Part shown: positions 1 to 64,000 of the stretch, one piece after another | How the letters are laid out: every line of letters begins with the position of its first letter | Numbering within the stretch: position 1 is the first letter of the stretch | Source: an uncultured virus (IMG/VR IMGVR_UViG_3300033994_000436) | Lineage: Duplodnaviria > Heunggongvirae > Uroviricota > Caudoviricetes | Strand: one strand, 5' to 3' | DNA: 64,000 bases | IMG/VR virus record: IMGVR_UViG_3300033994_000436 | Notes under the pieces: model-generated | Told to the model about the DNA's origin: nothing | The model's input: only the letters and a program-made list of their open reading frames with translations | Database searches by the model: none | Position numbers and translations under genes: made by a program

Positions 1-126
1 CTAATGAGACAATTGCGCTCGTTGCCCCAACGTCAGAAGATGTGCCTCCATTGCTCATTTCTTTTTAGGTTGGAATAAAGACTCAGCGGTAAAAAGATTA
101 GATGCGACTTCTGGAAATTGTGACAT
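1..126 (-). CDS. Hypothetical protein downstream of MCP (5' part only, runs off window)
   Basis: ATG at 126 after an A/C-rich leader (AAACCAAAAAACT); open frame MSQFPEVASNLF... to the window edge. Confidence 0.55.
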
Positions 127-159
127 AGTTTTTTGGTTTAATAATTAATAATCAGTTGA

Positions 160-195
160 GGTAGCTGGAGCAAGTATTAACTCACTCCAGCCACC
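160..195 (-). terminator. Hairpin directly after MCP stop (terminator or stabilising stem)
   Basis: GGTGGCTGGAG...CTCCAGCTACC stem 12 nt after the stop; U-tract is weak. Confidence 0.45.
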
Positions 196-207
196 GATAA
201 CTAACTA

Positions 208-1416
208 TTACAGACCAGTCGAGGAGGTCGAGCAGGGCAGGGGCTGACCATCAAACGGGCAACGCTTGAACAGCACAGGGCAGACGTTCTGCGGACGAAT
301 CGGCTGAACCGCACGCTGGATCTGGTAGATGTGCTGACCGAAATCGCCATACAGGTTGCAATCGTTGTCGCGGAAGTAAGTCCACTCCAGTTCACCCATC
401 GCGAGTTGCGGGGCAAAGCGGAAGGTTCCCTCACCGACATAGTTTTCGGGGACGAGACGCTTGAACGAGTCGCCAGCGATAACGAATCCAACCTCGTACG
501 GAGCGGACACCCAAGCCGGATTGCGGCGTTGAGCAAATCCGTTCGTGACGGCGGTGCTGATGATGGGGTTGACAAGGACGAGGTTGCCGGAGCCATCGAA
601 ACCAGTAGCACGGAGGGGCTGTTGGTCGATACCGAAGGCGAAACCGCGATACCCTTGGAACTGATACCCGCTGATGCTCTGCTCACCGAGCTTGAAGCTA
701 CCTGCGGTGAGATAGAGGAGGTCTTCCTTAACGTCTGCATCGTTGCGGATGTTTTCGATAGCATCTGCGCCGAGCATGACTTGGAAGAACTCGCCATCCT
801 TGCTGGCGAAAGGCTCTGCAAGCATCTCCTCGCGAAGGAAGGTTCCAATGCGATAGAGGGTCTTGAAGTTGAGGGGGCCATCCGGCAGAACCTGCGCGAA
901 CTGGGTGTTGATCTGTTGCATATCTCCCGTGAGGTTCTGGGTGAACGTGCGGGTGGTGTTAACAACATACTTGACACCAGACTGGATCAGGAACTGATAA
1001 CGAATATCAGCGTTGATGATCTGGAGGATGGTCTTCTCAAGCGACACTTGCGCTTGGAGATAAGAACCCTTGAATGCGGTACGAGCCTGCTTAACGCAGA
1101 CGCGAGGGCCAGCACCACGGAGGGTCTGAAGGCTGAACTGGTATTCGGTCGATCCAACCTGATCGGCAGTGGCTCCAACGCCGCAAAGCGTCAGGTCAGA
1201 GACGAAGGTAGGAGCCGCGAGCGAAGCGGCAGGAACGGCCATTTCCTCAACAACCGAGCGAACGGTGTCGGAAACGCTGGGGAGCGTGCCGCCGTCGATG
1301 GCGTTGATGTAGGGGGATTTACGGGCCAGCACCTTCGCGATCTGACCAATGATGCGGTTGACATCCTTGGAGGCGAAGTTCTGGATCGTAGACAGGGGGA
1401 TACAATCAGAAGACAT
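208..1416 (-). CDS. Major capsid protein (~402 aa; start re-assigned to MSSDCIPL)
   Basis: Size, strong codon bias (C/G third positions), position downstream of portal and scaffold, own promoter and terminator, A/C-rich leader before ATG 1416. Confidence 0.8.
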   Translation of the reverse strand: MSSDCIPLSTIQNFASKDVNRIIGQIAKVLARKSPYINAIDGGTLPSVSDTVRSVVEEMAVPAASLAAPTFVSDLTLCGVGATADQVGSTEYQFSLQTLRGAGPRVCVKQARTAFKGSYLQAQVSLEKTILQIINADIRYQFLIQSGVKYVVNTTRTFTQNLTGDMQQINTQFAQVLPDGPLNFKTLYRIGTFLREEMLAEPFASKDGEFFQVMLGADAIENIRNDADVKEDLLYLTAGSFKLGEQSISGYQFQGYRGFAFGIDQQPLRATGFDGSGNLVLVNPIISTAVTNGFAQRRNPAWVSAPYEVGFVIAGDSFKRLVPENYVGEGTFRFAPQLAMGELEWTYFRDNDCNLYGDFGQHIYQIQRAVQPIRPQNVCPVLFKRCPFDGQPLPCSTSSTGL

Positions 1417-1620
1417 AGTGTTTGGTTTGGTTGACTTGAAGTAGTCACAACCGTTTGGTAGCGACAACCCCAAGGGTGTACGGCTCTCGCGTGCGAGAAC
1501 GATACGAAGTTTGGTTTGGTGTCGCTTTCCGGCACGCTGAAAGCATTTGTTTGCGGCCTGATTAGTGAGTCCTTTGGCTCTCACTGAGCCATTCCCATGC
1601 GGAGGGAACCTGCCGAAGTT
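1417..1620 (-). ncRNA. Structured ~200-nt 5' leader of MCP mRNA
   Basis: Stems TTCGGCA/TGCCGGA, TTCCC/GGGAA, AGCGACA/TGTCGCT, TCTCGC/GCGAGA, TGACT/AGTCA between promoter and ATG. Confidence 0.5.
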
Positions 1621-1626
1621 GATGAA

Positions 1627-1655
1627 CTATTAGGCTATAACAAATATTTGGTCAA
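1627..1655 (-). promoter_or_regulatory. Promoter for MCP
   Basis: TTGACC-17 nt-TAATAG; CCTAATAGTTC shared with the promoter at ~21070. Confidence 0.6.
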
Positions 1656-1658
1656 TAC

Positions 1659-2240
1659 TTATTTTATTTTTTTGATAACAAATTCAATAAATGCTTCAAC
1701 GGCATTTGCCCGATCATACGTTTGATCCATTTTCGTTCCAATTGAATAGTTGTAGTTCGTGTCCACAAGCCTGCAAATTTCTATCTTGTGTTGGCTAAAG
1801 TTGTTCAACAGCCAATCAGGGAATAGCACATGATTAGGCGCAGGAGATCCTTTCTGCCACATTGAGAATGTGCTTTTGTGATCTGGGTTGTAACGAGAAG
1901 GCCATACCATACCCTCATAAAGTTCCCAAGATGGGATTGTAATCACCGCAAAACCTCCAACCTTTAGAACCTTCATCCAAGACTCCAAGGCGGCTACAGG
2001 GTCATGCATATGCTCTAGGCACTGGGATGCGTGAATGTAATCAAATGAACTTGCCGGAAAATAGTCGTGTAGCCTATTAGCGTCTCCATCTTGCACATCG
2101 AATCCGACTACGCCATCAATATCGATTAGGTCATCGCCTGCTCCAATATCGATTCCTTTTCCTGTAAATACTTCCTCCCAGAAAGGCTTTTCTTTGCCAG
2201 ATAGTCTTCGGGTCATTGCTTTAGATGATTCTTGGCACAT
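1659..2240 (-). CDS. Class I SAM-dependent methyltransferase
   Basis: GIDIGAG motif I, FDYIHASQCLEH, LKVGG motifs. Confidence 0.85.
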   Translation of the reverse strand: MCQESSKAMTRRLSGKEKPFWEEVFTGKGIDIGAGDDLIDIDGVVGFDVQDGDANRLHDYFPASSFDYIHASQCLEHMHDPVAALESWMKVLKVGGFAVITIPSWELYEGMVWPSRYNPDHKSTFSMWQKGSPAPNHVLFPDWLLNNFSQHKIEICRLVDTNYNYSIGTKMDQTYDRANAVEAFIEFVIKKIK

Positions 2241-2247
2241 ATAGGCT

Positions 2248-2826
2248 TTAGTTAGGGATTAAGTCTTGGTACTTGTCGCGGTGAAAGATTACTGCGTCTT
2301 TTCGGATAATCTTATTGTCTCGCTGGAACCTATGAGGATTTGCCTTTCCTGCGCTGTCATAAATTCCATAACTATGCTGGATCAGGGGCGACCAGCAAAC
2401 CATATTTGATTGTTTCTGCAAAATATACATATCCCATCCATAACCATACATATCACCATCGATATTCTTAGGTATTATCTCAAATGTCCTTGGGCCATAG
2501 ACTCCAATGCCTCCAATAAGGTCATGAGGAACATTTTTATCCGAAGAAAGCATGAATTGCTTGTGACTATCTTTATAAACAGACTCAATCTTGTTAAGCC
2601 ATCCGGCGCACAACGGAATTGAGTCAGGTTCTAGCCAAAAATATGGCTCTCCTTTCATAATTTGAGCCGCTTGATGGAATGCGTAGTTATTTCTAGCGGG
2701 ATATTCGTTAGTTTCGTCAATTGCTGGTATTACAAGCACATCAGTGCCATCTAATCTTTTAATATAGCCGACAAGATTGTTTACTTCTTTTGCCTGACGT
2801 TCAGCGGCTACGATTACGGCTTTCAT
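2248..2826 (-). CDS. Putative glycosyltransferase-like protein (GT-A fold)
   Basis: YFWLEPD resembles a DXD-type motif; GWD and IFH motifs; lies inside the GT cluster. Confidence 0.5.
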   Translation of the reverse strand: MKAVIVAAERQAKEVNNLVGYIKRLDGTDVLVIPAIDETNEYPARNNYAFHQAAQIMKGEPYFWLEPDSIPLCAGWLNKIESVYKDSHKQFMLSSDKNVPHDLIGGIGVYGPRTFEIIPKNIDGDMYGYGWDMYILQKQSNMVCWSPLIQHSYGIYDSAGKANPHRFQRDNKIIRKDAVIFHRDKYQDLIPN

Positions 2827-3560
2827 TTTGTCAGTTTCTCAAATGGGACATTGCCATCAAGGCAATACCAAGCACCCTCGTATGGAATTATGCTGTTGGG
2901 GGCTGGAGAATATGTTTCCTGCAATAGCGGCTTACGCAATCCTGCGGCAATCCAGAATGCGCTAGACTGATTTCCTACATAAAAGTCTGCTCCTTCAATA
3001 GCCTTGGCGACATCTAGGCAGTTTTCTGTTTTGTAATACTCAACATTGCCAAGTCTTTGGCAAAAGTCTGCGTATTCGCTTTCTTGCCCTATGAATAAAG
3101 CCCTGTCTCCAAAGAATTTAACAACATCCTTCCAAGGAAAGCTGTCGTTCCAGTATCTTGGTGATCTATTAAAGATAACACGCCCCTTTGTTAGTGGATC
3201 TGCTTCAACTTTTAACCAAGGTTCCGTTATTTCCATGTGTCCTGTTTCTCTTGGAACTAGATTAACGAAACGAGCTTGAGAATCCATCAGAGATATTTCA
3301 TCCCTGTAGCACTCTCTCCAGTTTGACATATCATAATAGACACTCCGGCCTTCGGAACTCATGGATGATTCTATTCCTTGATCATCTAGCAGGGGCTTTA
3401 AAGAGTCGTACTTGTATCCTGTCATTGGCGCACCCCAATCGGCATCCATCACCAATAGGAAGTTTCCCTGAAGTGCGCGATATATTGGAATAAATGCGAT
3501 GATATCGCCAATATGCCCAGCGTGAGTGAACGTGATTTGTTTATTAAATGGGCTTTTCAT
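2823..3560 (-). CDS. GT9 (heptosyltransferase-like, GT-B) glycosyltransferase
   Basis: GHIGDII N-terminal motif and IEGADFYVGNQSSAFWIAAGLRKP C-terminal motif typical of GT9. Confidence 0.75.
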   Translation of the reverse strand: MKSPFNKQITFTHAGHIGDIIAFIPIYRALQGNFLLVMDADWGAPMTGYKYDSLKPLLDDQGIESSMSSEGRSVYYDMSNWRECYRDEISLMDSQARFVNLVPRETGHMEITEPWLKVEADPLTKGRVIFNRSPRYWNDSFPWKDVVKFFGDRALFIGQESEYADFCQRLGNVEYYKTENCLDVAKAIEGADFYVGNQSSAFWIAAGLRKPLLQETYSPAPNSIIPYEGAWYCLDGNVPFEKLTK

Positions 3561-4149
3561 CTTGAGGCGTAGTCAAAGATGCCATTACGTCAGAACGCTT
3601 TTCTTCACCAGATGACTTTGCGTGGTGCAATAGTGGCAGAGATTCGTGCAGGGAACTTTTTAGTCCCAAGATGTGTGCCTCATAAAGAACCTTACCTTCA
3701 TCAATCAAGTCATCATGTATAAACTTCTTTATCGCGTTAGCGCAATGGTCTTGCGTTGCGTAGAAGACATAAGCAGGAGCATCCTCGTTGATTTGAATAG
3801 TGGCATTGTTTTCGTGCGCTTCTGCCTGATTGGTTGTGAACCCAAGATTGGCTACATCGTAGTCGCTCATCCAGCCGCCTCCAGCGGCATGGAGAGCGCA
3901 CCATCTAATGTACCTAGCGATTATCCAGTCGAACCTAGTAGCTAGTTCTGGAGGAAGCCCGTGAGCCGTGTTCATTAGTTTTTGTGTCAGCTTATTGTAC
4001 AGCGGACTTGCTTGTGCATGGCTCCTGTTCAGCATTGTGTTCTGCCATCCGTTCGCCTCCCAACTATGTTTCCACCAGTTGGCGCAGGCAAACTCCTCGT
4101 TCTGATTGGAGAGAGGAATGCTTTGGTAATATGCGTAAATCTTTTTCAT
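3544..4149 (-). CDS. DXD-motif glycosyltransferase-like protein (GT32-like)
   Basis: RWCALHAAGGGWMSDYDV matches the R..L...GG.Y.D.D pattern. Confidence 0.6.
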   Translation of the reverse strand: MKKIYAYYQSIPLSNQNEEFACANWWKHSWEANGWQNTMLNRSHAQASPLYNKLTQKLMNTAHGLPPELATRFDWIIARYIRWCALHAAGGGWMSDYDVANLGFTTNQAEAHENNATIQINEDAPAYVFYATQDHCANAIKKFIHDDLIDEGKVLYEAHILGLKSSLHESLPLLHHAKSSGEEKRSDVMASLTTPQDEKPI

Positions 4150-5211
4150 TCAATAAGTTTTATAACCAACGTGAAACACTGGGAGACCAAGATCAAGGTG
4201 TGGTTGGTGTCCGGCTTCTTTTGCCCTAATGCAGAACGACACATCTTCTCCGCGAGCAGAATCGAATGGTCGGAAATAATCGTAATCATAATCCGGCACA
4301 TTGATCTTCAGGCTATCGCCAAACTTGGCGCGAATGTCTTCAAACACTTTGCGGTGTATAAGCATACATCCAGTACCCATCCAATCGACAGGAACAACGG
4401 CATCCTCGTATGTTTTGGCGCGACTGGCTAGACCTTGATCGCTTGCCATAAGTGCGCCTCCTTCCTGCCTTCCGAAATAAGAAGCACCTACAATTGTCTT
4501 TCCAGCACCGATAAGCCGATGAACAACATGACGCTGAAGAGGAAGGTCTAGGATTTGCCTAGCACCCTGTACCCAATACCTGAACCAATTCGGTCGTCCA
4601 ATTGACGGGATAATGTCGTCGTCAATCATCAGCAACCACTTGGCATCCGTTTCAAGGAACTTGTGAGCGAGTCGGTTGCGAGCGTGTTCAATTTTGCTGT
4701 CTCCGATAGCCATGTCGAATCGGATCTTGTCCTTTCCGAAATCAAGTGCCATTGCGACATTTATGGCCGCTGTGACAGGATTGCTATGCTTGTACCAAGG
4801 CCAACCAACAAAAATATCGCGACCAGCAAACTCACAACGATAAGAAGGTAGTCCTTCAGTCGAGCGAGACTCAATAATAGGATTCGCAACAATTGGGTTA
4901 GCCGCCTCTGACATTGCCGCCTTTGGCTTGCGTCCACGCTTTGGCTTTTCTGGTTCATTTTGTGGCTCTAAATCGGCTGTGGAACGCTGTGGAACATCAC
5001 TTTTTGCTTCATATGAGCCATTTTCTGGATTTAACGGGTATTCTGGGGTCGATTTAGAATCAGTTGTTTCATCTGCTGGCTCTCGCTCTTTAACAATATC
5101 CCCACCACCCAAGCGCATAGGCTTGGGGATAGGGCCATTAAATGGATCTGACGAAGACAGGGCGCGATTGGTCGCTTCCTGCATAGGCGTTGAAATTGGA
5201 TCTCGTATCAT
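4150..5211 (-). CDS. GT2-like glycosyltransferase with ~120-aa disordered N-terminus
   Basis: ARNRL, LLMIDDD, GTGCMLIHRKVF, GEDVSFC, H.G motifs. Confidence 0.8.
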   Translation of the reverse strand: MIRDPISTPMQEATNRALSSSDPFNGPIPKPMRLGGGDIVKEREPADETTDSKSTPEYPLNPENGSYEAKSDVPQRSTADLEPQNEPEKPKRGRKPKAAMSEAANPIVANPIIESRSTEGLPSYRCEFAGRDIFVGWPWYKHSNPVTAAINVAMALDFGKDKIRFDMAIGDSKIEHARNRLAHKFLETDAKWLLMIDDDIIPSIGRPNWFRYWVQGARQILDLPLQRHVVHRLIGAGKTIVGASYFGRQEGGALMASDQGLASRAKTYEDAVVPVDWMGTGCMLIHRKVFEDIRAKFGDSLKINVPDYDYDYFRPFDSARGEDVSFCIRAKEAGHQPHLDLGLPVFHVGYKTY

Positions 5212-5213
5212 TG

Positions 5214-6527
5214 TTATTCTCCGGCTTCATCAAGTCCCATGTCAATGGCATCGGATGGCTTCATCGCAATGCGCTCATTTAGACTGGTTGTCTTGTTGGT
5301 TGACGGCGTGCTAACGCTTTGGCGAGGCATCTTTCCAGAAGATTTTAACCTGCTGTTTTCCTCAGTAAGTTTTTTAAGCTGTGATTCCAAAGTAGCCCTG
5401 TTTGATTGCTCTGCGCGAAGCTGATTTGTAAGAACATGGCTGTAAACTGCGGCGGCGGCTACTGAGGCACGCTCGTTTGCAGATTGGGGCCACAATGCAG
5501 AGTTGAACTTGTTTTCCAAGTCAGCAACTACATTGTTGTGTGCCTGAATTTTTTCAACCTGTTCTTGCGTAGCAGTTTCAGGGACTTCCTGATACCTAGC
5601 CCAAGGAACCTCCTTGGTAATCTCATCAACGTAGTTGCGGATATTCCCAGTCTCCTGCTGATACCACTCCTGAGATTGCTGTTGACGCTGTGCAAGGATT
5701 TCTTCGGCGTGTTCGGCGGCATATGCCACTTCTGCCTCTTGCTTGTCTTTAAGGTCAGAAACATCAATCAGATTGCGTTTCAGCTTTTCGGCATCAGTCA
5801 TTGGCAACTTTGCAAGAGCGTTTTCCTGCCACCACTTGTCTTCAATCTTATCCGGCCCACCAGCCTTTTCGATGCTTTGGATAACCTCATCAGTAGCACC
5901 ATGCTTCCGCATGATGTTGTAGATGTTTTCCTTTGCCGCTGAAATCGGCTGAGTGTATTTGCTTTGGAACTCTGGATCGTTCTTGATGTCGAAGATTTGC
6001 TTAAATTTCTTTAGCTCTTCGTAGTCTTGCGGGGTTTGGGTTGGCCGTTGCTCGGCTTCTTCAAGTCTTTGCCGCAGGATGGCAGTTTCTTCGGCTTGTT
6101 TTTTGTAGCTGGTGGCAGTTTCTTGGAGTTTGCGCCAGTTGTTTTGGTTCTTTTCTGACAGGTTTCGCGGCTGTTCGATTGCGGCGATTTCGGGGTCGAT
6201 TTCGCTTTGGGACTCACGAACGCTTTCGGGTTGCACGGCGTTAACTGATTCGGGTGCAGGTTCGGTAGCAGGTTCGCTGGGTTCTTCCACAGGAAGTTGC
6301 GAACTTTCTTCGCCAAGGCTTTCAAGGCTTGTATCAGTGTTTTCTTCATTTGACGTATTAGTTGGTTGTTCTGTTTCTGGTGATGTCTCGCGCTCTGCTT
6401 CATCAAGCAATGCGTCGAGTGAGTTGTGTACGTCTTCGCTGATCTTGTCAGCGTCGAGTCGTTCTGCTCCACCATCGGGATTAGCGGCGGTGATTTCGGG
6501 TACTAGGTTGTCGTTTTCTTCTTCCAT
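5214..6527 (-). CDS. Capsid scaffolding protein
   Basis: Very acidic N-terminus, long coiled coil, position between portal and MCP. Confidence 0.65.
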   Translation of the reverse strand: MEEENDNLVPEITAANPDGGAERLDADKISEDVHNSLDALLDEAERETSPETEQPTNTSNEENTDTSLESLGEESSQLPVEEPSEPATEPAPESVNAVQPESVRESQSEIDPEIAAIEQPRNLSEKNQNNWRKLQETATSYKKQAEETAILRQRLEEAEQRPTQTPQDYEELKKFKQIFDIKNDPEFQSKYTQPISAAKENIYNIMRKHGATDEVIQSIEKAGGPDKIEDKWWQENALAKLPMTDAEKLKRNLIDVSDLKDKQEAEVAYAAEHAEEILAQRQQQSQEWYQQETGNIRNYVDEITKEVPWARYQEVPETATQEQVEKIQAHNNVVADLENKFNSALWPQSANERASVAAAAVYSHVLTNQLRAEQSNRATLESQLKKLTEENSRLKSSGKMPRQSVSTPSTNKTTSLNERIAMKPSDAIDMGLDEAGE

Positions 6528-6533
6528 AATTTA

Positions 6534-6773
6534 TCACATAGAAACGAATGATGCCGACGAAGCATCATCTTGTTTGTTTTCGTCTAAAATAATGTCATCA
6601 AGTTGGCGGATAATAAACTCTGCGCCTTCTTTGTATTTGGCTTCAAGGGCAACCTGCTCAATGGTTGTTCCTTTTGTGTTTGGAATTACTGAACGCAAAA
6701 ACGCAATGAGTTTGCCGCCAGTTTTAGTATTGTATTCACGAAAGCGAGCAGAGTCGCTAGATTGCCATATCAT
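6534..6773 (-). CDS. Small head-module protein
   Basis: 79-aa ORF abutting the scaffold gene; A.YKEG motif like small proteins between portal and scaffold. Confidence 0.6.
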   Translation of the reverse strand: MIWQSSDSARFREYNTKTGGKLIAFLRSVIPNTKGTTIEQVALEAKYKEGAEFIIRQLDDIILDENKQDDASSASFVSM

Positions 6774-6870
6774 AATTTATTTGTTTGGGTTGTCAGAAGA
6801 CGCATAGGTTTTCTGACTTATAGCAAACAATGTCAATAGTTAATTTGCAGGAAATTTCCTGCTGGCTATT

Positions 6871-7290
6871 TTATTCTCTTACGTCTGGATAATCTGCTAC
6901 AGGCGCATTCATGGGCTTTCCGGCAGACTTCTTGTAGGCTTTTGCCTTCATGAATTCACTAACAGAAGTATCTCTGCCAGTCGAATTTGGTGATGCCGAT
7001 CCAGCATCATTGTTGGCAAAATCAATTGACAACTCCTCAAGCTGTTTTCCTTCAGACTGACGATCAGATATTTCTTTTTCAGTCAAAGGAGTGGATTTTT
7101 CTTTGTCCACATAAGCCATATTCCGCAGTGGCTCTTTGTAGTTGCTTGGAACAACCATTGGCTTTGTGTCTCCATAATACGGCATATCTGCCTTCATGAT
7201 GTCTTTTTTCATCATTGATTGTTCAGTAGACATTTTGTCAACAGCGGGGCTGTTTGCGATTGCGTTGTATCCGGCGTTTGATCCACCCAT
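6871..7290 (-). CDS. Hypothetical protein with MGGS N-terminus
   Basis: 139-aa ORF with A/C-rich leader directly after the portal gene. Confidence 0.6.
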   Translation of the reverse strand: MGGSNAGYNAIANSPAVDKMSTEQSMMKKDIMKADMPYYGDTKPMVVPSNYKEPLRNMAYVDKEKSTPLTEKEISDRQSEGKQLEELSIDFANNDAGSASPNSTGRDTSVSEFMKAKAYKKSAGKPMNAPVADYPDVRE

Positions 7291-7323
7291 AATAGTAGTT
7301 TGTTGGTTTTTTTGTTGTTGTGA

Positions 7324-9726
7324 TTAAGCGGCAGTAGTTGGGCGAGGAGGGTTACTCACGCTACTTACAGTCGATGATTGATCAGGAGTAGTTGCATCGT
7401 ATTGCTGTTGGAGCAACTTTGACTGAGCAACGCTAGTTGGTCTTCCTCCTCCACGGCTGGGAGCGGCGGCAGGCGCAACGTCTGGCGGCGGAGGGGCGTT
7501 TTGTCCTTTTGTAAGGTGATTGTGAGCCTCCTGCAACGCTTGCTTGTATTGTGCAATTGCCTGCTTTGGCGCACCCTTTGCTTCGGCGGCTTGAATGTGA
7601 CCAGCAAAATGTTGCATGGCCTTCGCAAGCGGAGCAACACCTTCTGGGGGAAGGGTTCCAACTGGGATGTTTGCAATGATAGGCATGAGCTTCTGCACCA
7701 TCGTGTCAAGGTGAACCAGATCATTGTCTCTCGGAGAAACTGGAATATCTTGACCTGAGATAATTGACTGAAGCTCAATGACTTGCTGTCTAGTGGCTTC
7801 AATTGCGATGGCTTCGACTTGATCCTTGGGAAGAATAACCGCATTAGCCGTTGTCGTTCCAAGTTTCCGGCTCCAGTCCAGTTTCATCAACTCGTCTTGG
7901 TTGATATTTGGATTGCCCATGTAGCGAGCGATAAGGCTATCAAGAACCACGTTGTCCTGTGGCGTTGTGTCTTGAAGTAGCTGGCTGGCAGGGCTGTAAG
8001 CCATCAAAAGAATGTCAGAAGGAGGAACGTTTCGCTCCAGCATCGTCAAACAGCAATTCACTGCGTCTTCGTCAAGGTGTTCTGCGATTTCAAATGGAAC
8101 AAGGAATTTAGGAAGTTCCATCATGCTACGATCAAAGGCTTCGACCACTTCGCGCCTTGCCCAAACAGCGTTAGGTTCGTTTTGTCGCACAATATCAAGA
8201 AGCCCCTTCACATCAGCGGCGGCTTTCAGGTGTTCAGGGTGACAGATTCCTTTCTGCATACGTTCGACAGCCTGCGAGAACTGGCGGCTGAAGCGCATCA
8301 GAATTCCTTCCCTGAGTTGATTTTCAATAGCGGCAACACGATTGACTTCGGAAGCTGTCTTTTGGCCTCCTCCTGACAATGGTGCGGTAGGAAGGAATGT
8401 TCCGACTTGGATCTCTGCAAGGCCGGAAACGAATTGATCCAGCTTCAGGAAGTCGTCGGTATCGGCAGGAACATTTTGCGGGATGACTTCATAGCCCTCT
8501 GACACAAAAGCAACGGGATGGTGTACCGTAAGCGGCGTAACTCCAACCTTTGCATTTGGGCCTTTCTTGAGCAGTAGAAGTCCCTTTAGATAGGTGTTAT
8601 CAACTACAAGGTTGCGAGCCTTCTCAACGGCCACATGGGTGTTGTAAAGGTCGCGTCCGGCTCCACGGCTTGACATCAGGTTCCCTGAACCAATCTCAAC
8701 GCTGAACAATGCCAAGCACTCGCTCATGGTGTTGTAGCGGTCAACCTGCGTGCAGATTTCCTTGCCAGACTTGTCATCGAAAAGATAACGGCTGATCTTG
8801 CCATGCGGCTCACGAACAAGGATTTCGCCTAGCTCGACATACTTTGCATCGTTCTCGTAGCTGGCTCCATAAGATCCTTCACGAATCCAGTCTTCATAAC
8901 GCCTCGCGTCATCGTCAGAATCAAGCGTGCGTCCGGCAGGAATCGCGTTGTTGATGCTTTCGACCAAGTTGTTGATGTGCCATCCAGCGGCGGCTGATAG
9001 CTCTGGGGCTTCAAGGACTGGTAGAAGCTCTGCAATCTGATAACGGCGTTTCCTTGCCCAGATCGGAGTCTGATCGGTCACCTGCGGGGTTTCGATGCTA
9101 AAGAAGGTGTAGTCTTGGCGAAGGAATTCAGGCTTCCAATCGCGAAGATCGTCCCAGCAAAGTCCACAATATCCAAAGGTAGTATTCTCATGAACAACCT
9201 GCGCCACAAGATCGTCAAATCCCTTCCAAGACCTAATGCACTTGGTAATCTCCTCGCGGAATATCTTTGTCTTATTCTCGGAGTCAATACTCTCAATAGG
9301 ATACTTTGCAAAGGTAAGTGTAGCCGCTGTCTCAATTACCTGCCGGAATGGGGGCTGGATTCGGCTGACCATCGTTGAAATAAATCCCGTAGGGCGATTG
9401 CTCCTCCAGTTCTGTCCCATGCTCTCCAGCTTCTTGTTGCTGTAAGGCGGCTCCAGATTCAGTTTCTTCTGAATCATCTGGTTCTTGCGGTTGCGTTCTA
9501 CGTTCTGCTGTTTCAGCCTGCGGTATGCGCTATGCGCCTGCGTAGAGTCTTTAAATGTGCGCCTGACCTGAAGTGTATCAGGATCTACCGTATCAAGTGT
9601 GCCAGTGTCTGGATCAACGACATCAAGATTAAGAATGCGAGGTTTGTCGTGACCATCTGCAACGCGAGCAGATTTATTTGCGTATGCGTCTGTGATCCTT
9701 GGAGGTAGCGGTTTTAGGTTTGCCAT
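7324..9726 (-). CDS. Portal protein
   Basis: 800 aa; KTASEV motif typical of podovirus portals; Pro/Ala/Gln-rich C-terminus; between TerL and scaffold. Confidence 0.7.
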   Translation of the reverse strand: MANLKPLPPRITDAYANKSARVADGHDKPRILNLDVVDPDTGTLDTVDPDTLQVRRTFKDSTQAHSAYRRLKQQNVERNRKNQMIQKKLNLEPPYSNKKLESMGQNWRSNRPTGFISTMVSRIQPPFRQVIETAATLTFAKYPIESIDSENKTKIFREEITKCIRSWKGFDDLVAQVVHENTTFGYCGLCWDDLRDWKPEFLRQDYTFFSIETPQVTDQTPIWARKRRYQIAELLPVLEAPELSAAAGWHINNLVESINNAIPAGRTLDSDDDARRYEDWIREGSYGASYENDAKYVELGEILVREPHGKISRYLFDDKSGKEICTQVDRYNTMSECLALFSVEIGSGNLMSSRGAGRDLYNTHVAVEKARNLVVDNTYLKGLLLLKKGPNAKVGVTPLTVHHPVAFVSEGYEVIPQNVPADTDDFLKLDQFVSGLAEIQVGTFLPTAPLSGGGQKTASEVNRVAAIENQLREGILMRFSRQFSQAVERMQKGICHPEHLKAAADVKGLLDIVRQNEPNAVWARREVVEAFDRSMMELPKFLVPFEIAEHLDEDAVNCCLTMLERNVPPSDILLMAYSPASQLLQDTTPQDNVVLDSLIARYMGNPNINQDELMKLDWSRKLGTTTANAVILPKDQVEAIAIEATRQQVIELQSIISGQDIPVSPRDNDLVHLDTMVQKLMPIIANIPVGTLPPEGVAPLAKAMQHFAGHIQAAEAKGAPKQAIAQYKQALQEAHNHLTKGQNAPPPPDVAPAAAPSRGGGRPTSVAQSKLLQQQYDATTPDQSSTVSSVSNPPRPTTAA

Positions 9727-9727
9727 A

Positions 9728-10306
9728 TTATGTATTTAGCCAGCAGTTTTCTGGAAGGTTTGTTGCTTTCTGAAATTCGTCTCGGTCTAGGAAGATAGCG
9801 GAGCGGTTATCGTGACGCTGGAGCATACAGCCACCAAGTACCTCACTGGATGCCGTATCGCGGCCCTGACGCACGCTCGCGCTAATTCGATCAGTAGATG
9901 CAATGCAAGATCCACACCCGCCACGCCAGTTCACATTCTGAGGACATCCCCTGCAAATCTTTGCACGTTGTTCTGCAAGTTCCTCGGTAACCATTTGCAC
10001 TGGACGATTGGCGTACAAGATATTCTTTGCCCAAGTCTGGATGTCGTTCATCAGGGCTGTCGTGTTTGTCTCAGGATGAACAGAGGTTACGGTCACCATG
10101 TCAACGCCGTGACAAAAATTGGGCCAGTTAGAACAAATGTAGCTGTTGACATCACCCTCGACATCTCCTGAAGGCAAATGATTTTCTGCACGATAATGCT
10201 CAACAACCTGCAAAAGGTCATTGTAATTGCTACCGTTTAGCCTGACATCACCTTCAAAGTAATGCCATCCAGACGGCGGAATAATTCCGATGATCGGTTT
10301 AGCCAT
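9728..10306 (-). CDS. Cys-rich putative metal-binding protein (start MAKPIIG)
   Basis: CRGC, CGSC and further Cys residues; adjacent to the portal gene. Confidence 0.65.
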   Translation of the reverse strand: MAKPIIGIIPPSGWHYFEGDVRLNGSNYNDLLQVVEHYRAENHLPSGDVEGDVNSYICSNWPNFCHGVDMVTVTSVHPETNTTALMNDIQTWAKNILYANRPVQMVTEELAEQRAKICRGCPQNVNWRGGCGSCIASTDRISASVRQGRDTASSEVLGGCMLQRHDNRSAIFLDRDEFQKATNLPENCWLNT

Positions 10307-10348
10307 TGGTTCGTAATATGTTATTATTAGTCCCAAGGCAAGTATTAG

Positions 10349-10855
10349 TTACTTTACGAATTTAAAAAGGCACTTTGGACAAATGCACGTTTCTTTGTCT
10401 TTTGGGTCTGCTTTTAACTCATTATCGACTGGTTCTTCGGCAGAACCGATCAATTCTGATAGCTGTTCGTTGCTGAAGGCCAATAGCGACACATCGAACT
10501 TGTAGTCATTTAGCTCGTCGATTTCGACAGAAAGCATATCGAAATTCCAATCAGAGTTAAGCGCGATGCTGTTGTCGGCAATGACATACGCCTTGCGTTG
10601 CGTATCCGACAGGTGAGCAAGCCGGATGCATGGAACATTATCCCACCCAAGTTTCTTTGCCGCCAGCACACGACCATGTCCGGCAATGATGTCGTAGGTA
10701 TCGGAAATCAGAACGGGGTTGGTAAATCCAAATTCTTTTATGCTCGCCGCGATTTGGCTAACTTGAATGTCGCTGTGCGTGCGGCTGTTCCTTGCGTAGG
10801 GGATGAGCTTGTTGATGTCGATTTGCTCAATGCGGTGAGATATTTTGCTTTCCAT
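10349..10855 (-). CDS. ParB/Srx N-terminal domain protein
   Basis: LIPYARNSRTH, IKEFGFTNP, IIAGHGR, AYVIADN; C-terminal CPKC. Confidence 0.9.
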   Translation of the reverse strand: MESKISHRIEQIDINKLIPYARNSRTHSDIQVSQIAASIKEFGFTNPVLISDTYDIIAGHGRVLAAKKLGWDNVPCIRLAHLSDTQRKAYVIADNSIALNSDWNFDMLSVEIDELNDYKFDVSLLAFSNEQLSELIGSAEEPVDNELKADPKDKETCICPKCLFKFVK

Positions 10856-11053
10856 GCTGAGTATTCCTACAGGTTTTGTTTTCCTTGTAAAAAGAAAACT
10901 CCCCTACCTCATAGGAAGTAGGAGAGCGTTTTTCCCCTAACCCCAATGTACGGCTTTCGCGGTACTTGGTTTAGACGGGCAAGATAATCTGGTGATGCAT
11001 GGCGTGTCAATGGGGAGTAAAAGGTTTTTTCCAAGACCCATAAAAAAAGGTTG

Positions 11054-11081
11054 TTGACGGCCATTGGGTTTTTGGTATGGT
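11054..11081 (+). promoter_or_regulatory. Sigma70-type promoter driving a structured RNA
   Basis: TTGACG-16 nt-TATGGT with extended -10 TG and an upstream A-tract. Confidence 0.65.
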
Positions 11082-11087
11082 CACCTC

Positions 11088-11252
11088 GTTCTGAATGTGG
11101 ACGCATTGGAACGCGATTTTACCTCGCAGGCAGATTTCGATCTCCTGCTGAAAGACCCGCCCTGTGGTGCAACACTCGGCGGGTCTTCTCATTCTTGGGC
11201 AGGCACGCAGGAACCACAGGCGAGTGTGAATGCGTACCACAGCGGCCTGTAG
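11088..11252 (+). ncRNA. Multi-hairpin RNA with complementary loops (C4/CI antisense-like)
   Basis: Hairpins at 11088-11112, 11126-11148 (UUCG loop), 11152-11187 and 11216-11250; hairpin 1 (11096-11107) and the hairpin 3 loop are complementary to 11221-11242. Confidence 0.6.
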
Positions 11253-11317
11253 AACTGGCTTTGTCGAACCAAAACGACTTACCCAGCAAAGAAGAGAAGA
11301 AACACTCTGCCTTCATC

Positions 11318-11937
11318 TTAAAGTCACAATCTGTGATTTCAATTGGAGGGTAGAAGTTTCTTTTCCTTACTCTTTCCTTTCCTCAGTACCTATTGGGGGG
11401 ATCAGGGGGGTGTTTCCTTTCTCCTTCGGTTTTCTTTGCACAGGTTATTCAAGAAAAACGACTCTGGCTTTAATAAGGCCATCGGCTATTAAAGAAAAAC
11501 GCAACAACTCGCCAAACGTGTCGATAAAACGCGGTTTTCTATACACGCTTCGCCAGATATGTCGATTTCACCCTAATTTTTGTACATATGAATCAGGTTA
11601 TACCCGAAAGGGAGCGTTTTTTCTGACAAAACCACATTTGTCGAATGCCAATAATTAACAATTCCATTACAAACCATCTGCACTTGTCCATATCTGTCTA
11701 GGAATTGTAAACAAAAACTGAACGATACACACGGAAAGTGTAGTGTGCAATGTCAGTTATAGCCAGCGATCTGCAACTCAATTTTTAAACCCATCGAATT
11801 CGAGGGGTTTAGATCCATGCCTTGAGATTCCCCCATGAGGGGAATTTATGCGCACAGGATAAACCATGATAAGATCCCTAAACTTGCTAAGATCCCTAAA
11901 CTTGCTACAACCTTATTGTTGACGCCAACAAAAAGGT
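11318..11937. repeat. Array of diverse palindromic (operator-like) sites
   Basis: About 10 distinct imperfect inverted repeats, most of them in 11468-11937, with no credible ORF. Confidence 0.7.
11870..11905. repeat. Perfect 18-bp tandem direct repeat
   Basis: TAAGATCCCTAAACTTGC x2. Confidence 0.95.
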
Positions 11938-11972
11938 CGGGGGAGGATCAGTAATTTCTTGACTGTTTAAAT

Positions 11973-12500
11973 GTGTTATATAAAATATTTGTATTGAACA
12001 ATCAAATTACACTTAAAAGAGGCGACAGGCATCCAGATAAAAATTTATTGTTCTGGTGTTATGGTGGGGCCAATAAAACAAAACCAAGATGGGTTTCTGT
12101 TAATGATTTCAATGATAAAAAAGAAAAAGATCGAATAAAATCTATTAAGTGGAGGAAGCACAATAAAGAAAAACATAGGATGCTTTCTAGGGAGTGGCAA
12201 ATAAGAAATCCCAATAAAGCAAGTGATAAAAGCAAGCGATGGAGATTAAAAAATAGACATCGCGCTAATGAGCATTTAGCAAGAAGGAGAGAAAGAATTT
12301 ACAAGCACTCAACAAATATAGATCAAGACTCAAAAGAAATTATCTGTGTCCTTTACGAGCAATCTAGGAGATTGTCGTTCTGCACAAAAATTAAATTTCA
12401 TGTGGATCATATTATACCATTGGTTCACGGAGGAAAGCACTCTCCAGAAAACCTACAAGTGATTACGGCATTTATGAATGCAAGGAAGTGGGCAAAATAA
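11973..12500 (+). CDS. HNH homing endonuclease
   Basis: FHVDHIIPLVHGGKHSPENLQVITAFMN motif; AT-rich; opposite strand; exact start uncertain. Confidence 0.85.
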   Translation: MLYKIFVLNNQITLKRGDRHPDKNLLFWCYGGANKTKPRWVSVNDFNDKKEKDRIKSIKWRKHNKEKHRMLSREWQIRNPNKASDKSKRWRLKNRHRANEHLARRRERIYKHSTNIDQDSKEIICVLYEQSRRLSFCTKIKFHVDHIIPLVHGGKHSPENLQVITAFMNARKWAK

Positions 12501-12590
12501 AATCGGGGAAAGATCAGGTCGCTAGATTAAAGACCAGTTACCCATTGGGTCACGCCCGATCAAGACCCCCCCTCATTGCCTCCCCCGATT
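12501..12590 (-). ncRNA. Closed-stem structured RNA at the end of the tRNA operon
   Basis: Termini AATCGGGG/CCCCGATT pair; internal GATC/GATC, ACCC/GGGT and GGTC/GACC stems. Confidence 0.45.
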
Positions 12591-12658
12591 ATAATGCCCC
12601 TTGGAGTCCTTGCGGCGTGTCCTTGTGGCAGTGGTTCACCGAAGATCCCCACGAAAAT

Positions 12659-12734
12659 TGGAAGCAGAGGTTGGAATTGAACCAACTATCTCGCACGTTA
12701 TGAGCGTGGTGACTTGCCGTTTGTCCTCTCTGCT
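12659..12734 (-). tRNA. tRNA with CAT anticodon (Met or Ile2), atypical
   Basis: Acceptor AGCAGAG/CTCTGCT, loop CTCATAA, T-arm GTTGG-TTCAATT-CCAAC, encoded CCA. Confidence 0.85.
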
Positions 12735-12909
12735 TTGAAATTTTTCTGGCTACTCTTTTCGAGCAGAATTCGTGCGCCAGAGGCACTAGTGGTTAGGCCA
12801 CCCCGACCATCCAACCTCCTCTTTCGAGAAAGCCCGTGGGCTTTTGTCAATCAGATGGAACCTTTGAATTGAGTTATCGAGTATTCCTCGGTAACTGGCA
12901 AGCAAAAAT

Positions 12910-12985
12910 TGGCACAGCCCCTTGGAATCGAACCAAGCCAGCAAGATTTGGAGTCTCGCTCGCCTACCTTGGAACATTGGACTGC
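12910..12985 (-). tRNA. tRNA-Trp(CCA), atypical
   Basis: Acceptor GCAGTCC/GGGCTGT, loop CTCCAAA, T-arm CTTGG-TTCGATT-CCAAG, encoded CCA. Confidence 0.8.
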
Positions 12986-12992
12986 GTTACAA

Positions 12993-13020
12993 ATCCTATG
13001 CACTTGTTAAGATTAGTCAA
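12993..13020 (-). promoter_or_regulatory. Promoter of the tRNA-Trp/Met transcript
   Basis: TTGACT-16 nt-TAGGAT ending 7 nt before the tRNA-Trp 5' end. Confidence 0.65.
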
Positions 13021-13087
13021 GGTTTTCAGTGTTACCAGATAACTTGCAAGTACTAATTATCTACTAAAACGTTTACAATTAGTAGTT

Positions 13088-13160
13088 CTGCCGCGCTAGG
13101 ACTTGAACCTAGAAAAGTCTGCTTCAAAGGCAGATGAGTCTACCATTCCTCCACACGGCA
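13088..13160 (-). tRNA. tRNA-Gln(TTG)
   Basis: Acceptor TGCCGTG/CGCGGCA, TCTGC-CTTTGAA-GCAGA anticodon arm, CTAGG-TTCAAGT-CCTAG T-arm; CCA not encoded. Confidence 0.9.
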
Positions 13161-13168
13161 ATAAAAAA

Positions 13169-13297
13169 CTATTTCATCCTCTTATACACTTCAGATGCTT
13201 TATCCATACAAGTAGGGCAATTATGAGGCTTGCAGGCAGTTTGGCAAGCCGGACAACGATACTCGCGGCCTTGCGGTAATTTTGTTTTTTTATCCAT
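13169..13297 (-). CDS. Small zinc-finger protein (42 aa; below ORF-track cut-off)
   Basis: MDKKTKLPQGREYRCPACQTACKPHNCPTCMDKASEVYKRMK, two CxxC. Confidence 0.5.
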   Translation of the reverse strand: MDKKTKLPQGREYRCPACQTACKPHNCPTCMDKASEVYKRMK

Positions 13298-13366
13298 TAT
13301 AGCAAATTTACATATTAAAGACGATTCTATTATCCTTTAATAAGGCTTTTTCTTATTAAAGGTTGT

Positions 13367-16273
13367 CTAATCGCTCATGTCAACAAACTCCATTGCGTCA
13401 ACAATAGATTGAAGCCTGCTTCGCGGCTCTCTTTCAGGCTTTTGATCTGTCATCGTGGCAACTGCCCCTCCACGCAAGCGCATCAGGTACACAAGCATGG
13501 ACAGGGAATCCAGAGCATCTGGCGACTTGCTCCTTGTCCGCTTGCAGTAGTCTCCCTTGCTCTCAACACGAACTAGCCCCTGTCCGGCCTGCTTGTACCT
13601 GCGAGAAGTTGCCTGCCTGATCAGGTCTTCGTTTCTAAAGCTGGGGCTGATCTTCAGATATTCAAATTCCAGATACTTCGACAACCCAAATAGCAATTCT
13701 GTCACAACGCCGTTGTACAACTCGTTTGCCTTCTGGCTGTCGTCCCCAAGGATGTGATGCTCGCTCGCCGCCCATGAATAATTTACTCCCATAACTTGTT
13801 CTCCAAAAAGAGTACAAAGGCTGTCGTGAATGCCTGCGCCATTTCCAGTCCTGTCAACCACCAGCCAGTTGGGGCCAATCTTCATCTGCTTGGCAAACTT
13901 GATAATAGCCTGCGTCTGTTCCAACGTAGGTTTCTTGGGGAACGGAATCTGGCTATCAAGCTGAAGAACAACTCGCGGCTTCTTAAAGCTAATGAACTGA
14001 CCACTTTGCGGTGTCCACCCGTCACAAAGCCCAAAACGGCCATAGGAACACATTACTTGGTCATTACCCTCCAACGCCAAATCAAACGCCGCCAGCGGCA
14101 CTACAGGCCCGATAAAACGAACGATACCAATGCTGTTGTCCATCATGGCGGGAGTTATGATGCCCATTGCCATTCCTTCCTCTGGGAACCACCCGCGAGC
14201 CATCGTCATGGACTCCGCCGTCCTGCCCCTGCTCATGTACGACATGAATCCCTGATAGGTCTGCAATCCTCCGTAAACAATCCTGCGTTCGATCACGTTC
14301 TCGCACTTCGCGGCATCTAGACGGAGTACATGGTATCCCTCCTTGCTTTCCCATTCGTGATCATCCTCGCAGTCAACAGATGCCCATCCATTCACAGGCT
14401 CGCAACGCTGACCGAATGCACTTGTCCTGTCCTTCGGGTTGGACGCACCAAAAATCTTAATGTGTCCGGCGTATTTCTCAGTGTCACTAGTAGACAAGAT
14501 GTTGTTGATACCCTCCCAGACTCCAGACGGGATCTCTTCGGCTTCGTCCAGCACAACATGGGTGCGCGATAGCCTGCCCCATAGCTTATGCTCTGCCCCA
14601 AATCTTGGAGTTGGGTGATACCCGCGAAGCGTTCCATGTCCACTCTCTCCCTTGGGAATCGCAACAAGCTGGATTCCGTTCTTGTTGTCGGAAGTCACCT
14701 GAATGCTTGTCGCCTTGTCTTCCTGATCTGTTACAGGACGAACCAATGCTGTTCGATGGAATGTCTTAATATTCGCAAAGATGTTTCTCTCGGCGTGTTC
14801 CTTGGTAAGCGAAATAACCTTGATACAGGTGTATTCAGGATCTCTCCACCAATCCAAGTAAAACCATGCGCCTGCACTGAAGCTGTTGTGCGTTATCGTG
14901 AAATCTCCAAGTAGGAATCTGTGATCCCCATCCAAAGAGAATCCGTAATACTTTTGAACGCCTGCTTTTGAGATTGTGATCTTTCTTCCAATACAGACCC
15001 GCTGTCTCCTTTCTCTAATCGGCTTTAGTCTGCATGGGATGATGGTGCAATCGCCGCTGATGTGTCCTCTGTAATATGTTCCCCATACTCCATTGTTAAC
15101 GCATTCTTTCTTGCACTCTGTGATTGTTGCAGTCAGCCCAAGACTCCTAGCAATAAACACAATACCATTAGCAACATCTTTGTTCTTTTGGATAAATCCG
15201 TATCCAACATCTGCAATGTATCCATCTGTATCTAGGAAACCAGCCAACACATTGCGCCGGACATCATCAGAGTTGATTTTATAAATATCAGGAACAATCT
15301 TTTCTCGTCCTTTCATGGCAAAGCCAAAAACATCATGTGTCTTTCCAAGTCCACGAACCACATAGGTTGCAGCCTTGTTGTCCTTTTTCTCGTTTTTATA
15401 GATCCTTCCACCACGCGATTCCCAATAAGAATTCCATGCGGTCACGTTGGATTCGTCCATTGATGTAAATGTAGGAGCAACACATTTTGATCCTCCATCG
15501 CCAAGCCACAGACCAAAAACGTATGGGTCAACAGGAACCTCTTGTTCGTCAAATGCAACGCCTGTATATGCGCCCTTGTAGAACTCTTTGAACTGATCTG
15601 ATTTCTCAATGTATTCCTTGATCGGAATATCAATCATTTTTCCTCTGGTATAGGTTGAAGAAGTAGTTTTTCCATCGCCGTTCTTTTTGTTTTGCGTGCA
15701 TACAAGAGTCAGAATGTGATTCTCATTGACCGTGTACGACTCTCCACGCTCTTGATCAACGCGATACATTTCAGACTCTCCAGAATGAGTCTCAAGAACA
15801 TGACGAGGCTTGCTGTCCGGCCCCATGACTAGATCGCCAATGATTACATTCTCTACAGACTTGATTGTTCCATCTGCCATCAATACAGGCGTTCCTTCTG
15901 CTAGGCACTTGCCCATAGCTCCGGCTCCCTGCACCAGCACCTGATCATGTTCAAACAAGCAACGCCATGTGTCCCTCCCACTCTTTGGCCTCCAGTCGTA
16001 CACTTCCGCACCCCAAAGAATCGTAGCCGCCGCCTCAAAGTGATTGTGATCCAATAGATGTTGCACATATCGCCGGACAACATCCTCGGCAGTCTTTATA
16101 TCAATCTCCTCAACCTGTACGGGGTTGGCTATCGTCTTCATCAGAATATATTGTGCGGCATAAAGAATGCCCATCTCCTCATCGCGGTCTGCCTCCTTGC
16201 GGATGTTCGTCGCGTGCTGGTGATAATACTTCCTGCTGTGCGGAGGCGTAATTGTATATCCTGTGTCGTTCAT
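13367..16273 (-). CDS. terL: Terminase large subunit, intein-containing
   Basis: Walker A GAGAMGK|S, Walker B VVLDEAE, motif III ASNP, nuclease AAFDLA, VDRTGNGAG, KSPDALD. Confidence 0.9.
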   Translation of the reverse strand: MNDTGYTITPPHSRKYYHQHATNIRKEADRDEEMGILYAAQYILMKTIANPVQVEEIDIKTAEDVVRRYVQHLLDHNHFEAAATILWGAEVYDWRPKSGRDTWRCLFEHDQVLVQGAGAMGKCLAEGTPVLMADGTIKSVENVIIGDLVMGPDSKPRHVLETHSGESEMYRVDQERGESYTVNENHILTLVCTQNKKNGDGKTTSSTYTRGKMIDIPIKEYIEKSDQFKEFYKGAYTGVAFDEQEVPVDPYVFGLWLGDGGSKCVAPTFTSMDESNVTAWNSYWESRGGRIYKNEKKDNKAATYVVRGLGKTHDVFGFAMKGREKIVPDIYKINSDDVRRNVLAGFLDTDGYIADVGYGFIQKNKDVANGIVFIARSLGLTATITECKKECVNNGVWGTYYRGHISGDCTIIPCRLKPIRERRQRVCIGRKITISKAGVQKYYGFSLDGDHRFLLGDFTITHNSFSAGAWFYLDWWRDPEYTCIKVISLTKEHAERNIFANIKTFHRTALVRPVTDQEDKATSIQVTSDNKNGIQLVAIPKGESGHGTLRGYHPTPRFGAEHKLWGRLSRTHVVLDEAEEIPSGVWEGINNILSTSDTEKYAGHIKIFGASNPKDRTSAFGQRCEPVNGWASVDCEDDHEWESKEGYHVLRLDAAKCENVIERRIVYGGLQTYQGFMSYMSRGRTAESMTMARGWFPEEGMAMGIITPAMMDNSIGIVRFIGPVVPLAAFDLALEGNDQVMCSYGRFGLCDGWTPQSGQFISFKKPRVVLQLDSQIPFPKKPTLEQTQAIIKFAKQMKIGPNWLVVDRTGNGAGIHDSLCTLFGEQVMGVNYSWAASEHHILGDDSQKANELYNGVVTELLFGLSKYLEFEYLKISPSFRNEDLIRQATSRRYKQAGQGLVRVESKGDYCKRTRSKSPDALDSLSMLVYLMRLRGGAVATMTDQKPEREPRSRLQSIVDAMEFVDMSD
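14885..15907 (-). mobile_element. Intein (341 aa) with LAGLIDADG homing endonuclease
   Basis: Starts CLAEGTPVLMADG, has NENHIL block B, GLWLGDG and LAGFLDTDG blocks, and ends THN followed by Ser. Confidence 0.95.
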
Positions 16274-16313
16274 GCTTTGTATTAGCCAATATGTCTGGTA
16301 TTAGTTAACCAAT

Positions 16314-16535
16314 ATGTACAACCAAAGAGACTCACTGCAAGCACACACTTACACAGAAGCCATAAAACTTGCGGCGGCTGGAGAGGAATTTAGCCATCTC
16401 ATTAAGATCATGACTTCAGAGTATGCTTTGCGGCTAAAGATATTTGTCCAGCAGTTGCCGGACAACATTCGCGAGAAAACAATTTATGGGATGGCTGTAT
16501 CAAAGATGCCTGCAAAAAACGTCAGAAAGAAATGA
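16314..16535 (+). CDS. Hypothetical protein
   Basis: 73-aa ORF divergent from terL. Confidence 0.6.
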   Translation: MYNQRDSLQAHTYTEAIKLAAAGEEFSHLIKIMTSEYALRLKIFVQQLPDNIREKTIYGMAVSKMPAKNVRKK

Positions 16536-16618
16536 AACGTGACATCAAAATTATCTTAGCCGTTAGTCTAATCAATTGGTTCCTGCTTTTGGCTGTAATC
16601 TACAAGCTGTTGAGCTAG
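16532..16618 (+). CDS. 28-aa single-TM peptide
   Basis: ATGA overlap with the upstream stop; MKRDIKIILAVSLINWFLLLAVIYKLLS. Confidence 0.5.
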   Translation: MKRDIKIILAVSLINWFLLLAVIYKLLS

Positions 16619-16657
16619 TTAAAGATCCGATACAGGCCAACGTGATGGGCATGGTTA

Positions 16658-16840
16658 TTAAAGTTCTCGATATACAACAGATCGGCTTCCATCTGGATTG
16701 GTTACTACTTCCTCATCCTTTTCGGTTGCTCCTTCTGGAAGCGGATTGCCAATGATGTCGTTTCCTTCAGCGTCTTGGGTGATCTGATATTCCCAGTCGC
16801 CAATATTGATGAGCGTGTCATTTAGGTAAATAGTCTTCAT
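16658..16840 (-). CDS. Small acidic protein coupled to tailspike
   Basis: 60 aa, starts 1 nt after the tailspike stop; INIGDW...NPLPEGA. Confidence 0.6.
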   Translation of the reverse strand: MKTIYLNDTLINIGDWEYQITQDAEGNDIIGNPLPEGATEKDEEVVTNPDGSRSVVYREL

Positions 16841-16841
16841 A

Positions 16842-18491
16842 TTATTTAGCAGTCCATCCCACGTTGCCTGTTCCGCTCTCCTTTACGAAGAAAGTCGTGG
16901 AAGTGCCGCCAGAAGAGTTAATGTAGCAAGTTCCCACTGGAGCCGATAGATTGCCCTCTGGTGAAACTGTTCCAGTCCAAATGTAGCTAAATGGCCTCCA
17001 TGTGCCAGACGTTCCAGATGCCGTACACAACCACCCAATCGTAGTACCGATTGAGGGAAATTGAGAAAGGAGTAACTGCCCTCGTTTCCACGTTCCAACA
17101 GTCGGGATGGTATTAGCATAAAGAGCGTCATTAGGAGTTGTTGTAGTCAACCTTTGGAGGAAAGGGCCAGCATCCACCCTCATGCTTCCTTTACTCAAAT
17201 TCACATTTAGGTTGGTAATGTTCTGAGCAAAGAAAGCCGCAGGACTAAGTGTCACGCCGTCATTTTGCATGAGGCTTACGTTAAATTCCCCAAAGCTACT
17301 AAGTTTTGTTGGAGAAGTTGGGAAGGTCGCCCGAAAAACGTCACTAGATGTAAGCGAACTTGTAGTGTCTATCAATCGAATGTTAACACTGCCGATGTTG
17401 TATCCGAGGCACGATGTGAAATCCGCCCAGCCTGAAGGGGTTTGCCCTGTCTTATAGTAGTACGTCAGATCAATCGATCCAATGTTGAGATAACCTGTAG
17501 TTCCTCGCCCAAGATAGCATAAGCTGTCAGCGTTAGTTAGTTCCCCCATGATTCTTCCAATAGAAAGAGACTTGCATGTATTTACATCACGATTCTTAAA
17601 CAATCCTTTTATGTTTGAATCTTTAATAATGAGATTTCCAATATAAACATCGTTGCAATTATCAACTGCTACGGCAGAATTAAACCCAGAATCAATAATT
17701 GCGTCTCCGATATTCAAATCGCCACCAATAACTACGATTGGTTCATCTTCTCCTTTATATCGTATCGTTCCAACAGATAACTTTCCAGATGTATTATAGA
17801 TCCCATTATCACCAGCCCCATCTAGGTCTATGGATTGTACGGAATTACTACCTGTTCCTACACATACAACACCACTGCGTACGTTTAGTCCACGAACACT
17901 CCCAACAATGTTTGCGTCAGAACCTCCCGCAAAAGTAAGTAATTGAGGAGATGAAGCATTAGATTGTCCTGTATTTAATAAATTCCTACCGACAATCTCA
18001 CCTATCTCGTTGCCAACCCCAGAAATCTTCACAGCCCCACTGACGTTTGCCGATGCTACAGAACTTAGATTTCTGACTGCAATTCGTGAAAACGTGTTCC
18101 TAGTTCCTGTGACATGGAGCATTAACTCTGGTGATGCGGCGTTTGCATCAATGTTCAGATTACCAAAAAGATCATTTCCAGAGCATCGAACAATATAATC
18201 AGAGTAGGAAGACCCATTGTATTTTATAAAAGCCCCATCTGCCATCTGCCATGAGGTATTCATGTTTATGTTATTCGCAAGATAGATTCCAGCTGGGAAG
18301 GTGATTGCGTAAGCACCTGAATTATTGGCCGCTTGAATTGCCGCCGTATCGTCTGTTACGCCGTCACCCTTTGCCCCAAAGTCTTTGACGTTCACAACGT
18401 CTGCAAACCTATCAGGAAGGCTCCTAGCAGTCGTTGACCCAGTTGCCGTGATCGGCGCGATTACGTTAGATGTGGCTTTTGTGATTGGCAT
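16842..18491 (-). CDS. Tailspike 2 / beta-helix depolymerase
   Basis: VNVKDFGAKGDGVTDDTAAIQAA (pectate-lyase-3-type start), beta-helix composition, C-terminal PEG...APVG...KESGTGN.GW. Confidence 0.85.
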   Translation of the reverse strand: MPITKATSNVIAPITATGSTTARSLPDRFADVVNVKDFGAKGDGVTDDTAAIQAANNSGAYAITFPAGIYLANNINMNTSWQMADGAFIKYNGSSYSDYIVRCSGNDLFGNLNIDANAASPELMLHVTGTRNTFSRIAVRNLSSVASANVSGAVKISGVGNEIGEIVGRNLLNTGQSNASSPQLLTFAGGSDANIVGSVRGLNVRSGVVCVGTGSNSVQSIDLDGAGDNGIYNTSGKLSVGTIRYKGEDEPIVVIGGDLNIGDAIIDSGFNSAVAVDNCNDVYIGNLIIKDSNIKGLFKNRDVNTCKSLSIGRIMGELTNADSLCYLGRGTTGYLNIGSIDLTYYYKTGQTPSGWADFTSCLGYNIGSVNIRLIDTTSSLTSSDVFRATFPTSPTKLSSFGEFNVSLMQNDGVTLSPAAFFAQNITNLNVNLSKGSMRVDAGPFLQRLTTTTPNDALYANTIPTVGTWKRGQLLLSQFPSIGTTIGWLCTASGTSGTWRPFSYIWTGTVSPEGNLSAPVGTCYINSSGGTSTTFFVKESGTGNVGWTAK

Positions 18492-18510
18492 GGTCGTGGA
18501 GGGTTAGGGG

Positions 18511-21060
18511 TTATTTGGATTCTAGTGTTTCAATGCGTTCAGTTAGGTTATTGATGATGCCAGCAAGGGTCTCATTCTGGTCGGACAATTCTTTGACTGA
18601 TTTAATAAGAGGGGCAATGAACTCCTCGTAGCGTAGACCCTGTTCAGAGTTTGGATCGTTCTTGTCGGTGAGAACCCAGCCGCCAAAGTCAGTCCCTTCT
18701 GGAAGTGCGGCCTTCACCTCTTGGGCGAGAAGTCCGTAGTGAACACGCTGACCAGCAATAGGCTCAATCTTCGTGGGGAGACCATTTTCATCGGTCTCAG
18801 TAACAACATTCCCGCCAACCTTGAACTTGTATGATACAGGACGCAAAGAGTTGATGAAATCCAACCCTAGCGAAGAGTCGGCAATCTCAGTTTTCTCTCT
18901 CTGGTCGGAGGTTTGTATCATTCCATTCGCCGCCCAAACAGCCGACCACCTTGCACCCGACTTACCCAAGGTCGTTGCATTGTCTACGTTGGGAGCGACA
19001 GCCCCGCTTCCTTTTCCAGCAAGCCTTAAATCAACATCAGTGTCTGTTCCTGTTGCTTGAACTATCGGTGAAGTTCCAGTGTCAGTTCCTGTTACTTGAA
19101 TCCTATTAACAGAATTTGCGCTTTGCGTTGCAAATAAAGTAAATGAGTTATTTGAGGCATTTACAAGATTGATGCCATTATCAAAAAAACCAATTCTCGT
19201 AGCTGCGCTAGATAAGTTGACCGAAGACCTAATAGAAGCACCTGTTATTCCGTCATTTGCAGGAAATGAAATATCAAAAATTGCCGAGTTGTTGGTTACG
19301 GCGATACTTCCTTTTTCAAGTTGGTTTCCAGAAAACGCATAGTTTGTGATACCTCCATTACTTGTTCCAATAAAAGCCAAAGCATACTGAAACCCTCTTA
19401 CATCGTTAATAACTATGTTAGAATTAAAATTGACTTGATAACATAGACTGTTGACGAATTCCACTGGATTAAGTCCCGATCCAATAGTTCCACAATCTTT
19501 AACTACGTTTCCAATAATGTTTAAATTTTTGGTATCTAAGAACGGATACGCAGGAGTTTGTGTTTCTTTATCTATTCTTATTCCACTTCCGTAACAATTT
19601 TCTATTTGATTGCCTATTACATAAGTATAGTTACATGCGGATAAGCGGATTCCAAGATACTGATTTGAGTTTGAAACGGCTCCGCTTCCAAAAATCTTAT
19701 TATTAGAAATAGTTGTTCCATATATGCCATCTCTACGCCCCATTACCCATATTCCAGTAAGCCCAAAATTTTCTACAATGTTATTAACTATGATTAAATT
19801 CTTTATAGGCCCAAATTGAGAAGGATTATCAATAGTATCAGTTGCTGTTGCTAAAATAGAATATTTTGACAGCCCTTTGCCGTTTAAATAATTATTTTGG
19901 ATAATTCCGTTTTTTGAACCGTCCCATTGGTCAATTACTCCATCAGATGAACCATAAGTTCCAACTTGTTCGCAAACATTGTTCTCAACTAAATAGTATC
20001 GCGTAGCCACATTGCAAACCGCTCCGCCATCAGAAAGTAAATGACAATTTGTAACTTGTGTATATTGGCAGTTATAGAAATAGATTAACTGCCTAGCCCC
20101 TGAAATTGCTCCCACGACAAGACTAAAATCAAAACGCAGGCCATTGATTTTTATGTTTGTGTTTCCTGTTGTGTAATTTTTGTTAATTACAGCCCTTCTT
20201 CCAAAGTTGGGGGATGGGGGTTGATTTGGGTAGGCAGGAGTGCCATTTGGTGTTGAAATCCATTTTAATGAAGTGCAATCATAACCCTCTCCTAACAAAG
20301 TAATATTACTCCCAACGGTGAAAGTTTGAGAACAAGCGTAGAAAGATGAAGTGGATGGGAAAAATACCGTCCCGCCTCCTTGCGTGTTTGCAAAGTCGAT
20401 TGCGGATTGAATAGCCGCTGTGTCATCAGCAATCCCATCCCCAACTGCCCCAAAGTCTTTGACGTTCACAACGTCTGCAAATCGGTTTGCAAGCGTCCTA
20501 GGTGTCGTGCTTCCAGTAGCAACGACAGATGCTGATGAAATCTCTCCCGTGCTTGCCGATCCCATGCAGACGATCACAACCTGTGACCCATTAGGAATCG
20601 CCGTGCTGAACACAATTGTAAATGGGTTGCCAGACGCGATATAGTAATTGCTAGGAGCCTGCACAACGCCGTCGATGTAGACCAAGTATGCTGATGGAAG
20701 CGTAGCAGTAGCATCAGGAATCTGGTAGGTAGTCGTGCTTCCGTTGCCTGTGAACGTCCAGTTCAAGAATGGCGAAAAGACCTGCGTGCCTCCGCTAATA
20801 AACTCGTTAAACACCCGCATGATGTAGCAGAGCAGACCCTCTCCTGCGTTTCGTGGCACTCCGTTAACTGATGCCGTGTTATTAGGATCGCACGGGATGT
20901 TCCACTGCACCCTGCGGTTGACTACCGTCTTGGTAATCGTGCCATAAAGGGCTGTTACTAAGTTATCAATCAGGCTAGGAACCGACTCCGACGAGACGCT
21001 AGGATAAGGAATATCCTTGCGGCAGGCTCCAGCATAGGCAGACGTAGATCCGTTAGACAT
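18511..21060 (-). CDS. Tailspike 1 with beta-helix and C-terminal intramolecular chaperone (peptidase S74)
   Basis: VNVKDFGAVGDG; Asn-rich parallel beta-helix repeats; TSDQREK...LRPVSY...GLLAQEV...LRYEEFIAPLIKSVKEL. Confidence 0.9.
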   Translation of the reverse strand: MSNGSTSAYAGACRKDIPYPSVSSESVPSLIDNLVTALYGTITKTVVNRRVQWNIPCDPNNTASVNGVPRNAGEGLLCYIMRVFNEFISGGTQVFSPFLNWTFTGNGSTTTYQIPDATATLPSAYLVYIDGVVQAPSNYYIASGNPFTIVFSTAIPNGSQVVIVCMGSASTGEISSASVVATGSTTPRTLANRFADVVNVKDFGAVGDGIADDTAAIQSAIDFANTQGGGTVFFPSTSSFYACSQTFTVGSNITLLGEGYDCTSLKWISTPNGTPAYPNQPPSPNFGRRAVINKNYTTGNTNIKINGLRFDFSLVVGAISGARQLIYFYNCQYTQVTNCHLLSDGGAVCNVATRYYLVENNVCEQVGTYGSSDGVIDQWDGSKNGIIQNNYLNGKGLSKYSILATATDTIDNPSQFGPIKNLIIVNNIVENFGLTGIWVMGRRDGIYGTTISNNKIFGSGAVSNSNQYLGIRLSACNYTYVIGNQIENCYGSGIRIDKETQTPAYPFLDTKNLNIIGNVVKDCGTIGSGLNPVEFVNSLCYQVNFNSNIVINDVRGFQYALAFIGTSNGGITNYAFSGNQLEKGSIAVTNNSAIFDISFPANDGITGASIRSSVNLSSAATRIGFFDNGINLVNASNNSFTLFATQSANSVNRIQVTGTDTGTSPIVQATGTDTDVDLRLAGKGSGAVAPNVDNATTLGKSGARWSAVWAANGMIQTSDQREKTEIADSSLGLDFINSLRPVSYKFKVGGNVVTETDENGLPTKIEPIAGQRVHYGLLAQEVKAALPEGTDFGGWVLTDKNDPNSEQGLRYEEFIAPLIKSVKELSDQNETLAGIINNLTERIETLESK

Positions 21061-21068
21061 ATTGGGAA

Positions 21069-21097
21069 CTATTAGGTATCGCCATTAGCTATGTCAA
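21069..21097 (-). promoter_or_regulatory. Promoter of tailspike operon
   Basis: TTGACA-17 nt-TAATAG. Confidence 0.6.
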
Positions 21098-21106
21098 TAA
21101 CTAATG

Positions 21107-22399
21107 CTATCGTTGCTCAATCCAAGTCATTGCCGCAACTGCCGATTTGTTATTGGTCGAACACGCTCCAACGATTGTTAAAGTGTCGCTTACGGTTCCC
21201 ATAGCACTGCGCCCAATCTGATATTGAGTGTCCTTGTTGATGGCAATAGTTCCACCTGCGCCTGCCATCACAAAGCCGGAATCAATGCTAATACCACCAG
21301 AAAATCCAGTTGCCGTGGCGTTGTACTGGGTAAACGAATTGGTGTCCTCCATGTCGTTCCATGATCCTCCAGTCACGGTAGCGTTTCGGATCAGTTTGTA
21401 AAAGATGCTGGTGTTATCAACCGTAGCCACCTGATAGTACTGAGGAAGCACAACTCCCTGAAGATCAGCGGACTTTAGCCTAATGGAAAGCAGGTGAGTA
21501 AATGTATTAACAGATCCTGTGTTAACGCCAGTAATGGCCGTCTGGACGTTTTGCGCTACACCTAGCTTCTCTGGCTGTCCTTCGCTGATTAGTGAATTAG
21601 ATCCCTGAGACATCACGAAAGGCCCACCAGCTTGACCGCCTGTAAGGTTCTTGATCTCGACGCGAATAGGCAGGAACGGAGTCTTGCACCAAACAGAAGG
21701 AAGCACATTCGCGGTATCAAATGTATGGACAATGATGGTCTCTCCTGCGATCAGCCATCCAATCTTGACTTGTCCAGCACCATACCAATCGTATTCAAAG
21801 CTGACCATCTGTTGCTTGGTAGGGTCAGCAACAATTCCGCTAGGGCCATTGCCGTCCAGCTTGTCGCCATTCCAATTCTCCCTGCCAACACGCTGTGAGG
21901 TTCCGCCAGTGTTCATGATGCCGCAATAGTAATTGCCATCTCCGCCGTCTTCAAAATACACGCCGTCAGTCCCGTTGTTTATCCCAAACCTGCGCCTGAT
22001 TCCTGACACTGGCACATTTAGTTTAATGGAAAAGGAAAGGGTGCTGGTACGACTGGGGATGTACCTCATAACGTGGAGCGTCTGCCGTACGACCTCGCTG
22101 TTGATCGTGCTTGTTACGCTCATGTCAACGCCTGAGTTGTTCGGGTTGTGCGTAGCGACACCCCCTGATGCAGTTGACTCATCCCACACATCGGTTTCTT
22201 TCCCGTACTGGAAGGTATTAAAGAACACGGTCTGATAGGGGCTGACCTTGAGCCTGCCCTTGCCAGTAAAATTCATGCGAGGATCTTCGGGAGCAGAAGC
22301 CGAAGCCGTGTTTGAAATAACCCTATTCAACAATTCCAAAACGTACTGCCGGAAGTTGGCAGTAGACAGGTTGCTTTGAAATGACGACTGGAATGACAT
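21107..22399 (-). CDS. Putative virion structural protein (all-beta)
   Basis: 430 aa, Gly/Ser/Thr-rich; GRLKVS, RRRFG, YDWYGAG, WIEQR; own TTGACATAGC promoter. Confidence 0.55.
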   Translation of the reverse strand: MSFQSSFQSNLSTANFRQYVLELLNRVISNTASASAPEDPRMNFTGKGRLKVSPYQTVFFNTFQYGKETDVWDESTASGGVATHNPNNSGVDMSVTSTINSEVVRQTLHVMRYIPSRTSTLSFSIKLNVPVSGIRRRFGINNGTDGVYFEDGGDGNYYCGIMNTGGTSQRVGRENWNGDKLDGNGPSGIVADPTKQQMVSFEYDWYGAGQVKIGWLIAGETIIVHTFDTANVLPSVWCKTPFLPIRVEIKNLTGGQAGGPFVMSQGSNSLISEGQPEKLGVAQNVQTAITGVNTGSVNTFTHLLSIRLKSADLQGVVLPQYYQVATVDNTSIFYKLIRNATVTGGSWNDMEDTNSFTQYNATATGFSGGISIDSGFVMAGAGGTIAINKDTQYQIGRSAMGTVSDTLTIVGACSTNNKSAVAAMTWIEQR

Positions 22400-22456
22400 G
22401 GCGGAGCAATAGCCTCCGAAATCCGCTATGTCAATAGCTAATTATTAGTCCAACTA

Positions 22457-22675
22457 TTAGTCAAGTGTTAGACCGCGATCCAGAACCTCATATGTAACGG
22501 CGTTCAAGAAATCTTCTAATGCTTCATCAGCACTTTTGTAGTTGTGACCATGCTTGCGAGCATTACGCAATTCCCTGTGCAGGCTATGCACAATGGACTT
22601 CCACTCATGCCCATGCAATGCGTCGTGGTGTTCTAGGCTCTCTTCCGGCAGGTTAAACGATAGTGTTGCTTTCAT
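22457..22675 (-). CDS. Conserved small phage protein
   Basis: MKATLSFNLPEE start typical of a common phage family. Confidence 0.65.
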   Translation of the reverse strand: MKATLSFNLPEESLEHHDALHGHEWKSIVHSLHRELRNARKHGHNYKSADEALEDFLNAVTYEVLDRGLTLD

Positions 22676-22828
22676 TTGTTTATAGGTTTGCGGCCTTGCG
22701 GCGGCGTGTTGCTTTCTGTCCTCGTCGATAGATCTTTCTTGTTTTCTTGTAGATCATACAGCAAAAGATGCAAAACCCTATTAGAAACAAAATAGAGGTG
22801 GCATGACCTATTGCTGAGATGTCTGAAG

Positions 22829-23440
22829 TCATTGAATATCTGGGTCTATTATCTCTTTCAGGCTGTCTAGGTTAACGTGATCCTTGGGTATCTCTATGTC
22901 GGCATAGTGCGACAGGTCTTCCTGCTCCTGCGGCGGCTCCGGCAATGCTCTCACCTCCGGCTCGTTATTCTCAGCAACAAGCTCTTTCCACTCCGCTTCC
23001 ATAGCAGGCGACAAGTTGGTATTTCTGCCAACCATCTTCCACTCCAGCTTGAGTGTCGGGCCTTGGCTAATCTGCACCTGATCAGGCGCGAAATCGCCAG
23101 CCAGCTTCGCATCCAGTTGCATAGCCGCCAGCCTGTCAAAGATGGCCTCCACCTTGCCGTCAGCCTTCCTGACAATCTTGGTGGGGATCTCTCCCTCTGC
23201 CATTCTCCTAGCCAAGTCCCTGCGCCTTCCAGCCTCCATTGCAAACTGGCTGTCTATCAACTCGCGCATCTCCGCGATCCTAGCCTTCACCTCCGGCTTC
23301 CTGTACAACTCGCTGGCGTGTACACGAATCGAATCCGGCGTTTGGTCTGGGTAACACTTGCGGTATGCCTCCGCCTGCCCAAGACCTTGGATCATCAGGC
23401 GTGCAAAGCGTTCGTGACGTTGATTTGAAAGTGCTTTCAT
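22829..23440 (-). CDS. terS: Terminase small subunit
   Basis: LSNQRHERFAR...AEAYRKCY...ASEL..KPEVKARIAEMR helix-turn-helix pattern. Confidence 0.75.
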   Translation of the reverse strand: MKALSNQRHERFARLMIQGLGQAEAYRKCYPDQTPDSIRVHASELYRKPEVKARIAEMRELIDSQFAMEAGRRRDLARRMAEGEIPTKIVRKADGKVEAIFDRLAAMQLDAKLAGDFAPDQVQISQGPTLKLEWKMVGRNTNLSPAMEAEWKELVAENNEPEVRALPEPPQEQEDLSHYADIEIPKDHVNLDSLKEIIDPDIQ

Positions 23441-23586
23441 TAAAGTGTATTTAGATTTCTCTTATGTAGGATTGGGTTCATCACGCAGTAGTTAATGACC
23501 ATTTTACTCTTTTGCAATGTTATTTTCTTGACACTCACATTGCTAATGGTTCTTAAATATCTCCGTTATTGCATCAGTTGGTTGCA

Positions 23587-24066
23587 TTAGTTTAGATAGT
23601 ATCCGTTGTTGATGTTGATAAAAATGCAGGTGTCGAGCATGGTTCCGCCGTTACAGCACTTGGATGTTTTCCTACGTTCGATACGCATGGGGTGGATGTA
23701 GTTTCCCTTGTCGTCGGTTATCTTGATGGCGATTACCTTGCGGTCTGGAACTAGGTATAAGAATCCCCAGAGAGGAACTGCTAATGCTTTTGATAGTGAT
23801 GCGCCGGAGTTGATCTTGTGGTGAGAGATAAGCCATTCGTTATTGTATTTGTCTTTGAAGTCGCTGGCTGTTTCGCGGCGGCACTTTGATTCATAGATTG
23901 CTACTAGCTCGTTATTCTTTACTACGAAGCCGTCGATGAGTGCGGCACGGGTTATTGGTGTGTGGAAGAACTGGGATGATTGGTAAGTTGTTTTGAGGAT
24001 GTCTAGCATATCCCGCTCTTCTTGCACTGATTCCTGACCACGAGGCGTGTTGATGTCTAGGCTCAT
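23587..24066 (-). CDS. PD-(D/E)XK nuclease-like protein
   Basis: IDGFV...IYESKCR motif. Confidence 0.6.
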   Translation of the reverse strand: MSLDINTPRGQESVQEERDMLDILKTTYQSSQFFHTPITRAALIDGFVVKNNELVAIYESKCRRETASDFKDKYNNEWLISHHKINSGASLSKALAVPLWGFLYLVPDRKVIAIKITDDKGNYIHPMRIERRKTSKCCNGGTMLDTCIFININNGYYLN

Positions 24067-24212
24067 ATCTGGTCGTGTGGTTAGTCTTGGGTGAATGCTG
24101 TGTCCTGTGCGTTGCGTCCATCCAGCCCCTGCAGGATATCTGATGCAACGTGTCCGTAGAGGTGTTGTGGAACTGATGCGTTAAGGCAATGGTGGTTCAT
24201 CAGGGTCTGGTT

Positions 24213-24506
24213 CTATGGATTGCTTAATTTTCTTTTTATCTTTTTTATTTCTGTAAGAAGGTAACTCAAGCATTGAATGGTAAGTACATCTCGTATTTTT
24301 GCTAACTCATTCTCTTCAATGTGCTTACTGTTTAATTCAAGCCAGTACAAGTGTTCTTCAATCTTATCAAGGTCTCTTTGGTTTTCTTCTTCTTGATTTA
24401 GAACTTGCCATCCTTTTCCTTTTCTAAAAATCATCTTGGTGTTGGGATCTAGTTTAGGAATTGGATATTTCATTTCCTCATTCGGGTCTGATGTGTCTGT
24501 TGTCAT
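24213..24506 (-). CDS. Hypothetical protein
   Basis: ATGA-coupled ORF, AT-rich. Confidence 0.55.
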   Translation of the reverse strand: MTTDTSDPNEEMKYPIPKLDPNTKMIFRKGKGWQVLNQEEENQRDLDKIEEHLYWLELNSKHIEENELAKIRDVLTIQCLSYLLTEIKKIKRKLSNP

Positions 24507-24988
24507 TTGTTTTTTAATGCGACTAGTTTCTGGTACAGGACATCCATTTTATTGAAATGAATTTCATTCTCGTAGATGCGAGCATACCAAAGTGCGTCTT
24601 TTGCAATTTCGATAGCTGTGTCGAGTTTTTCACGAAGTGATTCGACCTCGGCATCTAGCTCATCCCGCTCGTCGGTTAGCATCTCAATAACAAAAGCCTT
24701 GTTGCATTCTTCGCAACCCTCTCCAAGAGCCTTCTCTCTGAAGGTTTCACACTTGCAACCAAATGGTCGTTTAGTAAGCCTCTCGACCTCGGCCAGTGAT
24801 GCGGAGAGTTCGCTCAGCAGTTGGGTGTTCTCGTTGGAGTAACAGATATTGCTACGCACAAGGCACGATCCGATAACCTCATCATACCAAGGTTCTGTTC
24901 CGCAGGTGTATCCTTCAACTGGAAGTTCAAATGCTTCAGCCCCGCAATGGGGGCAGGCATCTGTGCGTGGTGTGTCGGTTATTGTCAT
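24503..24988 (-). CDS. Mosaic accessory protein (TDTPRTD / EVERL modules, CxxC)
   Basis: Overlapping start/stop chain; shares modules with neighbours. Confidence 0.65.
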   Translation of the reverse strand: MTITDTPRTDACPHCGAEAFELPVEGYTCGTEPWYDEVIGSCLVRSNICYSNENTQLLSELSASLAEVERLTKRPFGCKCETFREKALGEGCEECNKAFVIEMLTDERDELDAEVESLREKLDTAIEIAKDALWYARIYENEIHFNKMDVLYQKLVALKNK

Positions 24989-25332
24989 TTGATTTCAGAT
25001 TTGAGTGCGGCGAGGGTGGCGCACACCTCATTTATCTCCGTTTCCGTTACCCATCCATCTTTTCCAGAATATTCCTCGTCCTCATTCCAGCCGCCAGTAT
25101 CTAGGTACTTACACGCTGTTTCAGCAATCTCGACGGATCGTTTTAGAAGCTCACGGAGCCTTGCGACCTCGTTGGTTTTCTCCTCATATTCGTTTAGGGT
25201 TCGGCAAAGCGATCCCAAGTCATAGTTGTCATACTTGCGGTTATCCCAGAGGTAGGGAGTGATCCCGTCCTCTTCGCTTATTTTGATCTCCCATCGGAGC
25301 CTTGCGACCTCGTTGTTGGTGTCTTGGTTCAT
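24985..25332 (-). CDS. Mosaic accessory protein (NEVARLR x2)
   Basis: Overlapping start/stop chain; internal 21-nt repeat. Confidence 0.65.
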   Translation of the reverse strand: MNQDTNNEVARLRWEIKISEEDGITPYLWDNRKYDNYDLGSLCRTLNEYEEKTNEVARLRELLKRSVEIAETACKYLDTGGWNEDEEYSGKDGWVTETEINEVCATLAALKSEIK

Positions 25333-25976
25333 TTGTCGGTGGGGTTGATTGCTTCCTTGATCTGGTTGTAGTTGTTTGAGTTCAAGTAGTTTTTCTCAGT
25401 CAGGAGGAGCTTCAGCCTCTCGACCTCGGCCTCTGCCTTCTTGATCTCATTTAGAGCAAAGGCTAGTGACTGACGGCGTGATTCCGATTCTGCCTCGGCT
25501 TTCTCTGCTCGCTTGCAGGCAATACGAAACTCGGTATCTAGGAACGAATTGATGTCCTGTGATTGGAGCAAGTCGCATTCTGTTTTTAGGAGCTGGTGGT
25601 TTAGCTTTGCGATCTCGGCCTTCGTTTCTTTCAACTCCTTTTGCAACTTGTCTGCGTGTTCCCAGATCGTGCCAGCAGGGTCTTGTCCCTCGGCAATGTG
25701 AGCGTTTCGAAGGTCGATATATTTCTTTTTCCATTCACGCCACCCTGAAGCCTTGAATGCCATTTCAAGGATTTCCTTGTGGGTTCTGCGGCCATCGTCA
25801 CCAAGGGCATTGCGGATTTCTTTAATCTCGGCTTGTGCCTTGCATTGGTTATCTAATGAAACGGCAAGCTCTAGTTCAAGTTGTCTGGCAAAGTCTTTAT
25901 CCACGACATCACACATTTCGTGATGGTGAAATGCCGTCCATATTTGCTCATCCGTGCGTGGTGTGTCGGTTGTCAT
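25329..25976 (-). CDS. Mosaic accessory coiled-coil protein (TDTPRTD...FARQLE)
   Basis: Overlapping start/stop chain. Confidence 0.7.
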   Translation of the reverse strand: MTTDTPRTDEQIWTAFHHHEMCDVVDKDFARQLELELAVSLDNQCKAQAEIKEIRNALGDDGRRTHKEILEMAFKASGWREWKKKYIDLRNAHIAEGQDPAGTIWEHADKLQKELKETKAEIAKLNHQLLKTECDLLQSQDINSFLDTEFRIACKRAEKAEAESESRRQSLAFALNEIKKAEAEVERLKLLLTEKNYLNSNNYNQIKEAINPTDK

Positions 25977-26264
25977 TTATTTATTTTGTTTGTTGTGGCT
26001 ACTGGACATATGCCATCCGGCGCATTCGTCGCAGAAGTATGCTCGTAAGAAACTGGTTCCTCCGAATCCGGCTCGCAGTCGGTGCTTGATAGCATCATCG
26101 CACTTGGCTTGGGATGTAAAGACAGATTTTCCGCACGGGCCTTTTTTAGGCTTCTCTCGCATCTGGATCAATCCCATCTCTGCGGCTTCCCTTCGGTTTA
26201 TTGGAGGTAGTTCTGGAGTTTCCAGCCCTAGCTCGTTGAGGATGTTGTCGATTGCTTTGCTCAT
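25977..26264 (-). CDS. Small Zn-binding protein (start MSKAIDN)
   Basis: CGK...RAYFCDECAGWHMS motif; ATGA overlap. Confidence 0.65.
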   Translation of the reverse strand: MSKAIDNILNELGLETPELPPINRREAAEMGLIQMREKPKKGPCGKSVFTSQAKCDDAIKHRLRAGFGGTSFLRAYFCDECAGWHMSSSHNKQNK

Positions 26265-27085
26265 TTCTTCAGTTGTTTGAGGTATTCTGCCTGAACATTG
26301 GCAGGCCATTCTTTGAAACTAATGGTCTTGTCTGTTACATCGTAGTTGGCGATCAGCCATGAAATGGCATCCTGCTCGTCTATCTGGATGGCCTGTTCTT
26401 GCGTCGAGGATGGCCCTGTAGCTCGTTTTGCTGTCAAAGCGGCGAAATCCATGCCGGAGTCTTCCCAGCGGCGTTGATTTAGCCATGTGGATGGGTGTGG
26501 AATGTATGCACCGCGATCCTTGATCCAGTCGTTGGATTGCTTGGCCTTGTGAAGAGCCTTCAGGATGATGTTGATTTCCGGCAGTTCAGCGTTAGCCCAT
26601 GCCGCCTCTGCGGTTCCTTTGCCAACCTTCTTTGGGTAAGAAGCCCAGAAAGAAAGAAATTCAGGGGAAACTTCTACTTTCTTCTTTTTATTGGTTCTGG
26701 TTCTTGGTTCATGGTTCTTGGTTAGGATCTGATCCGCATCTGATTTCAGATCCGTTCCAGAATCTTCCTCTGTAAATGACCACCGCAATTGGTTAGCCTT
26801 GCGTGCTGAATCGGCTTTTTTGTGATATTTTTCTATCTCCTCGTCGCATCGTTCGTGACGATAACCATCTTCTGATTTCAGAAAGAATTCAGATAAGATA
26901 TCAGATACGAAACTGACATGATCTCTCATGCCGATGAGACGGGCAACGCATTCTATATCCAAAGGAATTGGAGCCTCTGTCATATAATAGCGGTCTATGA
27001 GTCTGCGATAAATTAAATCTTCAGTCGGAGTGAGATGCGCCGTCTTTTTGACATAATCTCCAAGATGGAATGGGTAAAAGTTCAT
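26261..27085 (-). CDS. DUF1376/YdaU-family replication initiator
   Basis: MNFYPFHLGDY..TAHL...YRRLID.YY; C-terminal FWASYPKKVGK...IPHPSTWLNQRRWED. Confidence 0.85.
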   Translation of the reverse strand: MNFYPFHLGDYVKKTAHLTPTEDLIYRRLIDRYYMTEAPIPLDIECVARLIGMRDHVSFVSDILSEFFLKSEDGYRHERCDEEIEKYHKKADSARKANQLRWSFTEEDSGTDLKSDADQILTKNHEPRTRTNKKKKVEVSPEFLSFWASYPKKVGKGTAEAAWANAELPEINIILKALHKAKQSNDWIKDRGAYIPHPSTWLNQRRWEDSGMDFAALTAKRATGPSSTQEQAIQIDEQDAISWLIANYDVTDKTISFKEWPANVQAEYLKQLKK

Positions 27086-27088
27086 TGT

Positions 27089-27295
27089 TTACTCCTGTCC
27101 CTGTTTTAGGGCTTCTCCTACACGATCCACAATGTCCTCGCAGTGCTTGATTCCGGCCTTGTACCCAAGCGTGAAGGCGTGTTCAAAGCGATCCATGTGG
27201 TCGATATGTCCAGTTCCCTCTTTTCCAAGGTATCTAATGCCAAGGGTCTTCCACTGCTGTTTCCAGATAGGGTCTTTTTCGGTGTTGTTGCTCAT
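27089..27295 (-). CDS. Hypothetical protein
   Basis: ACACAC leader, 68 aa. Confidence 0.6.
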   Translation of the reverse strand: MSNNTEKDPIWKQQWKTLGIRYLGKEGTGHIDHMDRFEHAFTLGYKAGIKHCEDIVDRVGEALKQGQE

Positions 27296-27315
27296 GTGTG
27301 TGTTGGTTTGGTTGG

Positions 27316-27663
27316 TTAATCGACTACTGATGTTTTGGTGTTGAATGCGTCTGCAAGATCAGACTCACGCTCCATGATCAGGCGAGCGTAAGGTGCGCGG
27401 AAATCGTTGGACAACTTAAACTCCTCTTCGCCCATGTCCACGTTCAGGTAATAATTCCAGCGCAAGACTTCAAAGAGCATGGCAATGCCCATCTTGCGAT
27501 TAGAGTTGTTCCCTGCCCTGAATTCGCGAGCGAGCCGGACAAGGTTATTGTATACCTCTGGATTGCTGGAATGGAACTTCAGGAAGCGAGCGTAGATGCT
27601 GACATCCTTGGGTTCTGGTAGGATTGGTGTGAATTCTAGTTCACACTGCTGGTGTGTCTTCAT
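27316..27663 (-). CDS. Conserved phage protein
   Basis: FH..NPEVY...EVLRW...FKLSND..A.YARL pattern. Confidence 0.7.
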   Translation of the reverse strand: MKTHQQCELEFTPILPEPKDVSIYARFLKFHSSNPEVYNNLVRLAREFRAGNNSNRKMGIAMLFEVLRWNYYLNVDMGEEEFKLSNDFRAPYARLIMERESDLADAFNTKTSVVD

Positions 27664-27685
27664 TGGATTGATTTATGGGTTGGGG

Positions 27686-28288
27686 TTATACCGACATTTG
27701 CAGTTGTATTGTCTGCTTCTTGCCTTTGGCAAGATTTTCTTTCGCCCATAGTGGACGAAAATTCGTGTAATGATTCAGCTTGATGATTTCTTGTTCTGTT
27801 TTCGCAACGGATACAGGAACAATGTGGTCAAGATGCCATAGGGTTTTGTTTTCCCATGTCATTCCATCCTGAAATCTTTGTTCAATGTATGATTTGAATT
27901 TATCAAATGAGCATCCAAGTATCTTTTCAGTATTGCTTTTTTTAGGATACCCATCACGCCTTAAAGAAGTTCTTATTAATCCGCGAACCCTTGATGCTAT
28001 TAAAAATAAGTTATCAGTTTTTCTTTTTGTATTCCTATAGTTATTATATCTTTTATTTATGTGTGATCTGTTTTGATTAATATATTTAGTCCTTAATTGT
28101 TTAGCTTTTTCGGAGTTATGATAATCAGCGCAATTTTTTTGATATAAATCATATTGGGTTTTGCTTATCCACCTTTGACAATTTTTATATCGTTTTCCGT
28201 ACTGCCAAAAAATCTTTCCATCATGGCGCACATCTCCGCGCTTGTAACGATGCACAACGGCATCTACATTTTGAACAGCTTCAGTCAT
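27686..28288 (-). CDS. HNH endonuclease (start MTEAVQ)
   Basis: ILGCS...F.DGMTWEN...WHLDHIVP...NHYTNFRPLWAKENL.K. Confidence 0.85.
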   Translation of the reverse strand: MTEAVQNVDAVVHRYKRGDVRHDGKIFWQYGKRYKNCQRWISKTQYDLYQKNCADYHNSEKAKQLRTKYINQNRSHINKRYNNYRNTKRKTDNLFLIASRVRGLIRTSLRRDGYPKKSNTEKILGCSFDKFKSYIEQRFQDGMTWENKTLWHLDHIVPVSVAKTEQEIIKLNHYTNFRPLWAKENLAKGKKQTIQLQMSV

Positions 28289-28346
28289 AGTAAGAGTATG
28301 GTTGAGGTGAGAGGCCACTCGGAGCGTCAACTCCCTGTGGCTTCGT

Positions 28347-28781
28347 TCATTTAATACACTCTATTGGTTCTATGGCAATCTCAATCTTGGGAGTCTCGTC
28401 AATAGCGGCAAACCACTTTGATGCGGCAAGCTGCACTACCAGCGAGTCATCTTCCCAAAACTCATTAAGGCAATCCTGCACGCTAAACTTGACCAAGTTA
28501 TCCAGATCAGGCCGTTTTATGGCCGGATGCCTTCCTTGGTAGGTTTTTTTGCCGTTGAGTGAAACAGGACGCTTCAACACAAAGGCTATCGTCAGCTTTA
28601 CAGGATCACAGAACTTTTTCTTTGGGATGTGTGGCTGGGCATAGAACCTAATTACAGATTCATAATCCTTGGCGCGTTTTTCTTTGAAGAAAACTACTCT
28701 GCCGCCCATGCACATCGCCCGTTTGCCAGCCCCCTGCATGGAGGCTGGCGTTACGGGAACGATGAACGATATAGGTTCCAT
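28347..28781 (-). CDS. rusA: RusA-like Holliday junction resolvase
   Basis: KRPDLDNLVK...D.L...WEDDSLVV. Confidence 0.85.
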   Translation of the reverse strand: MEPISFIVPVTPASMQGAGKRAMCMGGRVVFFKEKRAKDYESVIRFYAQPHIPKKKFCDPVKLTIAFVLKRPVSLNGKKTYQGRHPAIKRPDLDNLVKFSVQDCLNEFWEDDSLVVQLAASKWFAAIDETPKIEIAIEPIECIK

Positions 28782-28975
28782 CAGTAGTTAGCCCAAATCT
28801 CATCAGCGCAATCAGCGCAACGATACTTGTTGTTGTTTGGGTTACTGCGGTCTTCCTTGACGTAGTAAACCATCTCGCCATCTAACACGCGAGAGCCAGA
28901 GATTGAATCTCCGCAATCATCGCAAGTGAAGATGTCGCGATCCTTAACGCCTTTCTTGGAAACTACTGCGCTCAT
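28781..28975 (-). CDS. Small zinc-finger protein
   Basis: CDDC...CADC. Confidence 0.6.
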   Translation of the reverse strand: MSAVVSKKGVKDRDIFTCDDCGDSISGSRVLDGEMVYYVKEDRSNPNNNKYRCADCADEIWANY

Positions 28976-28978
28976 CGT

Positions 28979-29260
28979 TTAAAAAGGAATGCTATCTGAG
29001 TCGTCCTGCGGCTGGAATTTTGCCTGCGGCTTACTGCCGGAGGAAACAACACGCTGTGGCGTTGCGCTCTTCTGGCGAGGCTCGCTGATGCTGACGCTGA
29101 ATTTCTCAACGCCTGCCTGAGTCTCACCCTTCCAGAGGCTGATTTCGATGATCTCTCCCTTCCACATCGCTTTTCCGCGATAGTCTGGGTGAGTGTCTTG
29201 GAGCTTGTAGTCGTTTGGAAAGATGCTCCCCTTTCCTTCTTTGTGTTGGTACTCGGCCAT
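28979..29260 (-). CDS. Putative single-stranded DNA-binding protein
   Basis: HPDYRG motif and acidic DDSDSIPF C-terminal tail. Confidence 0.7.
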   Translation of the reverse strand: MAEYQHKEGKGSIFPNDYKLQDTHPDYRGKAMWKGEIIEISLWKGETQAGVEKFSVSISEPRQKSATPQRVVSSGSKPQAKFQPQDDSDSIPF

Positions 29261-29280
29261 ATATTTTGTTGGTTGGTTGA

Positions 29281-29562
29281 TTAGTATACAGGATCTGTGT
29301 CTTCGTCGTCAGCACAATCTTCAGAATCTTCATCACCTTGTCCAAGGCTGAAAACCTCGTCAAAGGATTGGTTGAGTGCATCGAAAATTCCTTCTGCTAG
29401 GATCTCTCCGCACTCTTCTTCACTGATGATTCCCAAGGCGTGCAGAACTTCTGTCACCTGTTCGTTTTCAAGCGCATCACCAATTGCGGTGATGAAGTGT
29501 TCCTTCAGGGTTTCTGTAAGAAGCCTTGTGGCTTCATTAACTAGTCGTGTGTTTCTTGGCAT
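29281..29562 (-). CDS. Highly acidic small protein
   Basis: 93 aa, about a quarter or more Asp/Glu. Confidence 0.65.
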   Translation of the reverse strand: MPRNTRLVNEATRLLTETLKEHFITAIGDALENEQVTEVLHALGIISEEECGEILAEGIFDALNQSFDEVFSLGQGDEDSEDCADDEDTDPVY

Positions 29563-29575
29563 GGTGTGTTGTTTT

Positions 29576-30643
29576 TTATTTTGTGCGGGTCATGACAGGC
29601 TCGCCCTGTTTGTTGATCAGAAGATCGTGAACCTCCTTCTCAAATTCTTCTTTGGCAGACTTTCCCTTCAGCCCCTTGGCAGAAGAGTAAGCCTTTTCAA
29701 GCGTTGGTACGGAAACTTTGCAGGCGGCAAGGAATGCTTCCTCTCCAATGATGCCGGATAGCCTGCTGTGAGCCTCATGAAGGCTATCTAGGCTCCGGCT
29801 GGTGCGTCCGGCTGTAAGTTTGTATCCGGCGATTTCTGCGCCATCCTTGAGCCGTTTCTTGGCCTCTGCGCGGAGGTGTTCAATGAAAGATTCCACGATG
29901 GTGGATTTTTCAAGGAAGTCTGCCACCTGCTCGTTGGTAAGGCTTGGGATAATGTCGGCCTTGACTTCCGCGAGTGCAGTTGCCTCTGCCTGTGCCTCTG
30001 GGCAGATTGACTTGGCTCGGCAATACTTGCAGGCATCCGGCGAGGGGGTGCGTGGTGCATTAGGTGCAAGAGCGGCGGCTACAATGCCCTGTATTTGTTC
30101 ATCAGCGGCGGCAAGGTCGGCTTCGTCGTACTCCGCGATGGTGTATGGAGCGGCCATTGGCTGGATGATGGCGACATAAATCTTCTTCAGGTAGGGCAGA
30201 TTCTTTTTCACCAGAACGGCATAAGCCCGAAGCTGAAGGTTTTCTGCGGCATTACCCTGTGGGTTTCTACCAGTCTTCCAATCAACAACTAAGGCGGTAT
30301 CTCCGTGATGGTCAATGCGGTCAATTTGACCTGACCATGTGTCGCCATACCAGAGACGCTTTTCTGCCGTGACAAACTCCGGCTCGCCAAGGCCAAGTGC
30401 CTCGGTGATCTTTGCGTACTCTTCCCAGCAACGATTGGCTATGTGCTGTTCGTCTTCTGCGAGTACTGCCGTAGCGTGCGCTTGGGATGGAACTGCCATG
30501 TAATCATGGATTCTGTTCCCCATCTCGGTGTAAGCGTTCCCAGTGTCTTTAGGGCAGGTCTTCTCAAGCTGGAACTTTCCAGCGCAATCGGCGTAGCCCT
30601 TCATGCCACTGCCGGACATCTTGTCTTCGCGTTCGTCGGTCAT
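29576..30643 (-). CDS. PD-(D/E)XK Cas4-like exonuclease (DUF2800-like; start MTDERED)
   Basis: GQIDR...VDWKTG...QLRAYA...CKYCRAKSICP. Confidence 0.85.
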   Translation of the reverse strand: MTDEREDKMSGSGMKGYADCAGKFQLEKTCPKDTGNAYTEMGNRIHDYMAVPSQAHATAVLAEDEQHIANRCWEEYAKITEALGLGEPEFVTAEKRLWYGDTWSGQIDRIDHHGDTALVVDWKTGRNPQGNAAENLQLRAYAVLVKKNLPYLKKIYVAIIQPMAAPYTIAEYDEADLAAADEQIQGIVAAALAPNAPRTPSPDACKYCRAKSICPEAQAEATALAEVKADIIPSLTNEQVADFLEKSTIVESFIEHLRAEAKKRLKDGAEIAGYKLTAGRTSRSLDSLHEAHSRLSGIIGEEAFLAACKVSVPTLEKAYSSAKGLKGKSAKEEFEKEVHDLLINKQGEPVMTRTK

Positions 30644-30647
30644 CGGA

Positions 30648-31304
30648 CTACTTGTTGACGCTGAATTCAACGACCTGATCAAAGATTGTGACCAGACGCT
30701 CCTTGGCGGCATCCGACAGGTCTGCCACAAACTCCGGCACATCCTTCATGCCCTTGGATAGGCAGAACGAGCGGACATCCTCTTCGCTGACCTTGTTGGT
30801 GTCCATCATCGAGAAGAGCATGTCTCCGGCAGACTTTGGTATCTCACGCTTCGCCATGCCGACAAGTGGAACTTCCTTGGCCGGAATGACGGGCTTGGCT
30901 ATAACGGGCTTCGTTATGGCTTTGCTAGGCGTGCTGGCTACCTGACCATCCTCGTCATCCTCGGAAGCGATTCCAAGCACAGCGGCGGCGGCGTAGCGAC
31001 GAGCGTAGGTGATGGCAGATCCTGCTCCCTGTGCAGACTGATCGCGCATTGGTAAAAGCAGCTTGCTCTCACGGGTCTCTCCAGAGGTGTGGATGATGCG
31101 GGTGACAACTCCGGCCATGCCATCTTCAAAGCATGGCTCCTGTGATAGGGCCAGACCATACTTGGCGAGGATGGGGCGGGTTGCGTCGAGGATGGAATCC
31201 AGCGTTGCGAACTTCGATTTGAAGTGCGGGTTTGTGGCGTTCTTCGCGACATTGCGAAGTTCACCAAGGGCGGATACGAGGGCGGCGTTTAGCGTGTCTT
31301 TCAT
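30648..31304 (-). CDS. erf: ERF-family ssDNA annealing protein
   Basis: KNATNPHFKSKFATL...HTSGE...QGAGSAITYARRY. Confidence 0.9.
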   Translation of the reverse strand: MKDTLNAALVSALGELRNVAKNATNPHFKSKFATLDSILDATRPILAKYGLALSQEPCFEDGMAGVVTRIIHTSGETRESKLLLPMRDQSAQGAGSAITYARRYAAAAVLGIASEDDEDGQVASTPSKAITKPVIAKPVIPAKEVPLVGMAKREIPKSAGDMLFSMMDTNKVSEEDVRSFCLSKGMKDVPEFVADLSDAAKERLVTIFDQVVEFSVNK

Positions 31305-31379
31305 GTGTGTTTATGGGTTGGATGTGTGACTGACAGGAGTGTTTATAGGCGGTTGGGTTTTGGTGTGCAAGAATTATTT

Positions 31380-31898
31380 TCAGGCGGCTACAGGAGCCTC
31401 TGGAAGCCCCAGAAGCTCGCGGAGAAGGCGTGCAAACTCAAGCTCATCATCGCAAGAAAGCTGGGCCAAAGTCTTGGTTGGATAATCGCACCACTCTACT
31501 CCATTTTTCCATATCGCCCAGTAGCGGGGATTCTCGACTGATTTAGCCACATGACTTTTTGCTGGGTTGATCATGGCCTCAATGGAGGCAATATTCAATT
31601 TTGCACGCTCTATTGGTGTTCCGATTGCAAAATGAAGAACTCTGATAATCGTTTGGTCAGGCGCGACGAGGAGTAAAACTGAACCCCGTAAAACAACTTG
31701 CAGATTATATTTGGCAATCCCAGCGTTGGTCATGTCTTTCTCCTCAATCCTAGATGGAACCTCCCCTCCATACCAACCCCCAAGGGTTTTCCTGTTATTG
31801 AAATCCCTGACCAATGAAGTGGCGGAATCATGTGCCATTGCCTTGCGCGTATCGCGCTTGGATTTGGCCTTCGACAACTTTCTTTCTCTGTAATTCAT
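31380..31898 (-). CDS. Hypothetical early protein (start MNYRERK)
   Basis: ACACAC leader downstream of an operator-containing promoter. Confidence 0.55.
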   Translation of the reverse strand: MNYRERKLSKAKSKRDTRKAMAHDSATSLVRDFNNRKTLGGWYGGEVPSRIEEKDMTNAGIAKYNLQVVLRGSVLLLVAPDQTIIRVLHFAIGTPIERAKLNIASIEAMINPAKSHVAKSVENPRYWAIWKNGVEWCDYPTKTLAQLSCDDELEFARLLRELLGLPEAPVAA

Positions 31899-31938
31899 GT
31901 GTGTGTTGGTTGTGTGGGTTGATTTACTTTCCACAAAC

Positions 31939-31966
31939 AGAATAACCCAAACGTAGAGATACGCAA
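31939..31966 (-). promoter_or_regulatory. Early promoter with operator TAACCCAAACGTA
   Basis: TTGCGT-16 nt-TATTCT; motif recurs at 37533 and 38420. Confidence 0.65.
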
Positions 31967-32008
31967 CAACTTTTTTAAACTTTTTTTGCCTGCCCCTAGA
32001 ACCTGCGT

Positions 32009-32164
32009 TTATGCGGTTTCGACGGCCTTGACCTTCTTGGGTCTTCCGCCTTTCTTGCCGTTCGCCATCGCCGCTAGGATCTTGGCAGGGGTGCTTTTGG
32101 AGCCACCCTTCTTGCCAATGTCTGACAGGTGCTTCTTGAGTTTTGGAGTGAGTGTTCTAGGCAT
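32009..32164 (-). CDS. Small basic KGG-motif DNA-binding protein (51 aa)
   Basis: IGKKGGSKSTPAK..A...NGKKGGRPKK. Confidence 0.75.
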   Translation of the reverse strand: MPRTLTPKLKKHLSDIGKKGGSKSTPAKILAAMANGKKGGRPKKVKAVETA

Positions 32165-32165
32165 T

Positions 32166-32339
32166 TTATTTGTAGGTGTATGTGGTTTTGTTTCCGCTCT
32201 TGGAAGATACTTTCCCGTATCCTCCGCTTTTCTTGATCTTGTCCATATTGGCTCTGAAGACGGCACGATTTACGGGACGCTCCGCATCGCCTTTTCCTGC
32301 GCCTGTTCCAAACTGGTTTTTTGGTATTGCTTGGCTCAT
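32166..32339 (-). CDS. Small basic protein (57 aa; not in ORF track)
   Basis: MSQAIPKNQFGTGAGKGDAERPVN...; ATGA overlap with the upstream stop. Confidence 0.6.
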   Translation of the reverse strand: MSQAIPKNQFGTGAGKGDAERPVNRAVFRANMDKIKKSGGYGKVSSKSGNKTTYTYK

Positions 32340-33679
32340 AGAATCGGTAGGACTGCGGCTTGAACATTGGCGGCTGTTAGGACAGCGGTTCCAGTAGTTG
32401 CGTCTACAGGGACTCCAAGGGCAACGCTTCCAACTGGAGGGACAGCAAGAGTGCCTGTTAGGTTGCCAACATTGTATGAGGTTCCGCTACGGACATTTGA
32501 TGTAGCAGGGAAATCGGCTGATGCGGCGGCATCTACAAGAGTTTTTGTTCCACCAGTAGAAGTATAGAAGATGGCGACATTCGATATGGATGGAAGAAGC
32601 CGAACGGGGACTTGACCAATGGGACTCATTCCAAGAGGGCCAAACTCTAGTTCACGAACGATGTTGATAGAATTAACGTTGTTAGAACTGATTCCCGTAG
32701 CGGAAGTAATACCTGCTGATCCTAATCCAAAACCATTCCCCCTTGCTCTAGTAACAGACAAGGTTCCAGATGAAGTGTTAAAAGCCCCGACTCCTCCCAA
32801 TGTACCCCCAGTAACTATCCCATTAATATTTACTATTCCTGTTGAATTATTGTTAACAGCATAGGAACCAATTGCTCCTCCCGTGCAATTTCCAGTTATA
32901 TTCATCGTTGCTGATCCGATGTTTGTTACACAAATAACATTTTGAATGCTTTGGTTGGCTTGAATTGTTCCAACAATATTTATTGTTCCTGTGCTACTAG
33001 TGATATTAGCCATCGTTAATCCAAATGCCGAAGGAGTAATCATGTCAGCATTAATGGTAGTGGTTCCCGTAGTGTTGATACTGAGCATTTGTGATACTGC
33101 TCCAGCAACAAAATTGAGTGTGCCAGTAAATGTAGAAACACCAGTTCCTCCGATTTGCAAGGCACTTGCATTCCTTGTGTATGCATTTCCAGTTATTGTC
33201 ACGTTGCTTGTTGCCGCTCCAGAATATCCGATTCCAGAACCAGACGCACCCACAGTTGTTCCACTATTTATGTTTGCGGCATTGATCACGCACGTTCCGC
33301 TCCCCGAATAAGATATTCCAACAATCGTATTTGCTACAGAACTCCCATTTATATTTCCAGTAGAAGTAATGTTTAATGAAGAGTTTGCGCTTTGTACAAA
33401 TAACGCTGATGTAGTTCCTGCGGTAAGATCAACAAAAGTTATATTTGCAACCAAGTTGCCAGCATTGAATACACCGCCAGCATTTGAACTTGTGCTTCCC
33501 CCGTTAAAAGTAATTCCTGTTACTGCCGTTGTATTAAGGGAAGTTACATTTATGTCTTGGTTTAAGGTAATAGTAAAGTTGTTTGCCCAAACCGCATCTC
33601 CAGCAACAGGCACAACTCCACCAGCCCACGTTGCCGTGGCACTCCAGTTACCGTTAGCCTGTGCCTTGATGTTTGCCAT
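32336..33679 (-). CDS. Beta-solenoid adhesin-like/fibre protein
   Basis: GNWSATATW.GGVVP..GD start; repeated T.NITGN units; Gly/Thr/Asn-rich. Confidence 0.7.
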   Translation of the reverse strand: MANIKAQANGNWSATATWAGGVVPVAGDAVWANNFTITLNQDINVTSLNTTAVTGITFNGGSTSSNAGGVFNAGNLVANITFVDLTAGTTSALFVQSANSSLNITSTGNINGSSVANTIVGISYSGSGTCVINAANINSGTTVGASGSGIGYSGAATSNVTITGNAYTRNASALQIGGTGVSTFTGTLNFVAGAVSQMLSINTTGTTTINADMITPSAFGLTMANITSSTGTINIVGTIQANQSIQNVICVTNIGSATMNITGNCTGGAIGSYAVNNNSTGIVNINGIVTGGTLGGVGAFNTSSGTLSVTRARGNGFGLGSAGITSATGISSNNVNSINIVRELEFGPLGMSPIGQVPVRLLPSISNVAIFYTSTGGTKTLVDAAASADFPATSNVRSGTSYNVGNLTGTLAVPPVGSVALGVPVDATTGTAVLTAANVQAAVLPIL

Positions 33680-33897
33680 TAGAAGTTCTTTTCTGCTCTA
33701 AATGCGGCGATAGCAGACGATACAGAAGCTACAAATCGCGCATCCGCATCCTCGTTGACATTATGAGATCCAACGATCCTTGATGCTTGTGCCTCTGGAA
33801 CAAGTGCGCCATCGACAAACGGCATTGCGCTCACGCAAGCTGTAAGGGTTCCATCGGGAAGGATCGTGAATGACAGGGATACTTGTTCTTGGTTCAT
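33679..33897 (-). CDS. Hypothetical protein (start MNQEQ)
   Basis: Coupled to neighbours. Confidence 0.55.
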   Translation of the reverse strand: MNQEQVSLSFTILPDGTLTACVSAMPFVDGALVPEAQASRIVGSHNVNEDADARFVASVSSAIAAFRAEKNF

Positions 33898-33901
33898 GGT
33901 A

Positions 33902-34198
33902 TTATGGGATTGAAAGGGTATCTGTTGCGATTGCTCCAGCACTATACGTCAGGTCTCTATGAGCAACCTGTGTTGCTCCATCGAAGTAGTTAATCTGCGT
34001 AATGCTTCCATCCGTTGTTACGAATGTCCTGCGTGTGTATGGTGGCAACTTGTAGTTTGGGAAATTGGATACCGCAATATCTCCTGAGATAGGAAGTGAA
34101 CCAGAAATCGTTACAGAAAACGGCTGTAGAAGCCTCTCGTAGATACACGAAAGCCATCTGGGTGTTGTCCAATGTCTGCATTCGTCAGCAAAGCTCAT
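33902..34198 (-). CDS. Hypothetical, possibly structural protein
   Basis: First gene after a TTGACA element; beta-rich C-terminus. Confidence 0.55.
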   Translation of the reverse strand: MSFADECRHWTTPRWLSCIYERLLQPFSVTISGSLPISGDIAVSNFPNYKLPPYTRRTFVTTDGSITQINYFDGATQVAHRDLTYSAGAIATDTLSIP

Positions 34199-34281
34199 AA
34201 TTTCCCAAGCCTAGCACCCTTTTTTGTCAAATGCCAGATCGCTTTCACTTGTTTTGAAAAATTCAGATTTTCTGCTACTGA

Positions 34282-34518
34282 TCAACGTGCGGATCGTTTT
34301 CCAATACATGCCCACTTTTTACGGCTCAAGCGCAGTGGTGAGTTTGGATCATTTGCGGCATCGGGATGCATCTTCATCTGCCCTGCTGATCTGGCGCAAT
34401 AGGAGTCCCCTTTCTTTGTATGAGGGGCGATAGAGTAACCCTTTGCCCCGTAGCGTATAGTGTTCTTTCTGCCAGTATCTGGGTTCGTGATTACCTTCTT
34501 GAATTTCTTCTCGCTCAT
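34282..34518 (-). CDS. Conserved small basic phage protein (SYCARS motif)
   Basis: KGDSYCARSAGQMK...DPNS...SRKKWAC, widespread in aquatic phages. Confidence 0.75.
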   Translation of the reverse strand: MSEKKFKKVITNPDTGRKNTIRYGAKGYSIAPHTKKGDSYCARSAGQMKMHPDAANDPNSPLRLSRKKWACIGKRSAR

Positions 34519-34661
34519 TTTTTCTTAGATGTTTTTTGTGAATCCTTGATCGCCTTTGCAGTAGGTGCGCCCTTGCTTCCGGCCTTACGCATACGCTCCC
34601 CAGATCCTTCTTCAATACGCTTGCGTTTCATGTGGATATTGTACCAGAGTCCTTTTTTCAT
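34515..34661 (-). CDS. Conserved small basic phage protein (48 aa; not in ORF track)
   Basis: MKKGLWYNIHMKRKRIEEGSGERMRKAGSKGAPT; ATGA overlaps at both ends. Confidence 0.7.
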   Translation of the reverse strand: MKKGLWYNIHMKRKRIEEGSGERMRKAGSKGAPTAKAIKDSQKTSKKK

Positions 34662-34786
34662 TCTTCAGTTGGTTTGGGTTTGTCTTTCATAGGTTCATTC
34701 TTGGATTCTTCAGCCTCTTTTTTCTTCATCCAGACGTATCGGAGTGCCGCTTCGGTACACTCGTTTTCCTGCTCATGCGTTATCAT
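34658..34786 (-). CDS. Hypothetical 42-aa protein (start MITHEQ)
   Basis: ATGA overlaps at both ends. Confidence 0.5.
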   Translation of the reverse strand: MITHEQENECTEAALRYVWMKKKEAEESKNEPMKDKPKPTEE

Positions 34787-34953
34787 GGGACGATCAATGC
34801 CACGATTGCGAGGATTAGAAGCAATATAATGCACAGGACAAAGCTGATCCATAGCGGCGAGAATACCCACCACCATGACCATGCAATAAATCCAGCCAGC
34901 TTTGCGATAACAAGGATGATTGTAATCCACCCTGCAATTCCTAGTTCCTTCAT
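34783..34953 (-). CDS. Small membrane protein (56 aa; not in ORF track)
   Basis: MKELGIAGWITIILVIAKLAGFIAWSWWWVFSPLW...; WSWWWV.SPLW motif, two hydrophobic segments. Confidence 0.7.
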   Translation of the reverse strand: MKELGIAGWITIILVIAKLAGFIAWSWWWVFSPLWISFVLCIILLLILAIVALIVP

Positions 34954-35058
34954 TTTAGCTTTGGTTTGTATTTATTTGTTTTTGGAGATTTCAAAACCTC
35001 CGCCGCTGAACGAAGACCCTGTTTTTTACGCAGAGTCTCGTCAGCGGGGGGGAAACTT

Positions 35059-35349
35059 TTAGGCTTCCTTGTCATCGGCGGCGGGAACATCAGACTCCGG
35101 CGCAGTTGCGGCATCTCCCTCAACCTTGAGGCGTTCAAGCAATCCAAGCGCGATGGTTCCGCGCAGGGCTAGTTGCTGGATGCCGGAGATAAGGTCAACG
35201 ATGATCTCATGCTCGGTAACTCCAGCGATGTCGATTGCGGCGACAAGCTCTGAAATGGTCTGGGGCTTGGGAGTCTCAGCGGCAGGCGCATCGACGGGAG
35301 CCTCAGTAGGGAATGGAGTGACGTTTTCGGGTGTGTTGTTTTCTGACAT
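35059..35349 (-). CDS. Acidic hypothetical protein
   Basis: A/C-rich leader, biased codon usage. Confidence 0.65.
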   Translation of the reverse strand: MSENNTPENVTPFPTEAPVDAPAAETPKPQTISELVAAIDIAGVTEHEIIVDLISGIQQLALRGTIALGLLERLKVEGDAATAPESDVPAADDKEA

Positions 35350-35453
35350 GGTGTTTATTGGGTTGGTTGGTGATTAATTACGATAATGGTTCCAGACGAT
35401 ATATGTGCAATATCCAATCGCACAAGTAAGGATGAATAGATTACTGAATTCCA

Positions 35454-35702
35454 TTACATTTTGGCTTTCTTGATTTGGGGAGGCTTGCTGTTGGTGGCCT
35501 TTCCCTTAGTCGGCTTCATGACGACATTTTTGTCCTTGGGCATCTTGGGAGATTTATTTGCGGCATCAAGTCCAACTCTGATTTCCGGCGTTGAGAACTT
35601 CAGAGATGATGCAGATGATTTGTTTGTAACCATCGGAACGCTAATAGAATTAGTTTTCTGCTTATTAACAGCAAGTGGGTTTTTAGGATTGTAGTATCGC
35701 AT
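35454..35702 (-). CDS. Lys-rich hypothetical protein (start MRYYNP)
   Basis: Starts 1 nt after the upstream stop. Confidence 0.55.
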   Translation of the reverse strand: MRYYNPKNPLAVNKQKTNSISVPMVTNKSSASSLKFSTPEIRVGLDAANKSPKMPKDKNVVMKPTKGKATNSKPPQIKKAKM

Positions 35703-35703
35703 T

Positions 35704-35940
35704 TTATTTGCGGGTTGTGTACTGGCGTTCCTCAAGCATTGCATCAGCAAATGCATATGCCATTTCTGCCGCCGCCTCCGGCTCACTAGCCAACTTCTCG
35801 CTGGCAATTGCTTGCAGTGCGGCCTTGGCAAAGTAATCACGAATGCTTGCTCCAGAGTTGGAGCGAACAGGAGGGTTGCTGGTATCTCCCTCGTAGGGAT
35901 TAACAGGGTATGCAGGATGATTGATAGGATCTCGGCTCAT
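35704..35940 (-). CDS. Conserved small phage protein (RDYFA motif)
   Basis: PAYP...IRDYFAKAALQA...AY..ADAML. Confidence 0.75.
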   Translation of the reverse strand: MSRDPINHPAYPVNPYEGDTSNPPVRSNSGASIRDYFAKAALQAIASEKLASEPEAAAEMAYAFADAMLEERQYTTRK

Positions 35941-36110
35941 AAGATTATTTGGATGTTTTTTTGTTTGGGAAAACTGATGACCGCAATTTAGGTATTAATA
36001 GCCCTCGCTTGTCAAGCCTGTCTAAGAAAATCCAAACAAATGGTATGCATGGCCTGTATACTGAGTTGTTTCGATATGTGATGTATGAATCCATATATGT
36101 ATTTATTTAT

Positions 36111-36359
36111 TTATTCGGAAGCCACTTCAATCTCGTTTTGGGATTCCATTTCTTTTGCCTGATCCTCGCGGATGTCTAGGATAAGCCTTTTCAGTTCTAG
36201 TGCTACTTGCGAATCTTTTCCGAAATAGGTTCGGTTGTAGCAATAGCGTTCGTAGATGAACGCAAGCATTTGCTCACGCATCTCATCTCTTCCTGCGTTG
36301 TACGGATGGGTTTCCATGTCAAGGTTGGGTTTAATTGCTTGGGTTGTTATGTCAAGCAT
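36111..36359 (-). CDS. Hypothetical protein
   Basis: Part of a coupled early operon. Confidence 0.6.
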   Translation of the reverse strand: MLDITTQAIKPNLDMETHPYNAGRDEMREQMLAFIYERYCYNRTYFGKDSQVALELKRLILDIREDQAKEMESQNEIEVASE

Positions 36360-36567
36360 GAATTTTATCTAGGTGATCAAAAAAGCTATTATTGGGTTTA
36401 GCAGTCTTTGCCTTTGCCTTTTCGATGCGTAGCTGTGTCAGGATCTCGCGTGCGCGAGCCGTGCTGATGTGTGGAAGCGTTTCTAACCCGTGTGCTTCTG
36501 CCATTTTAACTTGGTTGGAGAACAGGGCTTCAAGCGTGCTGATGAGTTGCATGGTGTCTTTATTCAT
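36352..36567 (-). CDS. Hypothetical protein
   Basis: Part of a coupled early operon. Confidence 0.6.
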   Translation of the reverse strand: MNKDTMQLISTLEALFSNQVKMAEAHGLETLPHISTARAREILTQLRIEKAKAKTAKPNNSFFDHLDKIHA

Positions 36568-36740
36568 TGGTTGGTGTTGTTTTTGTATGTGCGGAGTTTA
36601 TTGATGATGAGGCAGAGCGTTCTTCCTTCCTTGCGCTGTTCCTTGTCGGGAGAATTGCAGAGGGTCTCTGCTTCTCCTAGCAGGGCAAAGAATAGACCTG
36701 TCCATTGGCTGTCGGTTAGTGTGAAGGTGTGCGCTCTCAT
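36564..36740 (-). CDS. Hypothetical 58-aa protein (not in ORF track)
   Basis: MRAHTFTLTDSQW...; ATGA overlaps at both ends. Confidence 0.55.
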   Translation of the reverse strand: MRAHTFTLTDSQWTGLFFALLGEAETLCNSPDKEQRKEGRTLCLIINKLRTYKNNTNQ

Positions 36741-36922
36741 TTGAGGATGGCGTTAATGCGGTCTGCGATGAGCTTGGTCTTTCCCATGCTGTTAAGCGTC
36801 AGGATCTCCTCAAGCTGGTGTCGGTATCCAAGGATCTCAAATCGAAGATCCTCGTTTTCCTTGCGAATTTCGTCACAGGTCTTTTCGATCTGCGAGAACT
36901 CTTGGTGTTCGGTGTATGTCAT
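36737..36922 (-). CDS. Hypothetical coiled-coil protein
   Basis: ACACACATCC leader. Confidence 0.6.
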   Translation of the reverse strand: MTYTEHQEFSQIEKTCDEIRKENEDLRFEILGYRHQLEEILTLNSMGKTKLIADRINAILK

Positions 36923-36943
36923 GGATGTGTGTCTGGTGTGGTG

Positions 36944-37147
36944 TTAGAGTATAATCTTGTAGTTGCAAATGTCACGATATGCCCGAATAGCGTCTTTTAT
37001 ATCGTTGTTGTGATGGCTGTTTGCCGATTTTACACCAAACACTTTTTGCCATTCCCTGCGGGTTTTCCATTGGGAGGAGATGCCCATTTTTATTATTACC
37101 CGTGTGTTGACCAGACTTTTGTGCGATAGGACGATTGTGACGTTCAT
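36944..37147 (-). CDS. Hypothetical protein
   Basis: ACACACATCC leader. Confidence 0.55.
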   Translation of the reverse strand: MNVTIVLSHKSLVNTRVIIKMGISSQWKTRREWQKVFGVKSANSHHNNDIKDAIRAYRDICNYKIIL

Positions 37148-37172
37148 GGATGTGTGTGTGTTGGTTGGTTGA

Positions 37173-37484
37173 TTAGAATGATGGCTGAACGAAAACGAAA
37201 CGTACAGGGATGTCGCTGTACCACCATATGGTGTAATCGCGTCCTAGTTCATTCACTTCGACTTTAAAGAAGTCTTGGTTGTTGAAATCGCAACCAAACT
37301 GCTCGCCGTTTTCTGTCCACTCAAGTGTTACGGAATCCTTGCCATCTTTGGTTTTCCATAATGAATAAAATGGGTAGTGCTTCTGGCCATCGTCGCCGAT
37401 GATGCGGATTTCGCGATCAGGACGATTGATGAGCGTCCAGATTTCTTTAACGGACAATTCGAGGATTTCGTTTTCGGTAGTCAT
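37173..37484 (-). CDS. Hypothetical early protein (start MTTENE)
   Basis: ACACACAC leader after an operator-containing promoter. Confidence 0.6.
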   Translation of the reverse strand: MTTENEILELSVKEIWTLINRPDREIRIIGDDGQKHYPFYSLWKTKDGKDSVTLEWTENGEQFGCDFNNQDFFKVEVNELGRDYTIWWYSDIPVRFVFVQPSF

Positions 37485-37528
37485 GTGTGTGTGTTTGGGT
37501 TGCGTGTGTTGCTTTACTATCTGGAGAT

Positions 37529-37556
37529 AGAATAACCCAAGCGTACAAACCTGCAA
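37529..37556 (-). promoter_or_regulatory. Early promoter with operator TAACCCAAGCGTA
   Basis: TTGCAG-16 nt-TATTCT with an upstream A-tract. Confidence 0.65.
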
Positions 37557-37589
37557 GAACTTTTTTAGATTTTTTTGTGGCTTGCAGAG

Positions 37590-37886
37590 CTAGTGTTTAT
37601 CAGGCTCTGCGGCCTGCATCTTCGCCAAGACTTCGGACGCTACCTCTCCCAGATGAAGGATTGTCGCCTCGGAAATCTGGGGCATGACTGCATGGGCTAC
37701 CTCATGGATGACGGCATCTGCAAGATTGCTAACCCGACCATTGTGGGCTGATGCAATCACGATGCGCTTTGAGTGATATCGGCACACGCCATCATCAACC
37801 TTACCGTTCGTCTTTCCGGCATAGCCAAAACCTATCTGCCATTCCTCTCCGTTGATCATGGCGGTGCAAATTTTCTTGAAGCTCAT
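37590..37886 (-). CDS. Small HExxH metallopeptidase-like protein
   Basis: GVC....RIVI...VIHEVAHA. Confidence 0.7.
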   Translation of the reverse strand: MSFKKICTAMINGEEWQIGFGYAGKTNGKVDDGVCRYHSKRIVIASAHNGRVSNLADAVIHEVAHAVMPQISEATILHLGEVASEVLAKMQAAEPDKH

Positions 37887-37902
37887 GCCGGAGGATATGG
37901 TA

Positions 37903-38244
37903 TCAGCGGCTTTTGAGCAAGTGTGTCAGATCGTGCGTAAGATTGCCAGCCTCCTGCGTGCGAGGAACGCCGTGATACGCCCTATCATTCACATCGAAGG
38001 TACGCTCTGCTCGACTTTCCGGCCACATGGTCTTTACTTCGCGTGGAGGAAACTGGTGCGGCCTCCAAGAGTTCTCAACCATTGCGTCACGCTGTGCGAA
38101 CTCCTGACGTTGAAGCAAATGAAGTGCCAGTGGTGACAGGTTGACCTTTCTAGGTTTTGGCTTGGGAGCGGTTATAGATATTGGCCCACCGATTTTTTCG
38201 ATGATGGCAACGATGTCTGGATCAAGGTTATCTGTCTTGTTCAT
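37903..38244 (-). CDS. Hypothetical protein
   Basis: 113-aa ORF in operon. Confidence 0.55.
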   Translation of the reverse strand: MNKTDNLDPDIVAIIEKIGGPISITAPKPKPRKVNLSPLALHLLQRQEFAQRDAMVENSWRPHQFPPREVKTMWPESRAERTFDVNDRAYHGVPRTQEAGNLTHDLTHLLKSR

Positions 38245-38413
38245 TTTCTGATCCAGTTGGCTTTGAAGATTTTAAAAACACGCTCTGCGTATTTTGGATA
38301 ACGCTTAATAGGAAGGCGATGTCTCGCGGCCCATATTGTGAATTCCTTTTGGCAAAGCATTTGTTGTACAATGGTCATGCGTTTGTGGTGGTGGATTTCT
38401 TACTGACACAATC

Positions 38414-38442
38414 ATCCTATAACCCAAGCGTATGAATGTCCA
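38414..38442 (-). promoter_or_regulatory. Early promoter with operator TAACCCAAGCGTA
   Basis: TGGACA-17 nt-TAGGAT. Confidence 0.6.
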
Positions 38443-38498
38443 CAATTATTTTTATATTTTTTGAGCCTGTATTTATGCGGCTCCGCAGGCATATTGTA

Positions 38499-38747
38499 TT
38501 ACCCAAGCCTACGCCACTTTCCAAGATCGCACTCGGCTGATCGGAACAATGCTTTGGCGTTCAAGAAGCATCCGCAAGCGTTGCACCTGTTCTGCTGGCC
38601 ATCGTACATCTCGCAACTACGGCAGGTAGTCATGCGCTCCATGACCTCGTCATCGGTAACGCCCGATTGACCATTGACGATGGCAACCGCCTCACGAACC
38701 ATCGATGTGCCTAGCCGCCTTGCAAGATCGATGCCGGAGTGTTTCAC
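38499..38747 (-). CDS. Small Cys-rich protein
   Basis: R...CRSC...RCNACGCFL.AK......C..GKW. Confidence 0.7.
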   Translation of the reverse strand: MKHSGIDLARRLGTSMVREAVAIVNGQSGVTDDEVMERMTTCRSCEMYDGQQNRCNACGCFLNAKALFRSAECDLGKWRRLG

Positions 38748-38749
38748 GA

Positions 38750-38953
38750 CTAGAATTCTTCGCGATCTAGCGGCGTATCGAACGTGGCATTTTCATCCAT
38801 CTCTTCCGTATCGCCATTGGCAAAGTCTTCGATCATTTGCATGATCTTGGCTTCATCAATTGTTTTTGGATTGTAGAAGACGTTGACATCGTTGACTGGG
38901 ATCATCTCCCAGCCATCTGGCCCCTTTTCTTTGTCTGTTACTAGAATATCCAT
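38750..38953 (-). CDS. Small acidic protein following the polyvalent protein
   Basis: 67 aa, starts immediately after the giant ORF stop. Confidence 0.6.
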   Translation of the reverse strand: MDILVTDKEKGPDGWEMIPVNDVNVFYNPKTIDEAKIMQMIEDFANGDTEEMDENATFDTPLDREEF

Positions 38954-41900
38954 TTACTTTATCTTTAAAGGTATCTTCGATTTCTTCATTGTGCCAACAA
39001 TTGTTTCCTTGCTTCCGTTTCTCACGTTGGCCTTGGGGTGATTCTTGGCGTAATCTGGGAAGAGTACAAGCGGGTCTACTGGCTTATCAAGGATGAAGCT
39101 GTCTGCATTTTCTGGCCCAAGCATCATCCAGTCGTAGGAAGGATGCTTCTTGAACTTGGGATTCTTCATGAACTGGTCGCGAAGATACCTTTCATTTTCA
39201 CTCATCTTGGCCTCCTGCTTGGGATCTTTCCCTGTATAAATGGCGAACGCTTCAGGATCTTTCGATAGCTGTACGCTGGCGACAAGGTCGAGGTTCTTGC
39301 CACCCTTAAAGTCCATAGAATCAGCGAGCTTCTTCGTTATGTCCGGCGCATAGGCAATACCGCGCAGACGCTTCATTGCGGCTCCACGCTGGTTGAACGT
39401 AAAGCGTGCGGCCTCGTCTGCAAATTTGATATCCTTGTACTTCTCAGCAATCTTCTTGTACCAGCCCTGCTTCTGGTAGTCCTTGATATGCTCTCCATAT
39501 GATTTATTGAAAGATTCGATGTTCCCCCTAGTAGCCTTAGATTTGATACTGCCAAGTTTGGCTAGGAATGCGACCATAGGCCCATACTTATCAATGGCCT
39601 CCTGATTGTCCTTTATCACCTTATTGAGCTGTCTTTGGGTAATGTCCCCATCCTTGAATGCCTTCTGAGCGGCAGTCACCTCTTTCAGCTTTGTAGCCGG
39701 ATTGCGTGCGCCTAGCTCTAGGATGACATGGAGCGAGTCTACGATGTCCTTGGGCATCGATGCCTTCTTCTTATCAAGCTCTGACATCACATCTGTAACA
39801 AACTTCCTATTGCTTATGTGCGCCTCTTCCTTCATGAGCTGGATCAAGGCTCGACCAGAGGTTGTGTTCTTAATGATGTTCTTTGCGCGGGTAACGAATG
39901 CCGAATTCATGTTTGCCCAGACTGGCTTGAAGCCGCGACCATCAAGAAGTCGTGCGATGGCTTGGTTAGAAAGAAGGAATGGGTGCATAGGGCCACCCAT
40001 GTTGTCTCCTAGCGTGTTGTGGCGGTCTGCCTCAAGCATACCGACAACTTCACCAGAAAGCGTTTCAACGGGCTTTACAGGCGGCTTAGTAGTGGTCTGC
40101 TTATCGTGCTGGTAGATAATCGTCCTTCCATCGTCTGAAGGCTTCATTTCGATGTCTTGAGCAGGCATGAAGCTAACGCCTCCAAGCGGACTCAAATCAG
40201 CCAGCGGCTTGGCTACCTCCAGCGTCCTTGTCTTGAAGCCTTCCCAATCGACCTTGCCGTCTTCGGTCTTGGGAAGCTCTGGGGAGTATGGCATGAAGCG
40301 GATGTCAGGCTTGCTAGTGTCGAAGCGTTGGGAGAGAGGGATTAGCTTGCCTTCGTTGTCGTAGGTAGCAGGGTCTGCGGATTTGACCATCTCTGGCTCA
40401 AATATCGCAACGGATCTACCCCAAGGCTCATCTTTATTTTCCCTGTCGTAGTATCCATCAAATCCTGCATCTTGAATCAAATTAGCCAAATCTGTTTCTT
40501 CAAAATTATTAAAAGTAGCGTGTTTACGAATGTCTTTGAATAGTTGACCTCCATTCATCTCTTCATTGTATTTATCTCCATACAGATTGATTAGAGTGTT
40601 TATGTCGCCTTCATCTCTTGGATCAAAGTACCAACCATCTTTAAGATATAGTTTTCTTACAACCCCAGCTTCCATGTCTTCCCTTTCTGCGGCCCTATCT
40701 GAAAACTCTTTTGCTGTTGGCTCATCTTTGGTTACATGAATTACGGCATTACCTCTATGACCAGAAGGAATGTACCATTTGTCTGTATCTGTTCCATGAT
40801 ACCATCCTGTGGTATACCCAGCCTGCCTAGCCCTCTCATCAACCAGCCTCTGCGCCTCCTCCATATCTCCTGACTCAATTGCCTTGGCGTAAGTCTCGTC
40901 GAGCTTGGACGAAGGCATGAAAGCGATGTCTGTTTCTTGTGTCTGTGCCGCAACAGGCTGTGGCCTCTCGTTGATAGCATCGATGATTTCGCCTCGCGTT
41001 GCGTCCTTCGGAAGCTCAATGCCGTAGGATTCTGCAAGCTGGATGAGAGTACCCTTGCCGAATGACTCTAGGCTAGTCCCACTGGCGACAAGGCTCGCTG
41101 TAAGCTCTGCGCCGGAGGCTGGAAGACGCTCAGTGCGCTCCTCTTCGCGTGCTTCGGACTTAGGCATAAAGGCAATCTGTCCGCCTTCCTTGATGCTTGA
41201 GCGCATCTCTGGGGTGATGGCGACTTTCCAGATTGGGGTTTGATTTACGCTGGTTTCTGAAAACTCATCGTATTTGTCCCATACATCTACAGGAACATCC
41301 TTGTCCTCCATTGCGTCCATATATCCATTCTTTCCGAACTTCTGAACTACAATGGTTCCATTTTCCTCTTTCCAGATTCGATAAGAATTATCAGGCGTTG
41401 ACCACATTGTTCCAAACCCTTTCATCTTCTTGTTGGGTTCTTCAATAGGCGTTGAATCTTGCTCAACCTTCGCGCCCCACTTCTTGACGTACTTGCCGAT
41501 CTCCTTGGGGAGGATTTGGTCGTAGAAGCCTTTCATGCCTTCGCCACCTACCTTTAACTCTTCTCCAGTAAGTTCATGGTGTCCATCTAATCTCATTGCA
41601 TCAGGATCAAGAAGTCTTTGTGCCGCTTCTTTTCCTATGACATCTGGAAGCTCTTCTGGAGAAACAACTTTATTGATAAGCTCATCTCCATTGCGTCCAT
41701 ACGCTTTTAATACAGTTCCAAACTTTTGACCCATCTTGGAATTGGGAGGGAAATATCGTAGCTTCTCAACTTGCTTACTCAAGTCATATCGCTCAGCCTG
41801 CGTTTCGCCATTAGTCCAGCCGATCCACTCCTTGTCGCCTTCAATGGCATCACGCAAGGCACGCTTGAACATCTGAACAGGCCAATCCTTGCGGAAAGGG

Positions 41901-44900
41901 GCATCGGGAACTCCATTGCCTGATGTATAAATCTCTCCTTTGGCAATAAGTGTATTAGGATCAACTCCGTTTTTTTCTGCAAATGCAGGTATTGCGGCTT
42001 CTGCTTCTTCTTTTGTTAGATAATCCTTGCCACCAGCCCCAAACTCTTCACTAAAAATGCGATAATGGATTTCTGGCACATCATACCCCTTCTCCCTGCC
42101 CTGCTGATGCCTGTCAGACTGAAGCTCTTCGATGAATAGACCATCACGACCTTCAGCGTCAGGACGCTCGTTGAGCCTCATGTGGGCTACATAGTTGGGG
42201 ATGTCTTGGAAGTGGGAGGAGGTGTATGTTTCACCACTTCTTCCTGTTTGTACATCAATTTGCAGTTGCCTTCTCTTTTCATCTGCAACTCTTAATTGCT
42301 CATTGAATATTGCATATCTCTCTGGATCATTTGTACTCATCTCAAGCCACTCATTAGGAGTGTATTGATCCATGATATCATTGTATTCTTTGTTGAGTTG
42401 TTCCATCTTTGCCTCAGATCGTGAAGTATCGGCAGGCATCGTCAGCACAACCTCCCTGTAGTTTTCACCATTAGGAAGGGTGTATTGGGAGTATTTGGTG
42501 GCGTTTGGTAATGCAATAGCTTCCATTCCAAATTCGTCTTCTCCACCCAGCGTCCTCTCCTCAAACTTCACCGATCCCTCGTTTCGTAAGTAATCCAGAA
42601 CCTCCTGCTTGGTGACGTTGGCTTTTCCTTCAAGGAATCCGGCAATGTTGCTCCATTTCACCTCTTCGGCTTTGGCGTTCTGAGGGTTGTTGACAATTGA
42701 AAGGATCTGCTGTGGCGATGCCTTTGCTGGCATCTTCTCATCAATGGTCTTTTGCAGGCCAGAGTAGAATCCACGCTCGCTGGTTGGATATTCCTCAGTA
42801 GGTGTGCTTGGCCTAAAGCTAATACCAGCATTAGATGCGGATGGCTTATAGGTAGCTGTGATGCCGTCAAATGGAGTCGTGCGGCGTTCTTCCTGCGCTG
42901 GTGCTGGTGCTGACTCTTCTGCTGGCAAGAAGTTGCTAATGGCGTTCTTGTAGTTGATAGGCACTTTTGGCGCACTGTCGTTATCCATCAACTCTGCCAT
43001 GTGATCCAGACGCATGGACATGATCGTGCGATCAATATCCTTTCCGCGAACATCACCCCTACGGCGAGGTGTCTTGGTGCGATCAGTATTTAAGCCCCTA
43101 AAATCGTTTATGGTCAGATTTAGGAAGTCATTGAATATGTCCTTCTTGGCAAGTGCTTCTTCTGGGGTTCCAGAAATTCCTGTTTCTCCAGCCTTGCCTC
43201 TTGGATACATCTCATTGCCCTTGGCATCCTTTTCACGATACTGCCAGTTCTGTAAGTATGTATCAGTAAACTCCTTAAAGAATGCATCCTTGCTTCCACC
43301 CCAAGGGGCTAGTCGAGCAGGCATACGCTCGCTCCATGCGTTTAGCTTATCAAACATCCTGCCAACTGAGATCGTGGTGACTAGGAAATTACCCTTACTT
43401 GAAAGGTGCATTCCGATAGGAACGACATCATAGACTTTAGGGGAGTAGGCCGTGTACTTGCCTGCGTCATTCATGACTGCGGCGTAGTCTACAAGCATCC
43501 TGCCTCCATCTCCCCTAACGATCATATCGTTAATCTTGAGCATATGCTCCTTAATCGACTTTGGGATGATCCCTTCCGGCATATCTTTGATTGCCTGAAT
43601 CTGGAGCGGAGTAAATGTACCCCTCCATGTGTCAGAATCATCAGCGACTGGCTCAAATCGGTTTGGCGCACCCTCGTCTGGGGTATTCAAAGACTGACGA
43701 ATAACCTGTGCGCGAGCTTTTTGGAGTTTCTTGGCTTCACTTAACTCCATCATTACAGGCGTAACGCCGTCAGGTTGCGTCACAATCTGCTTTTGCACCA
43801 CCAGCCTGCCACCATCAGGGATTACAACTCCAGAGCCTTCTGCGACCTCGTCTGGCCTTGCTCCGTATCCATTAAGTTGCCTTGTAACTCCATTCCGGCT
43901 TTCCCATGACCCCTCAGAGGCTGATGGGTTGGCAATATCAATCGGCGTTCCAATTGGGTTTCCGTTGCCATCAAAAACCTGACCCTGCATCTTGGTCTTA
44001 AACAATCCGGCATACTTTCCATACCTATCCCTGATTGCCTTGTTTTTGAGCATTTCAGACCTACTGATCTTTGGTGATTCAACGGCTGTTACGGCTTGTG
44101 AAACCTCGCCCTGTAAAGACTGCAACGCACGCATGGCCTGCCTGTTTGCGGCTAGTACCTCTGGAGAGAATCGTGCGCCTGTCAGGTCACTGGTTGCCTC
44201 CCCCTTGCCGCCAAGTCCAAAGAACTTCTGAACGGCACGATCAAGCAGGTTCTTCTTGGTCTTTAACCTTGCGACATCGACCATATGGAGAATTCCACTA
44301 TCAAGTCCTTTTCCAAGATGAGTTGAGAAGGTTTCTGAGTTAAGCTCTGCAATAATCTCATCCTTCATGTACTCAGCAACTGCGGTTTCGTTCAATGCTC
44401 CGCGAGAGTAGTCCCATAGTCCGGCAATCTGAGAAAGCTGTGTGATTTGATCTGGAGTCTTACCCTTCAGGTAGTCATTCAGATACATATCCACCAAGTC
44501 TTTTCCGCTGTATTGACCTGCCGTAACTGCAACGACATTGCCTGCTGGATCTTTTACCTCTTGGCTGAACAGAAGGTCTTCAGCGTCTTTGTTTGCCTCA
44601 CGAAACTCAGGAATATTACGGACATGGTGACCAACCTCATGGTTCAGTGCATCAATAGGCGTGCTTCCCTCAATCATCATCCTTGCCTTTAACGCATCGG
44701 CGTTGATAACGACAGATGGCTTAGTCCTATCAAACACAATTTTCTTTTTAGGAGCATCCATGCTCATTCCTGCTTGGTATTCTACAGCCCCTTCTGGCGT
44801 GCTATAGAATCCACGTTGTGATGCTACTTCTAAAATCTCTTGGTCTGTTGCTGTGGCATTTGCAGGGTCTTGCCTAAACTTAGCAACGATCTGCGCTGGA

Positions 44901-47059
44901 GTAAGGATATTAATTCCTACGTTGTTCTGGCCTGCGCGAAGCGTGCCATTGACTAATTGATTGAGATTGGTCAACTGAGTAACAAATTGGCGGCTAAACT
45001 CATCCCTAGTCTGGACATTCGCCCTTGTTACAGCCGACAGGATATTCCTCTCAGCTTGTGCAACCTTGCCAAGTTGTTCAGCATCCTTTTTTCCAAGCGC
45101 AACGGCATCGTTATATGCTTGTTCGGCATTAGCCGCACGCTGTGTGTGAAGGTCAACGATGTTGTCCCAACTTGTTACAGCATCGAGTGTCGTGCGAGTT
45201 TCTGGATCAAGATCGCGATAGGTTTTTAGGTCATCAATGTCCTGTTGCCTGCGGTTGCGAGCGTCAATTACAGGGTCAACTCCTGTAATCTTTCCCCATG
45301 CTTGGTGAACTACTCGACCACCAAGACCATAGAGAAGGCCAGTAGAAGTGAGTTTGTTAAGCTCTTCCGGCGATGCTGACTCCAATGCGCCTGTCGCAAG
45401 AGCAATAAGGGTTGGATTAACTCCAGCCTTTGCGTACTCAACAACATTGTTGATTGTATTATCCAGCCTCCTGCCTCCAAATCGAAGAATCTTAGCCGTA
45501 TTCTCGCTTGCCTCTGGGAATGAAGCCAGCGTTTCAAATGTACCCTTGCTTCCGCCTGCCGCTAGGACGCGAGCCTCTTCAATGTCACGGATAAGCGCAG
45601 GAGTTTTGGCGGCATACTTCAATGCGGCGAGGGCTGGCCTTCCAGCTTTACCAAGAACAGCACCTGCAATAGCCCCCTCACCTCTGCGTTCATCTCCGGC
45701 AACTACGGCTCCGATTGCGGGAGGAGCAAGCTCCTTGAGAATTTTGGGAGTTGCCTCTCCAATTCTTGTTCCAGCCGCCTCTACATTCTCAATTCCAGTA
45801 GCCAATGCACCAGCCGCCCTGCCAAGCAAAGAAGGCTTCTGAGCTTGTTCTAGCCCCCTCATTGCGGCCTCTCTTTGCAATGTTTGAGCGGCATCGTTCA
45901 TTGCCTTGATCTCCTGATCAGTCTTTCCTAAGTATTTTGCACCTTGGATTAGCCTCGGCGTTAGTCCCATTCCAGCCTCAAGACCAAGCGACACAAGGCC
46001 CATTTCGCCAAGCCCAAGTCCGGCTGGTGCAGTAAATGTTGCAAATGTTGCGATGTCTTCATCCGCTGGCATTTCCCTGCTGGCAATATCAGAGGTAGTC
46101 TGCCTAGCAATAGCGTTGGCGATTTCCTTTCGCTTGCTGTCGGCTTGCTCTGCGGTCAGTCCCTCTTGAGCCATGAGCGTCTCACGATCCGGCAGGGTAT
46201 TAAGTACCACATATGCCAAAGCATCGTTTGCCATGTCGCCCTTTAGTATCCGGCTGTAGATGCTTGGATTCTCTTGCATCTCCTGAGTCTGGATTCGATC
46301 AACCAAATTCCTAGCCTTGTAGTTCTCGTAGCTCTTCTCACGATCCTGAACGCCAAGTGACTCACTGAGCCTGTCTTTAAGTCCGATACCGCCTTCCTTT
46401 AGCTTTGTAAACAGGTATGCCGCACTTTCTGGAAGTGCAGTAATGCCGGATGCATAGTCCTTAATAGGCTTGAAGCTAGGATGTCCCCATCCGCTTGGGT
46501 CTTGGTCAGCATCAGAAAATAATGATTGTTCCGCGAACTTTTTGGCTCCTTTGAGGAAGCTAACGCCACCACCAAATACCTCCTGACCTATCTTCTTCCA
46601 GTCTTCCAATGTATTTACTCCCTCATTCCAAGGGAGGCTCATTTCATAATCAAACTTAGTCCTGAGTAGGTTTTCCGTTAGTGGTATATCCTTACGAACG
46701 TTTGTAACCTCCTCAAGCTCTTTTGGTGACAGCAAGTTGAGGGACTGCATATCAAAATCATCCATCTGTGCGCCTGTCTTTCCGGCTAACTGACCAAGTA
46801 CTACGCTCTCTGGAGTTTCCTCCTTTGGCTCTGCTGGCTTAGTTAAATCTGCAAAGAACGCTTCTGGATCATCAGCAACAGAAGCCTGTTTCGCTTTAGG
46901 TTGATCTTCTACTGGCTCAGTACTTCCAGCCAATGGATTGCCAACCTGCGTATCTACAGGTTCAGGAACAGGACTTACTCCAACGGCAGTTTCTTCTTTC
47001 TGCGGTTTGTTAAGTTCTTCAAAAAATGCTTCAGGGTTATCGGTAATTGATGGAGGCAT
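38954..47059 (-). CDS. Giant polyvalent/ejection protein (~2,701 aa): zincin HExxH, LPD-type domain, HeH-like domain, ADP-ribosyltransferase-like domain
   Basis: LNHEVGHH (~44630); GGENYRE-like/LFIEELQSD/PDAPF motifs (~41800-42500); AQRLVDERA..GY..WYHGT...VKSADPATYD...IPLSQRF (~40300-40900); last gene of the internal-virion block. Confidence 0.8.
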   Translation of the reverse strand: MPPSITDNPEAFFEELNKPQKEETAVGVSPVPEPVDTQVGNPLAGSTEPVEDQPKAKQASVADDPEAFFADLTKPAEPKEETPESVVLGQLAGKTGAQMDDFDMQSLNLLSPKELEEVTNVRKDIPLTENLLRTKFDYEMSLPWNEGVNTLEDWKKIGQEVFGGGVSFLKGAKKFAEQSLFSDADQDPSGWGHPSFKPIKDYASGITALPESAAYLFTKLKEGGIGLKDRLSESLGVQDREKSYENYKARNLVDRIQTQEMQENPSIYSRILKGDMANDALAYVVLNTLPDRETLMAQEGLTAEQADSKRKEIANAIARQTTSDIASREMPADEDIATFATFTAPAGLGLGEMGLVSLGLEAGMGLTPRLIQGAKYLGKTDQEIKAMNDAAQTLQREAAMRGLEQAQKPSLLGRAAGALATGIENVEAAGTRIGEATPKILKELAPPAIGAVVAGDERRGEGAIAGAVLGKAGRPALAALKYAAKTPALIRDIEEARVLAAGGSKGTFETLASFPEASENTAKILRFGGRRLDNTINNVVEYAKAGVNPTLIALATGALESASPEELNKLTSTGLLYGLGGRVVHQAWGKITGVDPVIDARNRRQQDIDDLKTYRDLDPETRTTLDAVTSWDNIVDLHTQRAANAEQAYNDAVALGKKDAEQLGKVAQAERNILSAVTRANVQTRDEFSRQFVTQLTNLNQLVNGTLRAGQNNVGINILTPAQIVAKFRQDPANATATDQEILEVASQRGFYSTPEGAVEYQAGMSMDAPKKKIVFDRTKPSVVINADALKARMMIEGSTPIDALNHEVGHHVRNIPEFREANKDAEDLLFSQEVKDPAGNVVAVTAGQYSGKDLVDMYLNDYLKGKTPDQITQLSQIAGLWDYSRGALNETAVAEYMKDEIIAELNSETFSTHLGKGLDSGILHMVDVARLKTKKNLLDRAVQKFFGLGGKGEATSDLTGARFSPEVLAANRQAMRALQSLQGEVSQAVTAVESPKISRSEMLKNKAIRDRYGKYAGLFKTKMQGQVFDGNGNPIGTPIDIANPSASEGSWESRNGVTRQLNGYGARPDEVAEGSGVVIPDGGRLVVQKQIVTQPDGVTPVMMELSEAKKLQKARAQVIRQSLNTPDEGAPNRFEPVADDSDTWRGTFTPLQIQAIKDMPEGIIPKSIKEHMLKINDMIVRGDGGRMLVDYAAVMNDAGKYTAYSPKVYDVVPIGMHLSSKGNFLVTTISVGRMFDKLNAWSERMPARLAPWGGSKDAFFKEFTDTYLQNWQYREKDAKGNEMYPRGKAGETGISGTPEEALAKKDIFNDFLNLTINDFRGLNTDRTKTPRRRGDVRGKDIDRTIMSMRLDHMAELMDNDSAPKVPINYKNAISNFLPAEESAPAPAQEERRTTPFDGITATYKPSASNAGISFRPSTPTEEYPTSERGFYSGLQKTIDEKMPAKASPQQILSIVNNPQNAKAEEVKWSNIAGFLEGKANVTKQEVLDYLRNEGSVKFEERTLGGEDEFGMEAIALPNATKYSQYTLPNGENYREVVLTMPADTSRSEAKMEQLNKEYNDIMDQYTPNEWLEMSTNDPERYAIFNEQLRVADEKRRQLQIDVQTGRSGETYTSSHFQDIPNYVAHMRLNERPDAEGRDGLFIEELQSDRHQQGREKGYDVPEIHYRIFSEEFGAGGKDYLTKEEAEAAIPAFAEKNGVDPNTLIAKGEIYTSGNGVPDAPFRKDWPVQMFKRALRDAIEGDKEWIGWTNGETQAERYDLSKQVEKLRYFPPNSKMGQKFGTVLKAYGRNGDELINKVVSPEELPDVIGKEAAQRLLDPDAMRLDGHHELTGEELKVGGEGMKGFYDQILPKEIGKYVKKWGAKVEQDSTPIEEPNKKMKGFGTMWSTPDNSYRIWKEENGTIVVQKFGKNGYMDAMEDKDVPVDVWDKYDEFSETSVNQTPIWKVAITPEMRSSIKEGGQIAFMPKSEAREEERTERLPASGAELTASLVASGTSLESFGKGTLIQLAESYGIELPKDATRGEIIDAINERPQPVAAQTQETDIAFMPSSKLDETYAKAIESGDMEEAQRLVDERARQAGYTTGWYHGTDTDKWYIPSGHRGNAVIHVTKDEPTAKEFSDRAAEREDMEAGVVRKLYLKDGWYFDPRDEGDINTLINLYGDKYNEEMNGGQLFKDIRKHATFNNFEETDLANLIQDAGFDGYYDRENKDEPWGRSVAIFEPEMVKSADPATYDNEGKLIPLSQRFDTSKPDIRFMPYSPELPKTEDGKVDWEGFKTRTLEVAKPLADLSPLGGVSFMPAQDIEMKPSDDGRTIIYQHDKQTTTKPPVKPVETLSGEVVGMLEADRHNTLGDNMGGPMHPFLLSNQAIARLLDGRGFKPVWANMNSAFVTRAKNIIKNTTSGRALIQLMKEEAHISNRKFVTDVMSELDKKKASMPKDIVDSLHVILELGARNPATKLKEVTAAQKAFKDGDITQRQLNKVIKDNQEAIDKYGPMVAFLAKLGSIKSKATRGNIESFNKSYGEHIKDYQKQGWYKKIAEKYKDIKFADEAARFTFNQRGAAMKRLRGIAYAPDITKKLADSMDFKGGKNLDLVASVQLSKDPEAFAIYTGKDPKQEAKMSENERYLRDQFMKNPKFKKHPSYDWMMLGPENADSFILDKPVDPLVLFPDYAKNHPKANVRNGSKETIVGTMKKSKIPLKIK

Positions 47060-47060
47060 T

Positions 47061-48926
47061 CTATTGCTGTTGAATAAGTGTTGTTGCGGCTCCACCCGTC
47101 CATCCTTGAGGGGTTGTTTCGATCTCCTCAAGGTTGATGATGGAACTTTTAGAGTTATCTATTTTTCTCCTTAGTTCAACTGCATTTTTGCCTATCTCTT
47201 CAATCTGTTTCTTGAGCTTTTCTGAAGTTGATTTGTCTCCAGATGCAAATGCCCTTTGCCTTTCTGCATTTAGCTTGAGTGCCTGAGTTTTAAGCTCATT
47301 AATCTCCTCAAGTACTTGGAATTTTGTCTTAGGAACAATGTATGGTTGGGGAAGGCTGTCCTCATCCTTAACACCTTGCTTAATTAATTTTGCTCTAGTC
47401 ATCTGTACAGCTTGATTCGCAATCTTCGCCTGTGCATCGTTGTCCTCTGCAATAACTCTGAGCATTTGATCGCGCTGGTTCTGAGATAGTCGATCTCCAC
47501 CTTCAAGCCTCATTCCAAGCGTTTTTGCCTTATCAACAATACCCATTGACCCAAGAACAAGATTTGCTTGCCCTTCGGTTACTCGACCTCCGCCCTCTGC
47601 CCTTGCAAACATATCAAGCAATCCAACATCTGAGATTCCCGCCCCTTCAGGATTTTTGATGATAGCATCGTAATCCTTAACGAATCGTGTAAATGATTGT
47701 TGCATTCCGTTTGGGGCAGTAAATGCCTTCACAGCCGGATGCGATTGGAACATGACGGCTTCACGATTAAGTATATTTTGCTCTTTAAGACCTTGCTGAG
47801 TTTTGGATGTCTCTTCCCTAGTCTTTTGAGCCTCTTCCCTAGCGGCTTTTGCGGCTGGATCGTGTTGTTTCCAAGGAATTACAAAGTTTCCAAATTTATC
47901 CGGCTTTGGTGCGCTTTCCGCATACCAGTTAGGATTGTCGGCCTGAGAATCAATATATCTTTGAGCTTCAGCATATGATTTGAATCCAGCCCTTGGAACT
48001 CCACTGGTTGCTTTTGGTGCTACAGCAGGCTGTTCCGCATAAGCCAATTGAATATCAGCAAGTGCCTTATCTGTATTTTCCAGTGCTTGATCAGAAAAGC
48101 CACCAAGAGTTGAAAGTGGTGCTGTAACTGCTTTTGGTTTGCGTAACCAATCAGGGGCTTGTGCAGGTATTTCAGTAGGTTCTGGAAATGCTTCAGTGCT
48201 TGCTACAAGACCTCCCTTAACTTTAGACCAATCAATAGATGAAAGCGCACGCAACGCCTCTTCTCCGCGAGGAGATGGTGCGGCAGATTGGTCAACTGGT
48301 GCTGTAATGCTACTTAATGGAGATGATCCGTTATCAAGTCTGAAAACATCGCCAGTAGTATCTTCTTCAGGAAGATTTATGCTTTCAAACGAGCCGCCCT
48401 TGATAGGAGAAAAATCCCTGTCGTACCTTTCTGCTTTTGGATAAGCAGTAGGAACTGGAGCAGATGACATTGCAGAAGTCCCGTAATCTCCAGCTTCTCC
48501 CTCAGAATCATAATTTGGAGCCATTGAACCATCGGGCTGATATTGCTTTGGAAGAGATGCTTTGAATCTAGCGAGTGCCGCTTCGTCTTGGACTCTGTTT
48601 TCGCGCATCTTTTCTTCCCTATCATACTTTTCAGAAAGAAGCCTTTCTTCTCTTCCCTCCTTGCGAAGTGTTTCTTCTTTATCTTGCTTACTCTTGAAGG
48701 CCGCTTGGATTCCCTGCGCGATAGATCCCAGTCCACTTGCAATTCCTTGCCCAATCAACTCCGGCCTGCTACTAGGAACATTAATTCCGGCAGTTGGTCT
48801 AAACTGAACAGGTGACTGGCCTCCTCCCGAAAAGGAAATCGGCTTCAGTCCCGCCAAAGATTGTTCGTCAACCTTTGCAAGAACTGGAGAAAATGCATAG
48901 CCGCCTGTTTGAAAAGAATAAGCCAT
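47061..48926 (-). CDS. Internal virion (ejection) protein
   Basis: 621 aa, helical/charged; upstream of the giant protein; D..L....A....GG.V.EG motif. Confidence 0.6.
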   Translation of the reverse strand: MAYSFQTGGYAFSPVLAKVDEQSLAGLKPISFSGGGQSPVQFRPTAGINVPSSRPELIGQGIASGLGSIAQGIQAAFKSKQDKEETLRKEGREERLLSEKYDREEKMRENRVQDEAALARFKASLPKQYQPDGSMAPNYDSEGEAGDYGTSAMSSAPVPTAYPKAERYDRDFSPIKGGSFESINLPEEDTTGDVFRLDNGSSPLSSITAPVDQSAAPSPRGEEALRALSSIDWSKVKGGLVASTEAFPEPTEIPAQAPDWLRKPKAVTAPLSTLGGFSDQALENTDKALADIQLAYAEQPAVAPKATSGVPRAGFKSYAEAQRYIDSQADNPNWYAESAPKPDKFGNFVIPWKQHDPAAKAAREEAQKTREETSKTQQGLKEQNILNREAVMFQSHPAVKAFTAPNGMQQSFTRFVKDYDAIIKNPEGAGISDVGLLDMFARAEGGGRVTEGQANLVLGSMGIVDKAKTLGMRLEGGDRLSQNQRDQMLRVIAEDNDAQAKIANQAVQMTRAKLIKQGVKDEDSLPQPYIVPKTKFQVLEEINELKTQALKLNAERQRAFASGDKSTSEKLKKQIEEIGKNAVELRRKIDNSKSSIINLEEIETTPQGWTGGAATTLIQQQ

Positions 48927-48931
48927 TTTGT

Positions 48932-49438
48932 TTAAGATCCACCAAACTGAATACCAGAAGAGGGGGGAAGAGTAAACTTGTTTGATCCAGCACCAGTAAC
49001 ATTAGTTGCCTGCGCTTGCACCGCCGCTTGAGCGGCAGGAGAAGATATTGCAGGACTCAATGCGGCAGTTCCGCCACCAGCACCAACATTGGAAATACCA
49101 ATTTTTGCGGCAACCGATGGGTTGTATCCACCGCCACCAATAGATGTTTGGCCTCCAGCGGCGGCAGTTGATTGTTGAGCCTGCGCTGATGACGCATCTT
49201 GAACCTGCTGTGCTTGGTTCGCAGATGCTAATTGTTGTTGGGCAGTGGCCGTGCCTTGCGTTGCTTTCGATTGTGCATCAGTAACAGCTTTATTGTATTC
49301 TGCTTGCTGTTGCGCCTTTAGAGCGGCTTGACGGGCGGCTTCTGCGGCTTTCGCGGCGGCGGCTTGTTGAGCCGCAAGCTGTGCGCTATAATCAGGCTGT
49401 CGTTGTTGTTGGCTTCCGCCGCCTCTTCCTCCACCCAT
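48932..49438 (-). CDS. Ala/Gln/Gly-rich internal virion protein
   Basis: MGGG start; paralog of 49443-49961 (shared C-terminal VTGA..FTLP...G...GGS). Confidence 0.65.
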   Translation of the reverse strand: MGGGRGGGSQQQRQPDYSAQLAAQQAAAAKAAEAARQAALKAQQQAEYNKAVTDAQSKATQGTATAQQQLASANQAQQVQDASSAQAQQSTAAAGGQTSIGGGGYNPSVAAKIGISNVGAGGGTAALSPAISSPAAQAAVQAQATNVTGAGSNKFTLPPSSGIQFGGS

Positions 49439-49442
49439 AAAA

Positions 49443-49961
49443 TTAAGACCCTCCTAATTTCAAGCCAGTCCCGTCTGGCAATGTGAATTGATTAGCCCCA
49501 GTAACTCCCTTGTTTGCGGCTTGCGTAAGGCTTGCGGCAGTAGTCGCGGCAGGATTTTTATATGGGGAGAACCCACCAGCAAGATTGGATGCTGTAGCAG
49601 GAAGCATTCCAGAGGCGGCTCCAAGGTTAGAAAGCTGTGTCTGATACGCCTCATTCATGTCATAACCTCCTCCAATTGCGGATGCTCCCGCTCCAGCCGC
49701 CTGACGTTGAGATTCCGCAAGAGCGGAGGCATCTTTTGCCTGTTGGTACTGATCCTGAAGTCCAAGCTGTTGTTGTGCCGTTTGCATTCCAGTTCTGCCA
49801 GCTTGGTTAGCGGCCTGAACTTGCGTGTTATAAACGGCTTTTTCTTGCGCCAGTTGTGCGGCTTTTTGTGCCGCCGCCTGTTGTGCATTCATGCTTGCAA
49901 TCATAGCCAGCATTGCGCTGTTATCTTGCTGTGGTGCTGGTTTAGATCCTCCTCCGCCCAT
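49443..49961 (-). CDS. Ala/Gln/Gly-rich internal virion protein
   Basis: MGGGGSK start; paralog of 48932-49438. Confidence 0.65.
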   Translation of the reverse strand: MGGGGSKPAPQQDNSAMLAMIASMNAQQAAAQKAAQLAQEKAVYNTQVQAANQAGRTGMQTAQQQLGLQDQYQQAKDASALAESQRQAAGAGASAIGGGYDMNEAYQTQLSNLGAASGMLPATASNLAGGFSPYKNPAATTAASLTQAANKGVTGANQFTLPDGTGLKLGGS

Positions 49962-49998
49962 AATAGTAGTTGGTTAGTTGTTTGGTTTTTGGTTTGTT

Positions 49999-50676
49999 TT
50001 AACTATACGAATATGAAGGGGAAAATTGTCCCCATCCATATTTTTGCTGAACTGCCATTGGAGCAGAAGTTTGTGCAGTAAATCCTCCAGACGGCATTGC
50101 TGATTTTGCTCCTGCACTTGCAAGACCGCCAATTAATGCTCCACCAATAGGGCCAGCCAATGCAGTTCCTGCAATAGTTCCAGCCGCACCGATACCCGCT
50201 CCAATAAGGGCATTTTGAGACGATTGATTTTGTGCCGCCGCCTGCATCATGGCCTGTTGATAATTTTGCCATTCCTGCTGTTGTTTATTAACAGCCTGAG
50301 ATGTAGATCCCATCATTTGGTTGATCCAATCAGTAGTTGATTGCAGATTCTGTTGCGCTGTTTGGTATCCTCCCTGACGAGCCGCCTGACGTTGCTGAAG
50401 AGCCTGTGCTTGCTGTGCTTGCTGTGCCGCAATAGCCTGTGCAGGGTCAATGCCAGCTACTGGAGCCTGCCCAATAGCTTGCGCTACTTGAGATAGATTC
50501 TGCGCCCTCAACGCTTGAGCTTGCGCTGTAGCTTGATCAAAGAAGCCAGACTTTCCAATGGTGCTATCTTGCAACCCCGTGTTAAGGTAGTTTTGAAGTC
50601 CAGCAGTCTTCGTCCAATCGGCTAACTCATTTTGCCAAGAAAATGGATTTTGTTGGTTTGCAGTATAGCCGTCCAT
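49999..50676 (-). CDS. Ejection/pilot protein with glycine-zipper segment
   Basis: Gln/Ala-rich; GAGIGAAGTIAGTALAGPIGGALIGG. Confidence 0.65.
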   Translation of the reverse strand: MDGYTANQQNPFSWQNELADWTKTAGLQNYLNTGLQDSTIGKSGFFDQATAQAQALRAQNLSQVAQAIGQAPVAGIDPAQAIAAQQAQQAQALQQRQAARQGGYQTAQQNLQSTTDWINQMMGSTSQAVNKQQQEWQNYQQAMMQAAAQNQSSQNALIGAGIGAAGTIAGTALAGPIGGALIGGLASAGAKSAMPSGGFTAQTSAPMAVQQKYGWGQFSPSYSYS

Positions 50677-50680
50677 AAAT

Positions 50681-51037
50681 TTACAAGCCTACGCTTTTTC
50701 CCCATTGTTGCATCTGATTTTGCCAATAGTTTGGCGCGAGCGGAGCTACTTGTTGTTTCTGAAGTTCCTCGCGAGCGGCGGCGGCATATGGATTGCTCAT
50801 CTTCTCCAGTTCCTTGCTCTTGTAAGCATTTACAGCGGCGATCTGTCCCATCTGGTTCAATGCTCCTTGTGGGCCATAGATGTCTATTTGTTGTGTCTCA
50901 ATAGGTTGCGAGGAGCGCATAACATCAAGTGCATTCTGCCTAGCAAGCGCATCTATTCCGGCCTGCTGTTGCATTCCAAGCAAGGCCATGTCAACCGTTT
51001 GATCAGGTTTTGAAGGTGAAGGTGTGGAGCCGCCCAT
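50681..51037 (-). CDS. Internal virion protein (MGGS start)
   Basis: Gln/Ala-rich, first gene of the ejection block. Confidence 0.6.
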   Translation of the reverse strand: MGGSTPSPSKPDQTVDMALLGMQQQAGIDALARQNALDVMRSSQPIETQQIDIYGPQGALNQMGQIAAVNAYKSKELEKMSNPYAAAAREELQKQQVAPLAPNYWQNQMQQWGKSVGL

Positions 51038-51039
51038 AA

Positions 51040-51426
51040 TTAAGCAGGAATGTATAGTTCTCTGTGCATCCGTTGCAAGCCTAATTTATTCATTGTTTCT
51101 TCAGGAAAATTAACTCTTCCAGCATCAGTTGGCAAAGGCACTCCGATATATCCGTGTTTACCAGATAATTGCGTGTGCGCCTTCCAGTCACTCATTACCT
51201 GAACAACGTCCCTTGGCCTTGTAATTGCAGGATGAAATGCCGGATAAGTAACAGGAAGATATACGCAATCAGAATATCCAAAAACAATGTCTCCCCTACA
51301 TAGTGCGTGCAGGGTTGTATTTGGGCTATCTACAATGTGATGATCGAAGGACTTGGCAAATGTCTGCATTTGCCTGAACTCTTCTGTATTAGGCGCGATA
51401 TATTTGTAGTTTATGGATTCTCTCAT
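51040..51426 (-). CDS. Putative GNAT-fold protein between nozzle and ejection genes
   Basis: 128 aa; MNKLGLQR recalls the GNAT C-terminal KLGF motif; same position as T7 gp13-like genes. Confidence 0.4.
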   Translation of the reverse strand: MRESINYKYIAPNTEEFRQMQTFAKSFDHHIVDSPNTTLHALCRGDIVFGYSDCVYLPVTYPAFHPAITRPRDVVQVMSDWKAHTQLSGKHGYIGVPLPTDAGRVNFPEETMNKLGLQRMHRELYIPA

Positions 51427-51429
51427 AGA

Positions 51430-51675
51430 TTATGTTCCTACAGCTACAGACACACCATTGGCAAGTGTTGTTTCAACATTTTGTGCCTGTGCAGAAATAA
51501 TTTGCCTTCTCACATTACTATTGCCACACACTACGCAAGGCAGGCATGACCCATTTGTATTGTTATTAAGTGGTATGCTTGAATACATCGGAATAATCCC
51601 GTCAGATCCAAACGGACTCATATATTGGTTGGGAAACTCTGTTACTGGCTGGCTTGCTTGTGTAATTGTAGGCAT
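51430..51675 (-). CDS. Small putative structural protein
   Basis: 81 aa, CLPCVVC, in tail operon. Confidence 0.55.
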   Translation of the reverse strand: MPTITQASQPVTEFPNQYMSPFGSDGIIPMYSSIPLNNNTNGSCLPCVVCGNSNVRRQIISAQAQNVETTLANGVSVAVGT

Positions 51676-51678
51676 ATA

Positions 51679-53820
51679 TCAAGCACAGGGATTGGCGTTC
51701 CTGTATTGGTTGGCGGCGTTTGTTGCTTGCTGTGTGGCAAGTGCTATTGCCTGTGTGTTTGCGTCATCCTGCGACAGAAAGCTGGTAAACGATGCTGTTG
51801 CGGTAGCAGATACAGCGGGGGTAGTTGATGGTGATGCACAGCGCAAAGTAACTGTTCTTGTTTGCGTGCTAGACCATGAATTTACTGCGTTTCCTTTTTG
51901 TTCCTGTGGAGGCTGTGTCAAGTTAACAGAGATCGAACTGCCATCTTCTCCAACAACACAAGATTCTGTTTCGTTGTAATTCTTTTGTCCAACAGAAGGC
52001 TCGTTCCAAGGGTCTTGGTACATACGAATTGCTTCAACTCCCATAGCACCGCACCATTCCACAAGAAAACTAAATGCCTTGTCTACATCAAGTGAGTATT
52101 TAGATTCACAGGATGTACTTTTTGCAGTCCTGTTTACGTTTTCTGTAATCAATCGTCGGTATTGCGTCTGCAATATCCCCAAATCTTCAATCTCTCCGGC
52201 AACGAGACTTGTTTCGTACTGGTATGGATCATTTACGGCAAGTATTCGGTTGTTTAATATATCCTGATACACTCCCTTGCTACCGCGAAAAGATACCTTC
52301 ACATCCACGGTTCCAGAAATTTGAGAACAATCAAGCTCGCCATAAACAAGTTGTTTGAAACCCATTTCGTCACCAAGCAAAGCAGTTTCAAATTGGCAAT
52401 AGATTCGGTTGATTCGTTCCGTTGTAGTACCATCTTGGTTAATTTCTAGATAGGTATCATACCTTTCTGGAACAAAAGCCTCCCATAGGTGGTTAAACGA
52501 TCCATCAGAAGTTGATGCATAATCAACTGAGAATGCAAAGCATCTAGGAACAGAATTAATTGTATTGGTTGACCAGTTTACAGGTCTTATTCCATTCCAT
52601 ACACCCGCCCATGCCGGAGTGCGTGCTTGGTTCCATTCGGAGGCGGCGGCGTAATCCAGAACCATTGTTACGCTGTTCAGTGGTTCTAGGTACGGAATGC
52701 TGTACAACAGGTAGTTTTCGTATGAGGTGGCGCAAATTCTAGTATAATCTGGAGCCATTAGACGTTTTGCTTTTGCCATTTCAACGTCCTTGAATAGCAC
52801 CTGACTGGACAAATAACTTGATGCGGCAACGTCAACGCTTACAAGTCCACCTTGGGAATACCACCACATTAATCCATTCTGGAATGCGATGCTTTTTCCA
52901 GATACGCACCCAATGTTGGGGAATAGTGTCTGTTGGAAGTTGGGTGTAGTTGACCATTGCGATCTGTCAAGAATTCCGCTGGCAAGCGAATAAGTAGCCT
53001 GATCAGTAAAAACATACAATCTGGTGTCATTGTTTTGACCGATGTGGTCATGCATCGCTGTAACTGGTCTAGGAACGCTAAAATCTCCTCGACCAGCCCC
53101 AGCAGTGCGCTCTGTCCAAGAAAGAGGATTCGCCAAATCTGATGCGCTTATAATATTTCCAGAAGAAACCCAAAGTCGATTGCCGGAGTATGCCATCCAG
53201 TAACCAATTGGCATATCTGGAATATGCGCTCCCGTTTTATCTGAGCCATCCCAGTAATGTGCAGTATTGATGCCATCCTGAAAAACAACCATTCGGTGTG
53301 ATGGCGTTACAGTAGTGCCTCCGCTTGTATTAACTGCCGCAGATTGGGTCGCAACTACAAGGTTGATCTCTGTGATATTGGGATCTAGTTGAATTCCAGA
53401 AAGTTGATAGTCGCTCCATGACTTTGGTTGCGTAAGTGGGAATGGAGAATAATACGCCTTTCCATCAACAACGAAAACCGCATATGGAATTTCCGAGGCT
53501 TCAAATTCTGTTCCCTCTGGAGTGTATATCGTGTTTTTCTGCGTGATCGTTACGCCGGACAGGTTTGTTGTTGTTGAAGCCGCCCTAGCCTGCTTGTTGG
53601 CGTTAAAAATGATGCCTCCTTGAAAGTTCCCCTTGGGCAATGACAACTGCATCTTGTATCCGTTTCGCGTCTGGGCAATGCCGCCTCGCACATTAACATT
53701 TACAGCAAATTTTGCCTGATCCTCTGGAAGTGACCAAGGGTTGCGTACTGAATTAACGCCGTGAATCCAATTTGCGGTTGCTTTAACTGCCCTTCCTGAA
53801 GTGATGCTTTCGCTTTTCAT
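51679..53820 (-). CDS. Tail tubular protein B / nozzle
   Basis: 713 aa, beta-propeller-like (NRLWV, IGCVS..SI); follows the adaptor-like gene. Confidence 0.7.
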   Translation of the reverse strand: MKSESITSGRAVKATANWIHGVNSVRNPWSLPEDQAKFAVNVNVRGGIAQTRNGYKMQLSLPKGNFQGGIIFNANKQARAASTTTNLSGVTITQKNTIYTPEGTEFEASEIPYAVFVVDGKAYYSPFPLTQPKSWSDYQLSGIQLDPNITEINLVVATQSAAVNTSGGTTVTPSHRMVVFQDGINTAHYWDGSDKTGAHIPDMPIGYWMAYSGNRLWVSSGNIISASDLANPLSWTERTAGAGRGDFSVPRPVTAMHDHIGQNNDTRLYVFTDQATYSLASGILDRSQWSTTPNFQQTLFPNIGCVSGKSIAFQNGLMWWYSQGGLVSVDVAASSYLSSQVLFKDVEMAKAKRLMAPDYTRICATSYENYLLYSIPYLEPLNSVTMVLDYAAASEWNQARTPAWAGVWNGIRPVNWSTNTINSVPRCFAFSVDYASTSDGSFNHLWEAFVPERYDTYLEINQDGTTTERINRIYCQFETALLGDEMGFKQLVYGELDCSQISGTVDVKVSFRGSKGVYQDILNNRILAVNDPYQYETSLVAGEIEDLGILQTQYRRLITENVNRTAKSTSCESKYSLDVDKAFSFLVEWCGAMGVEAIRMYQDPWNEPSVGQKNYNETESCVVGEDGSSISVNLTQPPQEQKGNAVNSWSSTQTRTVTLRCASPSTTPAVSATATASFTSFLSQDDANTQAIALATQQATNAANQYRNANPCA

Positions 53821-53823
53821 GCC

Positions 53824-56800
53824 CTAGAACATTACTGGATCAGTCATATCACCATACGTTATTCCATTAATTTGTGGAGGTTGCATTGCGTGACCCTCCA
53901 TGCTTTCATTCTGATTTTTTAGGTAAGTAAGTGCCGCCGCCCAATAGCGTTGAGATTGCTCCATGAAGTCCTTGTCTTCAAGGTCACAAGCATGAACTGC
54001 GGCAATGATTGCACGCTCGTTTTCGACTGGAATGTAGTCGTACTGGCTTGAGATGACAGGGCGAGCCATGCGGTAAATAATTCTTGCCCATGAGCAATGT
54101 TTTCCGATGCGAATCCTGCGGTACTTTGGGTTGGTTTCCGTAGGATGATATTGTCCTATCAACGCCATGTCGTTGCTCCTTCCGTAGTCCAATGCATACA
54201 GGCTTACATATCCAAGAGTTTCAGGCTTTTCGACATGGAGAATGTTTTTAACCAATGTCGGAGGAAGAATTGAATCTACAAAGAAAGTGCTATTTACGTT
54301 TTCACCTGTGTTGTAAAATGTAATTCGTCCAACAGAAGATCCCGTATTGATGGCGTTAGCATATGTGTCATAAAGCTCAAAGCTATTAGCGTCAACTGGT
54401 CGCGCATAATAGTATTGCGGGGATGCCATCGAACTTGCGACAAGACCAGTGGGCAATACATCACCTTCGACTGGACGAACAGTGACTTGGTCTCCAATGT
54501 CTAACAAAGATCCAGTTGCAACAATGCTGGTAGAAGCTACTGGAGAAAATGTACGCACAATGTTCATGCTCATCTGACCTACAGGAAGAGTAGGAATTGC
54601 GCCATTGACGAAGACAATCGGATTGTTGGATGTGTCAGTCAAAGACAAATTGTTCCCAGACAAAATAATCTTGTAATTGGTTCCAGCAACAAGCGGAAAT
54701 GGAAGAGATCCAGTAGAAGAGAATTGTACAAGCTCTCCATTTTCCAGATATTCAATAGAGCTAGGAGCAACTAGGTTGTTGTATGCTTTTGCATATGATT
54801 CCAAACGAATCCCAAAGTACGCTTGTCCGACTCCAAGGCTTGTTGCAGGCACAATTCCAATTGTTATGGCGATTGTCGTTCCAGTTGCTGTAATGGTTGC
54901 CGGATTGTTTAATGTAATTGTAGATCCAGAAACATTGTCAATAAATGTATTCGCAGGAATGCCAGCACCAGTAACCTTCTGACCAATTGCAAGACCAGCA
55001 GAAGAGCTAACGGATGTTACTATTTTTGATCCGTTTGTTGTGTTTGCAGTTCTTGATTGTGGCGAGTTTGTTGCGTCTGAAGAAGACAAATAGACTTCTG
55101 CGGTTTTGTTATCAATAACTCTGAAAAAATATTGGCTGGAGGTGTTCACTCCACTTGGAAGAAGATAATCAGAAGCAAAATAGAAACCCTGCGGCGGAGC
55201 GTTTACTATTCCAGAGAAGTCACCAGTCCAAGTGCTATTGAATGTAATTCTAAATGGCCTTGTAAGTGCTACATAAAAATTACCTGTTGCAGAGCCTGTA
55301 ATATTTACATCGCTGAAGTCTGCATTTCTTATGGTGTACGTTCCAGATGATGGATCAAGAGGTGATTCTATTCTGTATGCAGTACCAGTTGCAAGCGGTT
55401 GAGGAAGCGTTCCTGTAGAGGAAAATTCCACAAAAACGCCAGTTGATGGAATGAATGAAACAACTGGAGCAGTAACATATCCAGTTCCTTGTGTAACTAT
55501 AGATACAGAAGTTACAGATCCATTTGAAATTTGTGATGTTGCTGTGGCTCCTGTTCCACCACCGCCATCGATTTTTACAATTGGAGGGTTTTCATAACCA
55601 GATCCACCTTGGCCAGCAGGAATAATAATGTTTGAAACAAAAGATGTTTGCAGAATTGCGGTTGCGTTCGCTCCGTTTGCTGTTGCGATATTTGTTGCCG
55701 CATAATTCCCTCCAGTTACTGTGGACGTTGCAACATTGCTTAAAAGAATGGAAGTGGCAGTTGGCTTTGAAACAATTGTTGTATTGTCGGGAATATTGTC
55801 TCCATAGACAACCGCTCCAATCTGCAAGGCTGTAACGGTTGCTGTTGCAATAGTAGTTAAAGTTCCGCTTCCATTTGTACTATTTGCTGTAAAGGCAATA
55901 TTTGTTGTTGGAGGATCAATTGTTATTTTGGGAGACGTTATATACCCCTGTCCTGCTGATGTTATTACAATAGATCCAACGGCAAAAGTAGCAGAACCAG
56001 ATGCGTCTGGAATCATGACCGCATATCCAGTTGCAGTAGAAAATGCTTGTGGAGATCCAGCGGGAATTGTAGGGGAAAGCACAAACGAGTTTGTTGCACT
56101 AATAGTAGCAGGATTGCTTATGGTAAGTGTTGAAACACCAATTCCTGTAATAATTGTTCCAGTTGATATTCCAGTTCCTGTAATTGTTTGACCAATAACA
56201 ACATTAGACAAATCAGAAACGGCAGTAAGAGTTGGCGATCCATTGCTTGATGTAGCAGTAATGGTATATGTTTGCCTTGGGCTATCAAACCTAACAATCG
56301 GTGCATCTGTATATTTAGATCCGCCCTTTGTTATTCTAATGTTGGTAACACCACCAGAAACAGATGCAATAGCAGATGCTGGGGTTGTAACTAATGGAGC
56401 AGGAATATTAAGGTTTGGCGCAGTGATTTGGTTAATTGTTCCAGTTGTTGATGTTGCATCAATTAGTTTAACAATTGAGTTTGTGCCAGATCCGTTATCT
56501 GTTAACGTAATTGGATTTACTCCCGTGCTTGCATCACCTGCGTTTGTATGGAGTGAAATGGTATTATCATCAATAACAAATACAAAATAATTCTGCCCTG
56601 CAATTAGAGGAGTAGGTAGCGTTCCTCCTGATGTAAATGTTTGAACTTGATCGCCAGTTTGATAGTAATGTTTAACAGAGAATGAAAGAGTTGTCTGAGG
56701 AGCAATCTGCTTTCTAATATCTGTGTTAAACTTTCCACTATTTCCAGTTAACAACACTGGATTTGTTCCATTCTGAGCGTCAAGAATGCTTGAATATACC

Positions 56801-57780
56801 TGAAGGTTTGTTGCATCCAAGGATTGTGCAAAATATGTTGTGTTTGCAACTAGAGGTGATGGCAATGCTGGGGCAAAGCCTGCTCCAGCACCAACAGAGA
56901 ATGCAATATTGTTCGGAGAATCAATCGTGATAGTCGGAGTAGATTGCAGATTAATTGCAGTAAGCAGATTGCTTGGCCTTGCGTCAGTCAGAATAACATT
57001 CCCTGCGTTAAGTATGCTCTGCAAGAAAATGGGATTGTTCCCTGCTTTTGCGTCTAGTGAGTTTTGATACAATTGGATGGTATTTGCATCATCAACTCCA
57101 ATGTAATATGTATTTCCGGCGTAGATGAAGTTTGGCATCGTTCCAGAGCCGAGAGAAAGCACTCCAGACTGACCAGAGTTAAGCTGGTGTGCGGTTGCGG
57201 AAACAAACTTTGAAAGCGGCGAGATAGCAGTTGACCGAGTCTGAATAGTTACGCCGTCAGGCTCAATAGAGCCAAGAGGGAAATCGGTTTGAGCGTGGAT
57301 TGGAACAAGAACGCCGTCGATAGTTGTTCCATCGGGCATTTGAGTGCGAAGCTCTCTATTACGAGAGTCAGTTCCAATTACGCGAATTTGCCCTCCTGCA
57401 TCAGCATTGTGTTCGGACACAGCAACCAGTTGCGATGGTTGGCGAATGTCCATGATAGTAGCTACAAAGCCCCTGTCATCCCATGCCCAATCGACGGGAT
57501 TGTACATTCCACCTTTGTTTACATGGTACTGGAACAAACGCCCCCTGAAATATGTAGGAGATCCATCAACATTAACACCAAGCGGGACTTCAATGCCGCG
57601 AGGAAGCGTAATAGTTTGTCCATCCCATCCCGTGCAGACATCTACCTCCTGATTAGTATGGAAGTAATGTCCAGACTCCATAAGAATCTGAACAGCTTGA
57701 GTCAGCTTGCGAAAAACCTTCCTTTCATCAGTCGTGGCAAGGATTTCCGCCGCCTCGTCATATATCTGCGAGACAAACAT
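53824..57780 (-). CDS. Tail adaptor (tubular A)-like protein with a large repetitive insertion
   Basis: Helical N- and C-terminal ends with ITLPR; central repeats GTLP.PL.AGT.Y. Confidence 0.55.
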   Translation of the reverse strand: MFVSQIYDEAAEILATTDERKVFRKLTQAVQILMESGHYFHTNQEVDVCTGWDGQTITLPRGIEVPLGVNVDGSPTYFRGRLFQYHVNKGGMYNPVDWAWDDRGFVATIMDIRQPSQLVAVSEHNADAGGQIRVIGTDSRNRELRTQMPDGTTIDGVLVPIHAQTDFPLGSIEPDGVTIQTRSTAISPLSKFVSATAHQLNSGQSGVLSLGSGTMPNFIYAGNTYYIGVDDANTIQLYQNSLDAKAGNNPIFLQSILNAGNVILTDARPSNLLTAINLQSTPTITIDSPNNIAFSVGAGAGFAPALPSPLVANTTYFAQSLDATNLQVYSSILDAQNGTNPVLLTGNSGKFNTDIRKQIAPQTTLSFSVKHYYQTGDQVQTFTSGGTLPTPLIAGQNYFVFVIDDNTISLHTNAGDASTGVNPITLTDNGSGTNSIVKLIDATSTTGTINQITAPNLNIPAPLVTTPASAIASVSGGVTNIRITKGGSKYTDAPIVRFDSPRQTYTITATSSNGSPTLTAVSDLSNVVIGQTITGTGISTGTIITGIGVSTLTISNPATISATNSFVLSPTIPAGSPQAFSTATGYAVMIPDASGSATFAVGSIVITSAGQGYITSPKITIDPPTTNIAFTANSTNGSGTLTTIATATVTALQIGAVVYGDNIPDNTTIVSKPTATSILLSNVATSTVTGGNYAATNIATANGANATAILQTSFVSNIIIPAGQGGSGYENPPIVKIDGGGGTGATATSQISNGSVTSVSIVTQGTGYVTAPVVSFIPSTGVFVEFSSTGTLPQPLATGTAYRIESPLDPSSGTYTIRNADFSDVNITGSATGNFYVALTRPFRITFNSTWTGDFSGIVNAPPQGFYFASDYLLPSGVNTSSQYFFRVIDNKTAEVYLSSSDATNSPQSRTANTTNGSKIVTSVSSSAGLAIGQKVTGAGIPANTFIDNVSGSTITLNNPATITATGTTIAITIGIVPATSLGVGQAYFGIRLESYAKAYNNLVAPSSIEYLENGELVQFSSTGSLPFPLVAGTNYKIILSGNNLSLTDTSNNPIVFVNGAIPTLPVGQMSMNIVRTFSPVASTSIVATGSLLDIGDQVTVRPVEGDVLPTGLVASSMASPQYYYARPVDANSFELYDTYANAINTGSSVGRITFYNTGENVNSTFFVDSILPPTLVKNILHVEKPETLGYVSLYALDYGRSNDMALIGQYHPTETNPKYRRIRIGKHCSWARIIYRMARPVISSQYDYIPVENERAIIAAVHACDLEDKDFMEQSQRYWAAALTYLKNQNESMEGHAMQPPQINGITYGDMTDPVMF

Positions 57781-57792
57781 CGTTAATTAAAA

Positions 57793-58116
57793 TTAGCGTT
57801 GGCTTCCGGCTTCTGCAATACCTTTTAGAAACTCTTCGTCCATTACAGCAGGCTCTTCGGCGGCGACAGGAGCGGCGGGAGCTTCACCAGCACCAGATGC
57901 TTGCTGATTCACGCCTTGGGCAAGCGAATCGACACCTTGTGCAAGCTGTACGATAAGCTGATGGATTGCGTCAAAGGCATCCTTCGGCATTGCAACCATC
58001 ACAGAACCTTCACCTGCTGGCGCACCAGCTTCAGGGGCCATCTCAGCAGATGATGCGCCCATTCCGGCATCGGGAGTAGGCATTGGGTCGTTGGGGGGCA
58101 TAGTTTTGTCGGCCAT
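57793..58116 (-). CDS. Ala/Pro-rich acidic protein (start MADKTM)
   Basis: Biased codon usage, in operon. Confidence 0.6.
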   Translation of the reverse strand: MADKTMPPNDPMPTPDAGMGASSAEMAPEAGAPAGEGSVMVAMPKDAFDAIHQLIVQLAQGVDSLAQGVNQQASGAGEAPAAPVAAEEPAVMDEEFLKGIAEAGSQR

Positions 58117-58120
58117 AATT

Positions 58121-58582
58121 TTAGTCGTTTTCGTTTTCGTTTTCGTTTTCCATTTCATCCTCAGAATCATCATCAGATTCTTCTTCAGTAGAAACTTCTT
58201 TGGACGCAACTTCTAGCCCCTGTTCGATTGCATCCTCATCGTCAGGTTCAATTTCTTTGGTCTCATAAGTAGCATCTTCACCAGAAGGCTTGATTCCATG
58301 AATTTCAAGTTCAACGCAGTAGTTTGTAAGCGTTTTTCCATCGCGATCAACCTTTTCTTCACGCTCCATTACTTTCTTGAAATGGATCATGGCAGTTCCT
58401 TCTTTTGGAAGTTTGCTAAGTCCTTCTGGTGCGTTGGAGAAATACAGAGAAGGATAATGCGTGTTTACTTGAGCATAATCAGAATCGTCTGTTCTTTCTG
58501 CTGATTGAATAAGGGGATGTGGAATAATCTTTTCCCCAAGATCATAAAATCCTTCAGGTAGTTCTACGATTGCTGTTGACAT
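58121..58582 (-). CDS. Acidic protein with poly-D/E tail
   Basis: 153 aa, ends EEESDDDSEDEMENENENEND. Confidence 0.7.
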   Translation of the reverse strand: MSTAIVELPEGFYDLGEKIIPHPLIQSAERTDDSDYAQVNTHYPSLYFSNAPEGLSKLPKEGTAMIHFKKVMEREEKVDRDGKTLTNYCVELEIHGIKPSGEDATYETKEIEPDDEDAIEQGLEVASKEVSTEEESDDDSEDEMENENENEND

Positions 58583-58632
58583 AATGGGTTTTTAATTTTT
58601 TTAAAGTGTTTCTGCAAGAAGATTAAGTTTTT

Positions 58633-61600
58633 TTATAGATTAGGCTGGAAAGCCTCAACCAAAAGATAACTAACAGTAGACCTGTCAGCGGTGCTTGCAG
58701 ACGTAATCGTAAAGGATGTTCCGTTGACTATTGAAGTTACCGCAACGGCTTGCGGAACAGTTACGCCTGACAATGTTTGAACTGTAAGAAAGATTCTAGT
58801 CCTGCTGGTTACTGATGTGTTTGGCACTACAACCACTCCATTAGTAGAAAGCGAAGCCTGCCCCATCCTGTCAATAATGTTATCGTATTCACGGATCATT
58901 AAACCCGTGCCAATTCGCTTGGCTACAAAATTTCCATTGTAATCAATCGCGGAAAGGGTTTCACCAGCATTAGCAAGATTGGAATTGTTTTTGAACTGAT
59001 GAATATCATTGCAGTTGAGCGTAAATGTAATCGTCCCAGACGCAGGAGATGCAGCAAATCCAGATCCATATAAATTAGTAACATTGATCGTAAAAGTTGA
59101 TCCGCTTACATTTCCTGCATTATATCGGTTAACAATTCTGCTGTCTGAACAAGCGGTAATGTCTATCGTGCCAAACGTATTGACAGACGAGGCGATTGCG
59201 GCGGTTGTTGTAATCGTGATTATCGGCCCAGAGCTTGTGTAGGTTCCTGTTACGTTGACGCGAGATTCCCCTGACACTAATCCATTAGTAGTGTTGTATG
59301 GAATGGAAGAAATGGAACCAATCGAACCAATAGATTCTGCCGTTGCTTCAAACATTGCATTATTGCCTCCCCTCGTAGGCACAGTAAATGCAAATCTAGC
59401 CGCCCACATGCTTCCCAAGGTTCCATACAAATAAGCTTCACCAGTTCCAGTTTGAAAAGCAGTCTTTCCTGAGCGATAGTCTCCAGTTCCATCGAAGAAG
59501 TTAATAGAACCTCCTCCGCTGTAATTTACTCCGCTATTATTGCAGAATCCGGCCCCTATCCTTACTTGGGTTGAACCTGACACAACCAGCCATTCAGCCA
59601 GACGATCTGTTCTTTGATCAACCATCCCTTTATATTGATTATTAAGCCATTTAGTTGTGCTTCCGCCGCTCGTTGCAACATATTGATTAGAATCATCAAC
59701 TAACGAAATAGCTTGGTAAACAAGTGAATTAAAATAATTTGCGCCAATAAAACTTAGATGATATCCATCCCCAAGAAGCCAATTTCCAAGTGCCGCTTGC
59801 GTTGCATAATCAGGCATGCAAGCATTTGCGTCAACAAACGTATGACCGTTTGAGTTAGCATAACTCTTGATCCAATTATTTTTTCCACCAGCATTTCCAG
59901 TTGGGTTCTGTATTGTTGGATGATCAGAAAGCAAAACAATGTCGGCGTTAGGAGCCGCTGTTCTTAGAAGATTGACATACGCAGGAAGATGCGCCTGATA
60001 AGTAGCCAAACTATCATCGTATTTGATGGTTATGAGATCAGGATTGTAATCATTCAAAATGACATTCCACAAAGCCTGTGGGCAGGAAACCGCCGCATCA
60101 ATAGTCGTTCCACTTGCGGCAAGGTTGAATCCTATCTCTCCACCTTGTGCCGTTCCATTTGCTCCGGCCACAACCGCATTAATAATGCCGCACGCAATTA
60201 CTTTTACAGATGCCGATGTGCAGGTAATTATTACACGATAGAAATCTTTACTTGCAAGTGCAACAGACAAAACACCAATGCTAATAGAAGCAGAGTTGGC
60301 GTTTACAGTAGAGGCAGTACCAAAGTTTGAATAAGTGTTATTTGATCTGTTCCATCTTTGAACCTGAACAGACATATTACCACTGCTTGAATCGGTAACA
60401 TAATATACCTTGATGTTTTGCCCTCCAGTAGTCGATGGTGCGCCAGAAGAATATGTAGCAGTTCCAGAATTAGGAATGTTGCAGAATTGACCGCTTGGAG
60501 ACCTAGTGAAATCGTATGTAGGAGTCATTGCGGCCCCACCAGTCGTGCCAGTAGGAACGGTATAAATTGCGCCTCCATCTCCAAATACAGCTTTTAACTG
60601 ACTGTCTGGGGATGTTGCCCAAGAGTCTCCAAGAGTAAGAACCCTTATTTGCTGGTTTGTCTGAAACTGCCTCTGATTTGCAATATCAGTAATTGTCCTC
60701 CACGGACGGCCAGCAGTAATCTTGTAAAGGTCTACTGAACTATTAATTTTTGCTTCTGTTACAGCACCATCAACAATATCTGCTGTAGTTACAGAATCAG
60801 GATTAATGGTAACTGGGATAGTAATATTGGCAGAACCATTAAAATTAGTTGCAGTTCCAGTTACATCACCAGACAAGGCAATAGTCCTAGTATTTTGAAG
60901 AGTTGTTGCAGTTCCTGCGTTGCCTGTAATATTTGTTGACCATGTAGGAGAACCAGAGCCATTGCTTGTAAGAACCTGACCAGTCGTTCCAACAGCAGTA
61001 AAACCAGTTGCATTTGAACCAGTCTGCCATAGGACTTGCCCAGCTGCGCCTCCAGCAATTGCGCTAGATGTGCTTGCAGCGGCACCTGAAACCCATGCAA
61101 GCCCAGTGCTTAGAATTCCAAGAACCTGACCATTGATTCCGGCAGGAAGAAATGCAGTTGTATTGGGTGCTGTCTGATATGCAATTGAGTTTGCTACTCC
61201 TCCATTAATATTTGTTGCACTGGTTGCATTTCCAGTCAGTTGACCAACAACATTTCCAATAATGTTGGATGTAATCGTGTTGGCTGAAAAATTTCCTGTA
61301 GCATCACGCTTTACAATGGAAGAAACAACTAAAGATGATGTTGGAGTCGTCCAACCATACAAGGCACCTCCTTGGTTTTCCAAAAGCTGACCAGCAGATC
61401 CATTGGGAATAAAAGCAGTAGTCGTAGTTTGAGCAAATGCCCTGATAAAATAACAAAGCAATCCTTCTCCATCGTTTCTTGCAATTCCAAACACAGTAGC
61501 CGTTTTGTTTGGATCACAAGGGATGTCCCATACTACCTTTCCGCCAGACACATCCTTTGCAATTGCCCCGTAAAGAGCGTTAACAAGGTTATCAATAAGT

Positions 61601-61704
61601 GACGGGACGCTTTCGTGAGAAACGCTAGGATAAGGAGTATCGGCGTTGCAATATCCATTGTACGCACTATTAGAATTGTAATTATCGGAGCATCCGCAAG
61701 ACAT
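58633..61704 (-). CDS. Tail fibre with SGNH/GDSL esterase domain
   Basis: GQVL..NG....W fibre repeats; LTLGDSW and DGYHLS catalytic motifs; N-terminal anchor shared with tailspike 1. Confidence 0.8.
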   Translation of the reverse strand: MSCGCSDNYNSNSAYNGYCNADTPYPSVSHESVPSLIDNLVNALYGAIAKDVSGGKVVWDIPCDPNKTATVFGIARNDGEGLLCYFIRAFAQTTTTAFIPNGSAGQLLENQGGALYGWTTPTSSLVVSSIVKRDATGNFSANTITSNIIGNVVGQLTGNATSATNINGGVANSIAYQTAPNTTAFLPAGINGQVLGILSTGLAWVSGAAASTSSAIAGGAAGQVLWQTGSNATGFTAVGTTGQVLTSNGSGSPTWSTNITGNAGTATTLQNTRTIALSGDVTGTATNFNGSANITIPVTINPDSVTTADIVDGAVTEAKINSSVDLYKITAGRPWRTITDIANQRQFQTNQQIRVLTLGDSWATSPDSQLKAVFGDGGAIYTVPTGTTGGAAMTPTYDFTRSPSGQFCNIPNSGTATYSSGAPSTTGGQNIKVYYVTDSSSGNMSVQVQRWNRSNNTYSNFGTASTVNANSASISIGVLSVALASKDFYRVIITCTSASVKVIACGIINAVVAGANGTAQGGEIGFNLAASGTTIDAAVSCPQALWNVILNDYNPDLITIKYDDSLATYQAHLPAYVNLLRTAAPNADIVLLSDHPTIQNPTGNAGGKNNWIKSYANSNGHTFVDANACMPDYATQAALGNWLLGDGYHLSFIGANYFNSLVYQAISLVDDSNQYVATSGGSTTKWLNNQYKGMVDQRTDRLAEWLVVSGSTQVRIGAGFCNNSGVNYSGGGSINFFDGTGDYRSGKTAFQTGTGEAYLYGTLGSMWAARFAFTVPTRGGNNAMFEATAESIGSIGSISSIPYNTTNGLVSGESRVNVTGTYTSSGPIITITTTAAIASSVNTFGTIDITACSDSRIVNRYNAGNVSGSTFTINVTNLYGSGFAASPASGTITFTLNCNDIHQFKNNSNLANAGETLSAIDYNGNFVAKRIGTGLMIREYDNIIDRMGQASLSTNGVVVVPNTSVTSRTRIFLTVQTLSGVTVPQAVAVTSIVNGTSFTITSASTADRSTVSYLLVEAFQPNL

Positions 61705-61731
61705 AGTTCCAGAGATTACAAATAATTGAGG

Positions 61732-62073
61732 CTATGGCAAGGCATTTTCAACTTTGTAGTAATGGAATACTCCAGAAATTTGCCTTCCATTTTTGATTTT
61801 GTATTCTTTTTTCTGCAAAAGTCCGTTTTTGATCCATCTTTGAACCCTTCCATTCATCGTTGTTGGAACGACTCCCTGTTGGTCTGCCATTTGTTGCAAT
61901 GTCATCCAGCCACTTGGAACCTCGTCTACCTTACCACCGCATCCAGTAGATTCCATTAGTTCAGTCAGCCAGTCGTTTGCTGATTTATCTGGTTTTTGGT
62001 TTTCGTAATACTCTGGCTTGCAATCAGAGCAATCGAATCCACCATGGCAACTGCATTTCTTTTTGTTTTTCAT
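61732..62073 (-). CDS. Hypothetical HTH-like protein
   Basis: VPSGWMTLQQMA...; coupled to the phosphoesterase gene. Confidence 0.6.
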   Translation of the reverse strand: MKNKKKCSCHGGFDCSDCKPEYYENQKPDKSANDWLTELMESTGCGGKVDEVPSGWMTLQQMADQQGVVPTTMNGRVQRWIKNGLLQKKEYKIKNGRQISGVFHYYKVENALP

Positions 62074-62085
62074 TTGTTTATTGGT

Positions 62086-62850
62086 TTATACTGGAAGCCT
62101 CCATACCTCACCATGCTGACGCTGGGTTATTTGGATGGAAGACTGATTAAGTGATTCGCAATATTCCCCCCAAAGGAAGGCTTGTGTCCATGCCCATGTG
62201 CTAGGGCGATTTTTGGCGTATTCAAGCGATCCACGGGCTGTAAGAGTGCCAATATTGTATCCCGTTCCGCCATGCTTTGTTTTTGCGCTTGAAACGGCAA
62301 CTTTGTGTGTGTGTCCAAATACTATTTTTTTTCTTCTCCCATCGCAATAGTGACCCGCCATGTGAGCCGCCGCCTGTTCATTGTATATCGTACCATGAGT
62401 GAATCCGAGGTCTGCTATATCTACGATTTGCTCAATGCCGGAATATGGAACAAGCCTAGCTTTTAGGTTTTTTGCTGTGTCCTCAATGGAATTTACAATT
62501 TTGTGGGCGCAGTAAGCCGTAACACTATTTTTTGAATGGGTTAGCTTCCAAGCTCTGTCTTCATGGTTGCCACACAAGATCCAAGGATTTTTACACCCCG
62601 CCATTAATTGCCGGAGATGGGTCAGACCAGTATCTATGTCCGGCGTTACTTCGTCTCCATCACTTCCAGAGCCTGCTCCGTTCCCCATCAGGGCGGAAAG
62701 GTCAATAAAATCACCTAGATGCAATAGGGTATCCGGCTTGAAACGCTCTTTCATTTGAAGGACAGCCTTGAACGCCTCACTATCGCAGTATTTAGCGTGA
62801 CTGCAAGACACGGCGAGTATTTTGCGCCACTTGTTGGTTATGTTTGCCAT
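62086..62850 (-). CDS. Calcineurin-like metallophosphoesterase
   Basis: GDFID, GNHEDR, FTHG, FGHTH motifs; first motif reads SCSH. Confidence 0.85.
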   Translation of the reverse strand: MANITNKWRKILAVSCSHAKYCDSEAFKAVLQMKERFKPDTLLHLGDFIDLSALMGNGAGSGSDGDEVTPDIDTGLTHLRQLMAGCKNPWILCGNHEDRAWKLTHSKNSVTAYCAHKIVNSIEDTAKNLKARLVPYSGIEQIVDIADLGFTHGTIYNEQAAAHMAGHYCDGRRKKIVFGHTHKVAVSSAKTKHGGTGYNIGTLTARGSLEYAKNRPSTWAWTQAFLWGEYCESLNQSSIQITQRQHGEVWRLPV

Positions 62851-63105
62851 TTATGAGAAGCTGTTCTCTCCTTCTTCTTCGTCTTCGTCAACATCAAAAA
62901 CGCCTTCATGCCATTTATCTATGTGGTTTTGAATAGCAAACTTGTTTCCTTGTAGGATGTGGGTGTGTTGCGTTTCGCCATCTTCTGACACCCAATTAAT
63001 GAATAATGCCATGTTGGAGAAATGCTCCGTAATGATAGAAATAGCTCTTTTAAGCTCTTCCCATTCGGCATCTGTTATATTGTCAGGTTTTGGAAGATTC
63101 ATTAT
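62851..63105 (-). CDS. Acidic hypothetical protein
   Basis: ATG at 63105 overlaps the endolysin stop; an alternative in-frame start lies at 63111. Confidence 0.6.
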   Translation of the reverse strand: MMNLPKPDNITDAEWEELKRAISIITEHFSNMALFINWVSEDGETQHTHILQGNKFAIQNHIDKWHEGVFDVDEDEEEGENSFS

Positions 63106-63713
63106 GCACAATTCTCAACAAGTTTTGCCTCTGCTTCTCTTCTGCGAACAAGGCCATCCATGTTTTTGTTTGCCCACAATCTTTTCATGCTTCTTAACTG
63201 TTGGGCAATCCCAGAATAATCTTTTTGTGGGACAATATTTTTTATTTCCCTCATTTCAGACCTGCTTTCACCAGATAGGCTACCACCGCGATTGAATACC
63301 AGAGATACTAATGCACCATATGCATCGTCGCATAGCTGATCAAGACTAGGAAATGTCCGTTCCGCCAGTTTTGCAAATTTGGGCCATGTTGTTTTTTCAA
63401 AAATGGATTGGGCTTGTTGCCAAGATACAGATATTCCGGCATCTCGTAGCTTTTTAGTGTATTCTTTCCCAGCTTCTCCTGTTTTTCCAGTCGCACCTTG
63501 AATAAGTTTGATTTGATTTTGTGGAAGGAAATCAAAAATGTCAGCAAGTTCTGATGCTGTGTAATATGCGCAGTCGATTCCAATACCTATTGTCGGCCCA
63601 GATGCGCCAGCAGGCCAAGTAAACCTGCTCAGATATTTATTGTAATAAGATTCTCCACCGCCAACCTCATAATCATACAAAAGTTTTAATGTATTCTTAG
63701 ACGGATGTTTCAT
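63102..63713 (-). CDS. Endolysin (pesticin-like/GH24 muramidase)
   Basis: E...SGPTIGIGID; ALVSLVFNRG; GLVRRREAEA. Confidence 0.85.
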   Translation of the reverse strand: MKHPSKNTLKLLYDYEVGGGESYYNKYLSRFTWPAGASGPTIGIGIDCAYYTASELADIFDFLPQNQIKLIQGATGKTGEAGKEYTKKLRDAGISVSWQQAQSIFEKTTWPKFAKLAERTFPSLDQLCDDAYGALVSLVFNRGGSLSGESRSEMREIKNIVPQKDYSGIAQQLRSMKRLWANKNMDGLVRRREAEAKLVENCA

Positions 63714-64000
63714 CAGTAGTGGTTGTGTAATCTTCTTCTTTTGCGTTGTGAGTTATTTTTTCAAATATGTCCTGCTTTACTTTGGTAATGGAGGAAACGA
63801 CTTCTTGAATTTGGTTTGTTCCAACCTTCCAATCGTACACCATTCTGCCAGTAACCATGAAGACAACGATGGCTCCTGTGACGTACATGGCATTCGTCGT
63901 AATCGTGACGAATCCTGCGTATGCTTCTGGTGGCAAAGAATAAAAATGACCTGCGGCCCACTTCCAAGATAGTTGGACTATGGAAATGCCAAAAACACTA
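63697..64000 (-). CDS. Holin-like membrane protein (5' end outside window)
   Basis: Hydrophobic segments; overlaps the endolysin start. Confidence 0.5.
   Translation of the reverse strand, partial: SVFGISIVQLSWKWAAGHFYSLPPEAYAGFVTITTNAMYVTGAIVVFMVTGRMVYDWKVGTNQIQEVVSSITKVKQDIFEKITHNAKEEDYTTTTDETSV

Follow-up and report, generated by a model that had tools for sequence, protein, structure and literature searches.

A covarying RNA of uncultured tailed phages whose variable, mutually matched loops look like a self-recognition switch

We report an uncatalogued, strongly covarying RNA of uncultured lake phages, carrying a strain-coded antisense switch, which, judging from the comparison of its homologs, is very probably real. 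Two hairpin loops of its leader vary from strain to strain and yet match each other, and they look like a self-recognition switch. On sequence evidence, which is indirect, we tentatively assign it to an RNA-opened (R-loop) replication origin under same-strand antisense control as the most likely reading, with a loop code that would tell self from non-self. Even should the origin model fail, an RNA family remains that is well supported and has no entry in Rfam 15.

The RNA element and its homologs

The window, as we call the whole stretch of 64,000 nucleotides analysed, covers most of an uncultured tailed-phage genome with nearly all genes on the minus strand. The RNA element sits in a 1.1-kb gap, with a ParB_N gene on one side and a block of HNH, tRNA and terminase genes on the other (Table 1). 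Near-identical DNA is present in the four runs compared with the window, three of which are labelled lake water metagenome; all four have one base fewer at position 11548, where the window probably contains a sequence error. Neither a cultured relative nor a host was found for the window phage. The RNA element had no match in GTDB genomes, cultured phages or plasmids, and the 72,556 plasmids of PLSDB showed no similarity to it (blastn, E ≤ 1). The Rfam 15 scan of the window gave no match at the element, its sole match being a tRNA elsewhere. A literature search retrieved no description of the RNA; the six available supplements of PMC10690425 contain no match, yet it may be among the 10,006 unnamed candidates of that study.

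Table 1. Coordinates of the RNA element, its neighbours, the replication initiator and the sister element (window positions unless a locus is named)
Feature	Position	Strand	Remarks
Predicted sigma70-type promoter	11054-11081	+	-35 TTGACG, 16-bp spacer, -10 TATGGT
Whole predicted non-coding RNA, ~350 nt	11087-11437	+	limits inferred from conservation; none of the frames holds a conserved ORF
Hairpin H1	11087-11113	+	loop 11098-11103, hypervariable target code, of L262/L275 type in the window
Hairpin H2	11126-11148	+	variable; missing from some homologs
Hairpin H3, terminator-like	11152-11187	+	loop 11167-11172, hypervariable antisense code, of L248 type; mismatched to the window H1
Alternative partner of the H3 3′ strand (11179-11184) after capture of the H3 loop by H1	11203-11208	+	predicted
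Hairpin H4, first core element	11217-11249	+	stems covary; loop nearly constant
Hairpin H5	11255-11286	+	stems covary; loop AACCAAAA nearly invariant
Hairpin H6	11294-11365	+	purine run paired with first CT-rich run; apical insert variable
Bipartite G-tract, G6-ATCA-G6	11395-11410	+	kept in 30/30 elements
U-rich tail	11411-11437	+	48-64% T over 25 nt across homologs; conservation ends here
ParB_N-domain gene	10349-10855	-	context; divergent from the RNA promoter
HNH gene (+), three tRNA genes (-), intein-bearing terminase large subunit (-)	11973-16273		context; converge on the RNA
Replication initiator	26261-27085	-	DUF1376 N-terminus and C-terminal domain (residues ~135-274), the latter co-occurring with the RNA
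Iteron-like palindromes in the initiator gene	26739-26750 and 26871-26882		
Sister element	L528-L540 (e.g. L530:2250-2770; G009 56710-57190); also L001, L004, L005, L009, L011		

Loci of ParB relatives yielded the first three homologous copies. Pattern scans of viral and metagenome contigs then gave 27 distinct stretches, three of which (L266, L272, and L276, matched by a 3′ pattern) were discarded as chance, leaving 24 with the window included; a profile search added nine more divergent loci. The alignment used below (A3) holds 27 leader-bearing sequences, namely 21 of the former and six of the latter, L438, L459 and L512 being omitted as near-copies of L447. L280 is misaligned in it (0/6 pairs by column, 7/7 with the loops extracted), which slightly lowers the tool counts. 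Two further scans proved uninformative: the H3-stem pattern hit 120 loci with no family member among them, and the H5 pattern hit 116 loci, the members among which lay only on already-known contigs.

The preliminary description of this DNA had proposed a promoter at 11054 driving a structured plus-strand RNA. Taken alone, the promoter is ordinary, with a score of only 9/12 and 11 such sites found by the scan against 7.0 ± 3.0 in shuffles; on the other hand, it is conserved in homologs. Elements were cut at the TTGAC motif, but in each of 23 listed elements the ~270 nt searched contained no second candidate. The motif is present in 30/30 distinct elements, followed at 16–17 bp by a -10 box (A at position 2, T at position 6) in 29/30; most homologs have a 17-bp spacer and CATATT or CATAGT as -10 box. 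Promoter conservation and covariation thus bear out a promoter-driven, structured RNA of the plus strand, as far as sequences can tell, and this strand of the window folds at z = -3.5.

Covariation is strong in H4 and H5 (80/432 cells), and H6 covaries as well, with many G-U pairs, which favours an RNA of the plus strand. A G6-N2-4-G5-6 tract and a U-rich tail are found at the 3′ end of 30/30 elements, and L448, L480 and L518 keep the G-tract though its C-rich flanks are lost. Since the predicted pairs of the G-tract do not covary, the constraint appears to act on its sequence. The core formed by H4–H6, G-tract and tail can stand without the leader: in three leaderless elements (L238, L244, and L277) the promoter lies immediately before H4. 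These three have an unusually short apparent spacer, and their core, driven directly, lies behind an inserted gene. The palindrome array which the preliminary description had placed downstream of the regulatory RNA is not a separate entity, being the core of the same conserved RNA. No conserved ORF was detected in 26 elements, which share no start, length or register and have frameshifts and stops in every frame; a 142-aa ORF at 11230 was rejected as coding on these grounds. Nor is any downstream gene conserved among 27 loci, and the two findings together suggest that the output of the element is the core itself.

The H1/H3 loop pair and the alternative folds

Nowhere is the leader more variable than in the H1 and H3 loops. 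In 25 of the 27 leader-bearing copies they are nonetheless exact complements of 6–7 nt, and 10 of the 12 distinct loop combinations, two of which are 7-nt codes, match perfectly, a number reached by none of 200,000 permutations. The loop helix is paired in 94.4% of cells, against 64.7% in shuffles, with 41/162 cells changed on both sides, and RNAalifold finds it unprompted. The match runs over the stem tops to ~11 bp, 96.3% paired. Across 10 codes, cognate pairs have a mean predicted duplex energy of -18.4 kcal/mol and non-cognate pairs one of -7.7 kcal/mol, the strongest non-cognate pair reaching -16.5 kcal/mol. Relatedness inflates such covariation counts, but ten distinct codes cannot derive from one inherited change. 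Indeed, outside the loops L259 and L261 share 99.0% identity, and yet they differ at 9/12 loop positions. In L248 and L249 the same two loop sequences occur with their H1 and H3 positions exchanged.

Two folds of the leader can be drawn: fold T, with the H1 and H3 hairpins, and fold A, in which an H1:H3 duplex would free the 3′ strand of H3 to re-pair downstream. When the duplex is forced, the base stem of H3 is lost, its 3′ strand re-pairs just downstream and H4 folds. This spare helix is paired in 86% of cells, its segment being present in 16–17 of the 27 rows, and shows one compensatory change (L249). In free folds H3 is closed in nearly all copies. Fold A lies 0–15 kcal/mol above the free fold, and of the 18 matched copies that were folded just one has it as its minimum; being energetically costly, fold A would have to form kinetically, during RNA synthesis. 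A U-tract (≥6 in 9 nt) follows H3 in only 11/27 copies, which makes termination at H3 doubtful. From the forced folds and the pair counts, two mutually exclusive folds, as the preliminary description had supposed, are plausible: both are compatible with the alignment and fit a switch rather than a static kiss.

The pairs which had been proposed for these folds are different. The complementary blocks are present in the window, namely 11162-11168 with 11236-11242 and 11172-11178 with 11221-11227 for H3, and 11101-11107 with 11229-11235 for H1, the latter extended by 11096-11100 with 11237-11241; the second copy at 11213-11220 is likewise present and complementary to 11161-11168. Their number is unusual, too: the window has four long-range blocks of at least 7 Watson-Crick pairs, against a mean of 0.41 in 1000 dinucleotide shuffles of 11085-11252, one of which reached four. 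However, this complementarity is not preserved in the 27 leader-bearing homologs. Cells changed on both sides amount to 1/362 for the two-block pairing of H3 and to 0/324 for that of H1 with 11229-11241, in both cases no better than shuffles. The H3 loop is still an antisense-type element, as had been supposed, but its partner is the upstream H1 loop and not the blocks at 11213-11242. As for H1, its 3′ strand does invade H4 in about the proposed register in 4/19 free folds (L003, L015, L237, and L447), with H3 closed, but this pairing does not covary. Most likely, the blocks of the window reflect the similar stem tops of H1, H3 and H4, together with two loop codes that happen to extend the match. 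Caution is in order here, as the copy scanned is itself mismatched, and reading one genome alone gave the wrong pairs.

Indeed, two of the 27 copies are exceptions and the window copy is one of them, with H1 and H3 loops that pair at only 2/6 positions; judging from the sequence, it cannot form fold A. Its H1 loop has the L262/L275 code and its H3 loop that of L248; over 10856-11457, L248 differs from the window at 18 positions, four of which are in the H1 loop. One contig of run X1, which may be the source sample, has the loop combination of the window, with no differences. In run X2, one contig differs from the window over 300 nt solely at the H1 loop, where it has the L248 code, and another, starting at 11172, shows loose letters of the L262 code; run X9 provides a contig with a third, matched code. 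The contigs of run X5 leave 11099-11116, over the H1 loop, uncovered, a gap to which no weight was given. Assemblers may produce chimeras by bubble choice. Since the L248 and L262 codes occur in one lake sample, the window copy is either an assembly chimera or a true recombinant, and the contigs fit both.

The sister element and the replication modules

In other close relatives, the slot between the TerL and ParB genes holds a non-homologous element in reversed orientation. Its long RNA is predicted to open with a variable-loop hairpin, the complement of which would be carried by a divergently transcribed small RNA with an overlapping promoter. Thirteen loci were fetched; hairpin and small RNA match in 8/8 aligned copies with five codes, insertions included (L536, which is L528 in truncated form, was excluded from this alignment, A4). 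At its end, the long RNA has the iteron-like palindrome of the rep gene beside a CT-flanked G-tract, and Rfam gave no match for the three sister loci scanned. RNA and sister element were never found together (0/5 records and 0/3 RNA-bearing genomes tested). That one slot should hold either of two unrelated elements built on the same logic suggests strong selection, phage against phage, on RNA self-recognition.

The presence of the RNA goes along with a particular replication initiator. The C-terminal domain of the window initiator is found on 8/8 RNA-bearing records with a rep gene (window, G002–G005, G007, G016, and G017) and on 0/4 RNA-lacking relatives (G009, G010, G013, and G015), a split that represents only about two lineages against two. 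This count leaves aside G006, G008, G011 and G012 (fragments without a rep gene) and G014 (not a family member), and the whole-record searches leave aside L275, L280, L268, L273, L238 and L254. The four RNA-lacking relatives share only residues 1–142 with the window initiator and carry an IstB/DnaC-type loader instead, which was not found in G002–G004 or the window. The window terminase is 82–85% identical to those of G015 and G009 and about 22% to those of G002–G004, which argues that the RNA follows the replication module and not the virion genes. G015, a complete and syntenic relative, has neither the RNA nor the sister element, suggesting that phages with a full Rep and a loader can do without the module.

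The domain matches no Pfam or NCBIfam family, Foldseek found nothing at E ≤ 0.001 and there was no sequence relative in the PDB. A first model (pLDDT 59) was set aside as too poor. With the second (pLDDT 78), the best VIA-align row is the helicase loader domain of SPP1 G39P (1no1_A; Z 5.7, rmsd 2.1, 59/67 aligned), a weak lead, as unrelated helical chains score within 1 Z of it. In the atlas the nearest named family is Phg_2220_C (0.90, 116 shared features), again a lead only. The domain occurs either fused to DUF1376 or as a standalone protein of ~155–170 aa with an N-terminal CPxC motif (e.g., G002 20696-21184). GAACCA repeats in the linker of the rep gene (26690-26730, minus strand) resemble the invariant H5 loop (11266-11275, plus strand), by mimicry or by chance.

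The relatives speak both for and against a replication origin at the RNA. G002–G004, complete distant relatives of 51–54 kb, carry the RNA, while their initiator is reduced to the C-terminal domain and iteron-like palindromes are missing; lacking DUF1376 and in-gene iterons, these phages must have their origin elsewhere. In the window and G007, on the other hand, Rep is full-length and its gene has iterons, so that no second origin is needed. No integrase was found in G002–G004 (0/3) and no ParA in the five records searched (0/5); there is thus no evident resident state for which copy control would be of importance. The cumulative GC skew has no clean switch at the RNA element.

Possible functions of the RNA

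In the origin model that we favour, H1 would capture the emerging H3 loop during transcription (fold A), RNA polymerase would read on and the core would fold. At the G-tract, the RNA may stay hybridised to the template as an R-loop or a DNA:RNA G-quadruplex, as at mitochondrial CSB II. The transcript would stop in the U-rich tail, and the opened DNA would allow helicase loading by the initiator C-terminal domain. Short leader RNAs of the same strand with a free H3 loop would bind H1 of nascent transcripts having the same code, so as to impose fold T and shut initiation; copy control, exclusion of same-code phages and selection for new codes would result. A fuller version is possible but rather doubtful. 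It combines an R-loop origin under a "self-antisense" RNA, with lock (H1), key (H3) and primer (the G-tract core) on one transcript, an incompatibility system of at least ten codes among co-infecting phages, and relatives that swapped in a second, independently evolved antisense-controlled origin along with a different helicase-loading module. If this phage version were true, antisense on the same strand would join the logics of ColE1 and C4/CI. Ten natural orthogonal codes can be tested in vitro without a host.

Antisense-controlled, RNA-started replication is known from ColE1 and MRB plasmids, and for some mycobacteriophage prophages it has been inferred (PMC3035462, PMC7157519). In ColE1 (RNA II/RNA I) and MRB (pB1067), a long, structured, promoter-driven RNA exposes 5′ hairpin loops that are bound via a kissing step (PMC3035462, PMC9458437). 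The phage RNA is similar in that variable loops would set specificity or incompatibility with several natural codes, here judged from sequence alone. It differs in that target and antisense loop share a strand, the latter 63 nt downstream, whereas RNA I is made from the opposite strand, across the 5′ end of RNA II; a simple promoter pattern occurs on that opposite strand in only 2/24 phage elements and at different places. Moreover, the phage RNA has no similarity to PLSDB plasmids, and its carrier is a tailed phage encoding a whole or partial initiator. In RNA-primed replicons the RNA stays hybridised and serves as primer for DNA synthesis, with no Rep protein involved; of the features that might serve such a hybrid, the phage RNA has the G-tract and the U-rich tail. 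The extrachromosomal prophages of cluster A mycobacteriophages have RNA-based origins that were tested functionally, as PMC7157519 reports. Shared with these are a region of non-coding RNA in a phage that has no integrase, a proposed replication start and the alternation with a protein-based system among relatives (PMC7157519); on the other hand, parABS was not found here, the available text of PMC7157519 describes no loop code, and the origin role proposed for our RNA is read from its sequence. As to the G-tract, CSB II (G5AG7) terminates transcription at the priming site of human mitochondria and has, like the phage RNA, two non-template-strand G-tracts 1–4 nt apart, with a U-rich run after them and a promoter before them (PMC4176368). 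Polymerase and domain of life are different, and this is a resemblance of pattern only, with no homology claimed.

Alternatively, the element could be a C4/CI-like same-strand attenuator of expression and not of replication, the short H1–H3 RNA terminating transcription of same-code phages (superinfection exclusion) and the core being a regulatory RNA or the leader of the following operon. We regard this as unlikely, although several features agree with it. An antisense segment and its upstream target lie on one transcript with a terminator-like hairpin and short-loop specificity, as in P4 (seqA/CI), P1/P7 C4 and Gifsy-1 (short and long IsrK; PMC4825925, PMC8201110). The loop codes diversify, the genes downstream of the RNA share its direction in the distant clade, and the sister element leads into the ParB-portal operon. 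The C4 antisense RNA has targets on both sides (a1b1 and a2b2). By contrast, the phage RNA has one loop pair, not two, and an upstream target only: 13 of 18 elements hold no extra copy of the loop code downstream, and five have one each at unrelated places, none positionally conserved. P4 CI acts as a processed small RNA that brings about premature termination; in the phage RNA, a U-tract follows H3 in 11/27 copies only. The P4 CI RNA pairs with seqA upstream and with seqC downstream (PMC4825925); its upstream pairing is shared by the phage RNA, while a downstream pairing was not found in the 18 elements. C4 models (RF01695, c4-2) gave no match at the gathering score in the window or in eight homolog loci, and none of the five weak window matches (E ≤ 10) is C4. 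The table in PMC2864571 gives no Rfam accession for the c4-a1b1 motif, and the Rfam scan was thus made without it. C4 RNA has icd/antirepressor genes downstream (PMC8201110); these families were absent from 64 window ORFs searched with Pfam and from 22 and 68 ORFs searched with PHROGs. That no antirepressor gene follows had been remarked in the preliminary description, which had proposed a C4/CI-like switch; the RNA belongs to none of the C4, CI and ColE1 families. In addition, neither replication genes downstream nor an integrase or repressor was found in the relatives, and the downstream genes, besides not being conserved, are mostly on the opposite strand in the window's clade. An attenuator would, finally, leave the invariant G-tract and the link to the initiator domain unexplained.

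It is also rather improbable that the element is a free structural RNA, such as a ring resembling packaging RNA, a protein decoy or a scaffold, with the H1 and H3 loops in an ordinary intra- or intermolecular kissing contact. The phi29 pRNA oligomerises via two complementary loops on one molecule, and two such loops are shared by our RNA, which always lies within ~3 kb of the 3′ end of the terminase gene where that gene is on the locus, and has its own promoter while neighbours and orientation vary. However, a packaging RNA of this type is needed by all members of a phage group, while three elements lack both loops and complete G015 lacks the RNA; there is no Rfam match either. Furthermore, a mere kiss predicts neither 9/12 loop changes between 99% identical copies, nor an 11-bp duplex that melts both stems, nor a spare partner for the H3 strand.

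An effect at the DNA level, by template-switch correction between short inverted repeats or by a variable-spacer recombination site, with the element acting as DNA, is improbable to a greater degree. The matched loop pairs are all Watson-Crick and the exchanged loops of L248 and L249 are what a hairpin-loop micro-inversion would give, but G-U alternates with G-C and A-U on the plus strand throughout H3, H4 and H6, the promoter is conserved, the intervening segment is inverted in none of the 27 copies, and in the sister element the repeats matched across its divergent promoter are direct and not inverted. Least probable is a type I toxin-antitoxin module with a short hydrophobic peptide encoded in the U-rich 3′ part and silenced by the antisense loop, since the hydrophobic residues that the CT-rich block gives in all three plus-strand frames, and the divergent small RNA of the sister element, which resembles TisB/IstR-type layouts, are countered by the frameshifts, stops and unshared starts, lengths and registers of the 26 elements.

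Several minor features of the surrounding DNA were recorded. The terminase large subunit (13367-16273, minus strand) contains a Hint/LAGLIDADG intein, and the terminases of relatives, 628–648 aa long, are consistent with its absence. Two related, imperfect palindromes (11468-11494 and 13335-13361) flank the HNH/tRNA block, and a further palindrome of 26 nt is found at 11786-11811. Short tandem repeats at 11862-11908, immediately 5′ of the HNH gene, apparently vary in copy number in run X9. On the 3′ side of the RNA, two TGTCGAT boxes lie 40–41 nt apart (11518-11566), possible protein-binding sites whose spacing is repeated in five other loci among the 23 examined. In the distant clade, the RNA is often directly followed by a gene for a 322-aa amidinotransferase/DDAH-like protein (G002 35358-36326, minus strand; L520:15358-16326). 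Finally, the unrelated phages L033, L044, L052 and L064 have G5-N-G5 tracts, on both strands, ~300 nt upstream of a ParB-like gene.

Follow-up and report, generated by a model that had tools for sequence, protein, structure and literature searches.

Copies of palindromes that in bacteria lie inside ORF6N, KilA-N, dinD and rhuM genes, together with copies of the operator found upstream of SoFic genes, occur without those genes at non-coding positions of this phage DNA, and these stolen cognate sites probably neutralise host defence proteins (a reading of the sequence to which we give a probability of about 0.6). The identity of the sites, the absence of their genes, their DNA-level symmetry and their modular exchange among related phages are established. 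The window, meaning here the whole 64-kb stretch of phage DNA that was analysed, holds the palindrome stretch between a ParB-N gene and an HNH endonuclease gene; downstream of the latter come three tRNA genes and then a 968-aa intein-bearing gene, which its position and motifs mark as probably a terminase. Among the public sequencing runs that hold DNA of the window the best are lake metagenomes, and no RNA runs are among the listed holders. A search of 301 Verrucomicrobiota genomes (a phylum chosen as a sampling guess) did not turn up the putative portal protein of the phage, and the Atlas rows of the host search were viral; the cognate genes discussed here come from sampled bacterial genomes, plasmids and metagenomes. 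The genes and sites on which the argument turns are as follows (n/a, strand not applicable).

10349–10855, minus strand: ParB-N gene, left neighbour of the palindrome stretch
11318–11342, strand n/a: ORF6N-gene palindrome (PDC-S05 family), occupying the terminator-hairpin slot
11427–11494, strand n/a: SoFic-type operator pair with 41-bp spacing; perfect 8-11-8 site at 11468–11494
11484–11510, strand n/a: possible, uncertain right half of a RhuM-type site (compared through its form in related locus L087)
11519–11586, strand n/a: TGTCGA-class pair of 8-11-8 sites with 41-bp spacing, degenerate here, probably SoFic-type
11784–11813, strand n/a: KilA-N-gene palindrome (PDC-S22 family)
11910–11951, strand n/a: dinD-gene palindrome (PDC-S13 family; palindrome 11910–11937) with about 14 bases of dinD-like flank
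11973–12500, plus strand: HNH endonuclease gene, inside the dinD-like flank, with a 22-base repeat at both ends
12870–12898, strand n/a: rhuM-gene palindrome (PDC-S05 family), newly found, in a tRNA-gene spacer
13294–13361, strand n/a: SoFic-type operator pair with 41-bp spacing; perfect site at 13335–13361, newly found
13367–16273: 968-aa gene with intein (Hint and LAGLIDADG domains; Pfam matched the intein only)

Every inverted repeat that the original prediction had placed in 11318–11937 is present there, and the peptides LKSQSVISIGG, IVDANKKV and FKPIEFEGFR (the last at 11784–11813) read as it had given them. Its expectation that palindromes would be denser than in shuffled sequence held for strong repeats and failed for weak ones: across 11300–11972, set against 200 dinucleotide shuffles, there are 14 repeats scoring at least 5 (shuffled mean 11.1; 51 out of 200 shuffles as high, hence no enrichment), 7 scoring at least 6 (mean 3.1; 4 out of 200), 5 scoring at least 7 (mean 0.94; 0 out of 200) and 4 scoring at least 8 (mean 0.30; 0 out of 200). 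The tRNA stretch near 12701–13470 holds more strong repeats than 11300–11972. The array does occupy the range first proposed, but that range was too narrow, since the cluster, broken by the HNH and tRNA genes, reaches 12898 and 13361, and the RhuM site and another SoFic pair lie outside it. Six of the nine elements first listed trace to four families, whereas those at 11625–11642, 11726–11742 and 11827–11845 have none. The links to ORF6N, KilA-N and DinD drawn in the original prediction hold under testing, and RhuM and SoFic are added as two further source families; DUF1016 (PDC-S02) has no site in the window, its best match there scoring 9.2 bits, outside the region, against a natural minimum of 21.1. 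The window likewise lacks any cognate gene, as had been claimed: in tblastn with 95 family proteins the best match, at E 0.011, was none other than the KilA site, and a Fic protein query found no match in the window at E ≤ 1. ORF6N and KilA-N domains are also absent from all five related virus records, two of which are complete. Derivation of the region from a single decayed gene was ruled out because the pieces derive from at least five families, and the ORFs predicted over it were taken as spurious because relatives have one-base gaps there.

The symmetry of these sites was characterised in bacterial genes fetched without use of the window. Among 201 sampled Verrucomicrobiota genomes, 88 have rhuM, 66 DUF1016, 30 dinD-like and 23 KilA-N genes, from which the best 30 rhuM, 20 dinD, 30 DUF1016 and 22 KilA-N loci were taken for models. 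A palindrome at a fixed codon position is the strongest of its gene in 28 out of 30 rhuM, 18 out of 20 dinD, 21 out of 21 aligned KilA-N and 21 out of 30 DUF1016 genes, with a mean of 10–12 of 13 positions paired at the fixed column versus 3.3 elsewhere. For ORF6N, the degenerate pattern of 11318–11342 falls in frame within ORF6N domains at 61 out of 80 places among the bacterial matches listed, the other 19 being copies without an ORF6N domain, and the arms covary: a flank position that the pattern leaves unconstrained is paired in 0.91 of 79 sites, versus 0.50 expected. Arm mismatches on the sense strand show no preference for G-U (45, versus 38 for A-C), symmetry extends to central bases that a hairpin could not pair, and the site stands in either orientation in ORF6N genes (46 versus 14 of the 61 among the matches listed, one having it both ways); these features point to symmetry of double-stranded DNA rather than of RNA. 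That the palindromes function instead as RNA hairpins, either as decoy RNAs or as mRNA structure, would suit the one slot that lies within a probable transcript and folds well, but the same three features speak against it and make it very improbable.

Each of the KilA-N, DinD, RhuM and ORF6N models finds one outstanding site in the 64 kb. The KilA-N site scores 40.3 bits at 11785 (next best 1.6), compared with a leave-one-out median of 36.8 for natural sites; the DinD site 30.1 bits at 11910 (next best 5.7; natural minimum 21.0); and the RhuM site 22.7 bits at 12870 (next best 3.4; natural minimum 14.1). The ORF6N model, which is circular because its training set came from the window site, gives 25.8 bits at 11316. 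Short-word blastn of the palindromes, the check that had been envisaged at the outset, placed plasmid matches inside the source genes for KilA-N (25 records with 11776–11815 as query, 9 of them within annotated KilA-N genes) but not for the others: the DinD site matched 8 plasmid records, none annotated dinD, the ORF6N site 68 Rhizobium plasmid records, all 60 among the matches listed being intergenic, and the RhuM site gave 8 chance-like plasmid matches. A decayed gene-like flank, starting at about 11758, adjoins the KilA-N site, and the HNH gene is bounded within the dinD-like flank by the 22-base repeat at 11930–11951 and 12496–12517, the related locus L003 having the uninterrupted form without the HNH insertion. 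The gene-like flanks that remain at these two sites, KilA-N and DinD, suggest that both were taken from host genes. At the place matching 12870–12898, two relatives (L101 and L104) have other RhuM-site variants. The L087 form of 11484–11510 is identical to a bacterial RhuM-type site at 22 out of 24 bases.

The SoFic-type elements copy a sequence that lies upstream of the gene rather than within it. A four-half-site scan of the window ranked 13294–13361 (29/32) and 11427–11494 (26/32) as its top two places; the latter element is also present in L101 and is deleted in L001. A metagenome scan with the 11468–11494 element yielded 25 loci (48 ORFs from 16 of them were scanned), and the element stands just upstream of a SoFic gene in at least four of these and upstream of HTH_3 genes in two. 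Among the upstream regions of 29 other SoFic genes, many contain 8-11-8 inverted repeats whose arms vary together, and 18 of the 29 have an 8-mer repeated at a distance of 41 bp, the next commonest distance having 5; this 41-bp repeat (loci L625–L654) is likely an autoregulatory operator array. Judged by length alone, the 11-base spacer does not stand out in SoFic promoters (18 out of 29, versus 19 for spacers of 14 and 16). The pair at 11519–11586, whose two same-spacing TGTCGAT sites, at 11519 and 11560, are 41 bp apart, is probably SoFic-type as well. Its assignment is weaker: five other places in the window equal its score of 25/32, and in a search of 271 genomes the TGTCGA tandem pattern matched a single genome at two places, one some 120 bp upstream of a SoFic gene and the other behind that gene, a number of matches that the reversed control equalled. 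Six viral loci, one of which is a relative, have the same pattern; the Fic query matched none of them, and six ORFs scanned from four of the other five include no Fic gene.

All source families are defence genes or candidates in PADLOC. All 16 representatives match PADLOC candidates (RhuM and ORF6N, PDC-S05; DinD, PDC-S13; DUF1016, PDC-S02; KilA-N, PDC-S22), and the Fic genes behind the operator elements match SoFic; PDC-S13 and PDC-S22 have candidate status only, and the source KilA-N proteins match PDC-S22 alone, with no NCBIfam match. Restriction-modification (RM) or RM-like genes flank 14 out of 21 KilA-N and 7 out of 17 dinD loci, counts that stand without a background control (78 neighbour ORFs scanned of the 118 in 38 loci). 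According to Han et al. (10.1101/2024.09.26.614923), over-expression of a RhuM-domain PDC-S05 gene lowered plating of T7 and T5 about 1000-fold, and the PDC-S02 gene tested is not among the protective candidates named there. SoFic is counted among defence systems by Millman et al. (10.1101/2022.05.11.491447), and the main text of Payne et al. (10.1101/2024.01.29.577857) contains none of the family names. Structure models of DinD (pLDDT 88.5) and KilA-N (pLDDT 76.0) loosely resemble the dimeric DNA binder DdrC (DinD, E 4e-5, TM 0.37; KilA-N, E 8e-3), and structure searches with both gave no hint of a catalytic domain. Sequence search found no solved structures for the source proteins, and the KilA-N and DinD profiles do not align with each other.

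Left of the array, and partly interleaved with it, lies a conserved non-coding scaffold composed of the following elements.

11054–11081, plus strand: sigma-70-like promoter (consensus match only), start of the scaffold
11089–11187, plus strand: hairpins, a structured-RNA candidate, in which the first loop pairs with the third in relatives
11304–11365, plus strand: terminator-like hairpin with T-rich tail, whose loop is an exchangeable slot
11395–11410, plus strand: G6-ATCA-G6 tract after a pyrimidine tract, within 11357–11440

The whole scaffold (promoter-like site, hairpins, terminator-like hairpin and G tract) is present in 49 viral loci. The -35-like and -10-like words are retained in relatives, and the hairpins at 11089–11187 fold at a z-score of -5.2. 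In L001–L007 two complementary hairpin loops change together, as kissing loops or a pseudoknot would; the first loop in the window mismatches its partner at four positions, and the loops of L001 match. The 11089–11187 segment is a candidate replication-control or immunity RNA. Rfam covariance models matched nothing over 11054–11972, and elsewhere they found the tRNAs and two sub-threshold matches. The pyrimidine tract with G6-ATCA-G6 (11357–11440) is conserved in the 49 loci. It looks like the R-loop-forming G tracts known from primer RNAs and is for that reason a candidate origin or primer-RNA element.

Comparison with related phages, proposed as a check at the outset, shows entire sites gained, lost or exchanged for one another. 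In 31 of the 49 loci the loop of the terminator-like hairpin is empty; in 6 it contains an ORF6N site, and in the other 12 a KilA-N site, of which there are nine different sequences. A scaffold tree that leaves out the slot, made from 38 of 50 rows once 4 had been dropped as too short and 8 as duplicates, requires 8 or more changes of slot state, where the minimum is 2 and shuffling gives a mean of 12. For the empty state, 4 changes are required by branches with good support; recombination may contribute to these changes. At 20 bits or more there are 29 sites in 20 of the 49 loci, only 3 of them within ORFs of 120 aa or more, with two or more families in 5 loci; the other 29 loci, some on short contigs, have no site at that score. 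In relatives the DinD sites adjoin the same dinD-like flank, and the RhuM sites lie near tRNAs, while in both cases the two arms switch class together. At the same positions, loose contig ends from lakes hint that additional DinD and RhuM variants exist. Most of the 57 loci found through the neighbouring gene have neither scaffold nor sites within 6 kb of that anchor gene.

This arrangement could also mean that the sites are regulatory inputs, through which bound host proteins alter read-through or replication and the phage senses the defence content of its host. Such a role would fit the 18 of the 49 loci whose site occupies one and the same hairpin loop in a promoter-driven scaffold, and the fact that DinD sites always adjoin the same element. 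Nevertheless, the families are interchangeable in the slot and the slot is empty in 31 loci, further sites stand in tRNA spacers or behind stop codons, and the slot is explained as a tolerant spot, favoured because a palindromic insert lengthens the stem without breaking the fold. We regard regulatory input as unlikely.

Gene-less sites extend beyond this lineage. Viral loci matching the KilA-N pattern lie inside KilA-N genes in 36 out of 80 cases and outside them in 44, of which 36 belong to 32 clusters unlinked to the window; for DinD, among the matches listed, 5 out of 80 belong to dinD genes, and the remaining 75 are gene-less, in 38 clusters with no link to the window. Of the gene-less loci, 29 out of 44 for KilA-N and, among the matches listed, 50 out of 75 for DinD lie clear of ORFs of 120 aa. 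In 15 out of 119 gene-less loci (4 of this lineage) another family also has a site close by, in five of them within 35 bp. Two viral pattern scans gave no match, and provirus edges that include host DNA may account for some of the gene-less viral loci. Titration of regulators of co-resident prophages or plasmids, such as antirepressor-like KilA-N, Bro-N and ORF6N proteins, directed against competitors rather than defence, would accord with the 36 viral KilA-N matches inside KilA-N genes and with plasmids that have a KilA-N gene plus further sites; the matching subfamilies, however, are RM-embedded PDC-S types and SoFic, and DinD viral matches are seldom in genes, so that this possibility ranks somewhat lower than sensing. 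The Pontibacter plasmid L112 has one KilA-N gene and six matching places, which may be about three sites because a palindrome can match both strands. KilA-N-like sites outside annotated KilA-N genes were also observed in the Lactobacillus phages phig1e, LF1 and LR1 (in LR1 between recombinase and integrase) and in the Staphylococcus phages SP197 and DW2.

The sites might instead be neutral debris: host DNA able to form hairpins, picked up through microhomology where non-coding DNA tends to break, and decaying afterwards. Gene-like flanks do persist at the KilA-N and DinD sites, many relatives have no sites and some sites are degenerate. Neutral capture hardly accounts, however, for the restriction to palindromes of defence-type genes, for arms that change class jointly at inherited positions, for the sharply bounded gene-less sites and tandem variant sets in unrelated phages, or for the absence of any 20-bit match from 2.39 Mb of shuffles, and it appears improbable. 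The tandem sets, made up of different DinD or KilA-N variants, are on six unrelated viral contigs (L441, L492, L512, L462, L413 and L405).

Neutralisation of host defence proteins, the reading preferred here, would proceed as follows. The phage lineage would capture short pieces of host defence loci, namely (i) the palindromes within ORF6N, KilA-N, dinD and rhuM genes and (ii) the SoFic upstream operator, and would keep them gene-less at non-coding spots (the terminator loop, hairpin flanks and tRNA spacers) surrounding the conserved scaffold, which is possibly the phage origin. Each palindrome would be the docking place of a dimeric DNA-binding defence protein on its own locus, and these proteins would bind the phage copies as well. 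Replicating phage DNA would multiply the copies, which would soak up the defence protein; alternatively, sites near the origin might mark the phage DNA as self and spare it from attack. Titrating an autorepressor would, however, raise expression of the defence protein, unless host transcription is already shut down. A wider reading, on which we are evenly divided, holds that many single-gene defence proteins (RhuM, ORF6N, KilA-N, DinD, DUF1016 and SoFic) are restrained by a palindrome of their own locus acting as antitoxin or self-mark, and that varied phages carry swappable arrays of sites matched to host variants.

In RNA anti-CRISPRs and the pseudo-ToxI of phage phiTE, a phage keeps a stolen non-coding piece of a defence locus to neutralise the defence. 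Those pieces are RNA and act against one system, whereas the sites described here are apparently double-stranded DNA for several unrelated proteins. Acb2-type sponges, as presented in a review (PMC13434031), likewise counter defence by sequestration, but they are proteins that bind signal nucleotides, whereas here DNA would bind putative defence proteins. The closest likeness is to BstA and its aba element: in Owen et al. (10.1101/2020.07.13.199331, PMC8585504), aba is a 63-bp element with terminal direct repeats at the start of bstA that gives self-immunity to the phage owning the gene and, either in cis or when present in multicopy, also protects a foreign phage. As described there, aba is a short DNA element that overlaps a KilA-N-like defence gene and cancels that protein with cognate specificity; it acts as DNA, which the signatures of the phage sites also favour. 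In contrast, the phage sites are 25–29-bp palindromes of five other families, gene-less and several per genome. The CCCGCC terminal direct repeats about 57 bp apart that characterise aba have 0 matches in the window, and the other feature of aba, a defence-gene locus of its own around the element, has no counterpart in the window or, for ORF6N and KilA-N, in the five related records. The array is nevertheless rather likely a multi-family, palindromic, attacker-borne counterpart of the action of aba on BstA. In relation to PADLOC, PDC-S05, PDC-S13, PDC-S22 and SoFic are the source genes of the sites, and the phage has only the DNA sites. The literature covered, mostly outside subscription journals and in part as partial text, contained nothing on intragenic palindromes or gene-less phage copies, and a multi-family gene-less array is apparently undescribed. 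If the reading is true, it defines a class of gene-less phage counter-defence that is invisible to protein-based anti-defence searches; the function of very common, unexplained defence-island genes (rhuM, DUF1016, dinD-like and KilA-N) becomes concretely and cheaply testable; and gene-less phage palindromes point back to naturally important defence genes, as here with SoFic.

Four further elements lie within the array.

11625–11642, strand n/a: short inverted repeat GACAAA-n6-TTTGTC, probably a deletion-junction product
11726–11750, strand n/a: mobile palindromic motif, shared with 4 related loci, 3 of which have it shifted or inverted
11827–11845, strand n/a: inverted repeat, in 2 related loci, with poorer symmetry there
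11862–11908, plus strand: tandem 18-bp repeats, possibly iteron-like

The three repeats without a family and the 18-bp tandem recur in relatives and found no match among the bacterial loci compared; Bro-N and PDC-S23 loci allowed no further window element to be assigned. Bro-N genes of the sampled genomes (L568–L581) contain an internal palindrome of another class, with no copy in the window. A TATACCCGA-type motif without an assigned family, at 11598–11612 in the window, is present in 18 of the 49 relatives and forms a long inverted pair in L001.
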